From Shigella phage vb_GEC_SH_GT: a DNA stretch of 64,000 bases. The notes below the pieces were generated by a model. That model did not search any database. It had not been told where the DNA came from and was given only the letters and a program-made list of their open reading frames with translations. Location of the stretch: sequence record OR887633; one strand, given 5' to 3'. The position numbers and the translations under genes were made by a program. The number at the start of each line of letters is the position of its first letter. Positions within the stretch are counted from its first letter, which is position 1. Positions 1 to 64,000 of the stretch are shown here, one piece after another.

Positions 1-58
1 TCAATCAGTTTAGCTACCGGATTTGGTGTATATTCAGGATTATAATTAAATTTCATAA

Positions 59-598
59 TTATCTCATTTCAATAAAATCTACGAGTTCAGCATGGGATTT
101 ACGGAACATTACTTGGTGCCCGCCAATGATAACTTCATCTTCAGGAACTTCGTATACAGCGAGATAAAATCCTTTAGAAGATAATTCTTCCCGCTCTTCT
201 CGTGTGAACCATCTCATCATATCATATTCACTAGCGAAAGCAAAATGATAAAGAGCTATAAACCATCCTGGAATATGATATTCTACTCCAACATAATCTT
301 TCTTGAACTTAGTATTAATTACTATATTAGCGTTTTTAACTAATAGTTTATCTTCGTGTGGTAAAGGAATTCTTTTATTATTATCGCTATGATGCATAAA
401 ATTAGGTCTGTCATAACCTACGTGTAATAGCCACTCTTCGCTCCATGAATCTATTATACTCCTGTACGGTGTTATTTGAACACAAAGATTTCGACGTATT
501 GTTATAGCATCTTCATAATCAAGAATACTAAACGATGATTCAACACGATAAATTTTCATTTTATTATCCTCAGTAGCTATGGTGTTATAATACCACAA
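59..598 (-). CDS. hypothetical protein (179 aa) downstream of dexA
   Basis: Long ORF in the minus-strand operon immediately after dexA; no motif recognised. Confidence 0.5.
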   Translation of the reverse strand: MWYYNTIATEDNKMKIYRVESSFSILDYEDAITIRRNLCVQITPYRSIIDSWSEEWLLHVGYDRPNFMHHSDNNKRIPLPHEDKLLVKNANIVINTKFKKDYVGVEYHIPGWFIALYHFAFASEYDMMRWFTREEREELSSKGFYLAVYEVPEDEVIIGGHQVMFRKSHAELVDFIEMR

Positions 599-622
599 CT
601 AACCGAGGAAGTAAACAACTTT

Positions 623-1306
623 TTATCGTTTTGTTGGAAGAGATAGAGGATCGCACTCTTCTTCTGACGGAGCATCTTCAAGACCCATAGCATATCGCAA
701 AGCATACTTCATCATCAGGATGTCTTTCGCACAGTCATGAATAGAATCATGCGCAACGAATCCATCTAAAGTTCCCTTTGGAAGAGGACACGTGGTCATA
801 TCACGAACAAGGAGAAGTGCTTCAATTCTGGTACGAATATCACGCTGATTCCAGAATTTACATGGTTCTAACTTAAATGTGTCAAGTTCATTCTCAGAAA
901 CGCCATTAAGACGTTGAATATCGCGAATGAGATCGACTAAAATTGGAAAATCAAACGACATTCCACGGCACCAGCCTTGAGATTTCCAAGGATCGATATT
1001 ATGTGCATTGATGTAATCATTAAATTTTACAATACCATCGATGGTGCTTACATCTTCATCTGATGGTGCAATATTTTTTCGAGCTTCAGGAGACTGATTT
1101 TTCCACCATTCGATAGTGCTTTTAGTAAAAAGACGATGTCCTTTTTGGCTTTTTAAATCAAATTTGATTTTAATGCCACGTGAAACTAATTCATCGAACG
1201 TTTCAACCACTTCTGGATTAGGGTCAAAGGCAATAACAGCCAAATCAATAACAGCTGCCTTTTCACCGCTTCCCATTGTTTCAAAATCTATAATAAAATC
1301 AAACAT
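623..1306 (-). CDS. dexA: exonuclease A (3'-5' DNA exonuclease)
   Basis: 227 aa; N-terminus MFDFIIDFETMG with acidic DEDD-type residues; same length and position next to dda as T4 DexA. Confidence 0.85.
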   Translation of the reverse strand: MFDFIIDFETMGSGEKAAVIDLAVIAFDPNPEVVETFDELVSRGIKIKFDLKSQKGHRLFTKSTIEWWKNQSPEARKNIAPSDEDVSTIDGIVKFNDYINAHNIDPWKSQGWCRGMSFDFPILVDLIRDIQRLNGVSENELDTFKLEPCKFWNQRDIRTRIEALLLVRDMTTCPLPKGTLDGFVAHDSIHDCAKDILMMKYALRYAMGLEDAPSEEECDPLSLPTKR

Positions 1307-1548
1307 TAAATTTTCCTCGCTAAATCGCGAATTTGACCTACAGTATAATCTTGGATATAAACTTTATTAATGGGCTCATCAATAAATTTTTCCATAGATT
1401 CAATATCTTTTTGTATCTCTTCAAGACTGTATACTATCTTTGAAGCTTTTTCGCGAATAGTAACATTATCAGGTCCTGGATTTTCCTCAATGACAGCTTT
1501 AACATTTGTCATAAGAGATTTAAACTGATGCAAACTTAATTCAATCAT
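1306..1548 (-). CDS. small hypothetical protein, paralog of next ORF
   Basis: Track ORF 1306..1581 trimmed to internal Met; C-terminal LEEIQKDI...DYTVGQI mirrors LEEIERDL...DYVLGEI of the next ORF. Confidence 0.45.
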   Translation of the reverse strand: MIELSLHQFKSLMTNVKAVIEENPGPDNVTIREKASKIVYSLEEIQKDIESMEKFIDEPINKVYIQDYTVGQIRDLARKI

Positions 1549-1801
1549 TAATAATCGCCTTATAAAGATGACTAATTTCACCTAAAACATAATCACTGAT
1601 TGTAACAGTTTTCACTTCACCACAAAAGAATTCTAACGCAATCAAATCTCGTTCAATTTCTTCTAGTTGAAGCATTAACTTGCCTGATTTAATTTTTACA
1701 TTTGTACAATTTTTACTATAAGCTATTTCATAAATTTCACTCACTTTATCTTGAAGCAGATAAAACTGGTCTTTAGTTATTTCCACAAATAGCTTCCTCA
1801 A
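1541..1801 (-). CDS. small hypothetical protein (86 aa), paralog of previous
   Basis: ORF in operon between dexA and dda; shared C-terminal motif with 1306..1548. Confidence 0.45.
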   Translation of the reverse strand: MRKLFVEITKDQFYLLQDKVSEIYEIAYSKNCTNVKIKSGKLMLQLEEIERDLIALEFFCGEVKTVTISDYVLGEISHLYKAIIND

Positions 1802-2033
1802 ATTTAATCAGCAGCTTACAGACACTTTCATCTAGCGTAATTACCGTATCTGTATTACTGTGATATGATTGTTTTTCAATTCGTTTAATTGCTAGTATAG
1901 TATCACTTATAAGATTAAGCTTATAAAGGAGCTCAGCTCCTGTTACCATAACACTGAGGTTATCTTGCTTATCAGTATGCTTCTTTATACCATCTATTAG
2001 ACGATTTAAATATTTTGAATTGATGTTAATCAT
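1773..2033 (-). CDS. small hypothetical protein (86 aa)
   Basis: ORF packed directly downstream of dda; start uncertain. Confidence 0.4.
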   Translation of the reverse strand: MININSKYLNRLIDGIKKHTDKQDNLSVMVTGAELLYKLNLISDTILAIKRIEKQSYHSNTDTVITLDESVCKLLIKFEEAICGNN

Positions 2034-2039
2034 ATATCC

Positions 2040-3359
2040 TCACACATAAAACACATCATAACGACCACGAGTGACACCAACATAAAGAAGCTGCTGAGCT
2101 AGTTCAGCATCTGCATAATGAATACAAGGCGTATAAATGAAAGCACGGTCTACAGACATGCCCTGCGCTTTATGGAATGTTGATGCAGGAAGTGCTTTCA
2201 CTTTACTAAACTGTGATTTAGCATCCCAAAAATCACTCCATGGAGCTTTTCCGCCTTTATTCCAATTTTTGTAAGTTTCTGCAGTTTTACCTAAAAATAG
2301 GTTAAACTTATATAGCTCTTCATCAGATGAAATTATTTTAATCTTTTCACGATAATATTCATCATCGCCGTAAGTTTCTACTGTTAAATCCCAATGACGA
2401 ATTAGATATTCTCCAGAAACACCACGAGCTTTAACAAATGTTGATGTATACTCTGCTTCTATAATACGAACTAATTGTCCGTTATTAAAAATAATTTCTG
2501 ACACAGGCTTTCCATCAATTTTATATGTTTTAATTAATGGTTCCTGCATTACAATAATTTCACCAACGATAAAATCTTTATCAGTTTCAAAAATCTTTTT
2601 ACGAATAATGCTATTTAACTTATCAACAGATTTATTCGTAAATGCCATTACGCGATTTTCAAACAAATCATCTAGTGATTTTACGATTGAAAAATAATTT
2701 ACCATAAAATCGCGTAAAGCGGTATCACCAGTAAATCCACGTACTCCATGTCCGTCAACAACTTTATCATAAATCCACTTACCGTTACGAACATCAGTAG
2801 CTACATCAATAATAGGAGCATTACTGCGTTTAACTTCAGTGAGTTCACACTGATAAAAATCTTTGTGCGTAAAGAATGGACTGATATAAGCAGTGTTTTC
2901 TCCTGGGTCAACAGGTCTAATTTGCTTATTATCGCCTATTCCAATTATAGTACACCATGGCGGGATAGTTGAAAGCAGAATTTTAAATAGCTTTCTATCA
3001 TACATTGACACTTCGTCGCAGATTAATACTCTGCATTTAGCCAAATCTGGTACTTCTTTTTGTTCAAAAAGAACGTTTTCTTCGTATGTTACCGGGTTAA
3101 TTTTAAGAATACTGTGAATAGTACTCGCTTCTTTCCCTGATAGTTTTGAAAGAATCTTTTTAGCTGCATGTGTAGGAGCTGCTAAAATAATTCCAGTTTC
3201 GCCTGTAGATATTAAGGCTTCAATGATGAACTTAGTAAGAGTAGTCTTACCAGTACCAGCAGGTCCATTAATAGTTACATGATGTTTCTTTTCTTTGATA
3301 GCCCTCATAACAATGTTAAAGGCATTTTTCTGGCCTTCGGTCAAATCATCAAATGTCAT
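2040..3359 (-). CDS. dda: Dda DNA helicase (SF1B)
   Basis: 439 aa; Walker A GPAGTGKTT, helicase motifs; length and N-terminus MTFDDLTEGQKNAF as T4 Dda. Confidence 0.95.
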   Translation of the reverse strand: MTFDDLTEGQKNAFNIVMRAIKEKKHHVTINGPAGTGKTTLTKFIIEALISTGETGIILAAPTHAAKKILSKLSGKEASTIHSILKINPVTYEENVLFEQKEVPDLAKCRVLICDEVSMYDRKLFKILLSTIPPWCTIIGIGDNKQIRPVDPGENTAYISPFFTHKDFYQCELTEVKRSNAPIIDVATDVRNGKWIYDKVVDGHGVRGFTGDTALRDFMVNYFSIVKSLDDLFENRVMAFTNKSVDKLNSIIRKKIFETDKDFIVGEIIVMQEPLIKTYKIDGKPVSEIIFNNGQLVRIIEAEYTSTFVKARGVSGEYLIRHWDLTVETYGDDEYYREKIKIISSDEELYKFNLFLGKTAETYKNWNKGGKAPWSDFWDAKSQFSKVKALPASTFHKAQGMSVDRAFIYTPCIHYADAELAQQLLYVGVTRGRYDVFYV

Positions 3360-3667
3360 CGTAAATTCCCTGCAATTGGTATACTAACAATACGCCCAGT
3401 ATCTAAAATTCGCCGATATAATCTTTGTGTGTCTACATCAGGCTTAACATGTTTAACTTCTATTTTATTAAACCAAAACTTGCGTGGAGTCTCAACTAAT
3501 CTCGGAATTCCCATACCTAAAGCTAGTTGATACTGCTCTTTAAGAGTAGTAAATACTTTATCAGCAATCTCCCTTTCAAAAAATACAGCAGGACGATGTT
3601 CATCAAGAGGAACAGGCACCGCAAATCCATCTTTATCTCTATACACTATCGCATATACATAAAACAT
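3356..3667 (-). CDS. hypothetical protein (dda.1 position)
   Basis: 103 aa ORF overlapping dda start by 4 nt (translational coupling). Confidence 0.5.
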   Translation of the reverse strand: MFYVYAIVYRDKDGFAVPVPLDEHRPAVFFEREIADKVFTTLKEQYQLALGMGIPRLVETPRKFWFNKIEVKHVKPDVDTQRLYRRILDTGRIVSIPIAGNLR

Positions 3668-3668
3668 A

Positions 3669-4415
3669 TTATCCTCGGATAAGTTTAAAAATTGAACAAT
3701 TTAGCGGGTATCCTCTTTTCAGTTTAAGTTTATCAATAAAAGACAAGTTTTGATACCGCTCTACACCTTGAATAATTTTATCACACATATCATATTGCAT
3801 TTCTGCTTCTGACAACTTTTTCACGGTTTTCCAATCTGAGCCTTTAAGAAGAACATTCAATTTAACAACTTCAGCGCCTTCTGCTATACGAGAACCATCA
3901 ATACGAGCTTTAAGTGCTATAATCGTTAGCTTAACGTCAGAGGTTTGTTTTGATTTAGAAAGCTGAGAAATGTGCTCAATTCGGTTTTCGCGTTTTTTCT
4001 GTATAGCTTTAATTTGATTATAAGTCTTTTTGATTTTAGCCCATTTCTTTTCATCTAAATTTAGTTTATGAACTTTTTTCGCAGATGAACGACCAATTCG
4101 CAAAGCAAATAAATCACGCTTTTCAATCAACTCTTCTAAAGTATAATCAGAACGAAATGTATTATACTTTTTCTTTACAGCAATAACATTCCCTTTAATG
4201 TATCCAACGTTATTATCAAAACGTTCTAATGATAATTTCTCTCCTTCAATACGATTATCAAAAGGTTCTCCCGAGTAAGCACAAACTTTCTGATCTAAAA
4301 TGTTCTTAATGTAATTGAAGTCTAAGTTAAAATCTTTAGAACGTCTTTTAGCAGATGCCTGAGTATGCTCTAGACGACGTGTAATTTTACGAATTTGATT
4401 TTTAGACAGTTTCAT
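3669..4415 (-). CDS. Srd-like protein (putative sigma-related early protein)
   Basis: 248 aa basic protein at the T4 srd position between dda.1 and modA; assignment by synteny and size only. Confidence 0.5.
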   Translation of the reverse strand: MKLSKNQIRKITRRLEHTQASAKRRSKDFNLDFNYIKNILDQKVCAYSGEPFDNRIEGEKLSLERFDNNVGYIKGNVIAVKKKYNTFRSDYTLEELIEKRDLFALRIGRSSAKKVHKLNLDEKKWAKIKKTYNQIKAIQKKRENRIEHISQLSKSKQTSDVKLTIIALKARIDGSRIAEGAEVVKLNVLLKGSDWKTVKKLSEAEMQYDMCDKIIQGVERYQNLSFIDKLKLKRGYPLNCSIFKLIRG

Positions 4416-4445
4416 ATTTTTCTCACGGACGGTTAACTACTTATA

Positions 4446-4476
4446 CTATATCATTTTTACTTCAGCTTGTAAACAA
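4446..4476 (-). promoter_or_regulatory. T4-type early promoter (upstream of srd-like gene)
   Basis: Minus strand -35 GTTTAC and -10 TATAGT-like with ~17 bp spacer. Confidence 0.5.
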
Positions 4477-4530
4477 CTTTATGAAAAATGCTTTAAAACT
4501 TTCATGGTATAATGAATCTAAGTCCTTCCA

Positions 4531-5133
4531 TTATAGATTAAATCCTTCAAAGTCAAGAGTATAGATAGTGTATGTTGAATACTTTTTATACTCGTATCTA
4601 TCCGCAATTCTAAATACACTTCCAGCTGGTATCATTACTTCTTGTTCATCTGAAACTAATTCCATATTACGATAGCGATGGCTATCTGGAAACTTAAAAC
4701 TTGGACTATATTCTTTACAACGTAGAGCTTTTATAGCATACTCCTGAAAATTAAATACCATAGGAGCTTTGAATTCAAAAATAACTTGTGTATTGTATTC
4801 TAATCCAGAAGCAAAATGCAGAGCTATATTTTTATCATATGAAGCTGATACTACTTTATCGAATGTAATAATATCAATTCCTTGATTTAACGCCTGCTTA
4901 GTCTCAACTGGAACACCTCTCCAAAGAGGTTTATCGTTTGGAACCAAACGAGATTTGATTATTTCATTTAACCAAGAATGATCGTCTGGCTTATTAGTAA
5001 TACAATGAATTAAAAGTTCAATTTCAGATAAATTAAATCCTTCAGAAAGTAATTCTTCGCGAATAGAAGCACGCACCGATGCATCCATTGATTTGATTTT
5101 AAAATCTTTTAATTGCATTGCTGAATATTTCAT
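4531..5133 (-). CDS. modA: mono-ADP-ribosyltransferase ModA
   Basis: 200 aa; R-S-E ART triad context (LWRGV, SAS, QEVMIP); position between srd and modB. Confidence 0.8.
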   Translation of the reverse strand: MKYSAMQLKDFKIKSMDASVRASIREELLSEGFNLSEIELLIHCITNKPDDHSWLNEIIKSRLVPNDKPLWRGVPVETKQALNQGIDIITFDKVVSASYDKNIALHFASGLEYNTQVIFEFKAPMVFNFQEYAIKALRCKEYSPSFKFPDSHRYRNMELVSDEQEVMIPAGSVFRIADRYEYKKYSTYTIYTLDFEGFNL

Positions 5134-5765
5134 TCAACTACCTCAATATCATACACTTTAAATGTTCCAAATGAATCGTGTAATTTTTCTTTTGAAATAG
5201 AAGTTATTTTATACTTTCCAATTGGAATCATCCATTCTTGTTCATGTACAATCATCATTAAGTTATCAGTACGTTCTGAATCTAATCCATCGGTATCTTC
5301 ATATGTATACTTAAACTCAGTATTAGGAGAAGAAAGTATAATATCGCTGATATGGTCAGAGTAATTAAAAGCTTTATCAGTTTTTAAGCGAAATATTATT
5401 TCAGTGAAATATTCAGCATAAGAAAAAGAACACGCTGTATGCAAACTAGTAGTAAATGAATCTACTCTGTTCGTTGAAAACACTTCTCCAACTTGTAAAT
5501 CTTTAATGAGTTCTTTTGTCGATTTTGATATACCACGATATAACTGATAAGGTGATTCAGTTAAATGCTTTTTAATGATTTTATTCAACTGCCGATGAAG
5601 AGCTTCATTCTTTTTGGCTTCCATACATTGCCAAAGAACTGACTGTTCAAAGTCAGTAAATTTTTCACAGACCTTTTTATACATATCATATTGAAAATCG
5701 ACACTTTCAGCTTTTATAGATAACTGTTCAACATCTGCAGGATTAATAATCATGATAGCCTCCAT
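5130..5765 (-). CDS. modB: mono-ADP-ribosyltransferase ModB
   Basis: 211 aa paralog of ModA (YRGIS, FSTNR, EQEWMIP); overlaps modA by 4 nt. Confidence 0.75.
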   Translation of the reverse strand: MEAIMIINPADVEQLSIKAESVDFQYDMYKKVCEKFTDFEQSVLWQCMEAKKNEALHRQLNKIIKKHLTESPYQLYRGISKSTKELIKDLQVGEVFSTNRVDSFTTSLHTACSFSYAEYFTEIIFRLKTDKAFNYSDHISDIILSSPNTEFKYTYEDTDGLDSERTDNLMMIVHEQEWMIPIGKYKITSISKEKLHDSFGTFKVYDIEVVE

Positions 5766-5820
5766 ATACTTCAGAAGCTATCATATCATCGTTAGAAAGG
5801 AAAGTAAACAACTTTTTGAA

Positions 5821-6003
5821 TTATTTTGCCCAGGGAGCCCAGGGCGGAGGGTCAAGATGGTATGAAGCTAGTTCTTCTAGAAGAGCATCTGGGGCTTCAA
5901 TTCCATAATTCTGTAATACTATACGGTACTCTTTCTTATAATCACTAGAATCATTCTGGATATTCGTAGAATGATTATCTTCTAACATCTCAAATAAATC
6001 CAT
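5821..6003 (-). CDS. hypothetical protein (60 aa)
   Basis: Small ORF in the modB-soc interval; no motif. Confidence 0.4.
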   Translation of the reverse strand: MDLFEMLEDNHSTNIQNDSSDYKKEYRIVLQNYGIEAPDALLEELASYHLDPPPWAPWAK

Positions 6004-6011
6004 ATTAATTC

Positions 6012-6494
6012 CTAGCGATAAAAACCAAATTGACGATTAGCTTCAATAATCTTTCTTTCTTCTTCGGACATTCTCCAGCGTAGTCCAACATCAAAATGAG
6101 CCCAGACCATCTTAATGAATGCATTTATATCTTTAATATCTTCAATAATGAATGTTTTACTTTTAGAAGGTTGACCTGCTAAATTAAGTGCTAATTTAAC
6201 TTTATCGTCTTCAAACAGGTCAAAAAGACCATATTCATGAGCTCTTTTATAGCCTTTAATAGTTAAAGCTTCAGAAGAAGAAAATGGTGAATCAGTATTC
6301 TGCAAAATATCTTCAGTATGCTTTATAATTAGAATAACATTTTCTGGATATTTTCTTTCTTTTATATCTTTAATTAAAAGATTCGGATTTTCTGCTAAAG
6401 GAATAATTAATGAGCACTTTTTGTCAAGCGTATTTACTGATTTACCTTCTTTAGACATAAATTCTATTGAATATAGTTTTGCTACTTCAATCAT
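6012..6494 (-). CDS. hypothetical protein (160 aa)
   Basis: ORF with SD GGAAA before ATG; modB-soc interval (mrh/srh region of T4). Confidence 0.5.
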
Positions 6495-6647
6495 ATGATT
6501 TCCTCTTGCCTACTAATGGACCGTCAGGAATTTTGTTTTCCTGGATATATTTCTCATTTTCTTCCATCATTTTACTGCCAATTTTAAGAAGCAAATCCAA
6601 TGCTTCATTTGCTTTAGCCTTGGCCTCTTCTAACGTCATATCTTTAT

Positions 6648-6851
6648 TCATGATTTATCCCCATAGATGTCTCTCATCAATTTAAGCGCTGAGCGTTCTA
6701 ATTTCTTTTCTTTCTCAACGCTAATCATTGATTTCATCCATTCTTCTGATTCGTTCTGCATTTCTTTATTTGCTTGTTCAACCCAACCATCATCAATGTA
6801 CATTGAGTTTGGTCTACTGAACCATTCAAACATTTTCTTCAGAACTTTCAT
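6648..6851 (-). CDS. hypothetical protein (67 aa)
   Basis: Small ORF in operon. Confidence 0.4.
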
Positions 6852-7323
6852 TTATTTTACCTAAAACAACAGTAGGAGCATCGTCAAATTTATGAATTTT
6901 GAGTAAATTTGGATTTAAATTATTCCATAAAGAGGTAATAAAATATGATAGCGCATTTTCTTCCGTAATTATAAATTTATTTCCCTTATCTATTTTCCAG
7001 TCATATATTGAATCATATGAATATAATGGCAGCGGTTTATTGTTATAATATGCTTCAGCAACATCAATATAGTTAGATTTAGTAAATGCTTGAATTGACA
7101 TAAATGGAGAATTTCGTACAGTTTCAATAATTCCGATCTTTTTAAGTTTTATTTCAACATCTTCTGGAACTGGCATTGAAATAAAATCTTCTACTAGATA
7201 CATGCTATTATCATATCTTTTATCAATCATTACTGCTACTGTAATTGGAACGTCTTTAGCAAACGACATACTATTACTGCTAATATACATTTCAAACAAA
7301 ATCGCTTCCATAATTTTCCTCAA
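6826..7323 (-). CDS. hypothetical protein (165 aa)
   Basis: ORF in operon; no motif. Confidence 0.5.
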
Positions 7324-7661
7324 TCACAAGATGTAGATGAACAATTAGAATCACAAGAACTTCCACATGAATCGCCCGTCCATACATGAACAGGAACATT
7401 AGTGTCATATGAATCAGAACTAGACTGTGTATTCTGTGTATTAGATGATGTAGTAGGTGTTGACCAGCGCCAAGGATTTTTATAATATTCCTGGGCTTCT
7501 TCATAAGTCATAGTAACTGCTTCTACTGTTCCATCTCCCATATAAACGTATTCAACTACAGTTAAAGGAAGGTAGTCATTTGAAATAGGAACTACACCTT
7601 CTCCGGGAGTTGTAGAGAAAAAATCCGTAAAGAAACTTTTAAACCAATTAAAGATAAACAT
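7320..7661 (-). CDS. hypothetical protein with Ser/Thr-rich linker and Cys-rich C-terminal tail
   Basis: 113 aa; C-terminus [18 protein letters not shown] preceded by a [15 protein letters not shown] low-complexity stretch. Confidence 0.5.
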
Positions 7662-7867
7662 TACAAAAAGCCTCTCTTGAATTCGACTTGCTTCTCGCCA
7701 TAATCATATCGAATCTCTGCATTAAATTCGACAGAACCATCTGCGTACATCATAAATGAATGCACAACAACTTCTGTAGACCATGGCTGCAGTTCATATT
7801 TCTTCATTACATGCCGTGAAATGATAATATCTAAATCTTCGTTTGGTTTAATCCAGCGATTTAACAT
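7661..7867 (-). CDS. hypothetical protein (68 aa)
   Basis: First ORF after an early promoter at 7894..7923. Confidence 0.45.
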   Translation of the reverse strand: MLNRWIKPNEDLDIIISRHVMKKYELQPWSTEVVVHSFMMYADGSVEFNAEIRYDYGEKQVEFKRGFL

Positions 7868-7893
7868 AGTGCTCTCCTCTATAAGATAATTCT

Positions 7894-7923
7894 ATTATAC
7901 CATACTCATTTTAGAAAGTAAAC
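7894..7923 (-). promoter_or_regulatory. T4-type early promoter
   Basis: Minus strand GTTTAC...TGGTATAAT; next to the soc terminator. Confidence 0.6.
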
Positions 7924-7932
7924 CGGTAAAAT

Positions 7933-7957
7933 GAAAAAAGGACTCCCGAAGGAGTCC
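7933..7957 (-). terminator. intrinsic terminator with UUCG tetraloop (after soc)
   Basis: Minus strand GGACUCC-UUCG-GGAGUCC followed by UUUUUU. Confidence 0.7.
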
Positions 7958-7965
7958 TTGAATTA

Positions 7966-8202
7966 TTAACCACCTATTTGTGTAGGCGTAAACATTGCAG
8001 CATTCTTAGTTTTCCAGTCAGCTGCATCAGAAACTACAGTAGAATATGCCGCCTTTTCAGAAGGAAAGGTCTGATAATGAGAATCTGCAATACGGTGTTC
8101 ATTTGAATATACATCAAATGCTACAGAAACTTCCATACCTTTAACTTCTTTGCCTTCACCCGCTGGATGAGTAAAGGTCTTGATGTTAACGAAACCACCC
8201 AT
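7966..8202 (-). CDS. soc: small outer capsid protein Soc
   Basis: 78 aa; YVNIKTF...HYQTFPSEKAAYSTV matches Soc (closer to RB69-type than T4 as I recall); late promoter TATAAATA upstream. Confidence 0.9.
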   Translation of the reverse strand: MGGFVNIKTFTHPAGEGKEVKGMEVSVAFDVYSNEHRIADSHYQTFPSEKAAYSTVVSDAADWKTKNAAMFTPTQIGG

Positions 8203-8233
8203 AATAAACTCCTTTATTGTTTAATTACAAGTG

Positions 8234-8241
8234 TATTTATA
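8234..8241 (-). promoter_or_regulatory. T4-type late promoter TATAAATA for soc
   Basis: Minus-strand TATAAATA about 30 nt upstream of the soc start codon. Confidence 0.6.
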
Positions 8242-9088
8242 AACCATTTTCAAACCTCTTTATCATATTTATATAGTTTTCATCGGGATAACCTAGACTA
8301 ACTGCTAACTTTCTAAAATTGACATATTTAGGTTTGTTGTTATTAATCCATAATTCTCTAAGCTCTTTTTCATAATTCCATTTAAGTTGATTTCTGCGTG
8401 CAGTTTTGCTTAAAGTTTTTCCTTTAGCTTTTAAAGCTTTTTCGGATGATTGTTTTAATTTTTGAATATTTAAAACTTCTTCTATAGATAAATTATTTTC
8501 CTTTGAATACCTTATGCAAAAATCTTTTACTACGGCTATTAGGCAATTTTTGTGAGTACCTAAAATTTCTGGATTATTTTCTTCAACTAAAATTCCCCAA
8601 TATCTTCTGTAGCGAGGCATATCCCTTGAAATCCAGTCATTATACCAAAAATCAAAGTTGGAATACATGAAAGATTTTCTTTTGCGAAGAGTATCTTGGT
8701 TTATCCATTGCTCACGTTTATCAGCCCATAACTTAATAGTAAAGTCTTTCTCTAAGTCAGAAAGCTTCTTAAATTGCGAGCTATTTACTGAGGTCATTCT
8801 CTGGAATGCATTTAGCAATCCAAATCTTCCAGTTGAACATAAGAGATAGTGAACATATATGTGTTGATATATTGGGAGATATACTCTATTCCAAGGATAT
8901 ATTTTAAAATCACTATACTCAGGAAATGCGCATTTAGGAAGTATATGATGGGCTTCTGTTTTAGATTTAATGTGAGTGTTTAACTTATACTTATCTATAA
9001 TTTTTAAGTACTCATCTAAAAGTTCCCATTGCGGGAACTTTTCTTTAAGAGCAGATTTGAAATTAATATCCATTATCTTGACGTTCAA
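8237..9088 (-). CDS. free-standing HNH homing endonuclease (Mob-like)
   Basis: 283 aa; EAHHILPKC...N...H...H spacing matches the HNH motifs of ORFs 25678..26394 and 47340..48119; sits where T4 has segF. Confidence 0.7.
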   Translation of the reverse strand: MNVKIMDINFKSALKEKFPQWELLDEYLKIIDKYKLNTHIKSKTEAHHILPKCAFPEYSDFKIYPWNRVYLPIYQHIYVHYLLCSTGRFGLLNAFQRMTSVNSSQFKKLSDLEKDFTIKLWADKREQWINQDTLRKRKSFMYSNFDFWYNDWISRDMPRYRRYWGILVEENNPEILGTHKNCLIAVVKDFCIRYSKENNLSIEEVLNIQKLKQSSEKALKAKGKTLSKTARRNQLKWNYEKELRELWINNNKPKYVNFRKLAVSLGYPDENYINMIKRFENGL

Positions 9089-9581
9089 AATTATGTTTGT
9101 TCTTCAGGTAATAAAGTTTAAAGATTTCTTCAGCTGTAAGACCAAGACCCTGGAACATATTCAGAACGAAATGAAGAATATCAATCATTTCAAATTTAAT
9201 TTCTAACTGGTCTTGCGGAGACAAATCAGTAATTAGAGTTTCACGGCGTTCACCATGTTGAGCTTTCCAAGGCTTCCATACAGCAGATGCATCTTTTTCG
9301 CCATTGCTCATACCGCCAAGAGAAGTTAGAAGTTCGCGGAATTCATCATCAATATAATCTTTCTGATTGCGCAGCCAATCAACAACTTCACCTGCGGTAG
9401 CCAAATCATCAGGATGACGGTTATATTCAGGTTTATCTTTAGCTAAACGAACCTGTAGAGATTTCTGCATATCAAGCATAACCTGCAGCGGGTCTTTTTC
9501 ATCACCAAGAATATCCCAGTATTCATTTTGAGCTTTATCAACACCTTCGATCAAATGAGCGCATTCATTAAAATATGCCAT
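9063..9581 (-). CDS. 56: dCTP/dCDP pyrophosphatase gp56
   Basis: Start trimmed to MAYFNECAHLIEG; MazG-like all-alpha NTP pyrophosphatase; position soc-56-dam. Confidence 0.85.
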   Translation of the reverse strand: MAYFNECAHLIEGVDKAQNEYWDILGDEKDPLQVMLDMQKSLQVRLAKDKPEYNRHPDDLATAGEVVDWLRNQKDYIDDEFRELLTSLGGMSNGEKDASAVWKPWKAQHGERRETLITDLSPQDQLEIKFEMIDILHFVLNMFQGLGLTAEEIFKLYYLKNKHNFERQDNGY

Positions 9582-9641
9582 TATTTTTCCTTTCAATTCA
9601 TCAATAAGTTAAATAATTATATCATTTGAATATGTAAGCAA

Positions 9642-10430
<789 letters not shown>

Positions 10431-10532
10431 TCATTTATTGCAGCAAAAAACGAATTATATAATTCTTCATCATATGTATTTGATAGTAATACTAACACGT
10501 TTTGCGATAAATATTAATTTAAAGGAGGACAT

Positions 10533-10733
10533 ATGGTACAAAAATTAATGGCACTTGTTAATGCCATCAAAGGTAATAAGAAACGTATAGCTTTTACTAT
10601 TTCTGCTATGATAGGAATTTTACTTTGGAATTTTGTTTTATCGCCAGTTGCTATTGCTCATGGCGTTAGTATTCCAGTAGTTACTCTTGATACATTCGTA
10701 GATTTAGCATTTGCTTTAGTTGGGTTAATTTAA
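10533..10733 (+). CDS. small hydrophobic membrane protein (66 aa), plus strand
   Basis: Strong SD AAAGGAGGA 7 nt before ATG; two predicted TM segments; lies in the dam-61 intergenic gap, opposite to flanking genes. Confidence 0.4.
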   Translation: MVQKLMALVNAIKGNKKRIAFTISAMIGILLWNFVLSPVAIAHGVSIPVVTLDTFVDLAFALVGLI

Positions 10734-11758
10734 ATCTTAGCATATTTAGATAGCCGCATTTTAGCCATTAACCCCTGGGCAATATTATTTTTCATATATT
10801 CCATAATTTGTTCAGGGGTTGCACCTTCCTTTCTAATCATATCATTAACATCTTTTGATTTCCAGGGAGATTTATCCCAAAACATAACCCTTTCTCCTGC
10901 ATCAACTAATTTAGTCATTCGTTTAATAGTGTCAGGGTGACGAGGTTCATTATCTAAAACCCACACTCGTCTATCTTTAAATGGAACAACTTCTAGGTCT
11001 AATTGACCACCCGTAATAGCTATACCATTTTCAATAAAAAGTGAATCTATAGGTCCTTCTAGAACATATACATCACCATCTTTAACTCGTTCGACTCCAT
11101 AGATTTTTGTTGCTTCAGGATAAGCTTTGATGGTGATATATTTTTGAGGAGCATCTTTCTTTAATGCGCGTCCTTGAAAAGACTCAGCTTTTCCATTAGC
11201 ATTATAAATTGGAATAACAAGACGAGGCTCGGGTATTTCCTTTTTATATGTTCCTGGTGCTATACTATTAACTAATTTAGGCCATTCAGTTGTAAACCAA
11301 AGATATTTCCATTTATCCTTTGGAATACAACGAGCTTTTACGTATTTTATAATTGGATGGTCTTCCGCCAGTTTATCCAATCTAATGCATGACGGAAGAG
11401 ATTTAATTATTTTCTTCTCGGGTTGTTTAGGAAGTTCTTTAGGTTTTTCTACTGGACGACTTTTACCTTTTTCTTTTCTTATTTCAAAGATATACTCACG
11501 ATATAAATCAGGTTCAAACTCCTTTAAATATATTCCGATTGGTGCATGATAGTTACAGTTATAACAATGAATATTTCCTTCATTATTATCACCATAATAC
11601 CATCCACGGGCTTTATTTTGGTCGGTTTTTGAATCTCCACAAACAGGGCATCTAAACCGTAATTTAAAAGTTGAACTATTATTTACTTGTGTGAATTTAG
11701 GTAAATGAGCTAATGCACGATATGCAAACTCATTATCAATCCAAGGTATTGATGACAT
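10730..11758 (-). CDS. 61: DNA primase gp61
   Basis: 342 aa; N-terminal Zn ribbon CPVCGDS...CYNC; T4 gp61 length and position. Confidence 0.9.
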   Translation of the reverse strand: MSSIPWIDNEFAYRALAHLPKFTQVNNSSTFKLRFRCPVCGDSKTDQNKARGWYYGDNNEGNIHCYNCNYHAPIGIYLKEFEPDLYREYIFEIRKEKGKSRPVEKPKELPKQPEKKIIKSLPSCIRLDKLAEDHPIIKYVKARCIPKDKWKYLWFTTEWPKLVNSIAPGTYKKEIPEPRLVIPIYNANGKAESFQGRALKKDAPQKYITIKAYPEATKIYGVERVKDGDVYVLEGPIDSLFIENGIAITGGQLDLEVVPFKDRRVWVLDNEPRHPDTIKRMTKLVDAGERVMFWDKSPWKSKDVNDMIRKEGATPEQIMEYMKNNIAQGLMAKMRLSKYAKI

Positions 11759-11761
11759 TTT

Positions 11762-11926
11762 TACTCTTCTTTTTCTTTAGATTCCTCTTTTTTCTTTTTA
11801 GGAATCTGTTCAGGACCTTTATTTACTACAGCGCCTGACGTTGTTCCAGTAGAGATATTTTCAGGATTACCACCTGAATCTCCAGCGACCATATCTTCTT
11901 TAATAAATTCTTTATATGTTTTCATA
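11762..11926 (-). CDS. small hypothetical protein (54 aa, 61.1 position)
   Basis: Hand-translated ORF MKTYKEFIKEDMVAGDSGG...KKKEESKEKEE filling the gap after gene 61; below ORF-track size cutoff. Confidence 0.35.
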
Positions 11927-12283
11927 TTAACCTCTATTCATAAAAGCATTAAAAATTTGGTCATCAATTGATGGAACAGCAACCTTTTCTACATCATTTA
12001 ACAAATCATTAATTTCATCAGATAGCATAACGCATGTACCTTTATTTCCTGTAATTGTTACTGCGCAATTACGAACGTTTTCTTTATCAAATTTTAGGTT
12101 AATATTTTCGTAGTGAAAATCCTTTAATGCCGAATATATTTTTAAAATGAAATTGTCTTTTACTACAATAAACCCAACCTCACTATTAAAACGAGGTTCA
12201 TGGAAGCTGTAATAAACCTTTTCATCTATAAAATCGTATGAAATTTTTTCCATTTTTAAATATGAAAATTCAGAACTATACAT
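11927..12283 (-). CDS. hypothetical protein (118 aa, 61.2 position)
   Basis: ORF between 61.1 and sp; no motif. Confidence 0.5.
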   Translation of the reverse strand: MYSSEFSYLKMEKISYDFIDEKVYYSFHEPRFNSEVGFIVVKDNFILKIYSALKDFHYENINLKFDKENVRNCAVTITGNKGTCVMLSDEINDLLNDVEKVAVPSIDDQIFNAFMNRG

Positions 12284-12295
12284 ATTAACCTCTAA

Positions 12296-12589
12296 TTACT
12301 CACCTACCACTTCAGCGATGATATTTTTATTATTAAAGTTTTTATCGCAATACAAAACGTAATTATACTGCATTACACCACCAGACTTAAGCTGTTTTTG
12401 CACTTCAGCTTTCATTTCAGGACGATCACGCTCAACGATATTCATAATATCTGCTTCAATTTGAGTTTCAACTTCAGTCTGATCTGCAGTCATAGACCAT
12501 TCACACAAGTCTTTATCATAACCCGCCATAGCAGGCTGAGCAGCGCAAGAAGATAAAGCAAAAATTGCAGCAAAGATAAATTTTTTCAT
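12296..12589 (-). CDS. sp: Spackle-like periplasmic protein (superinfection exclusion, lysozyme inhibitor)
   Basis: 97 aa; cleavable signal peptide MKKFIFAAIFALSSCAAQPAMA; size and position as T4 sp (61.3). Confidence 0.75.
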   Translation of the reverse strand: MKKFIFAAIFALSSCAAQPAMAGYDKDLCEWSMTADQTEVETQIEADIMNIVERDRPEMKAEVQKQLKSGGVMQYNYVLYCDKNFNNKNIIAEVVGE

Positions 12590-12694
12590 GATAATCTCCT
12601 CAGTAGTTTATGTTTATATAGTATCTCAATTTTCAACAAAAGTAAACACTAGTAGAAGCAAACAGACAAATTGCAATAATTGGTGATTTCAGTT

Positions 12695-12877
12695 TCATTC
12701 TTCTCCTCCTTCATGTTGATGAACATATTCTTTTTCAAGTCTAGAGCACAAGTTTTCATATTCAACTAATAAGAGTGAATCAAGTGCGTTATTTCTATGC
12801 TGACACCGTTCTTGTAAAGAATCCATCTCTGAACGTTGTTCTTGTGTTAATAATTGATAACCTGATACTTTAGACAT
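12695..12877 (-). CDS. hypothetical protein (60 aa)
   Basis: Track ORF begins at TTG (MENKM artefact); trimmed to ATG after SD; own early promoter 12911..12942. Confidence 0.45.
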   Translation of the reverse strand: MSKVSGYQLLTQEQRSEMDSLQERCQHRNNALDSLLLVEYENLCSRLEKEYVHQHEGGEE

Positions 12878-12910
12878 TTTGTTCTCCATTTACTCGTTTG
12901 TTTTGATAGG

Positions 12911-12942
12911 TCTATAATAACATGTTTAAAACAAAAGTAAAC
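12911..12942 (-). promoter_or_regulatory. T4-type early promoter
   Basis: Minus strand GTTTAC, spacer, TATTATAG. Confidence 0.5.
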
Positions 12943-13196
12943 TATTTTATTTCCTCAAGTTCGTTAATCAATAAAAGTTCTCTGACACTAAAAACAAAGA
13001 AAAATGTGTTCCCATCAACCAGAGCATGACCGCTAATAGAACACCCTCTGCGGAATTTAGAAACTTCACAATCTAGAACTGTAAAGGGTTTTAATCCTAT
13101 GACTTTAGCTGTGCGTCTATTCAGTTCACAACCACTTGCGAATTTTTCCAAATCTTCTTCTGATTTAAACTGATATTCTCTATTAACTAGCATCAT
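12942..13196 (-). CDS. hypothetical protein (84 aa)
   Basis: Own early promoter 13227..13258; no motif. Confidence 0.45.
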   Translation of the reverse strand: MMLVNREYQFKSEEDLEKFASGCELNRRTAKVIGLKPFTVLDCEVSKFRRGCSISGHALVDGNTFFFVFSVRELLLINELEEIK

Positions 13197-13226
13197 TTTC
13201 TTTTCTCCGCGATTAGCTGATAGAAT

Positions 13227-13258
13227 TACTATAACACAACTCTATCAGCTTGTAAACT
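13227..13258 (-). promoter_or_regulatory. T4-type early promoter
   Basis: Minus strand GTTTAC...GTTATAGTA. Confidence 0.5.
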
Positions 13259-13259
13259 A

Positions 13260-13544
13260 CTATTTTACTAGCACCAATAACTGTTTCTCTAACTTGACGA
13301 TTTTACGAAAGTATCTTTTGCATTGGCGAATCTGTCGCTTCGTAGGGCGCACAGCAAACTTAATAAATTCCACTCGACCAAATGGAGGACTTTCTTCTGC
13401 TGGAATATCTAACACCAATTCCCACGTATCTGCAACAAGTGCTTTGAATTGAGTATTTTTCCTGACATTATACGGAGTAGGTTTAAATAAAACAATGTGC
13501 ATATTATCCTCGGCAATCCACTTCGCATACTTTCTTGTCATCAA
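13260..13544 (-). CDS. hypothetical basic protein (94 aa)
   Basis: ORF downstream of dmd, overlapping it by 41 nt (start may be further in). Confidence 0.4.
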   Translation of the reverse strand: MMTRKYAKWIAEDNMHIVLFKPTPYNVRKNTQFKALVADTWELVLDIPAEESPPFGRVEFIKFAVRPTKRQIRQCKRYFRKIVKLEKQLLVLVK

Positions 13545-13686
13545 TGAAAGCTTTAACTAGTGCTTTATTAACTTCAGCATATTGAGTAGTAGCCCATTGA
13601 ACGTCATCTTTCATCATTGTGATTTCTTTAGTAAACATGCTTTCATTCTTAAACCACCCCATAAAAACTACCTTTACCAATTCCAT
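13504..13686 (-). CDS. dmd: Dmd (antitoxin against RnlA/LsoA RNases)
   Basis: 60 aa MELVKVVFMGWFKNESMF...; size and position immediately downstream of gene 41 as T4 dmd (61.5). Confidence 0.85.
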   Translation of the reverse strand: MELVKVVFMGWFKNESMFTKEITMMKDDVQWATTQYAEVNKALVKAFIDDKKVCEVDCRG

Positions 13687-13714
13687 AACAATCTCCCCAT
13701 TTAACCAACAAGAC

Positions 13715-13745
13715 TACTATACCATAGTCTTGTCAGCTTGTAAAC
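13715..13745 (-). promoter_or_regulatory. T4-type early promoter upstream of dmd
   Basis: Minus strand GTTTACAAGCTGACAAGACTATGGTATAGTAG. Confidence 0.6.
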
Positions 13746-15172
13746 TAAAATTTTAATTCATTTGCCAAAGCATCTAACTGAGCTCGAGCCGATTCATTTC
13801 TTTGATAGCGATTCTGCTCAGCTTGAATCTGCTGTGAACCTGCCACTTCGTTCACTTCAGTTGGAGTAGAATCTTGTTCAATTTCTACCCATTTCTGATT
13901 TCCTTTTTGAACACCCATCAAAAACTTATTCCATTTATTCTTATCACCATATCGTGATTTGATTTGCTTAATTAGTTGTTGTTCAGCAGCTGCTAACTCC
14001 TCGGTTTCAATGACCGCAAGCATAAAATCGGCTGTTGCTGGAAGACCGGCAGATTCTGCAATATCGCTCATGTTAACATCAGAAGAATCCCAAGCTTGCT
14101 TACCAACCTGTGCTGCAGTCCAAAGAACAGTTTCGGTTTCAACAGCCAGAGCACGCAATTCTTCTGCGATGGCTTTAACAGTTGTGTAACTATTTTCCGA
14201 ATAAACTCTGATGCGGCAAGATTTACAAATACCCAGATAGTCAACAATAATGATTGTTGGAACAAAATTCTTCTTGAGCTTCAATTCGTTTAAAAGAGAT
14301 CGAAATGTATTAGCGTCTGCTCCACCAGTAGGATACTGTTTAACGATTAAACGACCGAGAGTAGATTTCTCACGCCATTTTTCCATTTTTCCTTTATACT
14401 CAGCATAAGAAATATGCCCATCATCAATGTCATCAAGAGAAACATCAAGCATATTAGCATCAATACGCTTAGCACAAACTTCTTCTGCCATTTCCATGGA
14501 AATGTAAAGAACATTATGTCCGAGCTGCAAATAATCTGCTGCCAATGAACACAGACCTAATGACTTACCAACGTTAACACCAGCCATTAAAACGTTCAGT
14601 GTTCCAGTTTCAGCTCCGCCTTTAGTAATTTTATTTAGAATTTTGAGTTTAAATGGAACCTTACGAGCTTTATTCATATAAGATAGCCAACGTGCTTCGT
14701 AGTCATCCATCCAATCATGACCAACGTAGCTATCAAATGAAATTGATAATGCTTGGCGCATGATGTCAGGAATAGCACCTACATCTGGCATTTTCTTATT
14801 TCGTTTTTCCGGAGGAAGCTCAGCATTAGTTTGAATTTCAATTATTTTAGATGTGGCGTTAAACATCGCCCTTTGCTGAACATATTTTTCTGTTTCTTTT
14901 ACTAACCAGCTGTGGTCTTCCGGAGAATCGGTTAGTTTTGAAATAAGTGTTTTTACACCAGAATATTCTGTTTCAGTAAATGAACTATTTTCTAATGCAA
15001 CATTTAACGCATTAATAGATGGAACGCTATGATACTCGTTAACATGAGATTTAATTAATTTGAATGTATTTTTAGCTGGACCACTTTCAAAATATTCTGA
15101 ATCCATATATGGCCAAACTTTTGAAAAATAAGCTTGATCAAATATGAGATGAGAAAGAATAATTTCTACCAC
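13745..15172 (-). CDS. 41: replicative DNA helicase gp41 (DnaB family)
   Basis: 475 aa; Walker A GVNVGKS, DnaB-like C-terminal domain. Confidence 0.95.
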   Translation of the reverse strand: MVEIILSHLIFDQAYFSKVWPYMDSEYFESGPAKNTFKLIKSHVNEYHSVPSINALNVALENSSFTETEYSGVKTLISKLTDSPEDHSWLVKETEKYVQQRAMFNATSKIIEIQTNAELPPEKRNKKMPDVGAIPDIMRQALSISFDSYVGHDWMDDYEARWLSYMNKARKVPFKLKILNKITKGGAETGTLNVLMAGVNVGKSLGLCSLAADYLQLGHNVLYISMEMAEEVCAKRIDANMLDVSLDDIDDGHISYAEYKGKMEKWREKSTLGRLIVKQYPTGGADANTFRSLLNELKLKKNFVPTIIIVDYLGICKSCRIRVYSENSYTTVKAIAEELRALAVETETVLWTAAQVGKQAWDSSDVNMSDIAESAGLPATADFMLAVIETEELAAAEQQLIKQIKSRYGDKNKWNKFLMGVQKGNQKWVEIEQDSTPTEVNEVAGSQQIQAEQNRYQRNESARAQLDALANELKF

Positions 15173-15181
15173 ACTTACTCC

Positions 15182-15544
15182 TTAAAAGAATTTAAATTTT
15201 TTCTTTGACCTTTTATTAAATGCATCTTGTAGTTGCATTGTAATACATTTTTCTACATGAGGAGCTAACTCAGCTTTTCTTTCTTGGTCAAGAACAGCAA
15301 AGTCCATTACGACTTTTCCATCAACCCAATCTAATTTTGTCACATACACAATGTGTGTAGAACCGTCTTCTAGTTTAATGACAATCTCCTGGATAACATT
15401 TTCCATGGCAGATTTAATTATCTTAAGAGATTCATTAAAAAGACGTTCTTTTCTTTCTTCTTCCCCCTCCGAAGAGGGGGATTCGTCGATAATTTCTAGA
15501 TCTAAATCTAAATCATCTTTATTCATTAAATTCTTCCATATCAC
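15182..15544 (-). CDS. 40: gp40-like protein (head vertex assembly chaperone position)
   Basis: 120 aa acidic protein between uvsX and 41; assigned by synteny. Confidence 0.6.
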   Translation of the reverse strand: MIWKNLMNKDDLDLDLEIIDESPSSEGEEERKERLFNESLKIIKSAMENVIQEIVIKLEDGSTHIVYVTKLDWVDGKVVMDFAVLDQERKAELAPHVEKCITMQLQDAFNKRSKKKFKFF

Positions 15545-16700
15545 TTAACTGATCTAGGTCAGTTTCTAAATCAGCCGCTGATTTACTTTTACTTTCTGGA
15601 GATTTAAATTTTTCAACCTTTGAGTTAATCAATTCATCAACTTCAGCTTCAACAATTTCATTACTATCAATAGCACCTAACTGATAAGCACGTTTAATAG
15701 CATCTCGGAATGGCTGATGCTTAAATAAAGGACCCCAGAATGTAGTGCAATTGGTATCTTTTGCACGCCAAGATTTTTCTTCGCGAATCATCTCACCGGT
15801 TTCTTCATCAAGAAATTCACGAGCATACCAACCATTTTTAGGTTTTACCACAAATCCTAATTCAAGAGCCATATCTAACAATCCAGAATAAGGATCGATA
15901 CCACCGTCAAATTTAACATCAATAAAGAATTTACTTTTTTCTTTGACGGTACGAGATTTTTCTACATTTAGAACAAATTGATACCCCTGAAGATCAGAAC
16001 CATCTTTAATCTGGCGCTTACCGATAATGAATACAGTATCAGCCGAATACATTACGCCTGTACCACCTGTCATCACGGTTTTACTAAACATTTCAATTGT
16101 TTCAATTGTATGGTTAACCGCAACACATGGAATGTTTTTAATACTAAAATAAGGAGTAACAATACGGAATAATGACTTCAGCGATTTAGCACGAGTCATA
16201 TCTGCCACAGATTTTTCATTCAAGGCATCTTCCGTTTCTTTCTTAGAAGCCATATTACCGATTGAGTCGATGAATACAATAACCTTTTCACCACGCTCAA
16301 TAGCTTCAAGCTGATTCACCATATCAATTTTCAGCTGTTCAACTGACTGGATTGGTGTATGAATTACTCGTTCCGGGTCAACTCCCATAGATCGCAAATA
16401 AGCTGGAGTAATACCAAATTCGCTATCATAGAATAAACAAACCGCATCAGGATATTTGTTCAAATACGCCGCAACCATAGTCAAAGACATATTTGATTTA
16501 AAGTGTTTAGAAGGACCTGCAAAAATGGTTAAACCAGACTGCATACCACCGTCAATCGCGCCGGAAATAGCGATATTGAGCATTGGAATTTTTGTACGAA
16601 TTACATCCTTTTCGTTAAAGAATTTAGATGTAGTCAGTTCAGCAGTCATTTTAGAAGTGGAAGCTTTAATCAAACGGGATTTTAAATCTGCAATAGACAT
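15519..16700 (-). CDS. uvsX: UvsX recombinase (RecA/Rad51 family)
   Basis: 393 aa; Walker A GPSKHFKS, RecA core, acidic C-terminus. Confidence 0.95.
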   Translation of the reverse strand: MSIADLKSRLIKASTSKMTAELTTSKFFNEKDVIRTKIPMLNIAISGAIDGGMQSGLTIFAGPSKHFKSNMSLTMVAAYLNKYPDAVCLFYDSEFGITPAYLRSMGVDPERVIHTPIQSVEQLKIDMVNQLEAIERGEKVIVFIDSIGNMASKKETEDALNEKSVADMTRAKSLKSLFRIVTPYFSIKNIPCVAVNHTIETIEMFSKTVMTGGTGVMYSADTVFIIGKRQIKDGSDLQGYQFVLNVEKSRTVKEKSKFFIDVKFDGGIDPYSGLLDMALELGFVVKPKNGWYAREFLDEETGEMIREEKSWRAKDTNCTTFWGPLFKHQPFRDAIKRAYQLGAIDSNEIVEAEVDELINSKVEKFKSPESKSKSAADLETDLDQLSDMEEFNE

Positions 16701-16777
16701 TCATTTTTTCCATAGGCATCATTATATTTTCCTCACTGGTTAAAGATAGAGTAATTATAACACAATAAATTTAGGCA

Positions 16778-17626
16778 TTAATCAACTGCTATTGGATGAA
16801 TAGCATTAAACTTATGAAACGCTTCTGATTTTTCTTTGCGCGAAACACACATGCGAAGAACCTTTAATGGCTCGTCTTCTTCACCTAATGATTTTCGTTT
16901 TTCAATATTAGAAGTTTTCCAACGAGCTTGCTCTGGAAATTCTCTATTGATTTGCTCAAGAGCTCTATTATGTTTTGAATTACTACGAATTGAACTACAT
17001 CCACCCGGAGCCTGCGCTTTTCCAGACACAACCAGATATTTGAACAAGGCCAAATGCGGATAACCTTGATTAATTAAATTGAGAAATGCATACATATCTT
17101 CGCATAAATCAATTTTTCCATACCCAATTTGTTCTGTTGTAAGTTTTCCAAGGTCATACCATGTATTCGTGAATCCATATGAATTTTCACGATAATTACC
17201 CCAAGATGAAGTAATTTTAAAAATTGGTAAACGAGCATGACCATGATAATACCCGCAATCCATGGCATCTTCAACGTATTGAATCAATTCATAGAACTGT
17301 TCACCAGTTAACTGATTAATTTTATCTACGCAGCGACGATCATCTTTCTTTCGCATTGAACTCATACGAATAGTAGTATCATCATCAATCATCCAAATTC
17401 GCTGACCTGCATACATATCAGTAATCGCTTTACGAGTACCAGCAATTCCATTGACATCATCAGGAATAGTTATAATTTTAGCTCTAGACCCATAAGCATC
17501 ATAATAAGCTTTTTCTTCGTGTTCACGTACTACAATATGTGGTTCATAATCAGATGGAAACATATCAAGGGCAGAAACTGCCCCTACGCGTTGATAGCTT
17601 GGAATTACAAATTGAATCATTTCCAC
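16778..17626 (-). CDS. putative glycosyltransferase (GT-A/GT2-like) at the beta-gt locus
   Basis: 282 aa; N-terminal VIPSYQR and hydrophobic-DDD motif (WMIDDDTT); unlike T4 beta-gt; between uvsX and 42. Confidence 0.55.
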   Translation of the reverse strand: MEMIQFVIPSYQRVGAVSALDMFPSDYEPHIVVREHEEKAYYDAYGSRAKIITIPDDVNGIAGTRKAITDMYAGQRIWMIDDDTTIRMSSMRKKDDRRCVDKINQLTGEQFYELIQYVEDAMDCGYYHGHARLPIFKITSSWGNYRENSYGFTNTWYDLGKLTTEQIGYGKIDLCEDMYAFLNLINQGYPHLALFKYLVVSGKAQAPGGCSSIRSNSKHNRALEQINREFPEQARWKTSNIEKRKSLGEEDEPLKVLRMCVSRKEKSEAFHKFNAIHPIAVD

Positions 17627-18357
17627 TCACCGTTATAATCTTTTTTCGCAATATGAGTTTCGCCAGTTTTCCACCAATGGTCAACCAAATAAAAATGACG
17701 AGAATACACATGAAGGCTTCCGACATTCCATATAATGGAACCTGCTTTATACTGACGAGTTGAATCACCTGCATTCAAATCAGATACTAATTTATCTAGT
17801 ACGTATTTTTGCCATGCATAATCATTACGGAATCCGAAGACCACGTCATTTGAACGCATGTTTACTACTGCATTGACTTTCTTGTCACGAATCAGGTACT
17901 GTACTGTATTCGTACACATGAAATCTGACATACCATCTTTGTTGTAGTCAAACTGCATGGATGGACGAGTATAAATCATGATACCACGTCGAGAATCAGG
18001 ATTTTGACCAAGTTCAGCTAAACACATATCATACTGAGCATAGTTATCTTCTGACCAGATGGCCCAACCATAATTTGAGTTAATTTCGCCTTTAGAAGAT
18101 GCTACCTGCTGCCAAATCTTGGGTGTTTCACCTGGAATATCTTTAACAAACAGACTTTGAGACTTATACCATTCAAGTTCACGCTGAATGTATTCATCAT
18201 TAAGAGCGCCAAAAATAAAATGTTCATCTGCTACAAATGATGCACCAATAATTTCAATAGTTTTAACACCGGTTTTATCAATTACGAAATCTTTTTCCTT
18301 TAATGCAAGACCCAAATCAAGACGGATTTCTTCAACTGTCATATAATCGTTAATCAT
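17617..18357 (-). CDS. 42: dCMP hydroxymethylase gp42
   Basis: 246 aa; thymidylate-synthase-like fold signature; T4 gp42 length. Confidence 0.9.
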   Translation of the reverse strand: MINDYMTVEEIRLDLGLALKEKDFVIDKTGVKTIEIIGASFVADEHFIFGALNDEYIQRELEWYKSQSLFVKDIPGETPKIWQQVASSKGEINSNYGWAIWSEDNYAQYDMCLAELGQNPDSRRGIMIYTRPSMQFDYNKDGMSDFMCTNTVQYLIRDKKVNAVVNMRSNDVVFGFRNDYAWQKYVLDKLVSDLNAGDSTRQYKAGSIIWNVGSLHVYSRHFYLVDHWWKTGETHIAKKDYNGEWK

Positions 18358-18364
18358 TTAAACC

Positions 18365-18514
18365 TCAATTGATGCATTCATATTTAATTTGTAACAGTAA
18401 TAAACTCCAACCTATAATAAGTGGCGGAATCATAAGAGGAACTGTTACGCTATAGTATATACTTATTATAATCATCAAGATTAAAAGCAATACTGCTAAA
18501 ATTTTGCTTTTCAT
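18365..18514 (-). CDS. small hydrophobic membrane peptide (49 aa)
   Basis: Hand-translated MKSKILAVLLLILMIIISIYYSVTVPLMIPPLIIGWSLLLLQIKYECIN; ATG overlaps imm stop (ATGA); SD GAGAAGGA. Confidence 0.4.
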   Translation of the reverse strand: MKSKILAVLLLILMIIISIYYSVTVPLMIPPLIIGWSLLLLQIKYECIN

Positions 18515-18762
18515 TCCTTCTCTCTGATGATAATTACTTGATTTTGCTGTACAGATTTTTTAGTTTCACCCGCAATTGACCAAATAAATGTAATAAACCA
18601 ACCAATGATTGACCAGTTAAACAGTAAAGATGTGAAAAAGATTCCTACTGTCGATTTTGACCCACGCATCAAGGCGATGAACCATGGAAGCATGTATATA
18701 ATAATAGCCAACACGCCTGAAACTAAAACCATAAAAATTGAACCTGCTACTAAAGTTTCCAT
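18511..18762 (-). CDS. imm: Imm (immunity to superinfection) membrane protein
   Basis: 83 aa, two TM helices; size and position next to 42. Confidence 0.85.
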   Translation of the reverse strand: METLVAGSIFMVLVSGVLAIIIYMLPWFIALMRGSKSTVGIFFTSLLFNWSIIGWFITFIWSIAGETKKSVQQNQVIIIREKE

Positions 18763-18769
18763 GTTTTCC

Positions 18770-19150
18770 TCACTTAGTCAAATTTTTTACACATGAATTA
18801 TAAGAATTCACTACATACTCCATCGGAGCATTTTTACCAGTACGCCATTGGTAATTATTAGCCCAATTTGCCCAAAGTTCAGCGCAGTAGCTTTCAATTT
18901 TTTCTTCGCGTGTAATTACATCTGAATTACGATATGCTTGGGCAGATTCATCTGGACGAATAGCTTCGTCAAAATTCGCCTGCATTTGTTCTACTGTCTG
19001 TTTTGGAGCCTCTTTATAGCACTTGACGTTAGGATTATAAAATTTGCTTGAACAGTTTACAATTTTTCCTACATCAGACTGATTTACTACCGGTCCTTGA
19101 GCTACACACCCAGTAAGACCCAATGCAATAACCAAAATAGCGATTTTCAT
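18770..19150 (-). CDS. putative lipoprotein (126 aa)
   Basis: Signal peptide with lipobox LGLTGC; several Cys in mature part. Confidence 0.6.
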   Translation of the reverse strand: MKIAILVIALGLTGCVAQGPVVNQSDVGKIVNCSSKFYNPNVKCYKEAPKQTVEQMQANFDEAIRPDESAQAYRNSDVITREEKIESYCAELWANWANNYQWRTGKNAPMEYVVNSYNSCVKNLTK

Positions 19151-19160
19151 AACAATTTCC

Positions 19161-19391
19161 TCAAATACAAGTAGTAATTACTCCAGTAGTGCTTACACAG
19201 GTATTACCTAATTGAACACCCAACGTTCCATTAGTATTCATATGAAGATTATCATCAATTTTTGTTGATACTTTACCATTCATGTGAATAACAGTATTAG
19301 ATTCAATCACATTCTGAGTGCCATTTTCAATAAATGGAACAGTTGCTAATGCAACTAAACACACTGCTAAACATCCATAAACAATTTTCAT
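19161..19391 (-). CDS. small secreted protein (76 aa)
   Basis: Start trimmed from TTG artefact to MKIVYGCLAVCLVALATVPF signal peptide; early promoter 19424..19455. Confidence 0.5.
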   Translation of the reverse strand: MKIVYGCLAVCLVALATVPFIENGTQNVIESNTVIHMNGKVSTKIDDNLHMNTNGTLGVQLGNTCVSTTGVITTCI

Positions 19392-19423
19392 TTTATTCTC
19401 CAAATCCGTATCAGTTGATAGTT

Positions 19424-19455
19424 ATATAGTACCACGGAAGAACAGGGATGTAAAC
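19424..19455 (-). promoter_or_regulatory. T4-type early promoter (repeated cassette copy)
   Basis: Minus strand GTTTACATCCCTGTTCTTCCGTGGTACTATATAAC followed by conserved leader. Confidence 0.6.
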
Positions 19456-19536
19456 AGTTTTGTGAAAAAATTTTTAATGAATTCCAGAGGTCCAGAATCA
19501 TCTATTTTTCCTAAGTATAGATTTATATTACTTGTA

Positions 19537-19559
19537 TGAAAAAGGGACCCGGAGGTCCC
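19537..19559 (-). terminator. intrinsic terminator (after gene 43)
   Basis: Minus strand GGGACCUCCGGGUCCC then CUUUUUC. Confidence 0.65.
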
Positions 19560-19572
19560 TAGATTTATTCTA

Positions 19573-22269
19573 TCAGCCAAACAGGAAGTCTAACGAAGCT
19601 TTTTCTTCATAGTCCATACCCGCCGATTCACACATACCCGCAAGCGGTTTAACAAACGATTTTTGGAACAAAGTTGAGTAGTCAATCCAAGATAGTACGT
19701 CAGAGCGAATTTCTTTTGGAAGCTCCGTCCCCGATGGCCAAGCAATGCACTTGTCACCAAATGGATTTCCCTCACGTAACGGAAGAACCATTACCTTATT
19801 TCCATCCAAAATTGGAGCTACACCTAAACCGCTAACAGCTCGACGATAAGTTAGTACACCACGAATATGGAACGGGCATTTAAACCCTGGCCAACCTTTA
19901 TCATCATATTTCGCTATATCGTTCGCGGTTTTTACTTCAGCAATAACTTTATAATCAAGTTGACGATATTCTTTCTCAAAGTTCTTATAGTATTCTTGGA
20001 CAGACTCTTCGCCTTCCTGAAGAATACGACGAATACTTTCTTCGAGAGCTTCTTGTACTGCTTTTGGTGTTGAACTCTGCTGAGTTTCCATACCCATGAT
20101 TTTTAGATGTGGTTCAGCAAATCGCTTATCTTCCATATCATAAACGTTCAGAGCATAACGTTTTTTCGCTTTCCAAAATCCACCAACACCCTTTGAACCA
20201 AGCGGAGGACAAGAAATAGCTTCACGGTCCATATGCATCAGATGCTCGCGGTTATTCATATAATCACATAACTCACGATATGCAACATCAATCATAGGTT
20301 CCATCTTTTTCTTACCAAACTGATTCATGAATTCAACTAAATCATTTTGTTCTTTAAAGCGGTCAAGACCTACTTTTTCAATTACTTTATCTACACAAAC
20401 ATATACCGAATCAGTATCACCCGCGGCGATGAAATCTTCACCATCAGTTCCACATACTTTATTCAGATATTCATTAATTTTACGAGCAATCCACTGAATA
20501 CCAACTTGACCGAAAATTGTGATAGCAGTAGCATTTCGCAAATCATAGTAACGGAAATGAATATTACCAAGAGCACCATAAAGACTGTTGATAAGAATTT
20601 TACGGTTTAGCTGATTTGTGTTAGCAAGTGTAGCTGCTTTTTCACATTCTTCGATCAGACTATTAAGAACAGATTCAGTGTAATTCGATAATTCATTTAA
20701 GAAATCATCATTGAACTTAACATATCGTTCAACTTCTGGTTTAGTTGAACAAGACCCTGCGCCTTTCATAATAATCTTTTTAATAGCTTCGGCATTCATT
20801 TCTTCGGCGAACATTTTCTTTTTCCAATCTTTACGCTGGAAAAATACTTTAGCGATTTCCTTTGGAATGATACCTTCTTGGTGCTTATCATACATCCATC
20901 CATTCGGAGAACAAGAATATTCATCACTTGGTTTAGGAGCTGTTCCTGCGATGTATTCATGAATTGGATGAACTTTGAACTGTCCGCGAATAGTCTCAGG
21001 ACTAATGTTAACCTGACGAATAATGCTAGGATACAGAGACGTCAGGTCAAAACTCATAATGTATCGACGGGCAATCGCTTTAGGTTCAAACACAAATGCA
21101 CCTGGAAAACTTTGTTTAACGTGCGAACCTTGTTGAGGAATAACCTTATGTTCACCTTTCAGTGAGTTAAAAATAATAGCGTCCCAAGTTTTAATAGGAC
21201 TCATTACACCAGAAAAAGGCATTTTAGCGTAATAAGACATACTTAAAACTAGATCAATAAACCCACGAATTTTATCAATTGCTTGAACTGATTCTACGTC
21301 AATGATGTTATAACTAATGTATCGTTGATGATTATTCTCACGAAGTTTATTAATAGGACCATCGTACGGCAATTTACCTTTTTTGGTTTCGTGCTGAGCA
21401 ACTGATTCCAAAGAGAACGATGGCAAATTAGTAAATGCGAATTTCTTGTACAAATCTAAATAATCAAGAATAGATACGCCATCAATAGAATAAATTTCTT
21501 TGCTACCGTACATATTTTGAATTAGTTTAGATTTTACTCGACCGATTGGAGAGAAGCGTTTCATACTACGTTCGCCGAGAACCATTTTAATACGATTCAT
21601 GATATACGGAACGTCAAATCCCTCAATATTCCAACCGGTAAAAATAGCAGGTCGTTTCTGTTCCCAGAGATTAATATATTCCATGAGCATATCACGCTCA
21701 TTATCGAATGGCATATAAATTACTCGGTCAAGAATTTCTTGAGGAACTTCATCACCACCTTCACAGTCAAGTTTAGCAGCTAACTTTGCATCCCATTTTG
21801 ATACTGAACCGTACATTGAATTCAACAAATCAAAGACGTAAAAACGGTCGTCAATTGAATCATAATGAGTGATAGCATCAATTTCATATTCTGCTTTCAT
21901 TGGGTCAGGAAATTTATCACCAGTAACCTCAATGTCGCAGTTAGCTACACGAACAAATTTTCGGTCATAAACAATTTCTGAACCATATGTATCACTGATA
22001 TAAGCGAGTTTAAAATCGTTCATACCGAGAGCTTCGAGACCGATGTCTTCCATTCGTTTCATCCAATCTCGTGCATCTTTCATTGATGGAAATTTTTGAG
22101 GAGCACAGTTTTTACCATAAATGTCTTTGTATTTTGACTCTTCCTTACAGTGCCTAAACATAGTCGGAAGATATTCTACTTCACGAGTACGTTCCTTTCC
22201 GTTTTCATCAATATAACGCTCAACAATATTATTTCCGACTGTTTCGATAGAGATATAAAATTCTTTCAT
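19573..22269 (-). CDS. 43: DNA polymerase gp43 (family B)
   Basis: 898 aa; exo motifs (FDIE), pol motifs DxxSLYPS, KxxxNSxYG, DTDS; uninterrupted. Confidence 0.97.
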   Translation of the reverse strand: MKEFYISIETVGNNIVERYIDENGKERTREVEYLPTMFRHCKEESKYKDIYGKNCAPQKFPSMKDARDWMKRMEDIGLEALGMNDFKLAYISDTYGSEIVYDRKFVRVANCDIEVTGDKFPDPMKAEYEIDAITHYDSIDDRFYVFDLLNSMYGSVSKWDAKLAAKLDCEGGDEVPQEILDRVIYMPFDNERDMLMEYINLWEQKRPAIFTGWNIEGFDVPYIMNRIKMVLGERSMKRFSPIGRVKSKLIQNMYGSKEIYSIDGVSILDYLDLYKKFAFTNLPSFSLESVAQHETKKGKLPYDGPINKLRENNHQRYISYNIIDVESVQAIDKIRGFIDLVLSMSYYAKMPFSGVMSPIKTWDAIIFNSLKGEHKVIPQQGSHVKQSFPGAFVFEPKAIARRYIMSFDLTSLYPSIIRQVNISPETIRGQFKVHPIHEYIAGTAPKPSDEYSCSPNGWMYDKHQEGIIPKEIAKVFFQRKDWKKKMFAEEMNAEAIKKIIMKGAGSCSTKPEVERYVKFNDDFLNELSNYTESVLNSLIEECEKAATLANTNQLNRKILINSLYGALGNIHFRYYDLRNATAITIFGQVGIQWIARKINEYLNKVCGTDGEDFIAAGDTDSVYVCVDKVIEKVGLDRFKEQNDLVEFMNQFGKKKMEPMIDVAYRELCDYMNNREHLMHMDREAISCPPLGSKGVGGFWKAKKRYALNVYDMEDKRFAEPHLKIMGMETQQSSTPKAVQEALEESIRRILQEGEESVQEYYKNFEKEYRQLDYKVIAEVKTANDIAKYDDKGWPGFKCPFHIRGVLTYRRAVSGLGVAPILDGNKVMVLPLREGNPFGDKCIAWPSGTELPKEIRSDVLSWIDYSTLFQKSFVKPLAGMCESAGMDYEEKASLDFLFG

Positions 22270-22306
22270 AGATATTCCTTAGTTTATAGCCCGAGTTATT
22301 AGGCTC
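22270..22306 (-). promoter_or_regulatory. gene 43 translational operator hairpin (autoregulatory gp43 binding site)
   Basis: mRNA reads GAGCCUAAUAACUCGGGCU-AUAAACUAAGGAAUAUCUAUG: stem-loop directly 5' of the SD and start of gene 43. Confidence 0.7.
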
Positions 22307-22329
22307 TTGATATATTATACTCCAAATAA

Positions 22330-22343
22330 GGGGCCGAAGCCCC
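22330..22343 (-). terminator. UUCG-loop hairpin (terminator/RNA stabiliser) between regA and 43
   Basis: GGGGC-UUCG-GCCCC; weak U tract. Confidence 0.45.
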
Positions 22344-22347
22344 TTGC

Positions 22348-22716
22348 TTAATTGCCAATCGTATATTTAGGAACGAGTTTCCATTCATGTTTTTGTTTAA
22401 AAGAAATAACTCGGAAGTTATTGGTTAAATCTTTCATAAAAGTTCTTTGACCAGGAACGATTTCAATCAGTCCCCAATCTTCTAACAGCCATGCAATCGA
22501 ATCACGACGAACTTCATCTTCTTCTGTCATTTCAACCTGGCGACCATCCATACGAAGCATTTCTTTAAAATGAACGATATAGTATAGTCCTTTTTTCTGA
22601 AGAATATGACAGGACTGATACAGAACTTTATCTTTATTATTAGCAATTCCCATACGAGTCAAAGTTTCTTTTACTTTCAGAAAATCTTCAGGTTTTTTAA
22701 GAGTAATTTCAATCAT
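22348..22716 (-). CDS. regA: translational repressor RegA
   Basis: 122 aa; size and position between 62 and 43. Confidence 0.9.
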   Translation of the reverse strand: MIEITLKKPEDFLKVKETLTRMGIANNKDKVLYQSCHILQKKGLYYIVHFKEMLRMDGRQVEMTEEDEVRRDSIAWLLEDWGLIEIVPGQRTFMKDLTNNFRVISFKQKHEWKLVPKYTIGN

Positions 22717-22717
22717 T

Positions 22718-23281
22718 TTACCATTCCAATGCTAGTTTTTTGAGTTGTTTCTGTTCTTTTACATTCTTAGTCACTTCTTTCAAAAAATCATCCGTGACTA
22801 AACCTTTTAGTTCTTTTAATACTAAAGGAAGTTTTCCATTTTTAGTAAGAATTGATTTATAGTTAATTGCATCATTTGTATTAACTTGATACCGCTTAGC
22901 AAGTAACTTAATAATCAATACTTCGGTAGAATCTTCGACCAGTTTTGCCCATTTACCATATCTTTTACCCCGAGGAACAGCAGCCATCAGATAATTAAAA
23001 TGGGCTTCATCGCTTAAACCTGATCCAATTAAATTCATAGCATATACAGCTGGCATGCACTCCGGAAATTGTGATAATGCATTCTCAACCATGTATTTTG
23101 AATAATCTTTTTGAGCAATAGAGCATTTAGTTTTATTATTGATAGCTCCAATTATTTCAAAAAATTCATTTTCAGCTTTTTCTTTAAAAGAATCAGCAGC
23201 GGATTGGACCGCTGTCCAATCTTTTGAATACCAAGCAACTTGATGCTCGTTTAATTGAATATCATCTTCAAATAAGCTCAT
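22718..23281 (-). CDS. 62: clamp loader small subunit gp62
   Basis: 187 aa; coupled to gp44 stop. Confidence 0.85.
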
Positions 23282-23282
23282 A

Positions 23283-24242
23283 TCACTTCCACTGCATTTC
23301 GCATGCTAATTGAATGAAAAGATATGCTAAATGTAATTCCGTATTAGCCGCAATTCCATGATACTGGTTATTTTCACCAACAATTTCATACATACGAATA
23401 ATACTTTGTGGAGTTACGCGTGTATAGATTTCTTCGGCAAGTTTACCAACGAACCACGAATAATCAGCCGCATATTTTGGTGCTAAAGCTCTGAGTTGTT
23501 TAACATCTTTATTTTTGAGAGACTCAAGAACATCATCAATAGCACCACGATCGTTAGTAACCAGTGATAAAATACCAGCATCCAAAACACCTTTAGACGA
23601 ATAACTATCGAGCTCGCCAATAGTTTTACGAAAATCAGGAAAATTCTTTTTAACCAAAGCTGCTACAACTTTCATATCAGCTATAGCAATTCCTTCATGC
23701 TTACAGATTTCAGTCAATCGACGAATCATCTGCTTCATCATTTCAATTTTATCTTCATCGGTTGGTTGACCGAATGTAATAACTCGACAGCGTGACTGAA
23801 GCGGTTTAATAATACCATCAATATTGTTAGCAGTAATAATAATACTACAGTTTGAACTATAAGCTTCCATAAAGGAACGAAGATGTCGCTGAGACTCTGC
23901 TAACCCTGAACGGTCAAATTCATCAATAACGATTACTTTTTGACGACCATCAAATGAAGCTGCACTAGCAAAATTAGTCAAAGGACCACGAACGAAATCG
24001 ATTTTACAATCTGACCCATTTACAAACATCATATCAGCATTTACATCATGACACAATGCTTTTGCTACAGTTGTTTTACCTGTTCCCGGAGAAGGAGAAT
24101 GAAGAATAATATGTGGAATTTTACCTTTACTTGTAATAGATTTAAAGGTTTCTTTATCAAAGGCGGGAAGAATACATTCATCGATAGTAGATGGACGATA
24201 TTTCTGTTCAAGAATGTGTTCTTTTTCATTTACAGTAATCAT
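23283..24242 (-). CDS. 44: clamp loader ATPase gp44 (AAA+)
   Basis: Start trimmed to MITVNEKEH; Walker A GTGKTT, SRC motif. Confidence 0.9.
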
Positions 24243-24276
24243 AATTTCCTCATTCAAGTTTTAGTGTAAATTATAA

Positions 24277-24290
24277 AGGGCCGAAGCCCT
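24277..24290 (-). terminator. UUCG-loop hairpin between 45 and 44
   Basis: AGGGC-UUCG-GCCCU followed by UUAUAAUUUA. Confidence 0.5.
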
Positions 24291-24293
24291 TTA

Positions 24294-24980
24294 TTAAAAA
24301 TCGTGGGTAGAATCAGCTTCAAGAGCTACTACATAATTCGCGTGTTCACCTTCAAATTTAGCAGCACCTTGTTTACCTTTTGCCCAGAGCAGAAGTTTAT
24401 AATTTCCTGGTTGCATTTTCATATTTGCCATATTGATAATGAAATTAAATGTATTTTCACCATCATAATCACCAAGAGTCAAAGAATATTTAACACGAGT
24501 CAAAGCAGAATCTTCTACTTTATTAAAACCGTTAATTACGATTTTACCTTCTTTTACTGTGATAGCAATTGTATCAATCTGCAGACCACGAGATACACGC
24601 AACAGCTGTTGAAGGTCTTCAGCTTTAATTTCAGTAACAACAGATGCTACCGGGAATGGAATTGGTTTATTAGGAGCAACTACTGTACTCGGATCGGCTG
24701 CTGGCCAAAAAATTGTTGAACGGGCATCAGCAATTTTAATATTACCATCTTCTGACTGGGAAATTTCTGCATCATCATTAACGAGAGACAGAATACCAAG
24801 AAAACCGTTCAAATCGTAAATCGCTACATCAAAATCAATAGTGTCAGAAATATTTGCTTCTGCATAAGTTGTACCATTAACCGCGCGAGTCATAATAAAT
24901 TGACCGGATTTAAGCATAATACCAGAGTTAATAGTAGCGAAATTTTTGAGCAGAGCAGTAGTATCTTTAGACAGTTTCAT
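24294..24980 (-). CDS. 45: sliding clamp gp45
   Basis: 228 aa; T4 gp45 length and position. Confidence 0.9.
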   Translation of the reverse strand: MKLSKDTTALLKNFATINSGIMLKSGQFIMTRAVNGTTYAEANISDTIDFDVAIYDLNGFLGILSLVNDDAEISQSEDGNIKIADARSTIFWPAADPSTVVAPNKPIPFPVASVVTEIKAEDLQQLLRVSRGLQIDTIAITVKEGKIVINGFNKVEDSALTRVKYSLTLGDYDGENTFNFIINMANMKMQPGNYKLLLWAKGKQGAAKFEGEHANYVVALEADSTHDF

Positions 24981-25035
24981 GTAATTTCCTTCAATTCAAA
25001 TGAGATTTAATTTTATAACTAATTTAATAAAGCAA

Positions 25036-25425
25036 TTAACGATTAAAATCAGCAGCAATTGTTTCCGCAACAATTTGAGCAGCAACAATTAGACGTTCAT
25101 CTGCATTACCGCAATAATCATCTTCAAGGCGTTCACCGCATGAAGTCATAATAAATTTAGCACCAGCATTTAGAGATTCTGCCGTATGTTTGCGCATCAG
25201 TTCGATCCATTTATCACTCACTTCACGATCGATAGCTTCATAATACGCATGACGAGCAGGTGCAGATTTAATTTTGCTTTGAATAACTTCCATTGCGTTA
25301 TTAGAAAGAGACAAAACCCATGCTCGACGAATTTTATTTTGGTTTTGTGGATTTGAATCAGAACGCACGTGTTTTGGCTGAATATCTTTTACGTCAACAG
25401 TATAATTCACAGTAATTTTAGTCAT
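25036..25425 (-). CDS. rpbA: RNA polymerase binding protein RpbA
   Basis: 129 aa; assigned by size and position downstream of 45. Confidence 0.7.
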
Positions 25426-25434
25426 AATACACCT

Positions 25435-25626
25435 TTAGTCATAGTAATCAGTAACAGTCCAAGCTTCATTTCTGTTGGACATTATTTTCGTATATTCTGC
25501 TTTAAATGCATTCTTAAGCATAGATTCAGTAACTATATGCTCTTCATTAGAAAAATTATTTCTCAGAATATATCGTTTTATTTCAGGAATAGTTAATAGA
25601 TGCTGTCCAGTTGAATATTCTGCCAC
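25435..25626 (-). CDS. hypothetical protein (45.2 position)
   Basis: 63 aa ORF. Confidence 0.5.
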   Translation of the reverse strand: MAEYSTGQHLLTIPEIKRYILRNNFSNEEHIVTESMLKNAFKAEYTKIMSNRNEAWTVTDYYD

Positions 25627-25636
25627 AGTTCCTCCG

Positions 25637-25644
25637 TATAAATA
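25637..25644 (+). promoter_or_regulatory. T4-type late promoter (TATAAATA) on plus strand
   Basis: Exact TATAAATA about 34 nt upstream of the plus-strand HNH ORF start, followed by SD AAGGA. Confidence 0.55.
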
Positions 25645-25677
25645 TATTTATCACTCGCTGTATCAAAAGGATATGTT

Positions 25678-26394
25678 ATGAATTATAAACTAATTTATGA
25701 AAAGTTAATCTCTAATGCTAAATCTCGAAAACTTGATTGCTATACTGAATCTCATCACATTATACCACGCTGTTTAAATGGCAGCGATGATGCTTCAAAC
25801 TTAGTAGATTTAACACCAGAAGAGCACTATGTAGCTCATCAACTTTTAGTAAAAATTTATCCTTCTGAACCAAAATTAGTCTATGCTGCTAACATGATGA
25901 CAGTTTCCACGAAATACGCTAAACGCAACAATAAAACTTTCGGTTGGATTCGTCGTAAACTCTGGGAAATAGAAAAGAATAAAGAATTCTCCCAGGAGAC
26001 ACGAAAGAAAATGTCTAATGCAGTAGCTAATAAAGCAAGACTAACTTGTCCTCATTGCGGTAAATCTGGATTAAGCGGGAATATGAATCGATGGCATTTT
26101 GATAACTGCCCTAATCACCCTAATCCTAAAGTTAGACCACCGATGTCTAAAGAACACAGAAATAATATCTCAAACGGACTTAAAGCAATCGTTCTTGAAG
26201 AAACATCCTGCGAATTCTGCGGAATGATAGGCAAGAAATGCGTTATCGCAGCGCATAGAAATTTCTGCAAGAAAAATCCAAATGGACGCAAGAAAACTGA
26301 AAAGACTGGTACTTGCGTCCATTGTGGTAAAGTTACCACTTTCGGAAATTTATCAAGGTGGCATAATGATAACTGTAAATATAAACCTAGCTAA
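25678..26394 (+). CDS. free-standing HNH homing endonuclease with triple Zn-finger-like repeats (plus strand)
   Basis: 238 aa; HNH core ESHHIIPRC...N...H; three repeats of C-x2-C...RWH-x-DNC; opposite strand to neighbours; inserted between 45.2 and 46. Confidence 0.8.
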   Translation: MNYKLIYEKLISNAKSRKLDCYTESHHIIPRCLNGSDDASNLVDLTPEEHYVAHQLLVKIYPSEPKLVYAANMMTVSTKYAKRNNKTFGWIRRKLWEIEKNKEFSQETRKKMSNAVANKARLTCPHCGKSGLSGNMNRWHFDNCPNHPNPKVRPPMSKEHRNNISNGLKAIVLEETSCEFCGMIGKKCVIAAHRNFCKKNPNGRKKTEKTGTCVHCGKVTTFGNLSRWHNDNCKYKPS

Positions 26395-28075
26395 TCTTAG
26401 CTAAACTAAATCTACCAACTTTTTCCATCTGAATATGCTGACCATATTCTTGTGGGTCATGGTCTTTATGCGAAATTATGAAGAAGTTGGTATCCTTCAA
26501 ACCATCTAAAATTTTAGCTACATTTTTAATACCTTCAGCATCAAATGCGCCGTCATACACTTCATCAAGAAATAAACAACTTATTTTAACACCTGAAACT
26601 TTTTCAGCAATATCACGCCAAGTAAATAAAAGAGCAATATCAATTCGTGCTTTTTCACCTTGACTAAATGAAGCATAACTAAAATCTTCACGACCACGGG
26701 ATTTAATTGTCTCATTAAATTCTTCATCTAATGTAAACACATAATCCGCTTCCATTATTTTAAGATAATGGTTAATCTGCTTATTAAATAATGGAATGTA
26801 CTTTTTAATAATAGCACCTTTAATACCAGAATCTTTGAGCATATCAGTCAAAATTCCTCTGTGGTATTTTTCCATTACTAAATTAGTTTTTGTCTTAACA
26901 ATTTTATCAAGTTCTTCTTGAAGCAGTGCTATTTCATCGGCATGGTCAATAAACTCAGATGATGCTTTTTCTATAGCCGCTTTAACTTTTTTAGCTTTAT
27001 CTACCGTCGTGATTAAGGATTGCTTTTTATTGCGAATATCATTTGCCAATGACTGTTGGGTTTTAATATTATCTCGGTATTCATCAACAAGAACTTTTAA
27101 ATTATCACGATGTGTTGAAAGCTGTTCAAACGAATGCGTGCATTCAGAAACTTTATCTTTAATTTTAGAAACAACTTTATCACCGGAACTTAATTGTGAC
27201 AAACAGGTTGGACATAATCCACCTTCGTGATACATATTAATGACTTTATTATACGAGTCAATTTTTGATTTAATCAAAACTGCTTCTTGACCGATTTTAT
27301 TAAATGCATCAGTCGGATCTTCATCTAAAACAATATTAACTAATCTTTCATTAGCTTCTTCTATTTCCGATTTTAGCGTTCTAGCTTCCTTTGCCAAATC
27401 ATCATACATATTCTGCAGACGAGTAAGATTGTCACCAGATAATTTTTTCTGACGTTCAACATTATCATTATATATTTTAATTTGTTGGATAATACTATCT
27501 TTTTTAACATCAAGCACTTGGTTTTGTGAATTTAATTCACGTATTAGTGCTTTATTAAGCTTATCCATTTCAGCTAATGTTCCTACTTCGAGCAGGTCTT
27601 CGACAAGCTTTCTTCTTGCAGGAGTGGATAGGCCCATGAAAGGGGTATATCCAGCCGTGCCGAGTACGACGATCTGTTTGAAACTGGCGTATGACATTCC
27701 GATAAGCTGTTCAAATTCTGCTTGGAAATCTTTACTGCTGGCAGATTCATTAAGACGTGTACCGTTAACGGTGATTTCGAAAACATTTGGTTTTTGTCCT
27801 CTTTTGATATAGTACTTTTTCTCATCATATTCCATCCACAGTTCAACTAAAAGCTCTTTCTTATTTGTACTGTTTATTAATTGACCTTTCTTTACATCAC
27901 GAAATGGCTTGCCAAAAAGCCCAAATGTGATGGCTTCTAACATAGTAGACTTACCGCCGCCATTTCGCCCAGTAATAAGAGTTTTTTGAACCTTATCTAG
28001 TTGAATGTCAATAGGATTTCCACCTACTGACATTATATTTTGATACCTAACTCGGTTTAGTTTAAAATTCTTCAC
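26387..28075 (-). CDS. 46: recombination nuclease subunit gp46 (Rad50/SbcC-like ATPase)
   Basis: 562 aa; Walker A GRNGGGKST, long coiled coil with CxxC hook, signature and Walker B at C-terminus. Confidence 0.9.
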   Translation of the reverse strand: MKNFKLNRVRYQNIMSVGGNPIDIQLDKVQKTLITGRNGGGKSTMLEAITFGLFGKPFRDVKKGQLINSTNKKELLVELWMEYDEKKYYIKRGQKPNVFEITVNGTRLNESASSKDFQAEFEQLIGMSYASFKQIVVLGTAGYTPFMGLSTPARRKLVEDLLEVGTLAEMDKLNKALIRELNSQNQVLDVKKDSIIQQIKIYNDNVERQKKLSGDNLTRLQNMYDDLAKEARTLKSEIEEANERLVNIVLDEDPTDAFNKIGQEAVLIKSKIDSYNKVINMYHEGGLCPTCLSQLSSGDKVVSKIKDKVSECTHSFEQLSTHRDNLKVLVDEYRDNIKTQQSLANDIRNKKQSLITTVDKAKKVKAAIEKASSEFIDHADEIALLQEELDKIVKTKTNLVMEKYHRGILTDMLKDSGIKGAIIKKYIPLFNKQINHYLKIMEADYVFTLDEEFNETIKSRGREDFSYASFSQGEKARIDIALLFTWRDIAEKVSGVKISCLFLDEVYDGAFDAEGIKNVAKILDGLKDTNFFIISHKDHDPQEYGQHIQMEKVGRFSLAKIS

Positions 28076-28335
28076 AAAAGATTCCTTTTAATGTATCTTT
28101 TAGACCATTCTATCATATCATCATAATCTAAAAAGTATTCATCAAATTCAGCCATGCAAACAACGCCTTGTGCTGCTTTTGATGTGATATAAATTATTCC
28201 AACATATCTAGAATCTTCTTCGGTATAATCAATATTTGCTATGAATTCATCGTTAATGTCAAATGTCGAAAACTTCACAATATGCATCCTTAATACAAGA
28301 TACAGCCATATCTTGTAATGATTTAGGTGTGTCAT
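28072..28335 (-). CDS. hypothetical protein (46.1 position)
   Basis: 87 aa ORF. Confidence 0.45.
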   Translation of the reverse strand: MTHLNHYKIWLYLVLRMHIVKFSTFDINDEFIANIDYTEEDSRYVGIIYITSKAAQGVVCMAEFDEYFLDYDDMIEWSKRYIKRNLL

Positions 28336-28522
28336 TATCTAAAATGTTGAAGTTAAAAGATACAGCCCAGTCAGTGCAGACCGTAACCTTTTTAATGCAA
28401 TTATCTTCAACCTCTAACGGTTCAAACCAATATTCAATAATTTCTTTATGCCCAATATCATCTTTTACTTCGCATTCAAAATGCTGACTCATCATAACAT
28501 TTTTAAATTCATCAAAAGTCAT
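28259..28522 (-). CDS. hypothetical protein (46.2 position)
   Basis: 87 aa ORF overlapping neighbours. Confidence 0.45.
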   Translation of the reverse strand: MTFDEFKNVMMSQHFECEVKDDIGHKEIIEYWFEPLEVEDNCIKKVTVCTDWAVSFNFNILDNDTPKSLQDMAVSCIKDAYCEVFDI

Positions 28523-29538
28523 TGTGTTGCCTCTACATATAACTGATTTGCATATTGAATAAGTGCTTCACGATCAGAATCAGTGATGTCTGGAATTGCA
28601 TTAATGTATTCTTCCATCAACGTCTGAAGAGATTGAACTTCAACTTCTTCACTATCATCTGACTCGACAGAGTTATCAATCTTTGACACAACTCGTAATG
28701 AATGCACAACTTTTTCTAGTTCAGATTCGAACTTCGTCAGATTTTTGTCTACTTCAGTTACTATAACACGCACTGACAGATTTGTAAAATCTTTATAGTC
28801 AATTTTTCCCTTAAATGGATATTGAATTCGACGATGCCAGGTAGTGTTGTTTGGAATAAATTCCATTCGTTCTGTTTCTGTATCAAACATCCAGAACCCG
28901 CGAGGGTCATTCTCGTCACCTGCAGTTAATGTCCATGGTGTCCCAATATATTTGACATTAGCAGCCTCAGAGATAGTATGGAAGTGACCAGACCACACTT
29001 CTTTGTAAGTCTTAAGGAAATCAGGTTCAAGACCGTGAGATTTCATTCCTTTATAAAAATAAAATCCATTCAGTTCCCAGTGACCAACACAAAAAGAAGC
29101 AGATGAAGTTTTGATGTGTTCAAGAATTTCACCGGTATTTTCTTCGCACATCCAAGGAATTAAATCAATCAAACATCCGTCAAAATCTACTGTAGTAGGC
29201 TTATCATATACTTTAACATTAGGATATTTAGCCAAAAGCTCAGTAGAAGCATTTGGAGTTAAAGTATTTTTAAAGTGCATATCATGGTTTCCTACAACAG
29301 TATGTAGGGTAATACCAGCATCATCAAGCATTTGAACTATTTCACGGGCGAACTCCATAGTTTTATGCGTGATTGCTTTTCGCACATCAAAAATATCACC
29401 GTATTGAATCCATGTAGTAATTCTGTTTTTCTTAGAATATTCTATCGCTTGCTTAATTCCATCCAGCTGAATAGATTGAACCCACTCATCATCAGCTTTA
29501 ACGCCTAAATGCCAATCACCTAAATTTAAAATTTTCAT
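28519..29538 (-). CDS. 47: recombination nuclease subunit gp47 (Mre11/SbcD-like)
   Basis: 339 aa; calcineurin-like phosphoesterase motifs DWHLG, GDIFD, GNHD. Confidence 0.9.
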   Translation of the reverse strand: MKILNLGDWHLGVKADDEWVQSIQLDGIKQAIEYSKKNRITTWIQYGDIFDVRKAITHKTMEFAREIVQMLDDAGITLHTVVGNHDMHFKNTLTPNASTELLAKYPNVKVYDKPTTVDFDGCLIDLIPWMCEENTGEILEHIKTSSASFCVGHWELNGFYFYKGMKSHGLEPDFLKTYKEVWSGHFHTISEAANVKYIGTPWTLTAGDENDPRGFWMFDTETERMEFIPNNTTWHRRIQYPFKGKIDYKDFTNLSVRVIVTEVDKNLTKFESELEKVVHSLRVVSKIDNSVESDDSEEVEVQSLQTLMEEYINAIPDITDSDREALIQYANQLYVEATQ

Positions 29539-29676
29539 ATATCAAGAACCGTCATTGAAATGCAAAATAAAATTATTGAAATAAATCCATCTGGAGTACT
29601 AAAGAACCCAATCCAACACGCTCTGGTGAACAAATAAAACGCTAGAAAAAGTATCACATATCCAAGAAATATCATT
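29536..29676 (-). CDS. small hydrophobic peptide (46 aa, 47.1 position)
   Basis: Hand-translated MIFLGYVILFLAFYLFTRACWIGFF...; stop overlaps gene 47 start. Confidence 0.3.
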
Positions 29677-29700
29677 ATATCAAACTCCGTATAAAGCTAA

Positions 29701-29714
29701 AGGGCCGAAGCCCT
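29701..29714 (-). terminator. UUCG-loop hairpin after agt
   Basis: AGGGC-UUCG-GCCCU immediately after agt stop. Confidence 0.45.
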
Positions 29715-30917
29715 TTATTTTGTAATAATGTCAAACTGTTCTTTAAAGCAGAAGCTTGAATCTTGGTGCTGATACAAAAATTCATAAGCTTTTTCACGTT
29801 CACGGTCATAAAGAGCTCGGTCAGATGACAGTTCTTTAATACGTTCAAATGTTGATTCCATGTCATTTTCATCAAACCAAACGATACCGCTATCATGAGA
29901 AATTAACGGAGTGTTATCAACACGGAATTTTAAATTTTCACCAGTAGATTTCCAAAATACTGGAATTGTTCCACATGCGCCAAGCTCGAGATGAGTATAT
30001 TCTAAAGAACGCTGCAGATATTTTTTGTCCAACTTGCTCAGCTGATAACCAAATCCGGATTTACTCATGCGTTCAAGCATTTCGCTATTTACATAACGGT
30101 CGAGAATTTGCGTTGGCAAATTAGGAGCAATTTTAATTTGGTCTACCTGATGAAGACGATAATACTCATATGGAATTCCTTTTTCTTTAATAGGAATGAA
30201 CGCTGGAGAACGTTCCAGACCTTCCATAATAGTACTTAGTCCTGCAGGTTTAAGATGTTTTTCGTGAAAATCAAACATCTGATAAAATCCTTTCCATGTA
30301 GTAGTACGACCAATCCAACGGTTGATATTCATGTTAATTTCAGAAACATCTTTCCAGTAGGTTGATCGAACCTTCGCAATATCCATAGGAGGCTGAAAGT
30401 TATATACGGTCGGTGCTTCTTCAATATCATCAAACAAAGAAACAGTTTCCGGATACCATTCTTTCATTAAAACTTTATTAAAATCACCATTATCAGAATG
30501 GCTAAAAATAACATCAGCCCGACGAACAGTTTCTTCTAATCCCAAATTTCGACGCAAAGAAAGAGAAGAATGGTCATGTTGATAAACTACAACACGAACC
30601 GAAGGTTTAATGTTATCAATAATTTTTTTATAGTTATTAATAGTGTCTTCTTCGACTGAAGTAGCAGGAACTGAATTGATAACTAGAATATCACAATCAT
30701 TTACCAGCTTAAGTGTTTTATCGTATTCTTTTGCCAATAAAACCGGAATTGAAAATGACTTATAATCATGCGCGCAATTACGGGTAAATGATTTATCTTT
30801 AGCATAAACCAAAGTTACTTCATGACCATTTTTAATAAACCAATCACGCTGCTCAAGAGAAAATTTAGTTACACCGCAACCTTCAAGACCTCGAGCCATA
30901 AAAATGCATACTTTCAT
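29715..30917 (-). CDS. agt: DNA alpha-glucosyltransferase
   Basis: 400 aa; N-terminus CIFMARGLEGCGVTKFSLEQRDWF and C-terminus as T4 alpha-gt. Confidence 0.95.
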   Translation of the reverse strand: MKVCIFMARGLEGCGVTKFSLEQRDWFIKNGHEVTLVYAKDKSFTRNCAHDYKSFSIPVLLAKEYDKTLKLVNDCDILVINSVPATSVEEDTINNYKKIIDNIKPSVRVVVYQHDHSSLSLRRNLGLEETVRRADVIFSHSDNGDFNKVLMKEWYPETVSLFDDIEEAPTVYNFQPPMDIAKVRSTYWKDVSEINMNINRWIGRTTTWKGFYQMFDFHEKHLKPAGLSTIMEGLERSPAFIPIKEKGIPYEYYRLHQVDQIKIAPNLPTQILDRYVNSEMLERMSKSGFGYQLSKLDKKYLQRSLEYTHLELGACGTIPVFWKSTGENLKFRVDNTPLISHDSGIVWFDENDMESTFERIKELSSDRALYDREREKAYEFLYQHQDSSFCFKEQFDIITK

Positions 30918-30970
30918 TTAATATCCTCATTGTTTTGGTTTATTTTACCAAAAATTTATAAAGCAATATA

Positions 30971-30984
30971 GGAGCCGAAGCTCC
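30971..30984 (-). terminator. UUCG-loop hairpin upstream of agt
   Basis: GGAGC-UUCG-GCUCC. Confidence 0.4.
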
Positions 30985-31160
30985 TATCCACATAATACAC
31001 CATACAGAGGCTCATTAGAGCTTCTAAATTTTATGCGCTTATATGTTATAGTTCCTTCTGCTTTAGCTTTATCATGAGACTCTTTAAAGCGTCTCATCAT
31101 TTCTACTTTAGAGGAACGAATTTTATTATAATCTATTTCAGAAGTCTGGGTGTTCATCTT

Positions 31161-31367
31161 TCACAGTTGCCACCATTTTTTGACTTGGTAAGAATCAACC
31201 CACACTTTCATATTAGGGTCTGCTCTTACAATAGGAGGATTAACTTCTTTAATTGAACTATCATGGTATTCTTTTTCAGAAATTTTCACACAAAGATGAC
31301 CGTTCAAAGATTCAGTAAATCCTGCATTAATTTTAAGACGCTTGAATTTTACGTGTGTAAGCATCAA
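31161..31367 (-). CDS. hypothetical protein (68 aa)
   Basis: Small ORF between agt and 55. Confidence 0.35.
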   Translation of the reverse strand: MMLTHVKFKRLKINAGFTESLNGHLCVKISEKEYHDSSIKEVNPPIVRADPNMKVWVDSYQVKKWWQL

Positions 31368-31650
31368 TCATATCCTCAATCTGTGATCTAGTAGTCTTCC
31401 AAAGAATACTAATGAGTTCATCGTTATATGGCTGTTTTAGAATATCCCGACTTTTCTTGATAGCATATTCGTATTGAGCAAAATTATTGTTTTCAGCTGC
31501 AATCTGAGCGTGTTTATAAAGACGGTTCAGTTCGCGTTTGTTTTTAGACAATAACTTATTTGCTTTTCTTTCTGCTTCAAGACGGTTCTTTTCTTCAATA
31601 GAAGAAATAAGCTTTTCCACTTCATCATTAATTTCGGGTTTATCAGTCAT
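31333..31650 (-). CDS. hypothetical protein (105 aa)
   Basis: Helical, basic ORF. Confidence 0.45.
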   Translation of the reverse strand: MTDKPEINDEVEKLISSIEEKNRLEAERKANKLLSKNKRELNRLYKHAQIAAENNNFAQYEYAIKKSRDILKQPYNDELISILWKTTRSQIEDMIDAYTRKIQAS

Positions 31651-31651
31651 A

Positions 31652-31870
31652 TTATTTCTCTAATATAAAATAAAAATCATCATCTGTTAAATGATACCGA
31701 TAGTTTAATTCTACACCATTAGATTTAAAAGCGGTATCATACGGATTTTCTGGATCAATATCAATGTCAAGAGCTAAAACTTCCCTGAGATACATTTTAA
31801 GTAAATAGGGAATAGCTTCAACTTCAGGTATTTCTTCCAAGAATCCGGAGAGGTTAATCGTTAGCCTCAT
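31652..31870 (-). CDS. hypothetical protein (72 aa)
   Basis: ORF coupled to gene 55. Confidence 0.45.
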
Positions 31871-32411
31871 ATAAAAAATCCAAACTAGGAGAATCGTCTA
31901 CAACACTTTTCTTTTCAGCCCCCGGTGTTCTATAGGTTGATTCTTCGTAATGCGTCATTTTATCGTAGATGTCTTGAATAAAAGTTTCATCTACTAACGC
32001 AACCATATCGTCGTCACGACTGTCATAGACATTGTGAACGAAGTAACTGTATTTCTTTGCAACTTCCTTACGTTCTTTTTTAATACGTTGGACGAATGCA
32101 TTAAAACAAGCTTGAGTTATATATGCATGTGGGTTTTTATATTTCGTTTCATCAAAATTATGAAGTCCCTTAATAGAAGCTTCTATACCATCTGCAATCA
32201 TTTCTTGTTTCCAAGACTGGGTGTATCCTGAAAAGTTGAAACGTTTAGATAAGCCTTCTGCAATAAGCATAATGGCTAATCCGATAGTATCATTCTGACG
32301 AACTACTTTATTTGGGTCTTTATTATTTGCTAATTCTGTTTTCCAATCAATAATAGCTTGTAAAAGCTCTTTATTGTTTACGTAATTATATTTAGGCTTA
32401 GTTTCTGACAT
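31854..32411 (-). CDS. 55: late-transcription sigma factor gp55
   Basis: Start trimmed to [17 protein letters not shown]; 185 aa sigma-like. Confidence 0.9.
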
Positions 32412-32489
32412 TTTCACCTCTTAGCTCAATTCATAGATCTATTATATCATAATATTTGAAGATCTATCTTAAAGCATAGAGGATATCAG

Positions 32490-32759
32490 TTATCTAAGTA
32501 AACAGTATGCTTGGAACACTTTCTCCATCATCTTTTTAAATTCATGAATATCTATGTAATGACTAGTTAAATCAGCATGATATAAAAAGTCTAAAAACTT
32601 TTCATGTGTGCTAACATATTCGCTTTCATTTAATTCAGAAACATGGCTTTCCCAATATCCAACACCAGTCTTATTTGGGAAAAATGAAATTTTCATGTAT
32701 TGGTCAACATAGAAAATTCCATAATTTTCAATAGTAATAGAAATATTAATAAATTTCAT
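32490..32759 (-). CDS. hypothetical protein (89 aa)
   Basis: ORF in 55-nrdH interval. Confidence 0.45.
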   Translation of the reverse strand: MKFINISITIENYGIFYVDQYMKISFFPNKTGVGYWESHVSELNESEYVSTHEKFLDFLYHADLTSHYIDIHEFKKMMEKVFQAYCLLR

Positions 32760-32971
32760 ACATTCATCAACTTAGCCGCTTCAAGAGCTGCATCTAGTGA
32801 ATCAAACTGGTCAACATATTCAATCAGTTTACCGTAATTGGCATATAACCACCATTGGCTAAATTCATACTCAAGGATGAATCCGTTTCCTTCAATTTGA
32901 GTTAAACCAATGCCGTTTGTATTTACTTCATATCCGGCAAGACGTAAATCGTTAATAAGAGCTTCGTTCAT
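32756..32971 (-). CDS. hypothetical protein (71 aa)
   Basis: ORF, 4-nt overlap with neighbour. Confidence 0.45.
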   Translation of the reverse strand: MNEALINDLRLAGYEVNTNGIGLTQIEGNGFILEYEFSQWWLYANYGKLIEYVDQFDSLDAALEAAKLMNV

Positions 32972-32973
32972 AA

Positions 32974-33300
32974 TTATGCCTTAGTAATTTTCAGGTCAGC
33001 AAATTTTTTCTTGCGTTGATTTTTCATACGACGAATAGTTTTATCAGAAATTTCATGCTTTTGATAAGCTTTAGATTCTACACCAAAAGCTTTAACATCA
33101 AATTCTGACAGGATATATTGAACCAACAATTCACGGACAGTATTGCGTCCAATTTTCTGATCATTCTGTTTCATCGTCTGATGAAGCTCTTTTTCCCATT
33201 TATCCAAAATTTGAGGAGTTACAATATCGCCTTTTTCTAGCAAAGAAACTACTTTATCATATGCGTAAGAATTGATGGCGTTTTTAATTTGAATAGTCAT
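32974..33300 (-). CDS. hypothetical protein (108 aa)
   Basis: ORF; basic C-terminus. Confidence 0.5.
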   Translation of the reverse strand: MTIQIKNAINSYAYDKVVSLLEKGDIVTPQILDKWEKELHQTMKQNDQKIGRNTVRELLVQYILSEFDVKAFGVESKAYQKHEISDKTIRRMKNQRKKKFADLKITKA

Positions 33301-33334
33301 ACATTATCCTCAATTACATTAAAATTTTATTATC

Positions 33335-33352
33335 CAAAAAGGGCCGAAGCCC
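33335..33352 (-). terminator. intrinsic terminator with UUCG tetraloop
   Basis: GGGC-UUCG-GCCC followed by UUUUUGG. Confidence 0.55.
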
Positions 33353-33553
33353 TTAGCTAAACTTTTTGGCACCCTTCCAGCCTTCGTACATCATTGCGGC
33401 TGATATTAATATTGCTCCTGAGCAACTTGAATATTTGTGATTCCAAAACCAGTTTAGAAAAACTTCGTCATCAATACCCTGGGCTATCATATTTTCAAAG
33501 AACTGACGACGAGCTTCAGCAATTCGTTGCGATAATTTAGATTCAGGATTCAT
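33353..33553 (-). CDS. hypothetical protein (66 aa)
   Basis: ORF after terminator-like hairpin 33341..33352. Confidence 0.45.
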   Translation of the reverse strand: MNPESKLSQRIAEARRQFFENMIAQGIDDEVFLNWFWNHKYSSCSGAILISAAMMYEGWKGAKKFS

Positions 33554-33769
33554 TTAAATTTTCCAGTTACCGTTTTCATCAATGAATTTAATCCAGTCAT
33601 TTACTGACCACTTGGTCGTATCGCCTTTTGGAGCAACATTTAAAGTGTATAATCCTTGTTTAAAAAGCATTCGTTTGATATTCATATTTTCCTCAGCTGT
33701 AACGATAGCACTCGTTTGATTTACGCTTAGCAACTCGTTGAGAAGTATTGTAATCAAAATCATCGTCAA
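33554..33769 (-). CDS. hypothetical protein (71 aa)
   Basis: ORF. Confidence 0.45.
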   Translation of the reverse strand: MTMILITILLNELLSVNQTSAIVTAEENMNIKRMLFKQGLYTLNVAPKGDTTKWSVNDWIKFIDENGNWKI

Positions 33770-33986
33770 TGTAAACTGATTTTTTCAACTTTCTTACTTC
33801 ACCACGTAATTGACGATTTAACTCATCTTTAACTTCTGAATCAATGCCTTTCATTCTACGCCATTTATCTGAGCGAAAAATGTTTTCAACCATATCTTTA
33901 TGACTTACACCATCAGGAGCTTTACGCTTTCCGAAATAGTCATAATCACGCACTTTTAAATCTTTACGACGATACGTTTTACCCAT
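33693..33986 (-). CDS. hypothetical basic protein
   Basis: Track ORF 33693..34025 trimmed to internal Met MGKTYRRKD. Confidence 0.4.
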   Translation of the reverse strand: MGKTYRRKDLKVRDYDYFGKRKAPDGVSHKDMVENIFRSDKWRRMKGIDSEVKDELNRQLRGEVRKLKKSVYIDDDFDYNTSQRVAKRKSNECYRYS

Positions 33987-34161
33987 GGAGTTTAATTTCC
34001 TTAGCAACTGAACTAAATACAGCACGGTCGCAAATCATCTGTTTATGTAACTTGAGTATAAGATAATAAACTTCAAAACCGTTTACATAAGTAACACGAA
34101 CAACATTACCATTAATAAAATAATATTGTCCCTTTTTAATTTCTTTATCAACCACAACCAT
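33979..34161 (-). CDS. hypothetical protein (60 aa)
   Basis: Early promoter 34191..34221 upstream. Confidence 0.4.
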   Translation of the reverse strand: MVVVDKEIKKGQYYFINGNVVRVTYVNGFEVYYLILKLHKQMICDRAVFSSVAKEIKLHG

Positions 34162-34190
34162 ATCAAATCCTCAAAGGCAATTTATATGTT

Positions 34191-34221
34191 AATAATACCA
34201 CAGTTTAAACTTCTTGTAAAC
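34191..34221 (-). promoter_or_regulatory. T4-type early promoter
   Basis: Minus strand GTTTAC...TGTGGTATTATTAAC. Confidence 0.5.
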
Positions 34222-34295
34222 AACTTTGTGAAAATTATTTTAGGGAATGATAAGAAGGGAACGATAGCTTAGAATGGTAATATACAGAATGTGAG

Positions 34296-34316
34296 AAAGA
34301 AAGGCCCAGAGGGCCC
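34296..34316 (-). terminator. intrinsic terminator hairpin
   Basis: GGGCCC-UCUG-GGCCU followed by UUCUUUC. Confidence 0.5.
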
Positions 34317-34319
34317 ATC

Positions 34320-34628
34320 TTAATCTTCTATGATATCTCTATCATATCCAAGTGAAATGAGAGTTTCTTTGAAGTGTTTAATGTTCTTTTGTCTAGAATC
34401 ATTGATGAAAATGACTGGATAACGAATGTTAAGAGATGTGAATCCAGCTCGTTTAGCAAGAGATACAATCAGTGGACGATCATACTCAATCTTACCATTA
34501 TTTGTAAGAACTTTATAGAAAGTAAAAGGAGCATTGAGCTCCTTTAGAAGTTTTGTAACTGATTGACATCCAGGACAACGACCTACTTCATCTGGAATTC
34601 CATAGACTTCAATCTTGTTTTGTTTCAC
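34320..34628 (-). CDS. nrdH: glutaredoxin-like protein NrdH
   Basis: 102 aa; redox motif CPGC near N-terminus. Confidence 0.75.
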   Translation of the reverse strand: MKQNKIEVYGIPDEVGRCPGCQSVTKLLKELNAPFTFYKVLTNNGKIEYDRPLIVSLAKRAGFTSLNIRYPVIFINDSRQKNIKHFKETLISLGYDRDIIED

Positions 34629-34630
34629 AA

Positions 34631-34867
34631 CTATTCCTTACTAAGAGCAGCATTAAGCTTGTTAGTAATTTTATCCAGACGCTCATTGAATTCGCTAGAA
34701 GATAGTCCTTTTTCTGGAGAAATTAAGCTAATCACGAAAAATATAGCAATAAAAGGAATAAGGAAAATAGCTCCAACTGCCATAAACAAAAAGAATGTTA
34801 CGGTTGTAAGAAAATCAGCTAAACCTTTACGAAATTTATACATATTTACCCTTAATTGATTAACCAA
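34631..34867 (-). CDS. small membrane protein (78 aa)
   Basis: Central TM segment FFLFMAVGAIFLIPFIAIFFVISLI. Confidence 0.5.
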   Translation of the reverse strand: MVNQLRVNMYKFRKGLADFLTTVTFFLFMAVGAIFLIPFIAIFFVISLISPEKGLSSSEFNERLDKITNKLNAALSKE

Positions 34868-34957
34868 GCATTGATAAGCACTAAACTGTATTGCGAATAA
34901 AATTCTGGACCAAAATGAAAAATCATATCATTTATAGTGTCCATAATATAATTCAAT

Positions 34958-35428
34958 TTAATCATGTTTCCACACCCCATCGGTATTTGACCAAAGTCGC
35001 TGATTATCTGAACCTCGCCACAGCTTTTTGGTCGGAAGATTTTTCTCATACTTCCCATCAATAATAACATCAACATATTTAAGCATTTCTAGTTTTTTAA
35101 TATCTTCAAACTTGTACCCTGTCCACAACCAAATGCTTTTATTCGGATAAAGATTTTTTACTGTTTGAACAATGCAATGAACAGCATCTCGGTTATCAGG
35201 ATAAAGAGGGTCTCCTCCAGTTATAGTTAATCCTTCTATATAATCATTATTCAAACATTCAATTAATTGTTCTAGTGTTTCACCAGTGAATGGAACGCCA
35301 TTTCTAGCATTCCATGTTGATTTATTATAACACCCTTCGCATTTATGCAAACAACCTGTAACGAAAAGAACGACCCTGCATCCAGGGCCATTCACAAAAT
35401 CGCAGGGATAAAATCTATCGTAATTCAT
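34958..35428 (-). CDS. nrdG: anaerobic ribonucleotide reductase activase NrdG (radical SAM)
   Basis: 156 aa; CxxxCxxC cluster (CLHKCEGC). Confidence 0.9.
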   Translation of the reverse strand: MNYDRFYPCDFVNGPGCRVVLFVTGCLHKCEGCYNKSTWNARNGVPFTGETLEQLIECLNNDYIEGLTITGGDPLYPDNRDAVHCIVQTVKNLYPNKSIWLWTGYKFEDIKKLEMLKYVDVIIDGKYEKNLPTKKLWRGSDNQRLWSNTDGVWKHD

Positions 35429-37242
35429 TGGTGTTTAACCCTATGCATGATTTCTTTATTTTTGCCAAGATTAAATCCGCGCTCGTTCGGATTTCCTAAA
35501 TAGCCGCATGTTCTTCTTATGGTGTTCATCTTTTTAGGATCATTTTCTCCACAAATAGAACAAACAAATCCGTTTTCAGTAGGAGTCATTTCATGGGTAC
35601 TTCCACACGTAAAACATTTATCTACTGGCATATTAACACCAAAATAATCTAAATGTTGTGCAGCATAATCCCATACAGCCTCAAGACCTTTTAGGTTATT
35701 TTTCATATCAGGAAGTTCAACATAAGAAATGTGACCACCTGTCGCAATGAAATGATACGGAGCTTCGCGAGAAATCTTTTCAAACGGAGTAATATTTTCT
35801 TCTACTGAAACGTGGAAACTGTTAGTGTACCAGCCTTTATCGGTAACATCTTTTACACTTCCATATTTTTCGGTATCAAGTTTACAGAAGCGATAGCACA
35901 GGTTTTCAGCAGGAGTAGAATACAAACTAAAAGCAAAACCGGTTCTTTCAGTCCACTGCTTAAGACGAGCATTCATTTTAGTCAAAATTTCCTGTCCAAT
36001 ATCACGACCGACAAGAATATTCAATTCGTGAATACCAATGTATCCTAGGGATACTGAACTTCTACCGTTTTTAAATAACTCAATTATATCGTCATCAGGT
36101 TTAAGACGGACCCCGAATGCACCTTCTTGGTAAAGAATAGGAGCAACAGTAGCTTTAACTCCTTTTAAGGAACTAATTCTACACATCAAAGCTTCAAAAC
36201 ATAAATCCATTCGTTCATTGAACAATTCGGCAAATTTCTGTTCATTGAACTGTGTTCCAATATAAGAATCTAATGCAATACGAGGAAGATTCAGTGTTAC
36301 AACACCAAGATTATTACGTCCATCAAGAATTTCATTACCAGTCGAATCTTTCCATACGCCCAAGAAACTACGGCAACCCATTGGAGAAACAGGAATAGAT
36401 GAACCAGTGATAGCTTTATTGTTCTTAGCCGAAATGATGTCAGGATACATTCTTTTGCTTGCACACTCTAGAGCAAGCTGCTTAATATCATAGTTCGGAT
36501 CGTCTTTATAAAGATTAACACCTTCTTCAACGAACATAACAAGTTTAGGGAAAATAGGAGTTATCCCGTCACGACCAAGACCTTTAATACGATTTTTCAG
36601 AATTGCTTTCTGAATCATTCGTTCAGTCCAGTCAGTTCCCGTACCAAATGTAATTGTTACAAAAGGCGTTTGTCCGTTTGAACTAAAGAGAGTATTTACT
36701 TCATATTCATAAGCTTGGAACGCATCGTATACGTCTTTTTCTGTTTTAGACTGGGCGTAATTCAACGCATCAGCGATTTGCCATTTTTCTGCATCCTCAA
36801 TATGTTTTGCATAGGTGCGTTTAACATAAGGAGAAAGTACTTTGTCTACATTCGCAAAAGTCGTTCCACCGTATTGATGGGAAGCAACCTGTGCAGTAAT
36901 TTGTGCCATAATTGCAGTAGCAACGCCAATTGATTTAGGGGTTTCAATCTGTGCATTACCAAGCTTAAACCCGTTCTCAAGCATTCCTTTTAAATCTACT
37001 AAACAGCAATTAGTAAATGGAAGAGCAGGGGAATAATCAATATCATGGAAATGAATAATTCCGCTTTCATGCGCTTTCATAATAAAAGACGGGACCATAT
37101 TTTTGGCAATGTGTTTAGACACAATACCAGCCATAAGGTCCCGTTGAGTTGGAAAAACACGAGAATCTTTATTAGCATTCTCGTTTAAAAGGTCTTTATT
37201 AGTTTTATGAATCAATCCTTCAATTTCTTTTTCAATTGTCAT
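35425..37242 (-). CDS. nrdD: anaerobic ribonucleoside-triphosphate reductase NrdD
   Basis: 605 aa; C-terminal Zn site CFTCGS...CSIC and glycyl radical motif RTCGYLG; uninterrupted (no intron). Confidence 0.95.
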   Translation of the reverse strand: MTIEKEIEGLIHKTNKDLLNENANKDSRVFPTQRDLMAGIVSKHIAKNMVPSFIMKAHESGIIHFHDIDYSPALPFTNCCLVDLKGMLENGFKLGNAQIETPKSIGVATAIMAQITAQVASHQYGGTTFANVDKVLSPYVKRTYAKHIEDAEKWQIADALNYAQSKTEKDVYDAFQAYEYEVNTLFSSNGQTPFVTITFGTGTDWTERMIQKAILKNRIKGLGRDGITPIFPKLVMFVEEGVNLYKDDPNYDIKQLALECASKRMYPDIISAKNNKAITGSSIPVSPMGCRSFLGVWKDSTGNEILDGRNNLGVVTLNLPRIALDSYIGTQFNEQKFAELFNERMDLCFEALMCRISSLKGVKATVAPILYQEGAFGVRLKPDDDIIELFKNGRSSVSLGYIGIHELNILVGRDIGQEILTKMNARLKQWTERTGFAFSLYSTPAENLCYRFCKLDTEKYGSVKDVTDKGWYTNSFHVSVEENITPFEKISREAPYHFIATGGHISYVELPDMKNNLKGLEAVWDYAAQHLDYFGVNMPVDKCFTCGSTHEMTPTENGFVCSICGENDPKKMNTIRRTCGYLGNPNERGFNLGKNKEIMHRVKHQ

Positions 37243-37712
37243 TTTAAACTCTTTCTAAGCTGCTTCTTAAATGAAGCTATTAATTGTGTTTTAGTGTCAG
37301 ATTCATTATATTCAAATCCTCTTTGAAGCATCTCAGCCATCATTTCATCTTTTCCTAAACGAGAAAATTCCTTTGATTTATCTCCAACAAAGTTAGGGTG
37401 AATATTATTTTGGGTGTAATCGGATTTTAAATAAGTAAGTAAATTTTCTAACCATTCAAGATAATCAACGCCTTGTCCTTTTAAGCCAGAACGATTAAAT
37501 TTATGTTTCATTTGACCTTCTGCAGCATTGCAGAGATTACAGAGCAATCCACGTACCTTTCCAGCTTTCGGTCCATTTAATTCATGGTCATGGTCAAGAT
37601 GATTAGCTTGAACATCAGGATTTAATTCTCGTTGGCAAATTAAGCATTTACCGTTTTGTGCATTATAAAATTTTTGTTTTTCTTCTTTGTATAATTTGCC
37701 AGTCAATAACAT
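37239..37712 (-). CDS. 49: endonuclease VII (Holliday junction resolvase) gp49
   Basis: 157 aa; Zn-binding CLIC...CNLCN and HNH-like core. Confidence 0.9.
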   Translation of the reverse strand: MLLTGKLYKEEKQKFYNAQNGKCLICQRELNPDVQANHLDHDHELNGPKAGKVRGLLCNLCNAAEGQMKHKFNRSGLKGQGVDYLEWLENLLTYLKSDYTQNNIHPNFVGDKSKEFSRLGKDEMMAEMLQRGFEYNESDTKTQLIASFKKQLRKSLK

Positions 37713-37761
37713 AATAAAACCCTTACCTTAAATAGATAAGGGTATTTATTATTTTCAAGTA

Positions 37762-38226
37762 TTAAAACGCTCGGTCAGAAAAAGAAATTTGAGTTTCAAG
37801 CCATTCAATATATTCTGCCGCGGCTTGCATCAAATTTCCTTCATAACCATCGTTATTTTCTTGTGCAGCTAATTTAGCTAATGCATATGAAATGCGTTCA
37901 CCTTGAAAAGCGGCTTTAGGTTTATGAATAGCTTGATCAACTCGTTCTACGACTTCTTCAATTTCGCCATTTTCTACTGATTCAGTATTCCACAAGCACC
38001 AATACGCAATTGGCTTATCGTAGATGTTAATAATCTTTCCATCAGAAAGTTCAATTTCAATAATTCCAGTATCAGGTTCTATATCATCTTCACATTCTTT
38101 TGCAAGTTCACGAACTTTAAAGACAGTACCTGCACTAAGTTCCGGCCAGTAATTACACAGCCCTATATCAGCACGATTAATTCTAAACCACTTATCTACT
38201 GTAATCATGTCCCATCTCCATATCAA
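37762..38226 (-). CDS. hypothetical protein (154 aa; 49.x/pin region)
   Basis: ORF; acidic; no motif. Confidence 0.45.
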   Translation of the reverse strand: MIWRWDMITVDKWFRINRADIGLCNYWPELSAGTVFKVRELAKECEDDIEPDTGIIEIELSDGKIINIYDKPIAYWCLWNTESVENGEIEEVVERVDQAIHKPKAAFQGERISYALAKLAAQENNDGYEGNLMQAAAEYIEWLETQISFSDRAF

Positions 38227-38331
38227 TTAAGTCATTTATCGTAGGTTCATTATATACTGTTTCTTCATCAGTGTAAACCGGTTCTTCCGGCTCTGGCTCT
38301 ACAGTTTCCCATCTAGCCGCCCACCAGGGTT

Positions 38332-38652
38332 TTATAGCGTAATCCATTCTCGTATTGTCTGGGTTACTACACGTTCACGGGGCTCGACTAATTCAACAGT
38401 CGGAACTGCATAATACCAGTCAGAATGGTAAGAACCTGAACGGCATTCATTTACGGAAACATGTACATTATGTTTTGGGCTAAAATAAACACACTGCCGA
38501 TATTGGCATTTGCCATCTTGTACCCAGTCTTCTATTTCGATAGGTTTAAGATAATCCGAAAAATCGAAATCATAATTTTCTGAAAATGCATCATGGTCTT
38601 CAATGATTTCACTAAGAACTGCATCAACATCTAATTTATTTTCAATATTCAT
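38332..38652 (-). CDS. hypothetical protein (106 aa)
   Basis: ORF; acidic N-terminus. Confidence 0.45.
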   Translation of the reverse strand: MNIENKLDVDAVLSEIIEDHDAFSENYDFDFSDYLKPIEIEDWVQDGKCQYRQCVYFSPKHNVHVSVNECRSGSYHSDWYYAVPTVELVEPRERVVTQTIREWITL

Positions 38653-38662
38653 TTTTCACCAC

Positions 38663-38872
38663 TTAATTTCGCAATTTATTAAGTTCTTCATAATCAATCC
38701 AGGATTCTAGTCCTGATGGCAAATCAGATTCAATTTCCCAAAGAAGCTCTTCAATTTTCTGAAGACGATCTAATTCTTCGGCTGGAATAGTAACCATTGA
38801 CGGAGTTCTTGATACACTAATATCGTAAATCATATTTACCCCAGTTTGACCATGCAATCGCCATATTTCCAT
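38663..38872 (-). CDS. hypothetical protein (69 aa)
   Basis: ORF. Confidence 0.45.
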   Translation of the reverse strand: MEIWRLHGQTGVNMIYDISVSRTPSMVTIPAEELDRLQKIEELLWEIESDLPSGLESWIDYEELNKLRN

Positions 38873-39051
38873 TTAGAAATAGACTTTTCACCGTTAGAAT
38901 AATAAACTTCGAGTTTAGCACGATTATTTTTAATTTGAATAACCTTTGCTGTCATCAAAGTTCCATACCCATAATAAACTGCAACCTCATCACCCACATA
39001 TACCGCGCTTCCGCGGTAGTCATGGATATAATCAGTTCCTTCGAGCATCAT
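38836..39051 (-). CDS. hypothetical protein (71 aa)
   Basis: ORF coupled to nrdC. Confidence 0.45.
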   Translation of the reverse strand: MMLEGTDYIHDYRGSAVYVGDEVAVYYGYGTLMTAKVIQIKNNRAKLEVYYSNGEKSISKWKYGDCMVKLG

Positions 39052-39311
39052 TTAAAGTATTCCCGCAATTGGTCAAATCCACCAATATGACTTCCATCAG
39101 GAGCAAATACTTGTGGCATCGTCAGTCCAATTTGAGTATCACGACCTAGTTTCGTCAGAAGCTCAGCGATTTTCTCATCATCAAAAACACCTTTTTCCGG
39201 CATAATGTTGATAAATTCAAACGGCTGTTTCTTTACAGTCAAAAGACGTTTTGCATTATCGCAATACACACATTTATGGATGCTGCTATCATAACCATAT
39301 ACTTTAAACAT
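39048..39311 (-). CDS. nrdC: thioredoxin/glutaredoxin NrdC
   Basis: 87 aa; active site CVYC; T4 NrdC length. Confidence 0.85.
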   Translation of the reverse strand: MFKVYGYDSSIHKCVYCDNAKRLLTVKKQPFEFINIMPEKGVFDDEKIAELLTKLGRDTQIGLTMPQVFAPDGSHIGGFDQLREYFK

Positions 39312-39312
39312 A

Positions 39313-39555
39313 TTATTCCTTAATTCCTAGTACTTGTTTAAAAGTCTCGTCGTAATCAAGACTTTGACCTGTTTGTTCTTTATGTTTGTATATAATATCA
39401 CTTACTTCTGATAGCATATTTTTATATGAACGAGTTAAAGCAGATTTAAGCACGCTGTATCTATCAGGAAATTTACCATGTTCATTATAATAAGCTATTG
39501 CTAATTCACGGACTGCCTTTTCAGCAGTCTCCATATATTCTTTACGCTTTGTCAT
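39313..39555 (-). CDS. hypothetical protein (80 aa)
   Basis: ORF. Confidence 0.45.
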
Positions 39556-39838
39556 TTTCTTCTCGGTTAAATCGGTGTTTGCAATGACGGCATTTATAAC
39601 GAAGATTACTAGTCTGCCAATGGACTAATTGAACCTGTTCAGTACCGCATTCAGGACAATTAGGAACGTTTTTAGAAGCCCTTTCGCGACGTTCAACCAT
39701 AGCCATAATGGCATCCCAAGCCGGAGGTTTAAAATCTAAATCGTCAGTAACTAGCAGTCCTTTATCAAACCCAGCGCATGGAGTCCATTCAGGAAAATCT
39801 GAAGCTTCAGCAATATCTTCTAATAAACGCTTTTTCAT
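39542..39838 (-). CDS. hypothetical protein with C-terminal Zn ribbon
   Basis: 98 aa; CPECG...CRHCKH. Confidence 0.5.
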
Positions 39839-40761
39839 TTTAGTACCTCAATAGCATTACGTAAACCATTTGCTTTGGCGGTTAAAGTCTTAATAACTTT
39901 AGTATGCTCTTCAATCTGTTTTTCAACTTCAATCAAACGGGCACTGAGATATTCGCGTTCTTCTTTCATAGTATCATTCCCATGATTGTGCTTTGGTGTA
40001 GGTTTAAATTTACTAGGGTCCTTTAACTTAATAACAACTTTAGTTTCAAACAGTGAAAGACCATAATTCGTATTATCATCAAAGGATTCAACTACGTCCA
40101 TTTTAGACAATAACGTACGAAGATTATAAGTCAAAGAACGAATCGTTTTATTATGTTTATTAGCTTCACATGGTTTCATATATGGAAGATTTTTATATAT
40201 TTCATGTGGAGCACAAACAATAATTGACAATTCAAATGGTCCATTCTGTGATGATGGAATGAATTTAGCCGTAACCCAATCTTTTACATTTACATTAATA
40301 GTACGGTCATCGCCATGACAAAACAGTCTACGAGAATGCTTAAAAAGCATATTCACATTATTATTGAATTCATGTGAAAACTCACTAGCAAATTTTTCTT
40401 TACTATTTTTAGAAAACCATTCTTCTAAATAAGTTCTTTTCACGTCATTAATAATATTAAATGTAACAACACTAGCATTTGATACATTAGTCTCAATGTA
40501 GTTTGGATACATAAATTTTTTAACATTATTGACAGCTATCACAGAAGATAGTAATCGGGAACGTTTGAACCACTCTAGCAAAGAACCAAGAGAATGTGAA
40601 TACGCATTTTGTGTATCTTTACAAATATGGTTTTCCCATCCAATATAGTCTAAAAAATCACGAAGAATATTATTGATTACTGCTCTATGTCCTATCTGAT
40701 AATTACGATGTTTAGTAATAAGACTGTCAAAATAATCAATATAATGTTTACGAGTTTTCAT
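39835..40761 (-). CDS. coiled-coil-tailed array protein A (308 aa)
   Basis: ~260 aa globular part plus ~45 aa C-terminal heptad-like helix; first of four similar-architecture ORFs. Confidence 0.55.
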   Translation of the reverse strand: MKTRKHYIDYFDSLITKHRNYQIGHRAVINNILRDFLDYIGWENHICKDTQNAYSHSLGSLLEWFKRSRLLSSVIAVNNVKKFMYPNYIETNVSNASVVTFNIINDVKRTYLEEWFSKNSKEKFASEFSHEFNNNVNMLFKHSRRLFCHGDDRTINVNVKDWVTAKFIPSSQNGPFELSIIVCAPHEIYKNLPYMKPCEANKHNKTIRSLTYNLRTLLSKMDVVESFDDNTNYGLSLFETKVVIKLKDPSKFKPTPKHNHGNDTMKEEREYLSARLIEVEKQIEEHTKVIKTLTAKANGLRNAIEVLK

Positions 40762-40813
40762 GTTCTTCTCACTTGGTTAATGATTTATACTCCGAGCCAT
40801 CCTTGGCTTTAAA

Positions 40814-41815
40814 TTACTTAATTAGCTGTAAAGCTTGTTCAAGACGATCCAGACGATTAACAGATTCTTCCCAAATCCTTTTAGCCTTCTCATATTCTTT
40901 CTGCGCTTTATTAGAAATTTCTAGAACTTCTTTATAAGCTTTTTCTAGTGCAATAACTTCTGGACGAATTTCTATCGGTTCAGGCGAATCGTCAAGACAT
41001 TCCATTAGTTCTTCAAGGGTAGTTTCTTCTTTAGGAGTATTCACAATTTCATCACATTTTTGTTGGTAAATTTCTTTATCAGTCGGTGAGTACGTACGTT
41101 TCACTTCACGGAGGCTAATTATAATTTTATATCCTTCCCAACCACACATATTTTTGAAAGGATATGTATGAATACTTTTTACGGTTTCCATACAGCCCAA
41201 AGCCGCCTCTAATTGATAAGTTATAGTGCTAGCAATTGAGAAAAATTTATTAATATTCTTTTGGTTAGCGTTTGGTGTAAAAAATCCATAATTCACAAAA
41301 ATAGCTACTTTATTTTTATCAAGCTCATATTCTTTTACGATAATCATATCAGAAGCCAAAGGATGAATTTGACGATAATTGCCATAACATAATTTAGAAG
41401 CTGATTTTAGAATTTGTCCTTTGAAAAGTCTGAAATTACTAATCCAACGACGAGTAAAAATATTCTCAGGGTCTTCTTTATTATTAAGATGATAAGAATT
41501 AACATCACCGAACCAATTATATCCTACTACATCTTTAGTTCGTTTAATTTCTTTCCCAAATTTACCAAGAATATCTCTGTTGACTAAGTATGAAAGAAGA
41601 CGAGACCCTTTAAAGGTTTTCTTAATGTCATCTTTATCTGTACGACTAGAAATTTCACGAACTTCGTGAATAAATCTGCTGGAAGAAACAATGCTTACAT
41701 CAATATTATTGAGCCATTGATTGATAATAGAAAGAACACTATTCTGACTAGACTTAGGTTTAACTTTATCATCAATAACACTGTTGAATGATTTGATATA
41801 TTCGTTACGAGTCAT
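40814..41815 (-). CDS. coiled-coil-tailed array protein B
   Basis: Start trimmed to MTRNEY (track start lies inside early promoter 41844..41873); SD GAGGAG; C-terminal coiled coil. Confidence 0.55.
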   Translation of the reverse strand: MTRNEYIKSFNSVIDDKVKPKSSQNSVLSIINQWLNNIDVSIVSSSRFIHEVREISSRTDKDDIKKTFKGSRLLSYLVNRDILGKFGKEIKRTKDVVGYNWFGDVNSYHLNNKEDPENIFTRRWISNFRLFKGQILKSASKLCYGNYRQIHPLASDMIIVKEYELDKNKVAIFVNYGFFTPNANQKNINKFFSIASTITYQLEAALGCMETVKSIHTYPFKNMCGWEGYKIIISLREVKRTYSPTDKEIYQQKCDEIVNTPKEETTLEELMECLDDSPEPIEIRPEVIALEKAYKEVLEISNKAQKEYEKAKRIWEESVNRLDRLEQALQLIK

Positions 41816-41843
41816 ATTAATCTCCTCAGTAGAAAGTAAGAAC

Positions 41844-41873
41844 ATTATACCACATCCTTGTGGTAAAGTAAAC
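41844..41873 (-). promoter_or_regulatory. T4-type early promoter inside the coiled-coil array
   Basis: Minus strand GTTTAC...TGTGGTATAATG. Confidence 0.55.
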
Positions 41874-42901
41874 TAGTTCAGTGCATTTAGTGCATTGTTC
41901 AGTTTAGAACGTTGCTTCGTGAGATTTTTGACTTTTTCTTGAGCTTTTTCTAGCATCTTTTCAGCTTCTAGCACTTCATTAGTTGCTTTAACGAGTTCAT
42001 CATCTACTGCCTTGATAGACTTCTCAATCGCATCGGCATGCCATTTTTCAACAGGTTTAAGACTCGGATTTTCAACAGGAAGAAAATTCACTTTATTGAA
42101 TTTCCATGCATCCTTATTACCTGAACTATACATCCAAAATTTAGGATCGTTTGATGAGTAATTGGATAAATTTAAATTTAAGTTATCTTGCACTTCTTGC
42201 TTTTTCTCTTGTGTAACTTCGTCCTTTCTCAAAAAATCGTATTTAAATGAAACGATCATATCAAGTTCATATGTTGTTGTGTCTAATTTAAATCGTTCAA
42301 AACGAGGTAAAATCTTAGACTGAACAGCGGCAACAACATCCATATACTTAAATGCTTCTGTCAACTGCGATTTAAGGCATTCGCAAATTGAAAGAGAATT
42401 TTTTGTATTAGGTTTAAAGCTAATTCGTGCAGTTCTATTATTTTCTTTTAATGGTCTTACTTCCATCTGAAGAGTATAACCATCAAATTTCAGATTCTTT
42501 AAGTTAATATCAGAACCTTTTAATCGACTCGCAGTTGATAAAATTTGCTTTAATTGTCTACGGAACAGAGCAATAAATCTCCATTCAATACGATAATGAT
42601 TTGGATTGAAGAATCCAGATGATAAATCGACCTTACTTTGACCAACGCCTTGAACAAATAGAGGATTTTTATAATCAATAGTTTTACAGAAATCGGTGAG
42701 CTGCTCACGGGCCGTCATTTGTGTAATATACCCTGCTTTACTAAAATTACGCACCCATTCACTGCTATTCGTATACTTAAAGTGATGAATAACACGATTA
42801 ACTTTATCAGGGTCTAAATTATTTTCACACAAAAATGTCATAACATCACGAGTATAGCTGGCATTACGAACCATATCTTCAATTTGAGAACGAGTTTTCA
42901 T
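41873..42901 (-). CDS. coiled-coil-tailed array protein C (342 aa)
   Basis: N-terminus MKTR like protein A; C-terminal coiled coil. Confidence 0.55.
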   Translation of the reverse strand: MKTRSQIEDMVRNASYTRDVMTFLCENNLDPDKVNRVIHHFKYTNSSEWVRNFSKAGYITQMTAREQLTDFCKTIDYKNPLFVQGVGQSKVDLSSGFFNPNHYRIEWRFIALFRRQLKQILSTASRLKGSDINLKNLKFDGYTLQMEVRPLKENNRTARISFKPNTKNSLSICECLKSQLTEAFKYMDVVAAVQSKILPRFERFKLDTTTYELDMIVSFKYDFLRKDEVTQEKKQEVQDNLNLNLSNYSSNDPKFWMYSSGNKDAWKFNKVNFLPVENPSLKPVEKWHADAIEKSIKAVDDELVKATNEVLEAEKMLEKAQEKVKNLTKQRSKLNNALNALN

Positions 42902-42909
42902 GGTATTCC

Positions 42910-43800
42910 TTAAGATTTAAGTAAATCAACGATTTTAATTAACTTTTCACGCTCAGATTTAGCTTTACTACTCAATCCAGATAGTCTGAAAATTTCATCG
43001 TCATATTGTTGAATAGAAATATTCAGCTCTTCAATTTGCTTATTAAAATAATCAATTTGTTCAGAATGTTTTTCGTTACTACGAACTGGTACAGGTTTTG
43101 TAGGCAATTTAGTTGAACTGGATTCATCCGGGCGATAAATTAAAATACAACTTGAACCAATAGGGCATTTTGCACCAGATGAATATTCTAATGTTCCAGC
43201 TTCTTTTAAAACTTCAAAAGCCAAACAGAGATGATGCCCCATATTAACATAATCTGTAGAGTGAGCTCTGATGTAATAATCATCTCCGCGAATACTGAAT
43301 TTAAAGCATTTAAGGTCTTCTGTATTATTGGTCTTAAAAATCATTTGTTTATCTAGACCTTTAGCTAATCGAGCGCCTAATGCTAATAATCGTCGTTGAT
43401 TTTCCCACAAATCCGTTATCATTTGATCGAATGATAATTTTGGCATTAGTCGACCATAAAGGTCATATCCTTTATTATAATTACGAAGAATTTCACTCGC
43501 ATTAATACGAGACAACGCTCCAATTTTATTAAGGGCTTTCATAATGCGATTAGATAAACTCATTCCAGACCCGGTTGTTCGCTGCAAATGTTTTTCTAAT
43601 CCAAATCCAATATCAACTTTAAACTTATCTAAAATTTCTGCATGAACATCTTTGTCGATAACATTCAAATCCAAAGTTGGGTTAAATCTATGAAAAAATT
43701 TATCTGGCTCTCCACGGCGAAGTACAGTCCATTCATTCATCATTTTTTTATTAACTAATGATTTAATTACTGCATTGACATTATTAATTACTACTGACAT
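42910..43800 (-). CDS. coiled-coil-tailed array protein D
   Basis: Start trimmed to MSVVINN after SD GAGG; C-terminal coiled coil. Confidence 0.55.
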   Translation of the reverse strand: MSVVINNVNAVIKSLVNKKMMNEWTVLRRGEPDKFFHRFNPTLDLNVIDKDVHAEILDKFKVDIGFGLEKHLQRTTGSGMSLSNRIMKALNKIGALSRINASEILRNYNKGYDLYGRLMPKLSFDQMITDLWENQRRLLALGARLAKGLDKQMIFKTNNTEDLKCFKFSIRGDDYYIRAHSTDYVNMGHHLCLAFEVLKEAGTLEYSSGAKCPIGSSCILIYRPDESSSTKLPTKPVPVRSNEKHSEQIDYFNKQIEELNISIQQYDDEIFRLSGLSSKAKSEREKLIKIVDLLKS

Positions 43801-43807
43801 ATTTTCC

Positions 43808-44215
43808 TCACTCAATTTCAATTTTACTAAATACACAGAATATGATTGAACAGACTACATAAGCGCCACACACGGATTGAACTAATACCATCCCAAAGAA
43901 CCAAACAATATTATCAAACAGTGTCTGTTTTACGTCGAAAGGACGTAAACTTACAGTAATATTATCACCCTTTTCTATTGAAGAATACATCTCTGGGGAA
44001 ATATATTCACTAAATCTATAACCGTCTTTGAGTTCATATACGGCAATAAACGATAAACTAGACCCTTTTCCTTGTGTTCCTGTAATGGTATTAACTACAG
44101 TAACATCATAATCTTTATAATGCATATAATCATTAATTGCGTAATAACCGTATGCAACTACTACACATAAACAACATATCAATAAATTCAATCTTTTAAT
44201 TATCAACTGTTTCAT
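43808..44215 (-). CDS. membrane protein (135 aa)
   Basis: N-terminal and C-terminal hydrophobic helices. Confidence 0.5.
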   Translation of the reverse strand: MKQLIIKRLNLLICCLCVVVAYGYYAINDYMHYKDYDVTVVNTITGTQGKGSSLSFIAVYELKDGYRFSEYISPEMYSSIEKGDNITVSLRPFDVKQTLFDNIVWFFGMVLVQSVCGAYVVCSIIFCVFSKIEIE

Positions 44216-44270
44216 AATAATCTCAATTAAAAGGGCTTAGAACCATTATACCATCCTTGGTATAAAGCGG

Positions 44271-44798
44271 TTATGCGAGTACCGTCTTTAACCGTTCTTC
44301 AAACTTCCGAAGAGTATTTTGGCGTTCAGCTCTTTGCTTTTTGTAAGTTTCAATACGCTCTGAAATGAGAGTGTATCGTTCATTTACTGATTCTTTCATA
44401 AAATCAGGAATTTCACGAGAAGCTTTAATCTCATCAAATTTATCAATAACAGCTTGCTCTTCAGCAATTAAGTTATCATACATTAAAATATCTTTCTTGA
44501 TGAACTCAATATCTTCTTGAGTTACACGAGACATTTTAGATGCTTTATCCTTTTTGTACTGTTCGTTAGTATCACGAGACCAATGTAATGTACGATTTTT
44601 ATTCGTATTCTTGTAAATTTCTACAATACCAATCTCATCAATAATAACGATCCAATTCCAACGGGATTTGTAAATTTGTCCTCCATCAACAGTGATTTCA
44701 CCTCCGATTGAGATGTCATTAAAGAACTTGCTTTGTGCTTCAGATTTAAATTTACCATCGTTGTAATTTACCAAGTTAAAAATATCTTTAGCGTTCAT
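44271..44798 (-). CDS. hypothetical protein (175 aa)
   Basis: Own early promoter 44814..44846; helical C-terminus. Confidence 0.5.
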   Translation of the reverse strand: MNAKDIFNLVNYNDGKFKSEAQSKFFNDISIGGEITVDGGQIYKSRWNWIVIIDEIGIVEIYKNTNKNRTLHWSRDTNEQYKKDKASKMSRVTQEDIEFIKKDILMYDNLIAEEQAVIDKFDEIKASREIPDFMKESVNERYTLISERIETYKKQRAERQNTLRKFEERLKTVLA

Positions 44799-44813
44799 TT
44801 TCTGTTCCTCCGT

Positions 44814-44846
44814 AGTTGATAGTTGTATAGTACCACAGAGGAACAG
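44814..44846 (-). promoter_or_regulatory. T4-type early promoter (cassette)
   Basis: Minus strand GTTTAC...TGGTACTATACAAC. Confidence 0.55.
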
Positions 44847-44858
44847 TCTTGTAAACCA

Positions 44859-45173
44859 CTAAAAGAAACTTCTTTCACAATTTTTTCCACTGAACCATGC
44901 GCTCACTGCTTTCTTAGTCTCAGGAGCAGTGTTATCCATAAACCATTCAAAGGCAGCCTTTTTATGATTCTGGAGGGCTTCTCGGGCTTTAATCTGCTCA
45001 CGGTCTATTAACACTAACATATGAGCCTTTCTTGTCACCATGGGCTTCTTATGATTTTTTGAATATTCCCAATCATTTGTCCATCGCATCGTTGTTGCGA
45101 ATTGAAGTACAGCTTCTTTAATTTTAGTTTCGTAAATTTCACGAGCCTTTGAGTATAACATCACTACCTCCAT
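44859..45173 (-). CDS. hypothetical protein (104 aa)
   Basis: ORF. Confidence 0.45.
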   Translation of the reverse strand: MEVVMLYSKAREIYETKIKEAVLQFATTMRWTNDWEYSKNHKKPMVTRKAHMLVLIDREQIKAREALQNHKKAAFEWFMDNTAPETKKAVSAWFSGKNCERSFF

Positions 45174-45262
45174 TTACCAGTTTAATTCTAGTCATCTTTT
45201 TAATGGCAGTCCATATAATCTATTTCTGAACTGCCTTTTTGTCATAGAAGTCCTCTTATGAA

Positions 45263-46231
45263 TTATTTCAGAAGAGTAACCTCAGCGATTTCTTCCCAAC
45301 CGTTTTTGTCGGTCATAATAAAGTCAGCAAGATAAAGTGCAGTACGCAGTGAAACATTACGTAAACGGTTAACATTGACTTTCATCCATGATAATGCTTT
45401 GTAAGTTTCTTCATCAGAAAGACCGCGTTTTTGCATCATGTCGGTTGAAAGAATAACATCTTCAACCCTGACCATAATTTCTTCATTAGTGTGAACACCC
45501 AAATCTAAATAAACTGAGCGGGACACTAATGCTTGTAAATGTGGAGCAAGTTTAGTACCACGGTCTAATTCGCGGTCAATGTCAACGTTTGTGATAAAAA
45601 CAATCGTTCCTTTAAATTCAAACTCACGCTCAATGCCTTTTTCTTCTAAGTAAGAAGATGCAGTGCTCCAGCAGACTTTACGGGTCTCTCCAGTGTCCAG
45701 AGCAGCTTTCAGAAGATTAAGAATGTCCATATCAGAGAAAACATCCACATCATCAATCAAAAGGACAGAATTCTCTTCACGATTATTCCAAAGCTGTTCA
45801 TAAAGACCGATACCGGAGATTTTACCGTTAATGCTTTTATATTCAATGTATCCATTGTCATTTGCTTTATTTAAAGCTTTATCTAAAGAATACGTTTTAC
45901 CAATACCCGCCGCACCAGAGATAATTAATGAACGAATGTTTCCGTTAATAATACCATTCGTCATCATTCCCATAACATTAAATCTTTTATTAATGCGGGT
46001 TTTCATATCTTCATATGATTCTTTAACTTCTTCAACTTTTACACCATCATATGAAATGTCTGATTTGTAAACCCAAACACCACGACGTTTACCGTCAATT
46101 TCAACAAAAACTTTACCATCTCCTTGTGCATCTACCGGAGCATTATCCGGGAACCATTCGCCTAAGAGCTCAAAAGTTCCAGAGATTTCTTTACCGAAGT
46201 AGATACCCTTATTGATAGTTACAGTTTTCAT
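45263..46231 (-). CDS. P-loop NTPase (AAA-like)
   Basis: Start trimmed from TTG artefact; Walker A GAAGIGKT and Walker B VLLIDDVD; early promoter 46264..46295. Confidence 0.6.
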   Translation of the reverse strand: MKTVTINKGIYFGKEISGTFELLGEWFPDNAPVDAQGDGKVFVEIDGKRRGVWVYKSDISYDGVKVEEVKESYEDMKTRINKRFNVMGMMTNGIINGNIRSLIISGAAGIGKTYSLDKALNKANDNGYIEYKSINGKISGIGLYEQLWNNREENSVLLIDDVDVFSDMDILNLLKAALDTGETRKVCWSTASSYLEEKGIEREFEFKGTIVFITNVDIDRELDRGTKLAPHLQALVSRSVYLDLGVHTNEEIMVRVEDVILSTDMMQKRGLSDEETYKALSWMKVNVNRLRNVSLRTALYLADFIMTDKNGWEEIAEVTLLK

Positions 46232-46263
46232 TTTATTCTCCAAATCCGTATCAGTTGATAGAT

Positions 46264-46295
46264 GTATAGTACCATAAAGCTTTATGCTTGTAAAC
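46264..46295 (-). promoter_or_regulatory. T4-type early promoter (repeated cassette copy)
   Basis: Minus strand GTTTAC...TACTATACAT; leader identical over 37 nt to the copy at 19381..19420. Confidence 0.6.
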
Positions 46296-46320
46296 AGTTT
46301 TGTGAAAAATTTTTGAAATA

Positions 46321-46343
46321 AAAAAGGGAGCCCGAAGGCTCCC
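46321..46343 (-). terminator. intrinsic terminator with UUCG tetraloop
   Basis: GGGAGCC-UUCG-GGCUCCC followed by UUUUU. Confidence 0.7.
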
Positions 46344-46345
46344 TA

Positions 46346-47392
46346 TCATTTATAATAACTTCGGTGGTTTTCAAGATAGACCTTCTCAAGGAAGTCATCC
46401 CAGAAACTCATGTCTACTTTTTGCTGCATACCGTTCTTAGAAGCTTCAGTAGATGCTGCTTCTACTTGATCGACCACATCTTCCAAAAACTCTTGAACCG
46501 TTTTAAATGGATGTTTACCCAACTTCACGTCGAGAATAAATGGAGCATCTTTGAGTGGATAAACCAAGTCACCAGTTTTGTAAATTTCCAATAGTTGAAG
46601 TCCACCACGACAAGCATGGCTCAAAGCTTTCCAGTCAATACCTTCGTTGGCTTCGGCCTTACGAGCACGTTCACCGTATTCAGCATCTAATTTGTTCAGT
46701 GACTGCTTAAGTTCAATAAGAGAAAGCGTTGTCTGATATTTACGACCCAACACAGTGTAGAACGTTTGTGGGCCTGTTTTCTCATGATTATGGAACACCC
46801 ATTCACAGAATTCGTTTTCTGGAAGACGATGCTTAATATCTTCAACTTTAGTACGACGCTGCTTAATAGAACCATCTTCTTGGTAATCAATCCATTGCTC
46901 AGGGATTTGATTAACTACTTTCAATACATCACGTAATGCAGCCAAACGAGAACCCTTGACGCCATATTTAGAAGCTTGCTTACGGACATATCCTAAATAG
47001 GATTTCATGTTAGTCGTATAAAAACGAGAACGGTTGTCTTGAATAAACTTCCACACATCAGGCAAATCAGATTTAACCACTAGTTCAGGTGGAGTGTGAA
47101 GCATATCCAATGCTACGGTTTCACCATCTGCTGCTAATTTAAAGAAATATTTAAGACTGTATAGTTCATGGTCAATATCATCTTTAGTGTTTTTAGATGA
47201 TGTGTTGTTAGTGTTTTTGCTCATATGCTCTTTGACATTTCCGATAAGAATATCGCGAGCAGGAGGAACAAAGATTTCTTTAAAATCTACATCAGATTCT
47301 GGGGTAGAAGTTCCATAAAGATGACTACCAAAATAAGACTTAACTACAGTTTTCATTATTAGACCTTTCATAATCTTCATTAAATTGTACAA
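46346..47392 (-). CDS. Pol-beta superfamily nucleotidyltransferase-like protein
   Basis: 348 aa; N-terminal GS-x10-DVD motif (GSHLYGTSTPESDVDF); start may be an internal Met. Confidence 0.6.
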   Translation of the reverse strand: MYNLMKIMKGLIMKTVVKSYFGSHLYGTSTPESDVDFKEIFVPPARDILIGNVKEHMSKNTNNTSSKNTKDDIDHELYSLKYFFKLAADGETVALDMLHTPPELVVKSDLPDVWKFIQDNRSRFYTTNMKSYLGYVRKQASKYGVKGSRLAALRDVLKVVNQIPEQWIDYQEDGSIKQRRTKVEDIKHRLPENEFCEWVFHNHEKTGPQTFYTVLGRKYQTTLSLIELKQSLNKLDAEYGERARKAEANEGIDWKALSHACRGGLQLLEIYKTGDLVYPLKDAPFILDVKLGKHPFKTVQEFLEDVVDQVEAASTEASKNGMQQKVDMSFWDDFLEKVYLENHRSYYK

Positions 47393-48119
47393 TCAATCGA
47401 TGATAATTAGATTTTGGATATCCTAATTTACTTATATAAGTTCCGAATGACCCACGTTTAGGTCTATTTAATTTAATCCATAACTTATAAAGTAAGTCAT
47501 AGTCTTGCCAATGTTTACCAGTTCTTTGTCTAATTTTAGATGAATTTGATTGTTTCTTTTTAGTTTCAAAATTATTCAAAGATTTTTTGACTGCAGCAGA
47601 GTGTTTTTCTTTAACTCCCGGCCGTTTAAAAGCAGCTTTCACCCCTTTAGATATTTTTTCTTTAACTTCCGGTTTGTTTTGTGCTTCTAACTGGGATTCT
47701 GAAATTTTAGCCCTTATTTCAGGAAGACTTAATGTTATCGAACGTTTTTCTCTGTATTCATTAGACTTCCACATTTCTTTCATTGTATTAGAATGTATTT
47801 TTGAAAATTTTTCTCTAACTAACTGATATCCTCTTGAAGTTAATTTGAGATTTCTTCCTAAAGAATCTTCTCCAAAATTATAAAATGACCACCATGCATA
47901 AATTAATCCAGGCGAATTATAATGAATTTTAGCTAAAAGCCAATGGGCTATAAAATGCTCTCTAGCTGTTAATAAAACTAGATTATCAGAATCATCATTA
48001 CCACCAATACAAGATGGAATAATATGATGCTTTTCCGTATAAAAATTTAATTTAGATTTATCTAATTTTCTGAGTTTTCCTTTCTTAATTAAATTATTAT
48101 ATACTTTAGTATAATTCAT
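47340..48119 (-). CDS. free-standing HNH homing endonuclease (MobD-like)
   Basis: 259 aa; EKHHIIPSC...NLVLLTAREHFIAH; N-terminus paralogous to ORF 25678..26394. Confidence 0.75.
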   Translation of the reverse strand: MNYTKVYNNLIKKGKLRKLDKSKLNFYTEKHHIIPSCIGGNDDSDNLVLLTAREHFIAHWLLAKIHYNSPGLIYAWWSFYNFGEDSLGRNLKLTSRGYQLVREKFSKIHSNTMKEMWKSNEYREKRSITLSLPEIRAKISESQLEAQNKPEVKEKISKGVKAAFKRPGVKEKHSAAVKKSLNNFETKKKQSNSSKIRQRTGKHWQDYDLLYKLWIKLNRPKRGSFGTYISKLGYPKSNYHRLIVQFNEDYERSNNENCS

Positions 48120-48193
48120 TGGTTCTTCGTCTCATTTAATTTTGCTTTGCATTTATAACACATGTCTGTTCCACTTGAAATAAACATATTTCC

Positions 48194-48727
48194 TCACTTT
48201 GAAATCATAGTTGGAATAACAGAATCAAGATAAGTCTTTAGTGCAATAGCTTCGTCTTTGGTAAATGTGACAATATGTGCTCGAAAATCATCAATTTGAC
48301 GAATAGTTAAGACATCTCCATCTTCATAACATTTTGATACGTTTAAAACAGTTTCATCATTCTGATTACAGGAGTTAGTAATAATAGCATTACATTTTTT
48401 AAACCATTTTAAATTATGTTTTCTTTTAGTAGAATCATAAAAATATTTAATGTTAGTTATAAAATTATCCCAATTATTAATTGATAAGCACATTGACTCG
48501 CTTTTAATATTAAATCCTGGGCATGAAGAATAAAAATGAATTTTATGCTCATCATTAATGCTTACAATTTTATCAGTGTAAGGTTTTTCAATTTGGGTTA
48601 AATGAATAATTTCGCTAGGCGTAAAATATAGCATATCGTCTTCTTGCGTCAAACGATACATATTATTTACTTTTTCTATAGCCAATTCACCAAAAAGTGA
48701 ACTAACTTCTAATACTAATCGTTTCAT
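48194..48727 (-). CDS. hypothetical protein (177 aa)
   Basis: ORF. Confidence 0.5.
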   Translation of the reverse strand: MKRLVLEVSSLFGELAIEKVNNMYRLTQEDDMLYFTPSEIIHLTQIEKPYTDKIVSINDEHKIHFYSSCPGFNIKSESMCLSINNWDNFITNIKYFYDSTKRKHNLKWFKKCNAIITNSCNQNDETVLNVSKCYEDGDVLTIRQIDDFRAHIVTFTKDEAIALKTYLDSVIPTMISK

Positions 48728-48728
48728 A

Positions 48729-49007
48729 TTAATCCTTTTTATTTGCGCTGATTTGTTCTAAAATTTTAGAGTATTCCTTTGTATCAGATTTACGTACAAT
48801 TGATACACTATAAGGCATACTATCGGTGTCTTTTATAAAGCGTTCCAAATGACACTCTAACAAAATTTCTGGATTATAAATCGTGTACATCAAATTACCT
48901 GTTGCTCCACGATATTGGCAGATTTCTACTGATTGAACACCATTCCATAATTTTGTTAAAACTAAGTCACCTACTTCTAATTTAGGAAAACTCATATTAT
49001 TCACCAA
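48729..49007 (-). CDS. hypothetical protein (92 aa)
   Basis: ORF. Confidence 0.45.
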   Translation of the reverse strand: MVNNMSFPKLEVGDLVLTKLWNGVQSVEICQYRGATGNLMYTIYNPEILLECHLERFIKDTDSMPYSVSIVRKSDTKEYSKILEQISANKKD

Positions 49008-49179
49008 TTAAAGTTTCAACAAAATTCACTAAATCGTTCTGACGAGCGTCAACCTGTTTTTCATAGAAATCAGCAGCGCCATCATTTACTGCGTGATAAG
49101 CCACATCATTTAAATCGGTATCGGCTTCACGTAAGTCATGAATAAGGTCCATCAACTTATTGGCTTGTTCACGGGTCAT
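48997..49179 (-). CDS. small acidic helical protein, TREQ family member
   Basis: 60 aa MTREQANKLMDLIHDL...; early promoter 49314..49341. Confidence 0.45.
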   Translation of the reverse strand: MTREQANKLMDLIHDLREADTDLNDVAYHAVNDGAADFYEKQVDARQNDLVNFVETLIGE

Positions 49180-49313
49180 TACATACTCCTTTGAATCATA
49201 TCAATAATATTGTTCACCAGATTATAGGTAAACAAAGGATAATTATATTGAATCATCACATACACAACAAACAAAATTTTCATTCTCTTCTCCCCAGCAG
49301 TTGACAAGATTAT

Positions 49314-49341
49314 GGTATAGTAATCTTGTCAACTTGTAAAC
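49314..49341 (-). promoter_or_regulatory. T4-type early promoter
   Basis: Minus strand GTTTACAAGTTGACAAGATTACTATACCA. Confidence 0.55.
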
Positions 49342-49506
49342 CATTAAATGACGTTTTCAATAAAATTTTGAAGCTTTGTGTGAGCATCAACCATGATTTT
49401 CATTTCTTCTTTGGCGAAAGCTGTACCTCTTTCCCGAGCAGAATACTCATAGTCAGAAACTGCATTAGCATATTCTTCAATTAGCTTCATTAAAAACATC
49501 TGCTTT

Positions 49507-49701
49507 TCAGTTTTCATTATTCCACCTAATCATTTCAAGATATTGAACTAACTTAGCTTTAGATTTATCCAAATCCTTTTTAGCTGCTTCTATACCGTCG
49601 TATGAATATCCTTCACAATGCTCAACTGCTAATTGATATGAATCTATTTCAATATCACGTGCTAATTTAATGATTTTTTCAAACTGTTCACGTGTTAGCA
49701 T
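49507..49701 (-). CDS. small acidic helical protein, TREQ family member
   Basis: 64 aa MLTREQFEKIIKLARDI... Confidence 0.45.
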   Translation of the reverse strand: MLTREQFEKIIKLARDIEIDSYQLAVEHCEGYSYDGIEAAKKDLDKSKAKLVQYLEMIRWNNEN

Positions 49702-49703
49702 AA

Positions 49704-49943
49704 TTAAACTCTCGTATTATGATCGATAATTTCATCAAGAAACATATCTAACGCTTCTAAAGCATTATCAACTTTAGCTTCAAGTTCATCAATGCCTTTA
49801 TTTGCAATGCCTGACGAAAACCAAGCAAAGTCACTAAGTTCCTCGTCTGCTTTACGAATTAAAGCTACCAATTCCTTAATTTTATCCGCTTGTTCGATAC
49901 TAATCATTATTCCACCACATATGAAAGAGAGAATATTGCACAC
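49704..49943 (-). CDS. small acidic helical protein, TREQ family member
   Basis: 79 aa; ...[19 protein letters not shown]... Confidence 0.45.
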
Positions 49944-50140
49944 GCCATGTGAGTTGCAACTTCATCACACATATTATAACGTTTCTTAAGAAGTTCTACA
50001 AGTTCTTCACTAGTAACTTCATCCATGTCGACGAAAAAATCACCATTAATGATGACGTAGATATTTCCTTCTTGATTGAGTGCTTCAATTTTCATGATGT
50101 TCTCCTCTTTATCCGATGGTTGTATAGTATCACAGCTCAA
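49907..50140 (-). CDS. hypothetical protein (77 aa)
   Basis: Early promoter 50121..50153. Confidence 0.45.
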
Positions 50141-50153
50141 ATGGAAAGTAAAC
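50121..50153 (-). promoter_or_regulatory. T4-type early promoter (terminator-promoter cassette)
   Basis: Minus strand GTTTAC...TACTATACAACC; preceded by UUCG-loop terminator. Confidence 0.55.
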
Positions 50154-50163
50154 CGGTAAAATG

Positions 50164-50185
50164 AAAAAAGTCTCCCGAAGGAGAC
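50164..50185 (-). terminator. intrinsic terminator with UUCG tetraloop
   Basis: GUCUCC-UUCG-GGAGAC followed by UUUUUUC; same cassette as 7933..7957. Confidence 0.7.
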
Positions 50186-50190
50186 TAACG

Positions 50191-50577
50191 TTATTCGAGG
50201 GAAAGAAGATACTTACTCTGGTAAAACATTCCAGTAATATCATCTATCGTGCTTTGGATGGCTGGAGGCATTTCTTTATAAATGCTGTTAGATTGGTCTA
50301 GTATGCGATCAATCATTTTAATTGTGTCGGTAGGAAGTTTACTGGCATCTGGAATTGAAGGTGTGTATTTTCTACCAGAATACCCCAAATATTGCTCACC
50401 AAATTTATCAATCAAATCTGGCAACTCGGAGAAAATAAAATCGTATGCTTTGTGTCTAGCATAACTTTTAGTTTCAAAATGTGCAGAATGAAAATAAGCT
50501 TGTGCAGCCATTAATAAACCTAAGTATTCATCTGCCTTTGAAGGTTTTCCACTTTGTGAAAAGTCGCTGAATTTCAT
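50191..50577 (-). CDS. hypothetical protein (128 aa; rI.-1 position)
   Basis: ORF coupled to rI. Confidence 0.5.
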
Positions 50578-50867
50578 TCAGTCTCCAATTTAATGTTCAT
50601 AATTCTAGCGTATGATTGTGCCATCTCCGCGCCTCGCTCTATACATTCAAAATCAGAAGAGCACGGGTCATTTTTATAGGTCGTTCTCATAAAACTATAG
50701 AATTGTTCAGACGATTCTACGCTTTTATTTTCAAAAAGCATATAAACGTGCCTAATACCAGATTCCATAAATTTATCAAAATGAGGATCGACATTCGCTT
50801 CAATCGGTGGAGATAAAGCAAACGCTAATCCTAGCATGGCAAATAGTGCCGTTGCTTTTAAGGCCAT
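50574..50867 (-). CDS. rI: lysis inhibition regulator RI
   Basis: 97 aa; N-terminal signal-anchor MALKATALFAMLGLAFALS; as T4 RI. Confidence 0.9.
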   Translation of the reverse strand: MALKATALFAMLGLAFALSPPIEANVDPHFDKFMESGIRHVYMLFENKSVESSEQFYSFMRTTYKNDPCSSDFECIERGAEMAQSYARIMNIKLETE

Positions 50868-50879
50868 AAAGGCCTCCTA

Positions 50880-51092
50880 TCATTTTTGTCCTGTATTTAC
50901 TTTATGCCGATGCACGGCCTTAACTTTATCAAGGTATTTTTCAAAATTTCGCAATCTAGTATAGTCTGCCGGAGATTGGTTGAGTGATACTTCTCGACGC
51001 AAAGCTGAAATGATATTTCCAACTTCCCTACGAATTTCATCTAATTGAAGAACGGTAAGATTGCGAAGTTGCTTTTCAGTTAATTGTAGCAT
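50880..51092 (-). CDS. hypothetical protein (70 aa; rI.1 position)
   Basis: ORF. Confidence 0.5.
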
Positions 51093-51134
51093 ATATACCC
51101 CTTTAGTTAGATAAACCTATTTATAACTTTTGCA

Positions 51135-51716
51135 CTAACCGAGCTTTTTAGTTAATTCATTCCAATGTTTTCTACACAAAGAAACATAAATTTCATCACC
51201 AATACAGATTTGATTACCTTCTTTAACTGGTGTTCCATCTTCCATTAATCGAGCTGTCATAATAGCTTTTTTACCACAATGACAAACTGCCTTTAGTTCA
51301 ATAAGTTTATCTGCAATCGCTAAAAGTTCTTTAGAACCTTCAAACAATTTTCCAGCGAAATCAGTCCTTAAGCCATAAGCCATAACAGGAACATTATATG
51401 TATCAACAATTCGACTTAATTGATGCACTTGTTCAGTTTTTAAAAACTGAGCTTCATCTACAAATACACAATGAATATCTTTTTGTGCTTCAGCCCATTT
51501 ATAGAACTCGAAAATATCCATATCATCTGTAATAATATTCGCTTCCTGCTTAATTCCAATGCGAGAAACGACTTCGCAGACAGAATCGCGAGTATCAATA
51601 GCAGGCTTAAGAACTAATACACTCATTCCACGTTCTTTATAATTATGTGCAGCAGTCAAAAGAGAAGCAGATTTTCCAGCATTCATTGCTGCATAAGTAA
51701 AAATTAAACTCGCCAT
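51135..51716 (-). CDS. tk: thymidine kinase
   Basis: 193 aa; Walker A AAMNAGKS, C-terminal Zn ribbon CHCGKK...CRKH. Confidence 0.95.
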   Translation of the reverse strand: MASLIFTYAAMNAGKSASLLTAAHNYKERGMSVLVLKPAIDTRDSVCEVVSRIGIKQEANIITDDMDIFEFYKWAEAQKDIHCVFVDEAQFLKTEQVHQLSRIVDTYNVPVMAYGLRTDFAGKLFEGSKELLAIADKLIELKAVCHCGKKAIMTARLMEDGTPVKEGNQICIGDEIYVSLCRKHWNELTKKLG

Positions 51717-51717
51717 T

Positions 51718-51906
51718 TTAGTCCTTAGTTAAATTTTCTAAATATGTTTTTAAATCATTTTCAGCTTTATCGATAGATTTTACTAATTCGTAATATGTTT
51801 CGGCATCTCCATATTCAGAAGATATTTCAAAAGACAAATCCTTTTCTAAACTAATAATTTCACCAACTAAAAATAATATTTCGTTCTTTTGTTCGCGAGT
51901 AATCAT
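51718..51906 (-). CDS. small acidic helical protein, TREQ family member
   Basis: 62 aa MITREQKNEILFLVGEI... Confidence 0.45.
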   Translation of the reverse strand: MITREQKNEILFLVGEIISLEKDLSFEISSEYGDAETYYELVKSIDKAENDLKTYLENLTKD

Positions 51907-52094
51907 AAGGAATTTATATAATTAATGAGTTCTTGTTCTTTATTATCAAATTCTTTGGAAAGTTCTTCATATTCATTTGCGCTAAAAGGACCGCATTCAT
52001 CACAAACTTTTTCTAATTCACTATTTTTATCCATAATTTCGTGGATAAGAGAAAAGAGTTTGTCTTTTTGTTCTTTGCTTAAACTCATAACCAT
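51903..52094 (-). CDS. small acidic helical protein, TREQ family member
   Basis: 63 aa; ...SKEQKDKLFSLIHEI... Confidence 0.45.
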   Translation of the reverse strand: MVMSLSKEQKDKLFSLIHEIMDKNSELEKVCDECGPFSANEYEELSKEFDNKEQELINYINSL

Positions 52095-52312
52095 GTCACC
52101 TTTAAGCAGTATTCTTCTACATGCTGTTTACGACCTTTCTTATCAATAAAGGTATATTCAACGAATGTTCCAATGTAGTCTTTATCTACATCATGTGGAC
52201 TATTAATTGGACATTTAGTACGGCAAATGCGTTCCCATTGACGAATAATTACTGCCTTATTCTTTGGGTCATATGGATGTGGATAATGTATATTCATAAT
52301 AATGGTTCCCAA
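52085..52312 (-). CDS. hypothetical protein (75 aa)
   Basis: ORF. Confidence 0.45.
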   Translation of the reverse strand: MGTIIMNIHYPHPYDPKNKAVIIRQWERICRTKCPINSPHDVDKDYIGTFVEYTFIDKKGRKQHVEEYCLKVTWL

Positions 52313-52761
52313 TCAACAATCACAATTTCTAATTTAGAGGAATACGTATCTAAAATATCTTCAATAATATCCCAGTTCCCTTTACCTATGCCTGCACCAA
52401 TCCTAGGCATATAGATTGTAGGTTTAATCAGTTTATTTTCACCAAACTCATTTAATTCTAACATACAATTCATTAAAGCGGAATACTCAAAATTTGGCCC
52501 TGGTTGAAATTGAGTATAAAGGTTGAAGCAATACGCTTTATGAGTCCTAAAGTATTTTTCATAGACTGAGTAAGAACCGAGTTTAGTTACATCACCCCAT
52601 TCAGTCTGTAATTTATCAGCTTCCAAAATTTTAGGGAAAGCTTTGGTTAATTGACCTGCTACGCCTGAACCCATAGTATGAAAACAATTGCATCCATGCG
52701 CAATATTTTTACCTTCAGCGAAAAGGGCGACAATATCGCCCTTGATATATTTTACAATCAT
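52294..52761 (-). CDS. macro-domain-like protein
   Basis: 155 aa; GDIVAL...NIAHGCNC...MGSGVAG and later GAGIGKG resemble macro-domain ADP-ribose-binding loops. Confidence 0.55.
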   Translation of the reverse strand: MIVKYIKGDIVALFAEGKNIAHGCNCFHTMGSGVAGQLTKAFPKILEADKLQTEWGDVTKLGSYSVYEKYFRTHKAYCFNLYTQFQPGPNFEYSALMNCMLELNEFGENKLIKPTIYMPRIGAGIGKGNWDIIEDILDTYSSKLEIVIVDWEPLL

Positions 52762-53105
52762 CTAGTACTCAATCCTCGATTATAAGAATCTACCAAACGG
52801 TCAACCATTGAATGACAAGCGGCTTTATCTTTCTCCTCCGCAACTGAACATTCTAAGGTATTCCACTTTTTAGCATATCGTTTTAATAATGTATCGTTTT
52901 TGTATCTGCTTGATTTATCTCTTTCTCCGTCTTTATATGCATATATTAATTTCTGTGCAAATTCAGCTTGGCATGCTTTATTTTTCCCACAATAATCTGC
53001 CGCAGTGCGGTTTACATATTCTCTAATTTCAGTATATGATGTATCTGCTGACGCAGAAGCAGAAAATGAAATTAATCCTATACATAAAACCAAAATTTTA
53101 GTCAT
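52758..53105 (-). CDS. secreted Cys-containing protein (vs position)
   Basis: 115 aa; signal peptide MTKILVLCIGLISFSASASA; 4 Cys. Confidence 0.5.
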   Translation of the reverse strand: MTKILVLCIGLISFSASASADTSYTEIREYVNRTAADYCGKNKACQAEFAQKLIYAYKDGERDKSSRYKNDTLLKRYAKKWNTLECSVAEEKDKAACHSMVDRLVDSYNRGLSTR

Positions 53106-53643
53106 TTACTATTTCCAAAAGTTTATTATTTTTAAGGTAATTAGCCTTTTCTAGGACTTCAGAAGCATATTTAGAACCAGCTTTAACATTCCATCCCGAA
53201 TTATAAGAGGATATTGCTTTTCTTATATCGCCCTTATGTATATTTAACCAATAAGAAAGTTCAATGTACGCCCAGGAAGCTGAATTGGACCGTTTATTCA
53301 ACATTCTTTTTATTTCAGCATCGGTCATATTATAACCAAGTTCCTTAACTCTTGCTCGCATAGTAGGCAAATAATTTTGGAACATTCCGTAGGCGTGATG
53401 CTTTGGTTTAGATTTTAAATTAACTCCGCCAGAGCTTTCTTGCCATAAAATAGCAGCCATTATATGACCTAATCCGCTCTTGTGGATATTTTTGTGTGTT
53501 TTATATTTTCCATCCTTAGAAAATTGTTCCCCGAATTGATACGCGTAACGCATGTTATCGAGTTGGACATTACTGAAAGTATGCTCGGAGCTATGTGCCA
53601 TCATTGAAATGGCCAATAGACCAGCGAGTAGTGCTTTTCTCAT
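53098..53643 (-). CDS. secreted lytic transglycosylase-like protein (SLT domain)
   Basis: 181 aa; signal peptide; LWQESSGG...YGMFQ catalytic Glu-Ser-Ser motif. Confidence 0.7.
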   Translation of the reverse strand: MRKALLAGLLAISMMAHSSEHTFSNVQLDNMRYAYQFGEQFSKDGKYKTHKNIHKSGLGHIMAAILWQESSGGVNLKSKPKHHAYGMFQNYLPTMRARVKELGYNMTDAEIKRMLNKRSNSASWAYIELSYWLNIHKGDIRKAISSYNSGWNVKAGSKYASEVLEKANYLKNNKLLEIVND

Positions 53644-53650
53644 GCTTACC

Positions 53651-54112
53651 TCATTGAGTTTTAATTACTGCTTTAGAAGCCTTTCCTGGTAAACGACGAC
53701 TGTTAATAATTGCCATCCTACATTGAAGTGACGGGTCTTTGAACTTCTCATTAGGTTTACAAACTGTAAATCCAAGCCAAAGATTTCCATCTGTGATTTC
53801 TAAACGTCCAGGACGATATTCAATTCCATCAATAAAATCCTCGTCAATGTCAGGACGCGGAGGCATACTCAGGAATTCATTAACTTCTAAAACATGGTCT
53901 TTTATTTTATGGAATAATTCAAAAACATATGTCTCATCAATCTCCCGTTGAATTGCACGATCAAGAAGATGCTGAGAATATTTTAGATGAAACGATGAGA
54001 CTCCTGCTGCTTTTGATGCCTCACGAATCTCATTGTTAATTTGACGAAACTCCGACTCAAAGTGACGACGAAGCTTATTTCGACGGATAAAAACTTCTGT
54101 ATTGATAGTCAT
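53651..54112 (-). CDS. regB: endoribonuclease RegB
   Basis: 153 aa; N-terminus MTINTEVFIRRNKL as T4 RegB; early promoter 54140..54169. Confidence 0.9.
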   Translation of the reverse strand: MTINTEVFIRRNKLRRHFESEFRQINNEIREASKAAGVSSFHLKYSQHLLDRAIQREIDETYVFELFHKIKDHVLEVNEFLSMPPRPDIDEDFIDGIEYRPGRLEITDGNLWLGFTVCKPNEKFKDPSLQCRMAIINSRRLPGKASKAVIKTQ

Positions 54113-54139
54113 GTTGTTCTCCTCTTAACTGATAGAAAA

Positions 54140-54169
54140 ATTATACCACAGTCAAGAGGAAAAGTAAAC
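54140..54169 (-). promoter_or_regulatory. T4-type early promoter upstream of regB
   Basis: Minus strand GTTTAC...TGTGGTATAAT. Confidence 0.6.
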
Positions 54170-54171
54170 AG

Positions 54172-54492
54172 TTATTCTTTAAATCTAATCAATTTATTCA
54201 TAGACTTTGAAACTTCCGCACGAATCTCATGTAGATTTTTGAGCTGTTCAAGACGCTGCGTATAGTAAGCAATTTCATCTTCTTCGAGACAGTCCTGCGA
54301 ATCTTCTTTAAGATAACGTGCATAGTCCTGGAAAGCTTTACGGACTACTTCCTGGAAGTCATCAAGACTTTGAATTTTCTTAGGAGCAACAGATACACGA
54401 CGAGGGGCAGTATAATACTCATAACCAAACCCTGCGCTTAATTGAGCCATTAGTATTTTTCCTCTGGTTGGAACACAGCACGGCAAGCCCAC
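54172..54492 (-). CDS. hypothetical protein (106 aa; vs.3 position)
   Basis: ORF. Confidence 0.45.
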
Positions 54493-54752
54493 ATACTTGC
54501 TTCTTTGAGTTTCGTTTTAGCAATAGTTAACTGATCGAGGCTTTCGGCGTAATTCTTCGCGAGTTCATCATCTTCACAGCTATCAAATGCTTCCCAAAAT
54601 TCATCGTATAAAGCATCAAAGATAAGTCCTAAACGAACTTCAGCATCTTTAATAGCATTTACTTTACCGATTTTTTCGTCGGTATGTGGCTTATAACCTT
54701 TAATATCTTCAATCATATTTGACTTCCTCACCAGTACATAAATCGTATTCAA
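54450..54752 (-). CDS. hypothetical protein (vs.4 position)
   Basis: ~90-100 aa ORF; occupies the slot I recall as vs.4 in T4; no motif recognised. Confidence 0.45.
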
Positions 54753-54930
54753 CTAAACGAATAGGTTCATGAATGCCATATCCCTGAACAGAAATTTCTG
54801 TCGTAGGATAAATTCCACTAATATCACCCATGTTCCATGCTTCGTTAAATTGCTGTTCGCCTGAATTACTAAACCATTCGGCGAAAGCATTTAGCGCATC
54901 TTCAGAACCTTCAATAATTATCTTTGCCAT
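54709..54930 (-). CDS. hypothetical protein (73 aa)
   Basis: ORF. Confidence 0.4.
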   Translation of the reverse strand: MAKIIIEGSEDALNAFAEWFSNSGEQQFNEAWNMGDISGIYPTTEISVQGYGIHEPIRLVEYDLCTGEEVKYD

Positions 54931-55292
54931 TACAAACTCTCGGTAAAGGTACGAGCGATAACATCGCGCTGCTGTTCCGGAGTCAGAGAGTTAAAGCGAA
55001 CTGCATAACCGGATACACGGATGGTCAGCTGCGGATATTTTTCCGGATGCTTAACTGCATCTTCCAGAGTTTCACGACGCAGAACGTTAACGTTCAGGTG
55101 TTGACCACCTTCAATTTTAACTGTAGGCTGTGGCTCAATTTCAATTTCACGGGCATGCAAACCATAGAAAATTTCTGGGTCTACAAAAGAGTCCTCTTTA
55201 AAGGTTTTAGAGACAATAATTCGTGCTTGAATACCATCTTCAAAATAAATAGTACCTTTATGTGTGCCTTCAAGAATTTGATATGCTTTCAT
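54930..55292 (-). CDS. autonomous glycyl-radical cofactor (GrcA/YfiD-like)
   Basis: 120 aa; C-terminal ...[42 protein letters not shown]... with glycyl radical motif RVSGYAV. Confidence 0.85.
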
Positions 55293-55299
55293 ATAAACC

Positions 55300-55629
55300 T
55301 CAATTAGAAAATAAATTTATCCAAGATTGTTCTTTAATTAAAAATGGCTCAGAATCATATGCCATTAAACTCTGTGTGATTAGTCCTTTAAAAGGCCCAT
55401 CAATAAATTCCATGGTAAAATATGGAATTTTATTCATTAGCCGTGCATTAGGAGCAGTACACAAAACTCTGCATCCTTTGAATACGCCTTTTTGTAATTT
55501 GTATTGCTTAGGATAAAATTCGCTCAAGACGTTGTTATTTGCCAAAATTTCAAAATGATTCACCAATTTATTTTTAATAGTTTTTGGCGAAAAATAAAGA
55601 TATTCGAAAAGCTGTGTGTCTGTCATCAT
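55300..55629 (-). CDS. hypothetical protein
   Basis: Track ORF trimmed to ATG overlapping upstream stop (ATGA). Confidence 0.45.
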
Positions 55630-56165
55630 TGCATTCCGATTACGAAAAACTGCGGACGAGTAATACCACCAATGCAACATTTAATATTACAGCAGTAGTG
55701 TACAGTGTCAATATGGACGCTATAAATCTTATCCATATCAGGAGATTTAACAGGCTCATCAATTATATACAAAATCCGCGAAAGCGATAAACCTCTGAAC
55801 TTGCTTCCTTTATTACCGATAAAACTACGGACAGAATCGGTAAATAAGCGGAATCGAATATCATCGCTAGAATAACGAGAAAATTCCTTTTTAATGTTAT
55901 TTGCAGAAATTTTAGCGTAAGCTGAAGTATTAGAAAGAACAATAACTGTTCCGCCATCATACAACCAATTAGCAGCAAAGTTAGTCACAGCAATTGATTT
56001 ACCAGATTGACGTCCACCATCTAGTCGAAGTGTGCAGTACTGTTTAAGTAATTCTTCAAATGGCGGGATATAATCGTTTTTACAAATTTCTTCTACTCTA
56101 GCATCAGAATGGTGTGTAAAAGCATTCATCAGGGATAGATAAGGACCAGTTAAAAATGTTCTCAT
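55626..56165 (-). CDS. hypothetical protein with P-loop-like motif
   Basis: Start trimmed to MRTFLTGPY after SD GAGAGAA; GGRQSGKS. Confidence 0.5.
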   Translation of the reverse strand: MRTFLTGPYLSLMNAFTHHSDARVEEICKNDYIPPFEELLKQYCTLRLDGGRQSGKSIAVTNFAANWLYDGGTVIVLSNTSAYAKISANNIKKEFSRYSSDDIRFRLFTDSVRSFIGNKGSKFRGLSLSRILYIIDEPVKSPDMDKIYSVHIDTVHYCCNIKCCIGGITRPQFFVIGMQ

Positions 56166-56318
56166 TTTATTCTCTCTAAATTTGGGCCATTCCATGGCGC
56201 ATGAATTGTCCATTTCTGTATTTACCCATTACCGCACTTGGGCTCGACCTTATTACAGGTTGGCGGGAATCCCTCATAGAATCATGAGGTCCAGCTTGTT
56301 CCCATATTTCTTATTTGC

Positions 56319-56792
56319 TTATTTGAATGATTTGACGTACTGAATAGAACCTTTACTATTCACGAAAGCGATTTTACCATTTTTATTATACATGGTAGCA
56401 GTACGCTGATAGCCATAAGTTTGTTTACCAGATTGATAACCAACTAATGCGAAATTATCTTCACCCATTTTATTCTGTTTAGAGCGAATACGTTCATGAC
56501 CGTGTGCCATAAGAACCTTAGCATCACCAGTTGAAATTGATCTACGAGTTTTTTCATCTTCAACTGTATTAACAAAGTCGTCAAATGAATCAAATTTAGC
56601 ATGGGATTTATTATACAGTTTTCCATCTACTGCATAATTATATCCCTGTACATCCATCTCAACTTCTGTACCATCATCCAATACAGCAGTAATTTTTTGA
56701 CCTTTTTTAAATTTCAAAAGATCAGTAAAAGATTCAGCAATAATTTGAGAATTAATAGCTGCTTCAGTGATAAATTCTTGATATGTTTTCAT
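56319..56792 (-). CDS. internal head protein (IP-like) with capsid targeting sequence
   Basis: N-terminus MKTYQEFITEAAINSQIIAE is a T4-type CTS cut by the prohead protease after the L-x-E motif. Confidence 0.6.
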   Translation of the reverse strand: MKTYQEFITEAAINSQIIAESFTDLLKFKKGQKITAVLDDGTEVEMDVQGYNYAVDGKLYNKSHAKFDSFDDFVNTVEDEKTRRSISTGDAKVLMAHGHERIRSKQNKMGEDNFALVGYQSGKQTYGYQRTATMYNKNGKIAFVNSKGSIQYVKSFK

Positions 56793-56801
56793 ATGTTTCC
56801 T

Positions 56802-57218
56802 TTAAATGTAAATATTTTTGCCGTAATACTTGTACCAGTGTGGCTTCATTAAAATTTTTTCATCGAGTCGTTGTTGACTCAATTTAATAGCTGATTTGCA
56901 TGGATTATAATCATTTTTCCATTCTGCTGGAATATCGCTGATGTCAGGAACTTCAGTATCTTTTATACTAAACCCACGTTTTAAGCATTCCGTTATAATG
57001 TCTGATTGACGCTTTCGCAAAAATTCTAACTTATCGTAAAAGAACGTAACATGACCAGAGCCTAAAATAAACTCGGAAGATATTTTAAAATCTTTAACCC
57101 GCTTACCATTTGCCACATGTTTACGAACTATACCAAAAACACGCGGCAATTCACGATACTCAGCCATAAGATGTTGGTCGGTCAGTTCAGAAACAAGTGT
57201 TAAATTGATACGAGTCAT
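56802..57218 (-). CDS. denV: endonuclease V (pyrimidine dimer DNA glycosylase) DenV
   Basis: Start trimmed to [12 protein letters not shown]...; 138 aa as T4 DenV; early promoter 57243..57275. Confidence 0.95.
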
Positions 57219-57242
57219 AATTTCCTCCAAGTAGTTGATGAA

Positions 57243-57275
57243 TGTATAGTATCAAAACCCTTGGAGGAAGTAAAC
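57243..57275 (-). promoter_or_regulatory. T4-type early promoter upstream of denV
   Basis: Minus strand GTTTAC...TACTATACAT. Confidence 0.55.
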
Positions 57276-57277
57276 AA

Positions 57278-58518
<1,241 letters not shown>

Positions 58519-58522
<4 letters not shown>

Positions 58523-59007
58523 TTTAATTTCCTGCATTCAGTGATAAAGCTATTTAAATTTTGAGCATATTTCTTTTCATCATAAATCTTTTGCTGTCTG
58601 CGTAAACGCCATGGCATTTCAATGAACACGCACCATATTCCTGATAGTACTGCTGCTGTAAAAATATTAACAAGTATAATTAAAAGAATCCAATCTTCCG
58701 TTCTGCCTACTGGACTTTCTCCAAAGAAGCAAAATACAAATGATGTCACAGGAAAACTAATAATATACCACAGAATAACCTTCTTATCTGTGAACCAATC
58801 AGCGTTCGTTAACTTAGCACGACCATTTTGAATACACACGAATTTATCATCTGTTACAGTAGATGGCTTAACTGCTTGATATCCCATTCTAAACTCCCTA
58901 ATCAGCAAATTTTTCATATCTTCGGAACAGCCATTCCAGTCAACTCTATCAACTGAAATGCCATCATCCCCATCATCTAAATCATACCAGCGAGTTTTTA
59001 AAATCAT
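58519..59007 (-). CDS. 2-TM membrane protein, ECR-tail family member 1
   Basis: 162 aa; two TM helices then cytoplasmic tail ending NSFITECRKLK. Confidence 0.5.
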
Positions 59008-59378
59008 TTGATTTTCCTACAATCATTCACGAATTCTTTCATTGATTCATTTTCAATATAAGACATGTAGTTATTATATTCTTTTAATTGTATTTTGTAA
59101 TCCTTTTTTCTTTGCCAATTTATTTTAAAATTATCATAATGAAAATATAAAATAATACCAAAGAATGAAAATAATGAAATCGCTATAGTATAATGAAGTT
59201 CACTCCAAACTTCTATTATATCTACTATACCGCTGACATTACTGCGGATGTTTAAAATAATACAGTCAATCATTAATCCAATAAGACTACCCGCAAGAGC
59301 TGCAGCCAACGCCACAGCAAAAATTAAAAATGACTCAGAAAACGAATATTTGACTTTATTTAGTTTTGGCTTTTGCAT
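59004..59378 (-). CDS. 2-TM membrane protein, ECR-tail family member 2
   Basis: 124 aa; two TM helices; tail ending KEFVNDCRKIK. Confidence 0.5.
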   Translation of the reverse strand: MQKPKLNKVKYSFSESFLIFAVALAAALAGSLIGLMIDCIILNIRSNVSGIVDIIEVWSELHYTIAISLFSFFGIILYFHYDNFKINWQRKKDYKIQLKEYNNYMSYIENESMKEFVNDCRKIK

Positions 59379-59773
59379 CGTGATTCCTTAACAAATTTCA
59401 TAATTTCATCAAATTCATACGCGGCAAGTTTAAGCTGATGTTCCTTTTTAATCTTTTTACACTGTGCTTTCCAATCACGTACACGTTTACGATAATGTCT
59501 TCCTTGATACCAATATCCTATCCAATTTACAGGTACTAATAAAAGTGGAACTATTAATGGAAGAATTAGCATTAACACAAGTATTTCGCCAGAATCAATA
59601 TCAGTCATAACATCTAAAACACCTCCAATAATCAATAGAATTACAAATGATATGAGTATAACAGGACCTATTAACACATCAGTAGAAATTATCTGGCGCT
59701 TTAATTCATACTTTAAGGGTTTACTTGGAAGATACATTGATGGCTTTGACATATTCTCTACATTCCTTAACAA
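59360..59773 (-). CDS. 2-TM membrane protein, ECR-tail family member 3
   Basis: 137 aa; two TM helices; tail ending MKFVKESRCKSQN. Confidence 0.5.
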   Translation of the reverse strand: MLRNVENMSKPSMYLPSKPLKYELKRQIISTDVLIGPVILISFVILLIIGGVLDVMTDIDSGEILVLMLILPLIVPLLLVPVNWIGYWYQGRHYRKRVRDWKAQCKKIKKEHQLKLAAYEFDEIMKFVKESRCKSQN

Positions 59774-60329
59774 ATTTTTCTAGTAATAAATCGCTTTCAA
59801 AACTAGGATTTTCCACGAATTTATCAAAAAGATCATCAACAATAGTTAAGACATTCTTTTTACTAAGAATACGTTTATTTTCATGCTTCGTTTCAGAATC
59901 AACTATAAGAGTAAAGAAATATTTCTTTCCCTGAAATTTTACTGTAGTATCAATATAGAATAAATTTGACTTTTGTAAGTTACGTTTAAACCATGCGTCA
60001 CTTAAACTATAAACACCGAGATAATCAAAATCGTCGTTTAAATAACAAACTGTCCATTCAGGAGAAATGAAATCAGTAAATTCAACATCAAAATCGCATG
60101 TCAATGAATAAATTGATTCAATACTGTTAATAAGTATTCCAGGACGTATTAAAGACTTTTTACCTCTGGAAAATCTTCCAGAAAGACTTTCATCAGTTTC
60201 ATATGAAGAACCCCAATAATAATTACGTCCTTCTGCCAGGCGTTTAAGAGCATTTAGTAATTGGTCTGGAACATCAACCTGTCTTTGGAACTCTTCAAAC
60301 ATTGAATTGAAATCACTTTGCATTTTCAT
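59721..60329 (-). CDS. soluble protein, ECR-tail family member 4
   Basis: 202 aa, no TM; C-terminus LEKFVKECREYVKAI shares the tail motif. Confidence 0.5.
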   Translation of the reverse strand: MKMQSDFNSMFEEFQRQVDVPDQLLNALKRLAEGRNYYWGSSYETDESLSGRFSRGKKSLIRPGILINSIESIYSLTCDFDVEFTDFISPEWTVCYLNDDFDYLGVYSLSDAWFKRNLQKSNLFYIDTTVKFQGKKYFFTLIVDSETKHENKRILSKKNVLTIVDDLFDKFVENPSFESDLLLEKFVKECREYVKAINVSSK

Positions 60330-60350
60330 TCCTATTTACTCCAAGTAATA

Positions 60351-60364
60351 GGGGCCGAAGCCCC
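60351..60364 (-). terminator. UUCG-loop hairpin
   Basis: GGGGC-UUCG-GCCCC. Confidence 0.4.
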
Positions 60365-60370
60365 TTATCA

Positions 60371-60964
60371 TTATTTCAGAGAATTAATATATTCCTGAAC
60401 ATCGGCAGAGGTAGTTTCAACCCCAGAAATATTACCATTAAAGGTTTCAACTCGAGCAAGAGTATCTTCAATATCAACCTTAGTCAGCGCTGCAATTTCA
60501 ACTACATCATCAGCAGTACTAATTCCAAGTGCATTCGCTGCACGAGTTTCACGGATATATTCCAATTTAACTGCAAGTTCTTGGCGAGCATCATCTAACT
60601 CAACTACTTTCTTGGCGATTTCAATTCGCATTTCAGCATAACCATCAGCTTTAGTAGTCAGCTGTTCAGCTGTTCGACGATATAGCAAACCGAGTTTAGC
60701 ATGCATTGTTACATCTTGACCTTCGGAAAGAAGCTTGCGAATTTCACGCTCTTTTGATTCAGCCTGTTTATTCTTTTCAACGATAAGTTCACGAATACGT
60801 TTTTCTTCATTAATAGATTTAACAGAAGCAGTTTTTAGATCTTTAATTTTATCAAGCAGTTTTGCTGCTGCGGCAGTATACTGTTCTTCAACAGATAGAT
60901 TTTTAGCCATAGCAGAACCAAGTTTAGTGCGAATAAACTCAACAATTTTCTTCAGTGTGTTCAT
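60371..60964 (-). CDS. coiled-coil protein (possible PspA/ESCRT-III-like)
   Basis: 197 aa almost entirely helical with heptad patterning and amphipathic N-terminus; family call is tentative. Confidence 0.45.
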
Positions 60965-61009
60965 AGTATTTCCTTAGGTTAATTAAGATTTAAAATCCAT
61001 GAGAGTATT

Positions 61010-61183
61010 ATACTCCGGATAGTTTGTAAACTATTTCAACATCGCCTTTTGCTGCTTTATAACCTTCAGCCCAAGATACAACCGAGTTTTTATCTGAAGA
61101 TTCAAATTCTGGCATTGGGCTTTCGCCAATGTTCACGCAGTATGTTTCTTCATTTTCGTCGAACCAAATAATTAAAGTAGTCA
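61010..61183 (-). CDS. small hypothetical protein (57 aa)
   Basis: Hand-translated MTTLIIWFDENEETYCVNIGESP...; below track cutoff. Confidence 0.3.
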
Positions 61184-61252
61184 TTTATTTCTCCGTTTCT
61201 GTATTTGTTTTGATAAGTCTATAATAACACCGTCCTTGGTGTTTGTACACAA

Positions 61253-61516
61253 TTATTTCATATTATTGAAATATTCTTCTGCGATTTCGTCGTTATCATG
61301 GTAAACTTTAGAAGACAGTTTAACATAACCTTCTGCCGTGAACATGTTAATCACAACCTTTACGGTATACCACTGACCGTCTTCATTACCCATTACTGCA
61401 TAGGTTTCAAACATCGGATGGTCAGGACCGATAACTTTAATATCATTCACTGTACGACCAAAATCTTCTGAAACACATTTCATAAAGAAGTTGAACAGTT
61501 CACCGTAATTATCCAT
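61253..61516 (-). CDS. hypothetical protein (87 aa)
   Basis: Start trimmed from TTG artefact; early promoter 61557..61589. Confidence 0.5.
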   Translation of the reverse strand: MDNYGELFNFFMKCVSEDFGRTVNDIKVIGPDHPMFETYAVMGNEDGQWYTVKVVINMFTAEGYVKLSSKVYHDNDEIAEEYFNNMK

Positions 61517-61556
61517 TTTATTCTCCAAGTTGTTTTCTGTATCAGTAGTTGATAGT

Positions 61557-61589
61557 TGTATAGTACCATGGAAGAACAGGGATGTAAAC
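61557..61589 (-). promoter_or_regulatory. T4-type early promoter (cassette copy)
   Basis: Minus strand GTTTACATCCCTGTTCTTCCATGGTACTATACAAC. Confidence 0.55.
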
Positions 61590-61689
61590 AGTTTAATGAA
61601 AAAATTTTAAAAAAGTTTTAGGGAATTTTAGGGCGAGGAGGGGTAATTAAAAGATAGGATAATATATTATAAAGGGTAGAAACTAAATG

Positions 61690-62060
61690 ATGCCTAGAGA
61701 GGCCCGGAAAGGCCTAGATACCAAAAAGCCCCAACCTTTCGGTCAGGGCTAAGCCTTGCGGCAACCTTGTCGGGGTTCCACCTGCTAAGGCAAGTGTTTG
61801 TACGAAACGCCGGGATTTGAACCCGGTTATTAAGTAGTTGACGCTACTCAATATTTTTAAAAGGCCATATCTCGACCATATCCGAACGTTCCGTCAAAAA
61901 CGCTACTCGGCTTATGGCAAAGATATTTCCTCGAATCGATAATTCGGTGCGCCGTTTCTGCTGTGATATAAGGGGGCATTAACAAAACATAAAGATTTAT
62001 TAATGCCAGTCCTTAAACAGGGAACATCAGTCCGACGACTTGCCGGTAGCGACCCGGCTT
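61690..62060 (-). ncRNA. putative structured small RNA(s) downstream of tRNA-Arg (T4 RNA C/D-like region)
   Basis: No ORF; GC-rich stems; a tRNA-like acceptor/T-arm fragment (ccggg-atttgaa-cccgg at 61810..61826) without a canonical anticodon arm. Confidence 0.3.
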
Positions 62061-62065
62061 CTTGT

Positions 62066-62142
62066 CTGGTCGAGGCAGTAGGGATCGAACCTACGACCCA
62101 GGACTTAGAAGGTCCTTGCTCTTCCTTCTGAGCTATGCCTCG
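62066..62142 (-). tRNA. tRNA-Arg (anticodon UCU)
   Basis: Hand-folded cloverleaf; T-arm GGUUCGAUCC; anticodon loop CUUCUAA; CCA encoded. Confidence 0.85.
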
Positions 62143-62146
62143 TATT

Positions 62147-62221
62147 TGGCGGACGTGATAGGATTCGAACCTATAACCAATCGCTTAACAGGCGATCGCT
62201 CTGCCATTGAGCTACACATCC
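62147..62221 (-). tRNA. tRNA-Asn (anticodon GUU)
   Basis: Hand-folded; acceptor GGAUGUG/CACGUCC; anticodon loop CUGUUAA; CCA encoded. Confidence 0.75.
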
Positions 62222-62225
62222 AAAT

Positions 62226-62312
62226 TGGTGGGGAGTGATGGAGTCGAACCACCCGAGTCGCAATGACAATGGATTTACAGTCCACACCGCTACCTCTACG
62301 GGATAACTCCCC
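62226..62312 (-). tRNA. tRNA-Tyr (anticodon GUA), long variable arm
   Basis: Hand-folded; anticodon loop CUGUAAA; 14-nt variable arm; CCA encoded. Confidence 0.7.
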
Positions 62313-62321
62313 AAATTAATT

Positions 62322-62396
62322 TGGTGGCCCTGGGTGGAATTGAACCACCATCTGGCGATTATGAGTCGCTTGCTTGAACCTTCCAGCTACAGGGCC
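62322..62396 (-). tRNA. tRNA with CAU anticodon (Met or lysidine-modified Ile)
   Basis: Hand-folded; anticodon loop CUCAUAA; CCA encoded; corresponds positionally to T4 tRNA-Ile. Confidence 0.75.
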
Positions 62397-62397
62397 T

Positions 62398-62473
62398 TGG
62401 TGCTGATTGACGGAATCGAACCGCCGACGTCCTCATTACAAGTGAGGTGCTCTACCTACTGAGCTAAATCAGC
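62398..62473 (-). tRNA. tRNA-Thr (anticodon UGU)
   Basis: Hand-folded; anticodon loop CUUGUAA; CCA encoded. Confidence 0.85.
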
Positions 62474-62478
62474 AAAAC

Positions 62479-62568
62479 TGGCGGAGGCGATAGGATTTGA
62501 ACCTATGAGTCGCCGGAGCGACTGCCGATTTTCAAGACCGGTGCATTAAACCACTCTGCCACGCCTCC
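62479..62568 (-). tRNA. tRNA-Ser (anticodon UGA), long variable arm
   Basis: Hand-folded; anticodon loop CUUGAAA; 18-nt variable arm; CCA encoded. Confidence 0.8.
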
Positions 62569-62570
62569 AG

Positions 62571-62644
62571 TCTCCGCGGCAGGATTTGAACCTGCGACAT
62601 TCTGCTCCCAAAGCAGACGCTCTACCAAACTGAGCTACACGGAG
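62571..62644 (-). tRNA. tRNA-Pro (anticodon UGG), CCA not encoded
   Basis: Hand-folded; anticodon loop UUUGGGA; ends at discriminator. Confidence 0.8.
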
Positions 62645-62654
62645 TAAATTAAAT

Positions 62655-62728
<74 letters not shown>

Positions 62729-62733
62729 AAATT

Positions 62734-62820
62734 TGGTGCGAGAAGTGGGACTCGAACCCACAAGGAAATCATTCCGCAGCATTTTAAGTGCTGTGCCTTT
62801 ACCAATTTGACCATTCTCGC
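62734..62820 (-). tRNA. tRNA-Leu (anticodon UAA), long variable arm
   Basis: Hand-folded; anticodon loop CUUAAAA; CCA encoded. Confidence 0.8.
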
Positions 62821-62826
62821 GCTATA

Positions 62827-63435
62827 TTATTTATTACGTGAAAAAGACTGTTCTATCAATTCTGGACACTTTCGTTCTATCCATTTTCTAGCTTTTTGTG
62901 GGCTTATACCTATTATTTTAGCAGCTTTACTAACCCATCCAAATTTAGAATAATCGATTTTAACTAATTCTTCGTAAATTTCATCAGTTAAAATCTTTTC
63001 ATTAATATTTACCAGTAAATGATATAATTTATTATCATTAGCAATTTTAATGAATCTTTTATAGTTTCCGCCTTTACTTAAACCTAATGAAGTAATTGCA
63101 GATGATATAGTAGCTGAATTTAATAGTGCGTTTAAAATTTCTTCATCACTAACATTATAACGCTTTTTATTATTTTTAATATTTTTACCAGCAAAAGTAT
63201 CAGTTTGCGAATGGCAATTTGGACATAATAATCTTAAATTTGATTTAAGATGATTTTTATTATTTCCATCAATGTGGTCTAATTGCAGAACAATATGCTT
63301 ATTTTGCCATTTTGAAATTTTACAAATTGCACACTCATATGGAAAAATATTTTCTTTTATTATTTTGTCTTTCAGCTTTCCTGTACTAAAATTTGGATGT
63401 TTTCCTTCAAAAATTTCAGCTAATTTAGTATCCAT
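62827..63435 (-). CDS. free-standing HNH homing endonuclease abutting the tRNA array
   Basis: Start trimmed to MDTKLAEI; HNH-Zn motif CAICK...LQLDHIDGNNKNH...LLCPNCH; stop 6 nt from tRNA-Leu. Confidence 0.75.
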   Translation of the reverse strand: MDTKLAEIFEGKHPNFSTGKLKDKIIKENIFPYECAICKISKWQNKHIVLQLDHIDGNNKNHLKSNLRLLCPNCHSQTDTFAGKNIKNNKKRYNVSDEEILNALLNSATISSAITSLGLSKGGNYKRFIKIANDNKLYHLLVNINEKILTDEIYEELVKIDYSKFGWVSKAAKIIGISPQKARKWIERKCPELIEQSFSRNK

Positions 63436-63499
63436 AATATAATTCCCAATTATTAACAAAGGCTCTCAAACAAGAACCCTTGATGATAGAGGGTATTAA

Positions 63500-63535
63500 T
63501 CAGTGCGGTATGAGTTAATAATAACAAATAATTCT
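63500..63535 (-). promoter_or_regulatory. putative MotA-dependent middle promoter for the HNH gene
   Basis: Minus strand reads ATGCTTTAA (MotA box TGCTTtA), 12-nt spacer, TATTAT -10-like. Confidence 0.4.
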
Positions 63536-63545
63536 TAAAGCATAT

Positions 63546-63833
63546 TTACCATTTATGATGATACGTATTTACGATACATTCAAGACCCAAAGGATTCTTG
63601 AAAATATCATATTCAAGAGGACCTTTTTCTGTTTCAATAAAGAAATCAAAATTTACTGTATTAAATTTACGGTCTTCCTTCACTAATTTAACCTGAGAAG
63701 ATGAACGGTCAATGTAAACCTTTTCAACTTCAAAACATGTTAAAATGCCATAATCATCAATCAAGGCTTTAGCTGCTTCTTGATCATATTTATATCCATT
63801 TTCAATGGATGATACTTTAGCATAAAGAATCAT
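63546..63833 (-). CDS. hypothetical protein (95 aa)
   Basis: ORF. Confidence 0.5.
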   Translation of the reverse strand: MILYAKVSSIENGYKYDQEAAKALIDDYGILTCFEVEKVYIDRSSSQVKLVKEDRKFNTVNFDFFIETEKGPLEYDIFKNPLGLECIVNTYHHKW

Positions 63834-63835
63834 TA

Positions 63836-64000
63836 TCAGCCTCTATCAACAATAGCATGAGTATGGGCATTTACGATTTGCCACCAGTCGAAACGATTGG
63901 AACCATAATCTGGTTTATTTTCATTTTCTTTAATGATATCACGCAGTTTATCTTCTGTTTCAGCATACGCAATTAAATCATCATATCCACCACAAGGATA
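63836..64000 (-). CDS. hypothetical protein, 5'-truncated by window edge
   Basis: Open frame running to the window end; C-terminus ...DWWQIVNAHTHAIVDRG. Confidence 0.4.
   Translation of the reverse strand, partial: YPCGGYDDLIAYAETEDKLRDIIKENENKPDYGSNRFDWWQIVNAHTHAIVDRG

Follow-up and report, generated by a model that had tools for sequence, protein, structure and literature searches.

The recurrent sequences in the 64,000-nucleotide stretch of DNA from Shigella phage vb_GEC_SH_GT analysed here (sequence record OR887633; hereafter the window) very probably represent early transcription units of a Tequatrovirus, present as dispersed paralogous copies between which ectopic exchange mixes promoters and moves open reading frames (ORFs). 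A probability of approximately 0.85 was assigned to this interpretation. It builds on the anatomy of these cassettes, on their correspondence to sites in the genome of phage T4, on sequence identity beyond the promoter consensus and on indel junctions that lie within the cassettes of related phages; recombination would be the cause of both the mosaics and the indels. A preliminary description of the window had interpreted the repeats as early-promoter/leader cassettes that resemble promoter-early stem-loop (PeSL) elements and are plausible substrates for recombination. The T4 sites, the architecture, the match to the PeSL consensus and the variability of neighbouring ORFs all supported that interpretation.

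Setting and anatomy of the cassettes

The window belongs to the T4-like genus Tequatrovirus and spans coordinates of approximately 7.6 to 73 kb of the T4 genome (AF158101). Except at a number of indels and replacements, it was collinear with the genomes of T4 and PP01 at 93–98% identity, and the 10-kb piece surrounding the cassette at 19381 showed 97–98% identity to hundreds of Tequatrovirus genomes. Its content corresponds to the long early region between motB.2 and the tRNA cluster, in which, according to the annotation of T4 and PP01, all genes lie on the minus strand. The cassettes must therefore be read as the reverse complement, and all six copies were indeed found on the minus strand.

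Each copy showed the same order of elements: an A/T-rich upstream region, GTTTAC, an 18-nt gap, TGn, TAnnAT, a leader and an ATG start codon. TTTACA, contained within GTTTACA, represents a sigma-70 -35 hexamer; counted from TTTACA, the spacer was 17 nt long and ended in TGn. The -10 hexamer was either TACTAT or TATAAT, and the leaders, with lengths of 26–43 nt, contained a GGAG/GAGG ribosome-binding site ahead of the ATG.

The copy at the imm.1 locus (19385..19480, minus strand) comprised an A/T-rich region at 19456-19480, the -35 motif GTTTAC at 19450-19455, a gap at 19432-19449 ending in TGG, the -10 hexamer TACTAT at 19426-19431, a 34-nt leader with GGAG at 19392-19425 and an ATG at 19389-19391. 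A terminator-like hairpin past gene 43 (AGGGACC-UCCG-GGUCCCU followed by a U run; 19543..19560, minus strand) was located 87 nt upstream of its -35 motif. In the copy preceding nrdC.10 (46225..46344, minus strand), a terminator hairpin with a UUCG loop (46325-46344) and an A/T-rich upstream region were followed by -35 and -10 motifs at 46290-46295 and 46266-46271, a gap containing the palindrome CATAAAGCTTTATG, a 34-nt leader at 46232-46265 and the ATG (46229-46231) of nrdC.10 (322 aa, 45263-46231). The diverged copy upstream of nrdC.8 (44796..44880, minus strand) had its -35 motif at 44851-44856, its -10 motif at 44827-44832 and a 28-nt leader that ended at the ATG (44796-44798) of nrdC.8 (175 aa, 44271-44798, minus strand). 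The copy upstream of e.8 (61514..61615, minus strand) had its -35 motif at 61584-61589, its -10 motif at 61560-61565 and a 43-nt leader, followed by the ATG (61514-61516) of e.8 (87 aa, 61253-61516, minus strand).

A second type of cassette was represented by two further copies. Upstream of mrh.2 (68 aa, 7661-7867, minus strand, with its ATG at 7867), a copy at 7865..7959 (minus strand) consisted of a -35 motif at 7918-7923, the -10 hexamer TATAAT at 7894-7899, a 26-nt leader and, at 7938-7959 on the same strand, the terminator hairpin AAGGACUCC-UUCG-GGAGUCCUU. Upstream of mobD.5 (62 aa, 49907-50095, minus strand, with its ATG at 50095), the other copy (50093..50186, minus strand) combined a -35 motif at 50148-50153, the -10 hexamer TACTAT at 50124-50129 and a 28-nt leader with a terminator hairpin with a UUCG loop at 50169-50186, again on the minus strand. 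An adjacent UUCG-loop terminator occurred in only three copies, with its 3' end 14 nt and 15 nt upstream of the -35 motifs at 7923 and 50153, and 29 nt upstream of that at 46295. A search for perfect stems yielded no hairpin within 130 nt upstream of the -35 motifs at 44856 and 61589.

The leaders were predicted to be unstructured, with minimum free energies of 0 to -2.1 kcal/mol and z-scores of -0.15 to +1.08. As the leaders do not fold, a role of the shared leader as a structured RNA was rejected. No Rfam family matched at any of the cassettes.

Correspondence to early promoters of T4

A sigma-70 scan reported TTTACA-17-TACTAT, with TG ahead of the -10 hexamer, at 19454, 46294 and 44855. In A/T-rich DNA, such a generic scan did not discriminate between signal and background (30 sites versus 30.8 expected; 6 versus 6.5), and a T4-specific pattern and position weight matrix were therefore used. 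With a threshold of 12, the matrix built from the cassette sites identified 20 sites on the minus strand of the window and none on the plus strand. This strand specificity fits real, oriented signals.

When the same scan was applied to T4, sites were found at positions matching all six window copies. T4 site 27080, with imm.1 downstream, corresponds to the copy whose -35 motif starts with the G at window position 19455; likewise, T4 sites 55384 (nrdC.10 downstream), 53943 (nrdC.8), 70696 (e.8), 15288 (mrh.2) and 58780 (mobD.5) correspond to those starting at 46295, 44856, 61589, 7923 and 50153, respectively. In the record of Yersinia phage fPS-90, a 'predicted early promoter' and a 'terminator' are annotated at the corresponding places. 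These T4 promoter sites have reportedly been mapped experimentally, and T4 early promoters are reportedly listed by Miller et al. (2003) and by Liebig and Rueger (1989).

T4 early promoters have been described as 'uber' UP/-35/TGn/-10 promoters with additional consensus (Hinton, 2010; PMC2988021). The window copies carried every sequence element of this T4-type early promoter (Pe) class: a -35 motif GTTTAC(A/T), a 17-nt spacer, TGn, TAnnAT and an A/T-rich UP region. These elements, together with the positional match to T4 sites, indicate that the cassettes are early promoters of a T4-like phage, for which promoter activity is predicted in vb_GEC_SH_GT. They differ from the class in one respect, namely a pair-specific identity among the window copies, for which membership of the class does not by itself account.

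Identity of the copies beyond the promoter consensus

Exact and near-exact repeats linked the copies in pairs. The leader and start codon of the imm.1-locus and nrdC.10 copies shared the 37-nt exact repeat CTATCAACTGATACGGATTTGGAGAATAAAATGAAAA (19385-19421 and 46225-46261), which had no match in 100 dinucleotide-shuffled sequences, and a repeat finder aligned 19381-19434 with 46221-46274 at 94% identity over 54 nt. The preliminary description had placed a cassette with a 37-nt identical core at these loci, and its position is thereby confirmed. Over 65 nt, the promoter segment 19413-19477 was 92% identical to 61547-61611, 77% identical to 46253-46317 and 71% identical to 44814-44878, so that the diverged copies previously noted near 44798 and 61516 are also present. 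A promoter core proposed to be common to the imm.1-locus and e.8 copies is indeed shared, but starts with TATAGTACC rather than with GTATAGTACC; the imm.1-locus copy reads ATATAG where GTATAG had been written. For the second type of cassette, described earlier as a UUCG terminator plus promoter at 7900 and 50130, both the UUCG hairpins and a 27-nt exact core (7914-7940 and 50144-50170; no matches in shuffled sequences) were found. This pair was approximately 75% identical over approximately 78 nt in each of T4, PP01 and the window, and the likeness among cassette copies in general was already there in T4.

The ORFs behind the six copies, with lengths of 76, 322, 175, 87, 68 and 62 aa, all differed, as had been claimed, but not all of them are small (322 and 175 aa). 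A check for paralogy showed that ORFs behind similar cassettes were mutually unrelated.

Because early promoters of the T4 type share an unusually long consensus, the deciding question was whether identity between copies extends beyond it. The 20 minus-strand sites of the window with GTTTAC-N18(17)-TAnnnT upstream of a ribosome-binding site and ATG were aligned without gaps, and each column of the alignment was shuffled independently, which retained the consensus and broke pair-specific linkage. Over the 85 non-hexamer columns, this null yielded at most 50 identical columns, with a 95th percentile of 45. The pair 19455/61589 was identical at 56 of these 85 columns and the pair 19455/46295 at 55; values for 44856/61589, 46295/61589 and 7923/50153 were 49, 46 and 46, respectively. 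In the 18-nt spacer, which the consensus leaves unconstrained, 17 of 18 positions were identical between 19455 and 61589 (null maximum 16), and in the first 22 nt past the -10 hexamer, 20 positions were identical between 19455 and 46295 (null maximum 18). Repeats that represent only the generic promoter consensus, without extended identity, had been named beforehand as the outcome that would speak against cassettes; since the column-shuffle test showed identity in excess of the consensus, that explanation fails.

Mosaic structure of the promoter at the imm.1 locus

Variation among relatives was analysed for both halves of the imm.1-locus cassette. Its leader alternated between CAACTACTGATAC and the nrdC.10-like form CAACTGATAC; within this locus, leaders varied in the presence or absence of TAC and at single positions. 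This observation bears on a reading that would complement the promoter interpretation, in which the shared leader CUGAUACGGAUUUGGAGAAUAAAAUG acts as a post-transcriptional site, either a GGAG target of RegB or a RegA operator, and co-regulates the ORFs behind the imm.1-locus and nrdC.10 copies. Consistent with such a role, the 37-nt exact identity covers the leader, ribosome-binding site and first codons rather than the promoter, GGAG sits in an unstructured leader, RegB is described in the T4 record as an enzyme that cuts some of the T4 mRNAs at GGAG, and this phage lineage has both regB and regA. Against it, different ORFs follow the same leader in different phages and the leader varies within a single locus. 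On account of these two observations, exchange fits better than conservation of an operator, and a post-transcriptional origin of the leader identity is considered improbable.

Six sites distinguish the spacer of the nrdC.8 promoter (aagactgttcctctgtgg) from that of the e.8 promoter (atccctgttcttccatgg), and in all five genomes compared each of these promoters was of its own type at six of six sites. At the imm.1 locus, the spacer always consisted of a combination of nrdC.8-type and e.8-type states at the six diagnostic sites, with at least seven combinations among 12 genomes. It was wholly nrdC.8-type in slur14 and RB18, wholly e.8-type in IsaacDaniel, and mixed in T4, fPS-90, 101117BS1, PP01, wV7, 235Ecol030PP, ZCEC15, F26 and the window. 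In the window copy, the spacer resembled that of e.8 and the leader that of nrdC.10. This pattern suggests ectopic gene conversion into the promoter of the imm.1 locus; it may instead reflect allelic lineages of long standing or repeated mutation at sites under loose constraint.

A more far-reaching proposal is that the promoters of the imm.1 locus, nrdC.8, nrdC.10 and e.8 form a subfamily in ongoing ectopic conversion in natural tequatroviruses, with the imm.1 locus as recipient and fixed donors, and that the slot between nrdC.11 and nrdC.10 behaves as an ordered array of cassettes, with 0–4 ORFs in modules A, B and C, built via these promoters. We give this proposal about an even chance. If true, it would quantify and orient the published idea of PeSL shuffling, with no new mechanism.

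The mosaics and the column-shuffle results also bear on pure functional convergence, that is, selection towards one optimal promoter and translation start in the absence of shared ancestry or exchange. Part of the identity between copies surely reflects functional constraint: the consensus of T4 early promoters is unusually long (PMC2988021), and GTTTAC, TGG, TAnnAT, ..ATCAACTAC.. and GGAG are common to many unrelated promoters of the window. However, identity reached positions that are unconstrained in the family, as indicated by the spacer (17/18) and by whole-cassette pairs above every column shuffle; alleles of a single locus matched two different paralogues across the entire spacer; and the cassettes contained indel junctions. 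Convergence as the whole explanation is thus already disfavoured, and we regard it as quite unlikely.

Variation of open reading frames next to the cassettes

The preliminary description had asked whether the ORFs flanking the repeats are variably present in related genomes, and this was found to be the case at two of the copies, 19455 and 46295. The 76-aa ORF behind the imm.1-locus copy (19161..19391, minus strand; PHROG 4189, function unknown) separates the leader from imm.1 and has a hydrophobic N-terminus. It is absent from T4, in which the leader runs directly into imm.1. In the comparison of the window with T4, microhomology (ATGAAAAT) occurred at both junctions of the ORF; at the junction of the ORF with imm.1, the shared stretch was 8 nt long and was located at the start codons, outside the promoter, which is a point against exchange through the cassette. 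The ORF was matched in 325 phage records; for comparison, the 10 kb around it were covered to 80% or more in 493 records. In IMG/VR, the exact leader occurred in five stretches, a number too small to survey the sequences behind it, and the GenBank phage collection served this purpose.

Around the nrdC.10 copy, a stretch of 2.1 kb that spans nrdC.8 to nrdC.11 was sampled in rows spaced evenly down the ranking of matches. Among the 30 rows with a coverage of at least 94%, 15 had an insertion somewhere in this stretch, and in six of seven genomes inspected in detail the insertion was located in the slot between nrdC.11 and nrdC.10. Across tequatroviruses, this slot of the 46295 cassette held 0–4 extra ORFs: none in the window, T4, PP01 and RB18; a module C (66 aa) in KAW1E185; a module A (161 aa) in G2133 and F13076; a module B (49 + 87 aa) in fPS-90; modules A and B in G4500; and modules A, B and C in FT. 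The slot was also empty in RB6, in which a seg-like endonuclease gene sits between nrdC.10 and nrdC.9. Every module was bounded by an early-promoter cassette, and the switch points were located within TAnnAT..CTATCAA and GGAGAATAAAATG. The nrdC.10-type promoter core was kept in the slot and is predicted to drive whichever ORF follows it.

Two further differences from T4 had boundaries at or near promoters of the same type. A 630-bp segment with two small ORFs (12649..13278, minus strand), absent from T4 and containing promoters at 12942 and 13257, was delimited by the -35 motif of the promoter at 12647 and by a point 21 nt upstream of the -35 motif of the 13257 promoter; it is a cassette-bounded insertion or deletion. 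At the e.7 locus (60981..61252, minus strand), 438 bp in T4 were replaced by 272 bp in the window, with an unrelated 58-aa ORF (61008-61184), and both ends of the replacement were inside early-promoter cassettes (61031 and 61250).

Copies that are dispersed, share one orientation and carry different cargo might also suggest autonomous mobile elements, either MITE-like or dependent on a site-specific recombinase of their own, and a stem-loop-specific protein has been raised as a possibility (Arbiol et al., 2010; PMC2839356); this reading was rejected as highly improbable because the copies occupy the same loci across genomes (five of the five compared: T4, PP01, RB18, fPS-90 and the window), and in addition the junctions were variable and inside homologous segments, neither terminal inverted repeats nor target duplications were seen, and the general T4 machinery is the only known source of a recombinase, a point also made by Arbiol et al. 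(2010; PMC2839356).

Proposed mechanism and its scope

In the favoured interpretation, host RNA polymerase with sigma-70 would start transcription of the next gene block at each cassette, presumably straight after infection, and directly upstream of three of the cassettes the preceding unit would end in an intrinsic terminator with a UUCG loop. The dispersed direct copies, with tracts of 27–65 nt at 90–100% identity, are long enough for the very active homologous recombination of the phage; Arbiol et al. (2010; PMC2839356), citing Singer (1982), state that homology shorter than 50 bp suffices for the T4 recombination system. Ectopic exchange could then copy patches from one promoter to another, homogenising or mixing them and leaving mosaics, and could insert, delete or replace ORFs between or behind cassettes. 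An incoming ORF would thereby already have a promoter and a ribosome-binding site.

The contribution of such exchange to the differences between genomes was assessed from the 55 distinct indel boundaries of the window relative to T4 and PP01, seven of which were inside cassettes. This represented an enrichment over uniform placement (p = 0.016); relative to random placement at gene junctions, with 21 cassettes and approximately 125 junctions, there was no excess (p = 0.84). As enrichment was absent under this gene-junction null, the cassettes are not claimed to be the main driver of differences in the window. Many of the indels and replacements were homing-endonuclease genes, unrelated to promoters, including mobB, mobC, I-TevII, segA and segF in T4 and new HNH-type ORFs in the window. 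The directly repeated cassettes at 44856 and 46295 are 1,439 bp apart, and approximately 500 records hold the stretch between them; in none of the sampled rows had nrdC.9 and nrdC.10 been lost by deletion between these cassettes. The constancy of the cassette loci in the five genomes compared likewise weighs against a general role of exchange.

Relation to known systems

The identification of PeSL-type cassettes is correct but already known for T4-type phages (PMC4122927; PMC2839356). The promoter class and the idea of shuffling have both been published, so that the present result confirms, in a further genome, what was known. The mosaic at the imm.1 locus and the array of modules A, B and C are, as far as checked, only refinements of the published PeSL picture.

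The cassettes are predicted to give T4-like phages immediate and very strong early expression. In addition, they appear to be portable linkers, at which small accessory genes are gained, lost or swapped while the promoter and ribosome-binding site are preserved. This would be relevant to host adaptation and to the engineering of therapeutic T4-like phages, the latter because the slots between nrdC.11 and nrdC.10 and between gene 43 and imm.1 look naturally tolerant of insertions.

In their account of the T-even pair PST/T4, Comeau, Arbiol and Krisch (2014; PMC4122927) catalogued PeSLs, gave the consensus TTTACW-N17-TAYWAT and noted proximity to indels. The window copies matched this consensus with TTTACA-17-TACTAT, were A/T-rich upstream and had a ribosome-binding site and start codon at their 3' end. 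A further PeSL trait, proximity to ORFs that vary among close relatives, was observed at 19455, 46295, 12647/13257 and 61031/61250. PeSLs of the T-even type also have a stem-loop that works as terminator or attenuator, inside the promoter or shortly upstream of it; in the window, a hairpin was adjacent to the promoter at 7923, 50153 and 46295. With the elements described in that account, the cassettes share the genus, the architecture, at some copies an upstream stem-loop, and a location in hyperplastic early regions with ORFs that differ between close relatives. Compared as a class rather than element by element, they showed no essential difference from that description, with two of the six window copies lacking a perfect-stem hairpin within 130 nt.

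PeSLs of phages RB49 and phi1 combine strong sigma-70-like promoters with stem-loop terminators in hyperplastic regions, and their promoter activity, terminator activity and formation of mini-circles have been shown experimentally (Arbiol et al., 2010; PMC2839356). The window cassettes resemble them as terminator/promoter composites, proposed as linkers for modular shuffling, before small ORFs of unknown function. RB49 PeSLs differ in having near-perfect TTGACA/TATAAT hexamers and stems with G/C runs, often inside the promoter, and T-even elements have been called their 'analogs, not homologs' (Arbiol et al., 2010; PMC2839356). The analogy drawn in the same paper to integron gene cassettes and lambdoid 'morons' applies to small cargo genes that are swapped at defined slots together with local expression signals; in contrast to those systems, the window cassettes had no integrase or attC, and their exchange appears to be general homologous recombination acting on regulatory sequence.

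The repeats at the internal-protein (IP) loci of T-even phages (Repoila et al., 1994, as summarized in PMC2839356) likewise combine early promoters of the T4 type and A/T-rich stem-loops, which flank highly variable small genes. The window copies differ from the repeats in that summary in being located outside the IP loci and in mostly having no inverted repeat across the -10 hexamer. Inverted repeats did bracket the -10 hexamer at the window promoters 13257, 13745 and 49341.

Related Early-Promoter Cassettes and Their Leaders

A third pair of related cassettes, each a T4-type early promoter followed by a leader with ribosome-binding site, was found on the - strand at 12871-12922 and 61178-61229. 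These copies were 81% identical over the -10 box and leader and had the sequence TATTATAGAC(C/T)TATCAAAACAAA..GGAGAA in common; the ORFs behind them (64 and 58 aa) were unrelated. The TATCAAAACAAA leader type was also found in a Dhakavirus, and in the tequatroviruses fPS-90, KAW1E185, G4500, and FT it preceded the ORF modules that occupy the nrdC.10 slot as insertions.

In the intergenic slot between nrdC.11 and nrdC.10, three ORF modules of 161 aa (A), 49+87 aa (B), and 66 aa (C) occurred in varying combinations. This combinatorial array was seen across fPS-90 (L013, at 53330-53965) and further phage records (L022, L023, L025, L026, and L027). Each module had its own early promoter, module A was accompanied by a second terminator, and one of the two ORFs of module B was annotated as DUF4031.

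Inverted Repeats and Common ORF Starts

Perfect inverted repeats of 9-13 nt were located on either side of the -10 box in three - strand promoters, with -35 boxes at 13257, 13745, and 49341 (for the last, AGTTGACAAGATT..AATCTTGTCAACT). This layout was similar to the stem-loop-over-promoter arrangement of the PeSLs of RB49 and of the IP loci of T-even phages.

Near-identical 5' coding sequences were detected at the start of three - strand ORFs (11891-11927, 56758-56794, and 57525-57561). The first belonged to a 54-aa ORF (11761-11925) placed at the gene 61.1 position, and the other two, at 56.8 and 57.5 kb, lay within the region matching the T4 ipII/ipIII locus. The N-terminus of the 54-aa ORF, MKTYKEFI, resembles the capsid-targeting sequence at the N-terminus of T4 internal proteins.

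Insertions and Replacements Relative to T4 and PP01

A 238-aa ORF on the + strand (25678-26394) encoded an HNH-like motif (..ESHHIIPRCLNGSDD..EEHYVAHQ..) and is probably a free-standing homing endonuclease. The 786-bp insertion around this opposite-strand ORF, between 45.2 and gene 46, was missing in T4 and PP01 alike. Also missing in both relatives was a 616-bp insertion in the tRNA cluster region, where Rfam identified nine tRNAs at 62070-62820; this insertion was taken up by a 202-aa ORF (62827-63435, - strand) with the HNH-like motif ..LQLDHIDGNNK...

At 7966-9073 (- strand), two ORFs took the place of the T4 soc/segF region: a diverged one of 78 aa and one of 278 aa. The latter included the sequence ..HHILPKC.. 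and may represent a different homing endonuclease. The low-coordinate end of this replacement adjoined the terminator of the cassette with its -35 box at 7923, upstream of mrh.2.

Four 26-nt repeats with a GGGCC-GAAG-CCC hairpin (24269-24294, 29693-29718, 33332-33357, and 60343-60368; 73-88% identity) formed a family that appears to represent another type of intrinsic terminator, separate from those with a UUCG loop.

Follow-up and report, generated by a model that had tools for sequence, protein, structure and literature searches.

What is a plus-strand gene doing between genes 45.2 and 46 of a T4-like phage, where its neighbours lie on the other strand, and is it a mobile element? The case comes from Shigella phage vb_GEC_SH_GT (record OR887633), of which a stretch of 64,000 nt, here called the window, was analysed. 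The window, a segment of a T4-like (Tequatrovirus) genome, is collinear with a part of T4 in which genes 43 to 47 lie, and the nearest database genome over positions 25000-27000 is phage vB-Eco-KMB39, with 98.8% identity. Among the minus-strand genes 44, 45, rpbA, 45.2, 46, 46.1/46.2 and 47 there is an open reading frame on the plus strand (25678..26394) that encodes 238 amino acids plus a stop. Its ATG start is backed by M1, Y3 and Y7, which are invariant in 37 homologues, and 6 nt before the ATG the sequence reads AAGGA, which is Shine-Dalgarno-like (25667..25671, plus strand). At the other end the gene converges on gene 46, and the two stop codons overlap within 8 nt (26387..26394). A first-pass annotation had described it as one of very few plus-strand genes, and this is correct: the window has three plus-strand ORFs of at least 110 amino acids, of which the other two are antisense and lie inside or over minus-strand genes, so that this one is the sole credible gene. 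We consider it probable, at roughly 80%, that the gene encodes an active, free-standing homing endonuclease of the Mob class, similar to MobE and expressed late. The original observation has been borne out, and its reading as a mobile Mob-type insertion is essentially correct.

The gene itself is not new to the databases. Phage RB32 already has it as RB32ORF054w with the annotation 'homing endonuclease, similar to mobB', dozens of genomes label it a homing or HNH endonuclease, and the label is found in RefSeq. A review from 2010 tallied RB32 with two mob-like HNH genes (PMC2993671, Table 5). In the literature that was searched, no experimental work on cleavage or homing by this endonuclease was found, and what is published on the carrier T4_ev240 added nothing.

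The nuclease assignment comes from the N-terminal 75 amino acids (25678..25902, plus strand), which form a Mob-type HNH (His-Me finger) domain with the motif H26/H27, N41, H50, H54. In the same 37 homologues, which have 36-65% identity, E24, H26, H27, N41, H50 and H54 are all invariant. The profile of the family matches the HNH region of EcoKMcrA (E 6.9e-4), followed by IscB (E 0.013) and Cas8-HNH (E 0.028), and the protein matches PHROG 655, 'homing endonuclease', with an E-value of 8.6e-69. The AlphaFold2 (AF2) model has strands at residues 24-27 and 42-45, then a helix at 47-60. The N-terminus therefore has the core of an HNH or His-Me finger nuclease, with its His...Asn...His residues in a beta-beta-alpha-metal arrangement. 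The Pfam HNH family alone gives E 0.007 and 16.9 bits, below its cut-off of 21.4 bits, a direct sequence search of the PDB returned just one weak HNH match, to a group II intron maturase (E 0.31), and no sequence match to I-TevIII or I-HmuI was obtained. The HNH core and the N-terminal paralogy to a MobD-like ORF elsewhere in the window, both pointed out in the first-pass annotation, are upheld. That ORF (47340..48119, minus strand) is 53% identical over 75 amino acids (E 8e-24), and the same N-terminal HNH domain is found in T4 MobB and MobD. Beyond it the likeness ends, as the C-terminal halves of the two window proteins are unrelated and the paralogue has no CCHC finger. This is the known pattern of Mob proteins, which share the HNH domain and have C-terminal halves specific to each protein (PMC2790892). 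The gene thus carries the conserved Mob-type HNH domain of the Mob-class HNH homing endonucleases.

The C-terminal half consists of two NUMOD3-like helices that alternate with three C-x2-C-x11/12-H-x3-C units, all encoded on the plus strand. The first helix (SQETRKKMSNAVAN, amino acids 104-117; 25987..26028) is modelled as a helix over residues 106-117. It is followed by predicted zinc finger 1 (C124-x2-C127-x12-H140-x3-C144; 26038..26109), which has the signature GNMNRWHFDNC and a beta-beta-alpha unit at 121-140 in the AF2 model. The second helix (MSKEHRNNISNGLKA, amino acids 156-170; 26143..26187), modelled over 158-170, aligns with NUMOD3 repeats of homologues and leads to predicted finger 2 (C178-x2-C181-x11-H193-x3-C197; 26200..26268), which is degenerate and modelled as beta-beta-alpha at 175-199. 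Predicted finger 3 (C213-x2-C216-x12-H229-x3-C233; 26305..26376) is the terminal finger and is found family-wide. It had been claimed that three repeats of the form C-x2-C...N-x2-RWH-x-DNC are present. All three C-x2-C repeats are indeed there, but the N-x2-RWH-x-DNC part is restricted to fingers 1 and 3, while finger 2 lacks RWHxDNC and reads ...AAHRNFC.

A structure prediction of the repeats, proposed at the same time, was run and gives three beta-beta-alpha units, each a beta-hairpin plus a helix, with a pLDDT of 89.5 for the whole protein and 92.1 for residues 118-238. As modelled, the units have the spacing and the fold of C2HC beta-beta-alpha fingers. Foldseek searches with the full model and with the finger array returned top matches that are nearly all zinc-finger arrays (TRAF6, CTCF, ZFAT, Cep104); the best E-value was 7e-3, so that no match of either query reached E 1e-3. 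No Pfam finger family reaches its cut-off for this protein. Pfam NUMOD3 (PF07460) scores 12.2 bits (E 0.19) against a cut-off of 20.4 bits, yet many homologues have a precomputed PF07460 assignment, one of them (P0035) is above the cut-off, and their repeats align at the same positions. In 21 homologues with three fingers, 12 of 12 predicted zinc-ligand positions are invariant, and finger 3 is invariant in 37 of 37 aligned homologues. Finger number varies. The 120 best homologues include 86 proteins with a single finger, 7 with two fingers and 25 with three, and 117 of the 120 have a CCHC motif within the last 45 amino acids. The C-terminus of MobE is the same finger, CPHCGK..GN..RWH.D.C. A C-terminal zinc finger has already been recorded as a feature of Mob-class enzymes (PMC10448857), and the predicted C-terminal zinc-finger region places the window protein among them. 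Since MobE ends in the same finger and 117 of the 120 best homologues have a terminal CCHC motif, such fingers are nothing new among Mob enzymes.

How would such a gene be expressed, when its neighbours are read in the other direction? The late promoter box noted upstream in the first pass stands up well. It is an exact T4-type late promoter box, TATAAATA, at 25637..25644 on the plus strand, 34 nt before the ATG. In the window the octamer shows no enrichment, with 10.9 copies expected on the two strands together and 7 present, this copy is the sole one on the plus strand in 64 kb, and simple arithmetic from the window counts gives about 0.005 copies expected by chance within 60 nt upstream of the gene on the right strand. 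The box is invariant in 9 carriers. It is also found exactly upstream of the orthologues in Mosigvirus and in Klebsiella phage Roth67, despite diverged surrounding sequence, and these orthologues have just 58-64% protein identity; in Slopekvirus phT4A it is degenerate (CTTAAATA). The box is thus well supported as the predicted late promoter of the endonuclease gene.

A hairpin that sequesters the ribosome binding site, as in I-TevI or Aeh1 mobE, is not predicted here (25650-25720 folds with -7 kcal/mol, z = -0.29), and the gene needs none, because early plus-strand transcription does not enter it. On the plus strand no intrinsic terminator was found downstream of the gene, in 25300-29600, and because of this, late endonuclease transcripts probably run antisense into gene 46. 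The missing plus-strand terminator and the antisense orientation were both counted against the reading as an active homing endonuclease, as were the sub-threshold Pfam HNH and NUMOD3 scores and the non-significant structural matches to zinc-finger arrays. A search for known RNA families gave just a sub-threshold match to RAGATH-8 (21.5 bits against a cut-off of 86.7), which is taken as chance.

This run-through bears on one alternative, in which the protein works chiefly as a regulator that binds DNA with its zinc fingers, and not as a nuclease; late or antisense transcription across genes 46 and 45.2 could be what it controls. Three predicted fingers and NUMOD3-like helices together would make an extended DNA-binding array, a late transcript would run into gene 46 with no terminator to stop it, and I-TevI is known to act as an autorepressor as well (PMC2988022). 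A candidate operator of the I-TevI type was tried and rejected: the best ungapped match between the promoter and 5'UTR (25627-25677) and the empty junction of T4 and T2 is 15 of 20 positions, which is equalled in 34 of 200 shuffles and not significant. A regulator would also not account for the strict conservation of the HNH catalytic residues, and it leaves the sporadic, cassette-like distribution described below unexplained. We regard it as highly improbable.

The first-pass annotation had expected no ORF at this junction in T4 and proposed to compare T4 and its relatives. The comparison was run, and the expectation was right, as T4 has a spacer of just 55 bp between 45.2 and 46. The junction is likewise empty in T2, RB3, BP32, PYps55T, G157lw and Sf24. 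Altogether 654-655 phage records match the region; the gene is present in 59, and about 480 more are at the Tequatrovirus level and match with the flanks only. This makes 59 of about 540 Tequatrovirus records (about one in nine), with the gene absent from about 89%. The copies at this junction have 97-99% nucleotide identity to the window gene, the window allele being nearest to those of phages G28 and KMB39, and a protein cluster (P0001) is 99% identical to the endonuclease. Set beside RB32ORF054w and the copies in the approximately 59 Tequatrovirus genomes, the window gene shows no substantial difference; gene and junction are the same.

Homologues outside the genus occupy the same place. 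A Mosigvirus homologue at the same junction is 58% identical and has 14 carriers among about 170 Mosigvirus-level records, and those of Slopekvirus phT4A and Klebsiella phage Roth67 are 42% and 64% identical. All are likewise convergent to gene 46 with overlapping stops. The Roth67 gene is split into two ORFs and looks like a decaying copy. Among 80 IMG/VR loci with gp46 the gene was found in none, and one locus alone (L081) gave a short HNH-like match. Being free-standing and sporadically distributed, the gene behaves as Mob-class genes do.

Sequence comparison with empty genomes delimits, between genes 45.2 and 46, a cassette about 985 bp long. On the left, identity to T4 is perfect up to 25620 and stops there, as does that to the other non-carriers. 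The following six positions (25621..25626, minus strand) are a replaced start of gene 45.2, GTG GCA, so that the protein begins MAEYS where that of T4 begins MEYS. Mosigvirus carriers have the same additional Ala codon in 45.2, and the left edge is therefore common across genera. Besides the 45.2 start codon, the cassette has replaced the 55-bp spacer and the final codons of gene 46, which in carriers ends in GRFSLAKIS or GRFSVATIN instead of GRFTV.

The effect on gene 46 extends further. The diverged 3' end of the gene (26395..26605, minus strand) covers the Walker B, D-loop and H-loop regions and the new tail ...GRFSLAKIS. In an alignment of about 6.9 kb with 9 carriers and 7 non-carriers, there are 21 fixed differences outside the insert, all of them at 26401-26578, and none in the left flank or beyond 26606. 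Carriers and non-carriers are 73-80% identical in 26400-26599 and 96-99% identical elsewhere. When the tract of about 205 bp was searched for, exactly 59 records of the whole phage collection had it at 95% identity or more and none fell between 90% and 95%; the nearest non-carrier records sampled have about 82% identity at most. The tract and the endonuclease gene are in complete linkage (59 of 59). Outside the 59 carriers, identity to the tract stays within about 82% in every locus and record, so that no donor was found among those searched. This linkage could reflect poor recombination within DNA of 73-80% identity rather than immunity.

Outside the tract the picture is the opposite, as carriers and non-carriers are interleaved with no clade structure. 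The nearest neighbour of the window on both flanks is BP32, which has no endonuclease gene, and the carrier REP2 differs by 0.3% on the right flank from Sf24, which has none either. The cassette must therefore have moved among backgrounds. Repeated loss is an unlikely explanation, because empty genomes keep neither the linked tract nor the edges of the cassette. The earlier suggestion of a mobile insertion is accordingly backed by the absence of the gene from most of the genus, by carriers that are not a clade, and by the foreign gene 46 tract that is carried along.

The protein could be catalytically dead or non-mobile, and the cassette would then spread only through homologous recombination of the ordinary kind or through trans-homing by a neighbouring endonuclease, as MobE does for I-TevIII. 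That a second endonuclease gene can be close by is seen in RB68 and T2, which have a second mob-like gene at the opposite end of gene 46, and the split copy in Roth67 was counted in favour as well. The window and most carriers have no second mob-like gene near gene 46, however, and the catalytic and zinc-ligand residues are invariant in homologues with only 36-65% identity. In addition, the ORF is intact in 9 of 9 alleles, where the polymorphic codons comprise 30 synonymous and 7 non-synonymous changes (the latter conservative) and no stops. From this ratio and the lack of stops it follows that the endonuclease protein is under purifying selection. A dead or non-mobile protein is thus quite unlikely.

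Purifying selection would also be expected if the nuclease were kept mainly as a weapon for competition or exclusion, or had been domesticated, with its own spread being a by-product. Late expression from its own predicted promoter is compatible with this, defensive derivatives of homing endonucleases do exist, such as odn in ICP1 (PMC10448857) and amplification driven by SegB (PMC13096335), and the PADLOC 'HEase' model matches the finger region with E 1.3e-8. The footprint, on the other hand, belongs to a site-specific cassette confined to a single junction, with orthologues at the same junction in several genera and a co-inherited flank. Homing predicts such a footprint and a general weapon does not require it, which makes the weapon unlikely as the main role. 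Exclusion and homing can coexist. What sets all three alternatives behind an active homing endonuclease is that the catalytic residues are conserved, that the distribution is that of a cassette at one junction, and that no operator-like similarity is seen.

The homing reading can be spelled out as a sequence of events, modelled on MobE and other free-standing endonucleases of T-even phages (PMC2790892, PMC2988022). Late in infection the TATAAATA promoter, which would depend on gp55, gp33 and gp45, would drive a plus-strand transcript. The protein would bind an extended DNA site by means of the two NUMOD3-like helices and the three predicted C2HC beta-beta-alpha fingers. In a co-infecting phage without the gene, the N-terminal HNH domain would nick or cut the DNA either at the 45.2/46 junction or in the 3' end of gene 46. 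Recombination-dependent repair would then copy the cassette into the cut genome together with the adjoining 3' tract of gene 46. The carrier genome would be immune, as its spacer is replaced and the neighbouring part of gene 46 has diverged.

Where exactly the target would lie depends on which genus is considered. The tract in Tequatrovirus suggests the last approximately 200 bp of gene 46. In Mosigvirus, gene 46 of carriers does not differ from that of the empty phages WFK and JK45 until about 20 bp from the junction. This speaks for a site with the replaced spacer in it, and with such a site the insertion itself would give immunity. Pinning the target by fixed differences was tried and rejected: in Tequatrovirus they fall at 26401-26578, yet carriers and empty genomes of Mosigvirus are identical there.

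Variation at this end of gene 46 is not limited to the difference between carriers and non-carriers. A patch of about 140 bp at the 3' end has three alleles that are 64-82% identical within genomes that are otherwise 96-99% identical, and the patch is variable in Mosigvirus too. A bolder idea connects this to the protein. The three predicted C2HC fingers, interleaved with NUMOD3-like helices, may be the main modular readers of DNA sequence, making the enzyme a natural 'zinc-finger nuclease' in which finger number (1, 2 or 3 in different family members) would set the length of the target and drive retargeting. The hypervariable patch may have been left behind by repeated rounds of invasion and escape at this junction. 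This is a tentative proposal, conceivable as a whole but more doubtful than probable.

Among known systems the closest is MobE, the free-standing HNH homing endonuclease of T4 between nrdA and nrdB (PMC2790892). Both proteins have an N-terminal Mob HNH domain, NUMOD3-like repeats and the same terminal finger, and full-length identity to MobE of T6 and RB55 is 35-36%. Both genes are free-standing between conserved genes and sporadic, and in both cases the sequence of the neighbouring gene is polymorphic between carriers and non-carriers. The window endonuclease differs in having three predicted fingers instead of one, fewer NUMOD3 repeats and a different location at the 45.2/46 junction. It is also antisense with its own predicted late promoter, whereas mobE has no promoter of its own, lies in the same orientation as its neighbours and is limited by a terminator inside it. 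For MobE, nicking of T2 nrdB has been mapped in vivo, whereas cleavage by the window endonuclease is a prediction. Orientation against the neighbours is shared with T4 segD, the sole T4 homing endonuclease gene of this kind, which has no identifiable promoter and whose expression is believed to be minimal (PMC2988022). The enzyme that segD encodes is of the GIY-YIG type, unlike the HNH protein in the window with its conserved late promoter box.

The joining of an HNH catalytic module to separate DNA-binding modules is seen in I-TevIII (phage RB3) and I-HmuI as well, both of which, unlike the window gene, are intron-encoded. Robbins et al. are said to have described in 2007 that I-TevIII also uses zinc fingers. 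In the classification of His-Me finger nucleases, I-HmuI belongs to HNH_3 in group 2, and group 1 comprises the Mob proteins along with McrA and Cas9 (PMC5714182). Overall, the gene is an ordinary member of the well-known Mob class.

For genome annotation, the case is routine. Its modest value as a Mob enzyme lies in the clean and conserved antisense-oriented predicted late promoter and in the unusual predicted three-finger array. Filled and empty natural alleles in two genera make it ideal for homing crosses. Mapping of the target would give a second characterised Mob enzyme after MobE. The neighbouring gene 46 encodes a Rad50-like subunit of a recombination nuclease, and its 3' end is strikingly mosaic, so that target mapping would also test whether homing endonucleases create allele mosaicism in an essential recombination gene.

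A smaller point concerns the promoter that the cassette has removed. The T4 spacer has a middle promoter with a perfect MotA box (TATGCTTTAA-N12-TATAAT), which carriers have lost. Inside the endonuclease ORF, in antisense orientation, there is a candidate MotA-type middle promoter, ATTGCTTTAA-N12-TATTAT (26162..26189, minus strand), found as a match to a loose pattern that has 45 matches in the window. The candidate is kept in RB32 and RB68 and, speculatively, may replace the deleted T4 promoter.

In T4, the spacer between genes 46 and 45.2 holds a perfect MotA-type middle promoter (positions 9263-9290 of the T4 locus, L001), and this promoter is removed by the cassette, the insert of about 985 bp that bears the endonuclease gene. 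A candidate middle promoter is found on the minus strand at window 26162-26189, antisense within the endonuclease ORF, and it is possible that it substitutes for the deleted one. In Mosigvirus, a MotA-type middle promoter is kept in the cassette spacer (around 2422-2448 in locus L005).

The edges of the cassette reach into the neighbouring genes. At window 25621-25626, the 45.2 gene of carriers has a GTG start and one extra codon (MAEYS vs MEYS); in Mosigvirus carriers this additional Ala codon is also present, with ATG as the start. A second variant of the right junction (corresponding to window 26377-26460) is present in ESH35, REP2 and RB68. Here the endonuclease ends in ...CKHKH and gp46 in ...GRFSVATIN, and there are several additional differences, extending as far as ~26456.

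The 3' end of gene 46 is itself variable. At window 26465-26605, in a patch coding for the Walker B motif and the D-loop, strongly diverged alleles are also present in phages that lack the endonuclease. Comparing loci L090-L092 (L090 being T2) with L001 (T4), L088, L089 and L093, the T2-type and T4-type alleles share just 64% identity across 26500-26599, vs 96-99% in the flanking 7 kb. The same patch varies within Mosigvirus (locus L102 vs L100 and L103).

Within the 5'UTR of the endonuclease gene, downstream of TATAAATA, there is a (G/T)TTTATCA...GCTGTATCA element (window 25645-25666), which is kept in the orthologues of Klebsiella phage Roth67 (L004) and Mosigvirus (L005), while the spacers have elsewhere diverged. 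The Roth67 orthologue lies at the same junction (2501-3235 in its locus), where the annotation splits it into two ORFs (2501-2770 and 2834-3235), a hint that this copy is frameshifted and degenerating.

In T2 (L090, 5178-6030) and in RB68 (L097, 5493-6346), a further mob-like endonuclease gene or its remnant lies between genes 46 and 46.1, so that two endonuclease genes can bracket gene 46. At the matching position of the window (~28075) there is no endonuclease gene. Elsewhere in the window, a minus-strand ORF of 283 aa at 8237-9088 has weak endonuclease similarity: an NCBIfam search gave no match for it, and in tblastn it matches the endonuclease weakly across the HNH-containing stretch (E 0.001). 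It may be a further homing endonuclease gene.

Follow-up and report, generated by a model that had tools for sequence, protein, structure and literature searches.

Six diverged DUF7438 genes around rI and tk in a T4-like Shigella phage, and their possible role as small protein-binding hairpins

Shigella phage vb_GEC_SH_GT (OR887633) carries, on either side of rI and tk, small open reading frames (ORFs) whose products begin with a similar pattern, which raises the question of whether these ORFs constitute a protein family and what such a family might do. We analyzed a window of 64,000 nucleotides from this phage, which its sequence assigns to the genus Tequatrovirus, with 97% identity to T6, PST and RB14. 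A sequence-only reading of the window had proposed a diversifying family of five acidic helical proteins of about 60 residues, possibly DNA mimics or inhibitors, and had considered that the idea would fall if the similarity were one of composition only.

The five proposed ORFs are all present, on the minus strand, and are true homologues: Pfam, leave-one-out HMMs and hhalign agree on this point, and on the existence of diverged paralogues on either side of rI and tk. The proposed number was too low; there are six members, the overlooked one being mobD.2a. All six proteins match the Pfam family DUF7438 (PF24219), a model of 57 positions with a gathering threshold of 25 bits, at 55.6-70.6 bits (E-values from 1e-15 to 1e-19) and over model positions 1-56/57. 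In leave-one-out HMM searches among the 691 ORFs of the window, the omitted copy was the best non-training match for each of the six copies, with E-values between 6e-14 and 1.7e-5 for the five ORFs originally listed and 0.0096 for mobD.2a, the weakest. When hhalign was applied to the small ORFs of the window, members had probabilities of 97-99%, and the next ORF only 5%. It might be argued that the similarity is nonetheless merely compositional, i.e., that these are helical, E/K/L-rich ORFs that form no family, as pairwise identity is only 24-30% and phmmer comparison of some pairs gives weak E-values. However, all three approaches (leave-one-out profiles, the curated Pfam model and hhalign) set the six clearly apart from the other 685 ORFs of the window, among them many small helical acidic ones, and the motif positions are the same across 39 representative clusters. 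A purely compositional origin is thus scarcely credible.

A search for a seventh DUF7438 copy among the 691 ORFs found none, and two candidates for additional membership, rI.1 (MLQLTEKQL...) and mobD.5, were excluded. The paralogues share no DNA-level repeats of the kind expected from recent duplication or gene conversion, and we therefore consider the duplications to be old. The family is already catalogued, as DUF7438 and as PHROG 653, 4859 and 2758. Some existing labels appear to be misleading. In our view the label [quoted passage not shown] is an artefact that arose because the T4 gene mobD happens to bear the same name. The label of T4 gp59 helicase loader, attached to PHROG 4859 and to some RefSeq records, was rejected as an artefact: gp59 has about 217 aa, while the protein in the first slot has 60 and matches only DUF7438 in Pfam.

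Table. DUF7438 genes and the promoter cassette found in the window, with the evidence for each.
Feature	Position	Strand	Evidence
Slot 1, DUF7438 member	48997..49179	-	Pfam DUF7438 55.7 bits; PHROG 4859/653; leave-one-out E 6e-14
mobD.2a, DUF7438 member	49344..49517	-	Pfam DUF7438 59.8 bits; PHROG 2758; hhalign 97.4%; RB14 annotation mobD.2a
mobD.3, DUF7438 member	49507..49701	-	Pfam, leave-one-out and locus comparison
mobD.4, DUF7438 member	49704..49907	-	Pfam match; start reassigned to ATG at 49907
tk.1, DUF7438 member	51718..51906	-	Pfam match; directly upstream of tk
tk.2, DUF7438 member	51903..52094	-	Pfam match; predicted structure; allele comparison
Terminator-like stem-loop and early-promoter match	50124..50186	-	Stem-loop scan and direct sequence reading

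The six genes, all on the same strand, are the counterparts of T4 mobD.2a, mobD.3, mobD.4, tk.1 and tk.2, together with the slot-1 gene, which occupies the position of RB14 "ncORF101c" and has no T4 counterpart. Two start codons deserve comment. The mobD.4 start is almost certainly the ATG given in the table, which yields a protein of 67 aa, because it is preceded by a GGTGGA Shine-Dalgarno sequence, agrees with annotated homologues of 67 aa and coincides with the stop of mobD.5; the GTG at 49943 is an unlikely start. The tk.2 product has 63 aa if translated from 52094 and 61 aa if translated from 52088, and the latter may be the true start, as it is the one annotated in T4, gives a protein beginning MSLSKEQ and creates an ATGA overlap with tk.3. 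The mobD.2a gene overlaps the stop of mobD.3 by 11 nt, and tk.2 overlaps the start of tk.1 by 4 nt.

A PeSL-type cassette probably drives the mobD.5-mobD.4-mobD.3-mobD.2a cluster. It consists of the stem-loop AGTCTCC-TTCG-GGAGACT and a T-run, followed by a promoter match (TTTACT, 17 nt, TACTAT) that agrees with the PST/T4 PeSL consensus TTTACW-N17-TAYWAT (PMC4122927). The T4 mobD.5 promoter serves as a control in PMC1702504.

Beyond this phage, DUF7438 is a small family, with 39 representatives among 1.84 billion proteins, and at least 740 of the sequenced T-even-type phages carry it. It is confined to phages, mainly T4-like phages of enterobacteria with stray relatives among the small ORFs of other phages, and its members always lie amid small early or accessory ORFs. 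A tblastn search of the distant members against cultured phages gave no match. Apparent domain fusions (P0035, P0098, P0017, P0080 and P0096) were set aside as read-through, frameshift or deletion artefacts, and P0130 and P0137 as spurious repeat proteins.

The description of the family as diversifying is correct in one sense and not in another. Allele replacement, presence or absence of whole genes and a variable middle third of the protein all fit the term. However, pN/pS within orthologue groups is 0.07-0.18, which indicates purifying selection; the diversity is therefore better described as old duplication plus allele replacement than as ongoing positive selection. Three to four slots (slot 1, tk.2, tk.1 and mobD.4) are occupied by discrete allele classes or are empty, while the flanking genes are 97-100% identical. 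The slot-1 gene in the window is of allele type A and is 93% identical to the copy in the RB69-like phage phiE142, and tk.2 belongs to allele class A, one of at least three classes. Unlike these variable slots, mobD.3 and mobD.2a are highly conserved across the loci that we compared, e.g., at 95-100% for MobD.3 among Tequatroviruses.

The predicted helical character was borne out for the tk.2 product, the one member modelled, for which AlphaFold2 gives a two-helix hairpin (pLDDT 90.3) whose helices span residues 7-32 and 39-62. Each member, about 60 residues long, is predicted to form such an antiparallel hairpin, in which each helix bears one a/d hydrophobic stripe. The two ends of the hairpin are conserved, with the patterns M-[IL]-T-x-E-Q...[IL]xxL at the N terminus and LxxYLExL at the C terminus, and together they form its open end. 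Entropy is 1.83 bits in these ends and 2.69 bits in the variable middle (p=1.5e-4), and the middle, loop-proximal third is the least identical part in all five allele pairs. We also modelled the only natural two-unit protein, P0140, for hairpin pairing, with low confidence (pLDDT 69, pTM 0.44). Foldseek searches against the PDB and BFVD returned nothing at E<=0.001, only generic hairpins (FrmR/CsoR, Rop, Med11/22) and uncharacterised phage proteins; a search of PDB sequences with the family profile yielded no match under E 0.28, and scans with NCBIfam and PADLOC gave no meaningful match.

Information on the biology of the family comes from T4. The T4 orthologues are transcribed early and four of them have been seen as protein by mass spectrometry, including that of tk.1, while that of mobD.3 is early both as RNA and as protein (PMC9697503). 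Knockdown or transposon disruption of single genes in T4 had no fitness cost, with calls of "Not Fit" or "Non-essential" (PMC11879866; bioRxiv 10.1101/2025.11.20.689424), and a deletion from nrdC.11 to mobD.3 is viable (PMC9825161). In one HIDEN-SEQ conditional-essentiality table the family genes have an adjusted p of 1, and the text of that paper names none of them as conditionally essential. A neighbour in the same variable region, nrdC.1, encodes a proven Septu inhibitor. Literature searches on the family itself found no functional study and no report that a member inhibits a defence system or host factor. The genes combine early expression, dispensability on a defence-poor laboratory host and an accessory distribution with turnover, features expected of phage proteins for counter-defence or host takeover.

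Our tentative proposal, to which we would give slightly less than an even chance, is that the DUF7438 proteins are small protein-binding hairpins that act early in infection as stoichiometric modulators of host proteins, for host takeover or counter-defence. The hairpin would provide a small binding scaffold, whose conserved open end would be the fold nucleus and probably also a shared surface for pairing, given that two-helix hairpins on their own usually hide the stripe through dimerisation or docking. Partner choice would then be set by the hypervariable half near the loop, so that paralogues and alleles might cover different or overlapping targets; such overlap would account for the silence of single knock-outs. 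There are caveats. Folding constraints could by themselves produce conserved ends around a variable middle, and the conservation of mobD.3 and mobD.2a is as compatible with a housekeeping accessory role as with an arms race. A more elaborate version of the binder proposal, which we regard as possible but doubtful, is a modular inhibitor scaffold in which the open ends would pair into homo- or hetero-oligomeric bundles and the variable tips would recognise host immune or housekeeping proteins. Six genes and their alleles would in that case amount to a combinatorial counter-defence repertoire, with redundancy masking the phenotypes of single genes. That the proteins are inhibitors, as the sequence-only reading had suggested, is plausible, although the T4 screens saw no phenotype when single genes were lost, and fold and profile searches gave no link to characterised inhibitors.

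Other functions must be weighed against the binder proposal. The proteins might be DNA mimics like Ocr or Arn, in which case dimers of acidic hairpins would stand in for the phosphate backbone and thereby titrate DNA-binding proteins of the host, e.g., restriction enzymes or nucleoid proteins. Early expression and the location of the genes in a variable accessory region agree with this idea, and four members rank with the most acidic of the window's small proteins (net charge -8 to -9 for lengths of 60-67 aa, pI 4.3-4.4). However, the net charges in gene order, i.e., from slot 1 (60 aa) through MobD.2a (57 aa), MobD.3 (64 aa), MobD.4 and Tk.1 (62 aa) to Tk.2, are -9, -2, -3, -9, -8 and -8, and MobD.2a and MobD.3 have a pI of 5.0-5.3, so the description of the family as acidic holds for four proteins and not for these two. 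The charge density of the acidic members is -0.13 to -0.15, and that of Ocr is far above this. Moreover, the only acidic positions among the conserved ones are the N-terminal E and the E of YLE, and sequence and fold searches found no match to any known mimic. The suggestion of DNA mimicry had no basis other than acidity and is weak because only four of the six proteins are strongly acidic; we consider it quite improbable.

Somewhat less improbable, but still unlikely, is that the proteins are accessory subunits or regulators of phage machinery such as thymidine kinase, the dNTP-synthesis complex, the macro-domain protein Tk.4 or the lysis-inhibition proteins. Three tandem copies occupy the same position between tk.4 and tk in a distant T4-like contig, even though tk there is only 71% identical. 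Also, tk.2, tk.1 and tk follow each other with 4-nt overlaps or 1-nt gaps, which suggests co-translation, and the strong conservation of mobD.3 and mobD.2a points in the same direction. However, synteny is weak evidence, because T4-like phages generally conserve gene order. Moreover, tk.1 is missing from some Tequatroviruses, including phages whose tk is 99% identical; distant members occur in unrelated phages that lack tk; and tk is itself non-essential, with no phenotype that ties these genes together. It is also conceivable that the ORFs are evolutionary filler that persists because it duplicates and hitch-hikes within a hyperplastic region, with no selected function. Each gene is indeed singly dispensable, phages differ in copy number, from 3 to 6, and the T4 reference genome has a frameshift in mobD.2a. 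Yet the T4D annotation given in the HIDEN-SEQ paper has an intact mobD.2a, as does every other phage locus in our comparison, the proteins have been seen by mass spectrometry, and the family signature is retained across genera at 25-35% identity, where DNA similarity is lost. Together with the low pN/pS within orthologue groups, these observations make an absence of function very unlikely.

About half of T4 genes have no known function, and DUF7438 supplies five or six of these per genome. To the catalogued family, the present analysis adds the sixth copy, the distinction between conserved ends and variable tip, the discrete allele classes and the purifying selection. If the tips do carry interchangeable specificities, the hairpin would be a compact and easily engineered inhibitor scaffold, and the family could explain differences in host range between near-identical therapeutic phages.

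The closest comparison is with the DUF7438 set of T4, whose five members all occupy the same genomic slots in the window. Four of the proteins are 93-98% identical to T4 proteins, MobD.4 is 76% identical, and MobD.2a is 84% identical over the aligned 67%. The window differs from T4 in its extra slot-1 copy, its intact mobD.2a and its long-loop allele of mobD.4, the T4 version having a loop that is 7 aa shorter. In predicted shape, the proteins resemble Rop/Rom, the 63-aa hairpin homodimer of ColE1, which is of similar size and has two antiparallel helices of about 25 residues and a short loop. However, the Foldseek TM-score of 0.80-0.88 to a Rop mutant comes with an E-value of 3.2, as expected of any hairpin, and there is no sequence relation to Rop (hhalign probability 0.07%, and no Pfam Rop match at E<=1). 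Similarly, Pfam, profile, fold and PADLOC searches gave no homology to known small early inhibitors from phages or T4 counter-defence proteins such as Arn, Dmd, Acb2/Vs.4 and NrdC.1. What the DUF7438 proteins do share with this group is early expression, small size, dispensability on laboratory hosts, a variable accessory location and a flux of alleles and copy number.

Six genes in the window belong to DUF7438, a genuine protein family of old origin that is confined to phages; its members are two-helix hairpins that are expressed early. On the evidence of 97% identity across 48700-52400 to T6, PST, RB14 and many other Tequatroviruses, the window is a segment of a T-even phage genome, transcribed on the minus strand. 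Gene names were assigned by alignment to the annotated RB14 and T4 genomes. The family cluster is bounded by the HNH homing endonuclease gene mobD and the macro-domain gene tk.4, and the alignment bears out an earlier, sequence-only reading that copies stand on both sides of rI and tk; more exactly, they flank rI.-1, rI, rI.1 and tk. That reading had listed five related ORFs. All five are family members, and a sixth, mobD.2a, had been overlooked. It had also begun mobD.4 at a GTG at 49943, which is unlikely; the start should be the ATG at 49907, which falls at the mobD.5 stop and has GGTGGA ahead of it. The tk.2 gene may begin at 52088, as in the T4 annotation.

Genes of the DUF7438 family in the window, with the net charge of each product
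Gene	Coordinates	Strand	Net charge	Remark
slot 1	48997-49179	-	-9	at the RB14 'ncORF101c' position; gene absent from T4
mobD.2a	49344-49517	-	-2	sixth DUF7438 member
mobD.3	49507-49701	-	-3	RB14/T4 alignment
mobD.4	49704-49907	-	-9	RB14/T4 alignment
tk.1	51718-51906	-	-8	RB14/T4 alignment
tk.2	51903-52094	-	-8	RB14/T4 alignment

All six ORFs match the whole 57-position Pfam model (DUF7438, PF24219) at 55.6-70.6 bits against a threshold of 25 bits, and they are assigned to PHROGs 653, 4859 and 2758, with cross-hits between these families. Because the Pfam model may contain these very proteins, which would make the argument circular, we built HMMs from five copies at a time and searched each against the remaining 686 of the 691 window ORFs. 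The omitted copy always ranked first, with an E-value of 1e-2 for mobD.2a and 6e-14, 1e-10, 9e-10, 5e-7 and 2e-5 for the other five; the next ORF had E>0.1. With a profile of 26 diverse members, hhalign gave the six copies 97-99% probability and all other small minus-strand ORFs at most 5%. These comparisons refute a purely compositional similarity. The N-terminus of rI.1 is superficially alike, but this ORF was rejected at an hhalign probability of at most 5%, and profile searches across the 64 kb found no seventh copy. The conserved residues are encoded by different codons in different copies and no DNA repeat linking the copies was found, which argues that conservation operates at the protein level and that the duplications are old.

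AlphaFold2, run on tk.2 with a 59-sequence family alignment, predicts two helices, residues 7-32 and residues 39-62, with a six-residue loop between them (mean pLDDT 90.3), in agreement with the helical body proposed earlier. Column statistics give each helix one a/d-type hydrophobic stripe with alanine at central positions, and place the strongest conservation at the N-terminus (M, I/L, T, E, Q, I/L, L) and the C-terminus (L, Y/F, L/I, L/I). Together the two sets make up the open end of the predicted hairpin. The T/S-x-E-Q element looks like a helix N-cap, because it stands exactly at the start of helix 1. The loop-proximal half is far more variable: its mean column entropy is 2.69 bits and that of the ends 1.83 bits (Mann-Whitney p=1.5e-4). 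The family combines a conserved open end with a variable tip. Acidity, which had been ascribed to all members, is strong in only four of the six; pI across all six ranges over 4.3-5.3.

The variation between close relatives was examined at eight loci. The Tequatrovirus flanks rI.-1, rI.1, tk and mobD.5 are 97-100% identical, and tk.3 93-100%. The slot 1 gene is 93% identical to that of the RB69-like phage phiE142, about 33% identical to the type B allele of RB14, G50 and PYPS2T (also found in G4507), and absent from T4 and OES_C-3. The tk.2 gene falls into classes at >=93%, 57% and 49% identity, with 551 of 741 phage records under 60%; tk.1 varies by presence or absence among the compared loci, and mobD.4 alleles differ by the presence or absence of seven loop residues. 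mobD.3 and mobD.2a keep 95-100% identity. The middle third was the least conserved part in each of the five allele comparisons; e.g., tk.2 classes A and B share 17/20, 6/20 and 12/21 residues in the N-terminal, middle and C-terminal thirds. Slot-1 type B and tk.1 apart, pN/pS inside orthologue groups is 0.07-0.18, which indicates purifying selection. The slot-1 type B value of 0.42 comes from just 16 summed differences, and tk.1 has too few changes to judge: its orthologues in the window, in T4 (locus L008) and in loci L001 and L012 show 6 nonsynonymous and 0 synonymous changes, summed pairwise, numbers too small for a call of positive selection.

Several further observations concern the plasticity of the region. 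The Phage_tudor-domain gene (48729-49007, -; PF24144, E 3e-40) and slot 1 behave as one insertion/deletion cassette (48729-49179, -). RB14, G50 and PYPS2T have both genes; T4 and many other Tequatroviruses have neither, their match beginning at about 49163; and G4507 has the slot-1 gene without the tudor gene. Adjoining the tk.3/tk.2/tk.1 group, tk.4 (52294-52761, -) too jumps between discrete alleles: it is 99-100% identical in T4 and RB14 and only 57% in G50, whose tk is 99% identical. The endonuclease gene mobD (47340-48119, -) is present in the window and T4; two unrelated ORFs take its place in RB14, G50 and others, a further sign that the region is hyperplastic. In the T4 reference (NC_000866, 5994-6166), a frameshift divides mobD.2a, and the annotated product has 38 aa. 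The T4D genome of HIDEN-SEQ (174 nt) and all other phages compared have the gene intact. The split version is either a strain-specific pseudogene or a reference sequencing error. In some T4-type genomes, proteins P0096 and P0109 carry the first ~40 MobD.3 residues ahead of an unrelated C-terminus (...FWDDFLERVYLENHRSYYK), a structure that fits a natural deletion with one end within mobD.3. Upstream of mobD.5, a stem-loop with a TTTACT-N17-TACTAT motif (50186-50124, -) matches the PeSL type of promoter-terminator cassette known from PST/T4. Between mobD.2a and mobD.2 (49301-49340, -), a perfect 12-bp inverted repeat (TTGACAAGATTA, 8-nt loop, TAATCTTGTCAA) overlaps a promoter-like TTTACA-N17-TACCAT site; this element resembles a PeSL-type cassette, but lacks the T-run.

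When 5.8 billion proteins were searched by word index, 121 clusters emerged, every one from T4-like coliphages or from phage contigs that lie within assemblies of E. coli or Shigella. Among 1.84 billion cluster representatives scanned exhaustively with HMMER, only 39 reached E<=1e-3, and two of these were rejected as spurious repeat proteins. A distant T4-like metagenomic contig (tk 71% identical) carries three tandem copies at the same place as here, between its tk.4 homologue and tk, and the most remote members are single copies on unrelated phage contigs, set amid runs of small ORFs. Fold matches in BFVD, uncharacterised hairpins of 55-70 aa from Enterobacter and Citrobacter phages of the Karamvirus and Moonvirus types, may be further members. 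No bacterial (non-phage) homologue was seen.

In T4, the RNA of mobD.3, mobD.4, tk.1 and tk.2 is classed as early; the protein class is early for MobD.3 and MobD.4 and middle for Tk.1 and Tk.2 (PMC9697503 supplement). An assigned protein class means that mass spectrometry detected all four. For mobD.2a the RNA is early and no protein class is given (PMC9697503 supplement). Knockdown by CRISPRi-ART gave a score of 'Not Fit' for each of the five T4 family genes (PMC11879866). HIDEN-SEQ transposon mapping called the T4 genes 'Non-essential': 91-100% of sites yielded insertions, and one conditional comparison gave log2FC of -0.13 to -0.50 (adjusted p = 1) (bioRxiv 10.1101/2025.11.20.689424). A spontaneous nrdC.11-mobD.3 deletion is viable (PMC9825161). 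The family is selectively maintained and its copies are individually dispensable, with some slots turning over between alleles. Redundancy among the copies probably masks phenotypes.

We suggest that the family works through protein-protein binding, in which the variable tip would confer partner specificity and the conserved end would provide the fold and possibly also the pairing of copies. Host takeover or counter-defence is the most likely setting for their targets, at close to even chances, in view of when the genes are expressed, of their accessory place in the genome and of the precedent set by nrdC.1, a gene of the same variable region that inhibits the Septu defence system (bioRxiv 10.1101/2025.11.20.689424). 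It is improbable that the family instead modulates phage enzymes such as Tk or Tk.4. DNA mimicry specifically seems more doubtful still, weakened as it is by the lack of an acidity common to all members, and functionless filler is very hard to credit, being contradicted by purifying selection and by protein detection.

A search of the accessible literature found no functional discussion of any DUF7438 gene, and NCBIfam and PADLOC scans were empty. Misleading names are spreading among RefSeq and PHROG homologue annotations. The label 'helicase loader' (PHROG 4859, RefSeq) on the slot-1 protein was judged an artefact (60 aa, no gp59 domains), as was 'molybdopterin-guanine dinucleotide biosynthesis protein MobD', which we attribute to a clash with the T4 gene name mobD. 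RefSeq phage records give the latter to genes of the mobD.1, mobD.4 and mobD.5 types, and phage contigs within E. coli/Shigella assemblies carry it on other family members; rI.-1 is labelled 'starvation-inducible transcriptional regulator'. A sequence search of the PDB gave no match below E 0.28, and the hits of Foldseek against the PDB, the best at E 0.83, were all generic hairpins. For Rop the Foldseek TM to the tk.2 model is up to 0.88, but at E 3.2, and hhalign gives it 0.07% probability against the family. Since the family is catalogued (Pfam DUF7438, PHROG 653) and its genes are named T4 ORFs, it counts as a known entity whose function is unknown. New here are the overlooked sixth copy, the corrected gene starts, the conserved ends versus the variable tip, and discrete allele classes paired with purifying selection.

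Follow-up and report, generated by a model that had tools for sequence, protein, structure and literature searches.

The CDS located at 52294..52761 on the minus strand of the window (the whole stretch of 64,000 nucleotides that was analysed) has been identified as the gene tk.4 (adfM) of a T4-like phage; it encodes a standalone macrodomain that belongs to the TARG1/DarG/SCO6735 (ALC1-like) class. For the explanation as a whole, namely that Tk.4 should be a glutamine-type eraser of the ADP-ribose that DarT2 attaches to thymidine, and thus serve in counter-defence, we estimate a probability of about three in four. Published work already covers the gene, its fold and its biological role, and the finding is not new; what is added here is the glutamine-type, SCO6735-like active site, and that Tk.4 is not orthologous to the AdfM of phage PhiKZ.

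The tk.4 gene and its neighbours

The CDS runs from an ATG to a TGA codon and encodes 155 residues, and one macro domain spans the entire protein. The translation contains MIVKYIKGDIVALFAEGKNIAHGCNCFHTMGSGVAGQ followed by YMPRIGAGIGKGNWDII, and all the motifs quoted in an earlier note on this DNA can be found in it. The protein is 100% identical to Tk.4 of RB14 and 99.4% identical to that of T4, and the 3.2 kb around the gene shows 98.5–98.6% DNA identity to T4, RB14 and relatives. The genes are ordered regB, vs.1, vs, tk.4, tk.3, tk.2, tk.1 and tk, all on the minus strand, which is the order of the tk-vs region of T4, and the 155-residue CDS is therefore tk.4. Compared with tk.4 (AdfM) of T4 it is the same gene in the same place between vs and tk.3, with no substantive difference.

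RB14 has two additional small CDSs between tk.2 and tk.3, RB32ORF110c and RB32ORF111c, which comprise about 373 bp. They are absent from the window at the corresponding place (about 52085-52100), the RB14 counterpart being located at 4086-4462 of the compared locus. Since these CDSs are missing, yet Tk.4 is identical to that of RB14 and not to that of T4, the window constitutes a mosaic T4-like genome, which differs from T4 by its DNA identity of about 98.5% and by a 118-residue 61.2-like CDS of the RB14 type. This CDS (11927-12283, minus strand) is located upstream of the primase gene 61 and 61.1, and corresponds in position and length to the CDS annotated as 'similar to gp61.2' in RB14/RB32; the phage may have an allele of AdfA (gp61.2), another anti-DarT factor, that is unlike the one in T4.

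According to the sequence and the ORF coordinates, the stop codon of vs and the start codon of tk.4 overlap in an ATGA at 52758..52761 (minus strand), and the sequence has a second ATGA at 52294..52297 (minus strand), shared by the stop codon of tk.4 and the start codon of tk.3 (ATG at 52297). The tk.3 start was set at MNIHYPHP by the 70-residue tk.3 annotation of RB14. The two overlaps suggest that vs, tk.4 and tk.3, which follow each other on the same strand, may be translationally coupled. A scan of the region 51000-55500 for σ70 promoters and terminators gave 15 sites, against 16.6 ± 4.4 in shuffled sequence, and hence no excess, and it supports no promoter claim for tk.4 itself. The sole plausible promoter-like site in this region is a TG-extended TTTACT-17-TATAAT at 54168-54140 on the minus strand, upstream of regB. 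Within tk.4, at 52723-52743 (codons 7–13, 19–39 nt 3' of the start codon), AAGGGCGA-CAATA-TCGCCCTT makes up an inverted repeat of 8 bp that is perfect and rich in G+C. The scan recorded it as resembling a terminator of the other strand; it could form an mRNA hairpin near the translation start of tk.4.

The flanking genes have features of their own. The vs product (52758-53105, minus strand) is a 115-residue 'valyl-tRNA synthetase modifier' that has no Pfam match and starts with a hydrophobic stretch resembling a signal peptide (MTKILVLCIGLISFSASASA), and an exported protein fits poorly with the modification of a cytoplasmic synthetase. In the HIDEN-SEQ preprint no T4 gene is more strongly depleted than vs when minimal medium is set against LB (bioRxiv 10.1101/2025.11.20.689424). 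The records of RB14 and T4 list vs.1 (53098-53643, minus strand) only as hypothetical; its product of 181 residues starts with what looks like a signal peptide and matches the Pfam domain of SLT lytic transglycosylases (25.1 bits, cut-off 21.3). Directly downstream of tk.4, tk.3 (52085-52297, minus strand) encodes, from an overlapping start codon, a small protein of the DUF7202 family (E=2e-38), and polarity on tk.3 has to be ruled out when knockouts of tk.4 are interpreted.

Macro fold and active site

The earlier note had called the protein macro-domain-like, and Pfam, the profile-to-PDB search and the comparison of the predicted structure all agree with this call. The match to the Pfam Macro domain (PF01661) has a score of 28.4 bits (gathering score 22, E=1.7e-6) and covers profile positions 2–117 of 118. 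In a phmmer search of the PDB sequences all significant matches are macrodomains, with E-values of 7e-10 for BT1257, 2e-6 for Poa1p, 2e-4 for SCO6735, 3e-4 for DarG and 9e-4 for TARG1, and a profile of 93 homologs matches BT1257 (8e-19), TARG1 (4e-16), SCO6735 (1e-14), Poa1p (4e-14) and DarG (5e-14 and 7e-12). An AlphaFold2 model based on the 93-sequence alignment (pLDDT 95.7, pTM 0.91) was used instead of a single-sequence model, which was discarded (pLDDT 38.5). It has the three-layer α/β/α macro fold, and its top match with Foldseek is human TARG1/OARD1 (2.6e-10), so that structure prediction, a check proposed in the same note, gives a macro fold with macrodomains as the nearest structures. 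The nearest neighbours in sequence and structure belong to the ALC1-like/TARG1-like class, apart from the MacroD, viral and PARG types.

Among the 93 homologs G33, A35, D49, Y82, Q84, P119, I121, G122 and G124 are invariant, and H22, G23, C24, N25, C26, M30, N80, T83, G127, G128 and W130 are conserved in at least 90%. Conservation and alignment place the catalytic loop (loop 1) at residues 22–35 (H22-G-C-N25-C-F-H-T-M-G-S-G33-V-A35; 52657..52698, minus strand) and the diphosphate-binding loop (loop 2) at residues 119–130 (P-R-I-G122-A-G124-I-G-K-G-N-W130; 52372..52407, minus strand). They contain the two glycine-rich ADP-ribose/diphosphate-binding stretches, G31-S-G33-V-A35 and G122-A-G124-I-G-K-G128. 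A third conserved motif, N80-L-Y82-T83-Q84 (52510..52524, minus strand), ends with a glutamine at the position of the catalytic lysine of TARG1 and DarG.

This placement of Q84 was obtained in three independent alignments: the profile-to-PDB alignment, a MAFFT alignment with DarG, TARG1 and PhiKZ gp104, and hmmalign to the family profile. Q84 aligns with K84 of TARG1, with K80 in the 'FPTK' of DarG and with Q85 of SCO6735, and the motif reads N-L-Y-T-Q in Tk.4, Y-L-I-T-K in TARG1 and N-F-P-T-K in DarG; the catalytic lysine of TARG1 and DarG (K84/K80) is thus replaced by an invariant glutamine. The second catalytic residue of TARG1, D125, corresponds to G126 of Tk.4 in the profile-to-PDB alignment, and human TARG1/OARD1 (PDB 4J5R, 4J5S), which removes thymidine-linked ADP-ribose from DNA, consequently differs from Tk.4 in both residues of the dyad, K84/D125 being Q84/G126. 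The chemistry of Tk.4 is probably not lysine-dependent as in DarG and TARG1, judging from these alignments.

The absence of the lysine leaves the class membership of Tk.4 standing, since SCO6735, an accepted ALC1-like member, has the same exchange of lysine for glutamine. The sequence of SCO6735 was taken from the PDB and aligned to the Tk.4 family profile with hmmalign. H24, N27, Q85, G126 and G128 of SCO6735 are conserved in Tk.4 as H22, N25, Q84, G122 and G124, where N27/N25 is the loop-1 asparagine that is needed for activity and is conserved also in DarG. The two lysines that position the DNA in SCO6735, K34 and K89, correspond to S32 and G88 of Tk.4, and the DNA binding or surface of Tk.4 must therefore differ from that of SCO6735; K127, specific to T4, is a candidate for a basic residue that takes the place of these lysines. 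With glutamine at the lysine position SCO6735 still efficiently cleaves thymidine-linked ADP-ribose from DNA and protects against DarT (PMC9411070). Its Q85A substitution abolishes the activity, N27S nearly abolishes it and G128E lowers it, and in the proposed mechanism the glutamine positions the distal ribose while a water molecule protonates O2 of the thymine (PMC9411070).

SCO6735 of S. coelicolor (PDB 5E3B) and BT1257 of Bacteroides (2AFC/2FG1), the latter being the best structural and sequence match, are like Tk.4 standalone proteins of about 150–160 residues with no toxin partner, and they share with it a glutamine at the position of the catalytic lysine (Q85 in SCO6735, Q84 in Tk.4) together with the histidine, the asparagine and the two loop-2 glycines. 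The identity to these two proteins is only about 26–29%, however, the motif of SCO6735 is N-M-I-G-Q instead of N-L-Y-T-Q, and Tk.4 lacks the insertion of 5–6 residues that follows the glutamine motif in SCO6735. On its sequence, Tk.4 is best described as a predicted glutamine-type enzyme of the SCO6735/BT1257 kind with a Y-T-Q signature of its own.

The similarity to yeast Poa1p, a phosphatase, is a caveat to the reading of Tk.4 as an eraser, since it is about equal to that of DarG both by phmmer and with the profile. Tk.4 could accordingly be an ADP-ribose-1''-phosphate phosphatase like Poa1p, or process O-acetyl-ADP-ribose or a defence signal, but we regard this as very improbable. The comparison with Poa1p considered sequence and structure, including the loop-1 motif H-x-C-N-C. 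In the phmmer alignment Poa1p has a serine at the Q84 position (L-F-T-S against L-Y-T-Q of Tk.4). RNA repair in T4 proceeds through Pnk and Rnl1 and is not known to leave a 2'-phosphate, so that no Appr>p or Appr-1''-p would arise as a substrate for such a phosphatase. A role on small molecules would moreover leave the DarTG2-specific requirement for tk.4, described below, unexplained. The 'phosphatase' label of the family in PHROGs and RefSeq derives from A1pp, an earlier name of the domain, and not from an assay; an A1pp/macro match of the tk.4 orthologs has been on record since 2006 (PMC1524935). The suggestion in the earlier note that ADPR-derived signals might be degraded found no support and is a poorer fit to the substrates of the class (PMC9411070, PMC13036486).

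Role against DarTG2

That the protein might reverse an ADP-ribosylating defence of the host, which had been put forward from the sequence, is backed by published genetics on tk.4 of T4. In a HIDEN-SEQ preprint from November 2025, a transposon library of T4 was grown on E. coli expressing DarTG2, and tk.4 was the single significant match, being depleted on this host; a clean deletion of tk.4 made T4 sensitive to DarTG2 (bioRxiv 10.1101/2025.11.20.689424). The gene was renamed adfM (anti-DarT factor Macrodomain), the likeness to the structure of DarG from M. tuberculosis was remarked on, and enzymatic removal of ADP-ribose from DNA by AdfM was said to 'seem likely' (bioRxiv 10.1101/2025.11.20.689424). 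The genetics were performed with plasmid-expressed DarTG2 at 30 °C in minimal medium and come from a preprint (bioRxiv 10.1101/2025.11.20.689424). T4 without adfA and adfN is still resistant to DarTG2 (PMC11825919), which is consistent with the role of tk.4. An enzymatic or biochemical assay of T4 Tk.4 itself was looked for and not found in the literature searched. We have high confidence that Tk.4 is the macrodomain required against DarTG2, and moderate confidence that it would act by catalytic removal of ADP-ribose through a glutamine-type mechanism.

Tk.4 is expressed with the other early-region genes of the run regB-vs.1-vs-tk.4-tk.3. In the mechanism we propose, DarT2 of the host ADP-ribosylates thymidines in single-stranded phage DNA and thereby blocks replication. 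Tk.4 should then bind the DNA-linked ADP-ribose between loop 1 (H22...N25...G31-S-G-V-A35) and loop 2 (G122-A-G-I-G-K-G128), which form a cleft, and hydrolyse the N-glycosidic bond between ribose and thymine, which would give normal, replicable DNA and free ADP-ribose. Q84 would be buttressed by N25 in an SCO6735-like arrangement, and the hydrolysis would be initiated by a water molecule, with the substrate positioned by Gln84 and Asn25.

Protection might also be achieved mainly without catalysis, if Tk.4 mimicked an antitoxin and neutralized DarT2 by binding to the toxin or by masking its single-stranded DNA target. The catalytically dead variants SCO6735 Q85A, DarG K80A and TARG1 K84A inhibit DarT in vitro, SCO6735 most strongly (PMC9411070), and for further anti-DarT factors of phages, AdfA among them, a direct association with the toxin has been examined. 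Tk.4 is however a bare macrodomain of 155 residues without a C-terminal domain for binding DarT, and H22, N25, Y82, T83, Q84, G122 and G124 are strictly kept in phages and in at least 515 bacterial species, with no recurrent DarT neighbour beside the best 80 of these, which argues for an enzyme. We therefore consider a non-catalytic mode of action to be improbable, and enzymatic removal of the ADP-ribose remains the preferred reading.

The product is not a DarG-type antitoxin, a possibility that was considered and rejected. Against the NCBIfam DarG equivalog NF048014 Tk.4 scores 31.4 bits where the cut-off is 250, far below what an equivalog requires, and the match covers model positions 2–147 of 338, the macrodomain half; with the DarG model of PADLOC the score is 37 bits over positions 2–145 of 329. 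DarG (DarG2; PDB 5M31, 5M3E, 5M3I, 7OMU) has the FPTK lysine, a C-terminal DarT-binding domain and an adjacent darT, whereas Tk.4 has LYTQ without the catalytic lysine, no such domain, and vs and tk.3 as neighbours.

The phage encodes its own ADP-ribosyltransferases, as the earlier note had stated. The CDSs at 4531..5133 and 5130..5765, both on the minus strand, match PHROG 832 ('RNA polymerase ADP-ribosylase') and occupy the positions of modA and modB in RB14, and the ModA/ModB assignment of 4531..5765 rests on this PHROG and on the RB14 annotation; a Pfam-A search of the two ORFs gave no match at E<=0.01. Macrodomains are general erasers of ADP-ribose, SCO6735 and TARG1 act also on protein-linked ADP-ribose (PMC9411070), and with modA and modB in the same window Tk.4 could be imagined to edit the phage's own modifications, by stripping host proteins of the ADP-ribose, or the ADP-ribose-linked RNA, added by Alt, ModA or ModB. 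The distance between tk.4 and modA/modB is about 47 kb and the genes are hence not co-located; the link is one of co-occurrence only, with no functional tie to tk.4. The ADP-ribosyltransferases of T4 modify arginine, and ALC1-like macrodomains are not known to be Arg-ADPr hydrolases. The substrates reported for characterised members of the class are ADP-ribose linked to Glu/Asp and to the bases T/U (thymidine/uracil), and a role in tuning the phage's own ADP-ribosylation by ModA, ModB and Alt, although proposed beforehand, finds no support and is a poorer fit to these substrates (PMC9411070, PMC13036486). The sole phenotype reported for tk.4 is also specific for DarTG2, and we give such self-editing very little credence.

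Distribution, origin and relation to other anti-DarT factors

By tblastn, relatives of Tk.4 are present in 2767 of 50,697 phage records (about 5%). Judged by organism name and genome size, they are found in T4-like phages and in many unrelated ones, among them Escherichia/Salmonella phages of about 87 kb, Salmonella and Klebsiella phages of about 150–160 kb and Pseudomonas phages of about 92 kb, and also in Rhodococcus, Streptomyces and Listeria phages. With one genome per species there are at least 515 bacterial relatives, and the best 80 of these show 32–43% identity to Tk.4 and nearly all keep N-x-Y-T-Q. An origin of Tk.4 as a captured antitoxin was considered, and DarT was therefore sought in a Pfam scan of the 140 nearest-neighbour ORFs of the same best 80 of the at least 515 relatives. 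The neighbours are heterogeneous (semialdehyde dehydrogenase 7, NADAR 3, NAPRTase/NAMPT 2), and DarT is absent from the 25 most frequent of their 111 Pfam families, which go down to two members. Since no recurrent DarT neighbour is found among these 140 ORFs, the distribution argues that Tk.4 may derive from a widespread family of standalone macrodomains rather than from a DarTG operon. The three NADAR and two NAPRTase/NAMPT neighbours hint at small NAD/ADP-ribose gene clusters or prophage-derived regions in some genomes.

PhiKZ gp104, which is also named AdfM, is likewise a standalone phage macrodomain that counters DarTG2 and has a catalytic asparagine; N23 of gp104 aligns with N25 of Tk.4 by MAFFT. 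It was found biochemically to remove the ADP-ribose made by DarT2, with reduced activity of an N23A variant (Cell Rep 2026, PMC13309987). It belongs however to a different subfamily of genuine DarG type that keeps the 'FPTK' lysine, and among solved structures it matches DarG only (E=1e-24 to 9e-18). The BLASTP comparison with Tk.4 gives E=0.047 at 20% identity; hmmalign put the 'FPTK' of gp104 a few columns off, and the MAFFT and gp104-DarG alignments were used for this protein. For gp104 there is direct biochemical proof and import into the phage nucleus, neither of which applies to Tk.4. Two distinct macrodomain lineages thus share the name AdfM, and members of the Tk.4 family are presently annotated as 'phosphatase', 'O-acetyl-ADP-ribose deacetylase' or 'AdfM'.

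As Tk.4 has no catalytic lysine to target, catalytically dead controls should be made at Q84 or N25. With a slight preference, we read AdfM not as a captured DarG antitoxin but as a lysine-independent, glutamine-type (SCO6735-like) hydrolase of ADP-ribose on nucleic acids, which would have been taken up on its own out of the very large family of standalone cellular 'N-x-Y-T-Q' macrodomains; anti-DarT2 erasers would then have been acquired at least two times, out of distinct macrodomain lineages (Tk.4 and PhiKZ gp104), the many homologs in cells would protect generally against ADP-ribosylation of thymine/uracil, and U-ADPr on RNA might be a further substrate of Tk.4.

The phage family of T4 has further anti-DarT factors in AdfN (gp30.3, NADAR) and AdfA (gp61.2). 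AdfN is, like Tk.4, an orphan eraser enzyme that resembles an antitoxin, but it has the unrelated NADAR fold, is specific for the guanine-ADPr made by DarT1 and has no effect on DarTG2. The T-even phages hence stack their counter-defences, with AdfA, with AdfN against DarTG1 and with AdfM against DarTG2.
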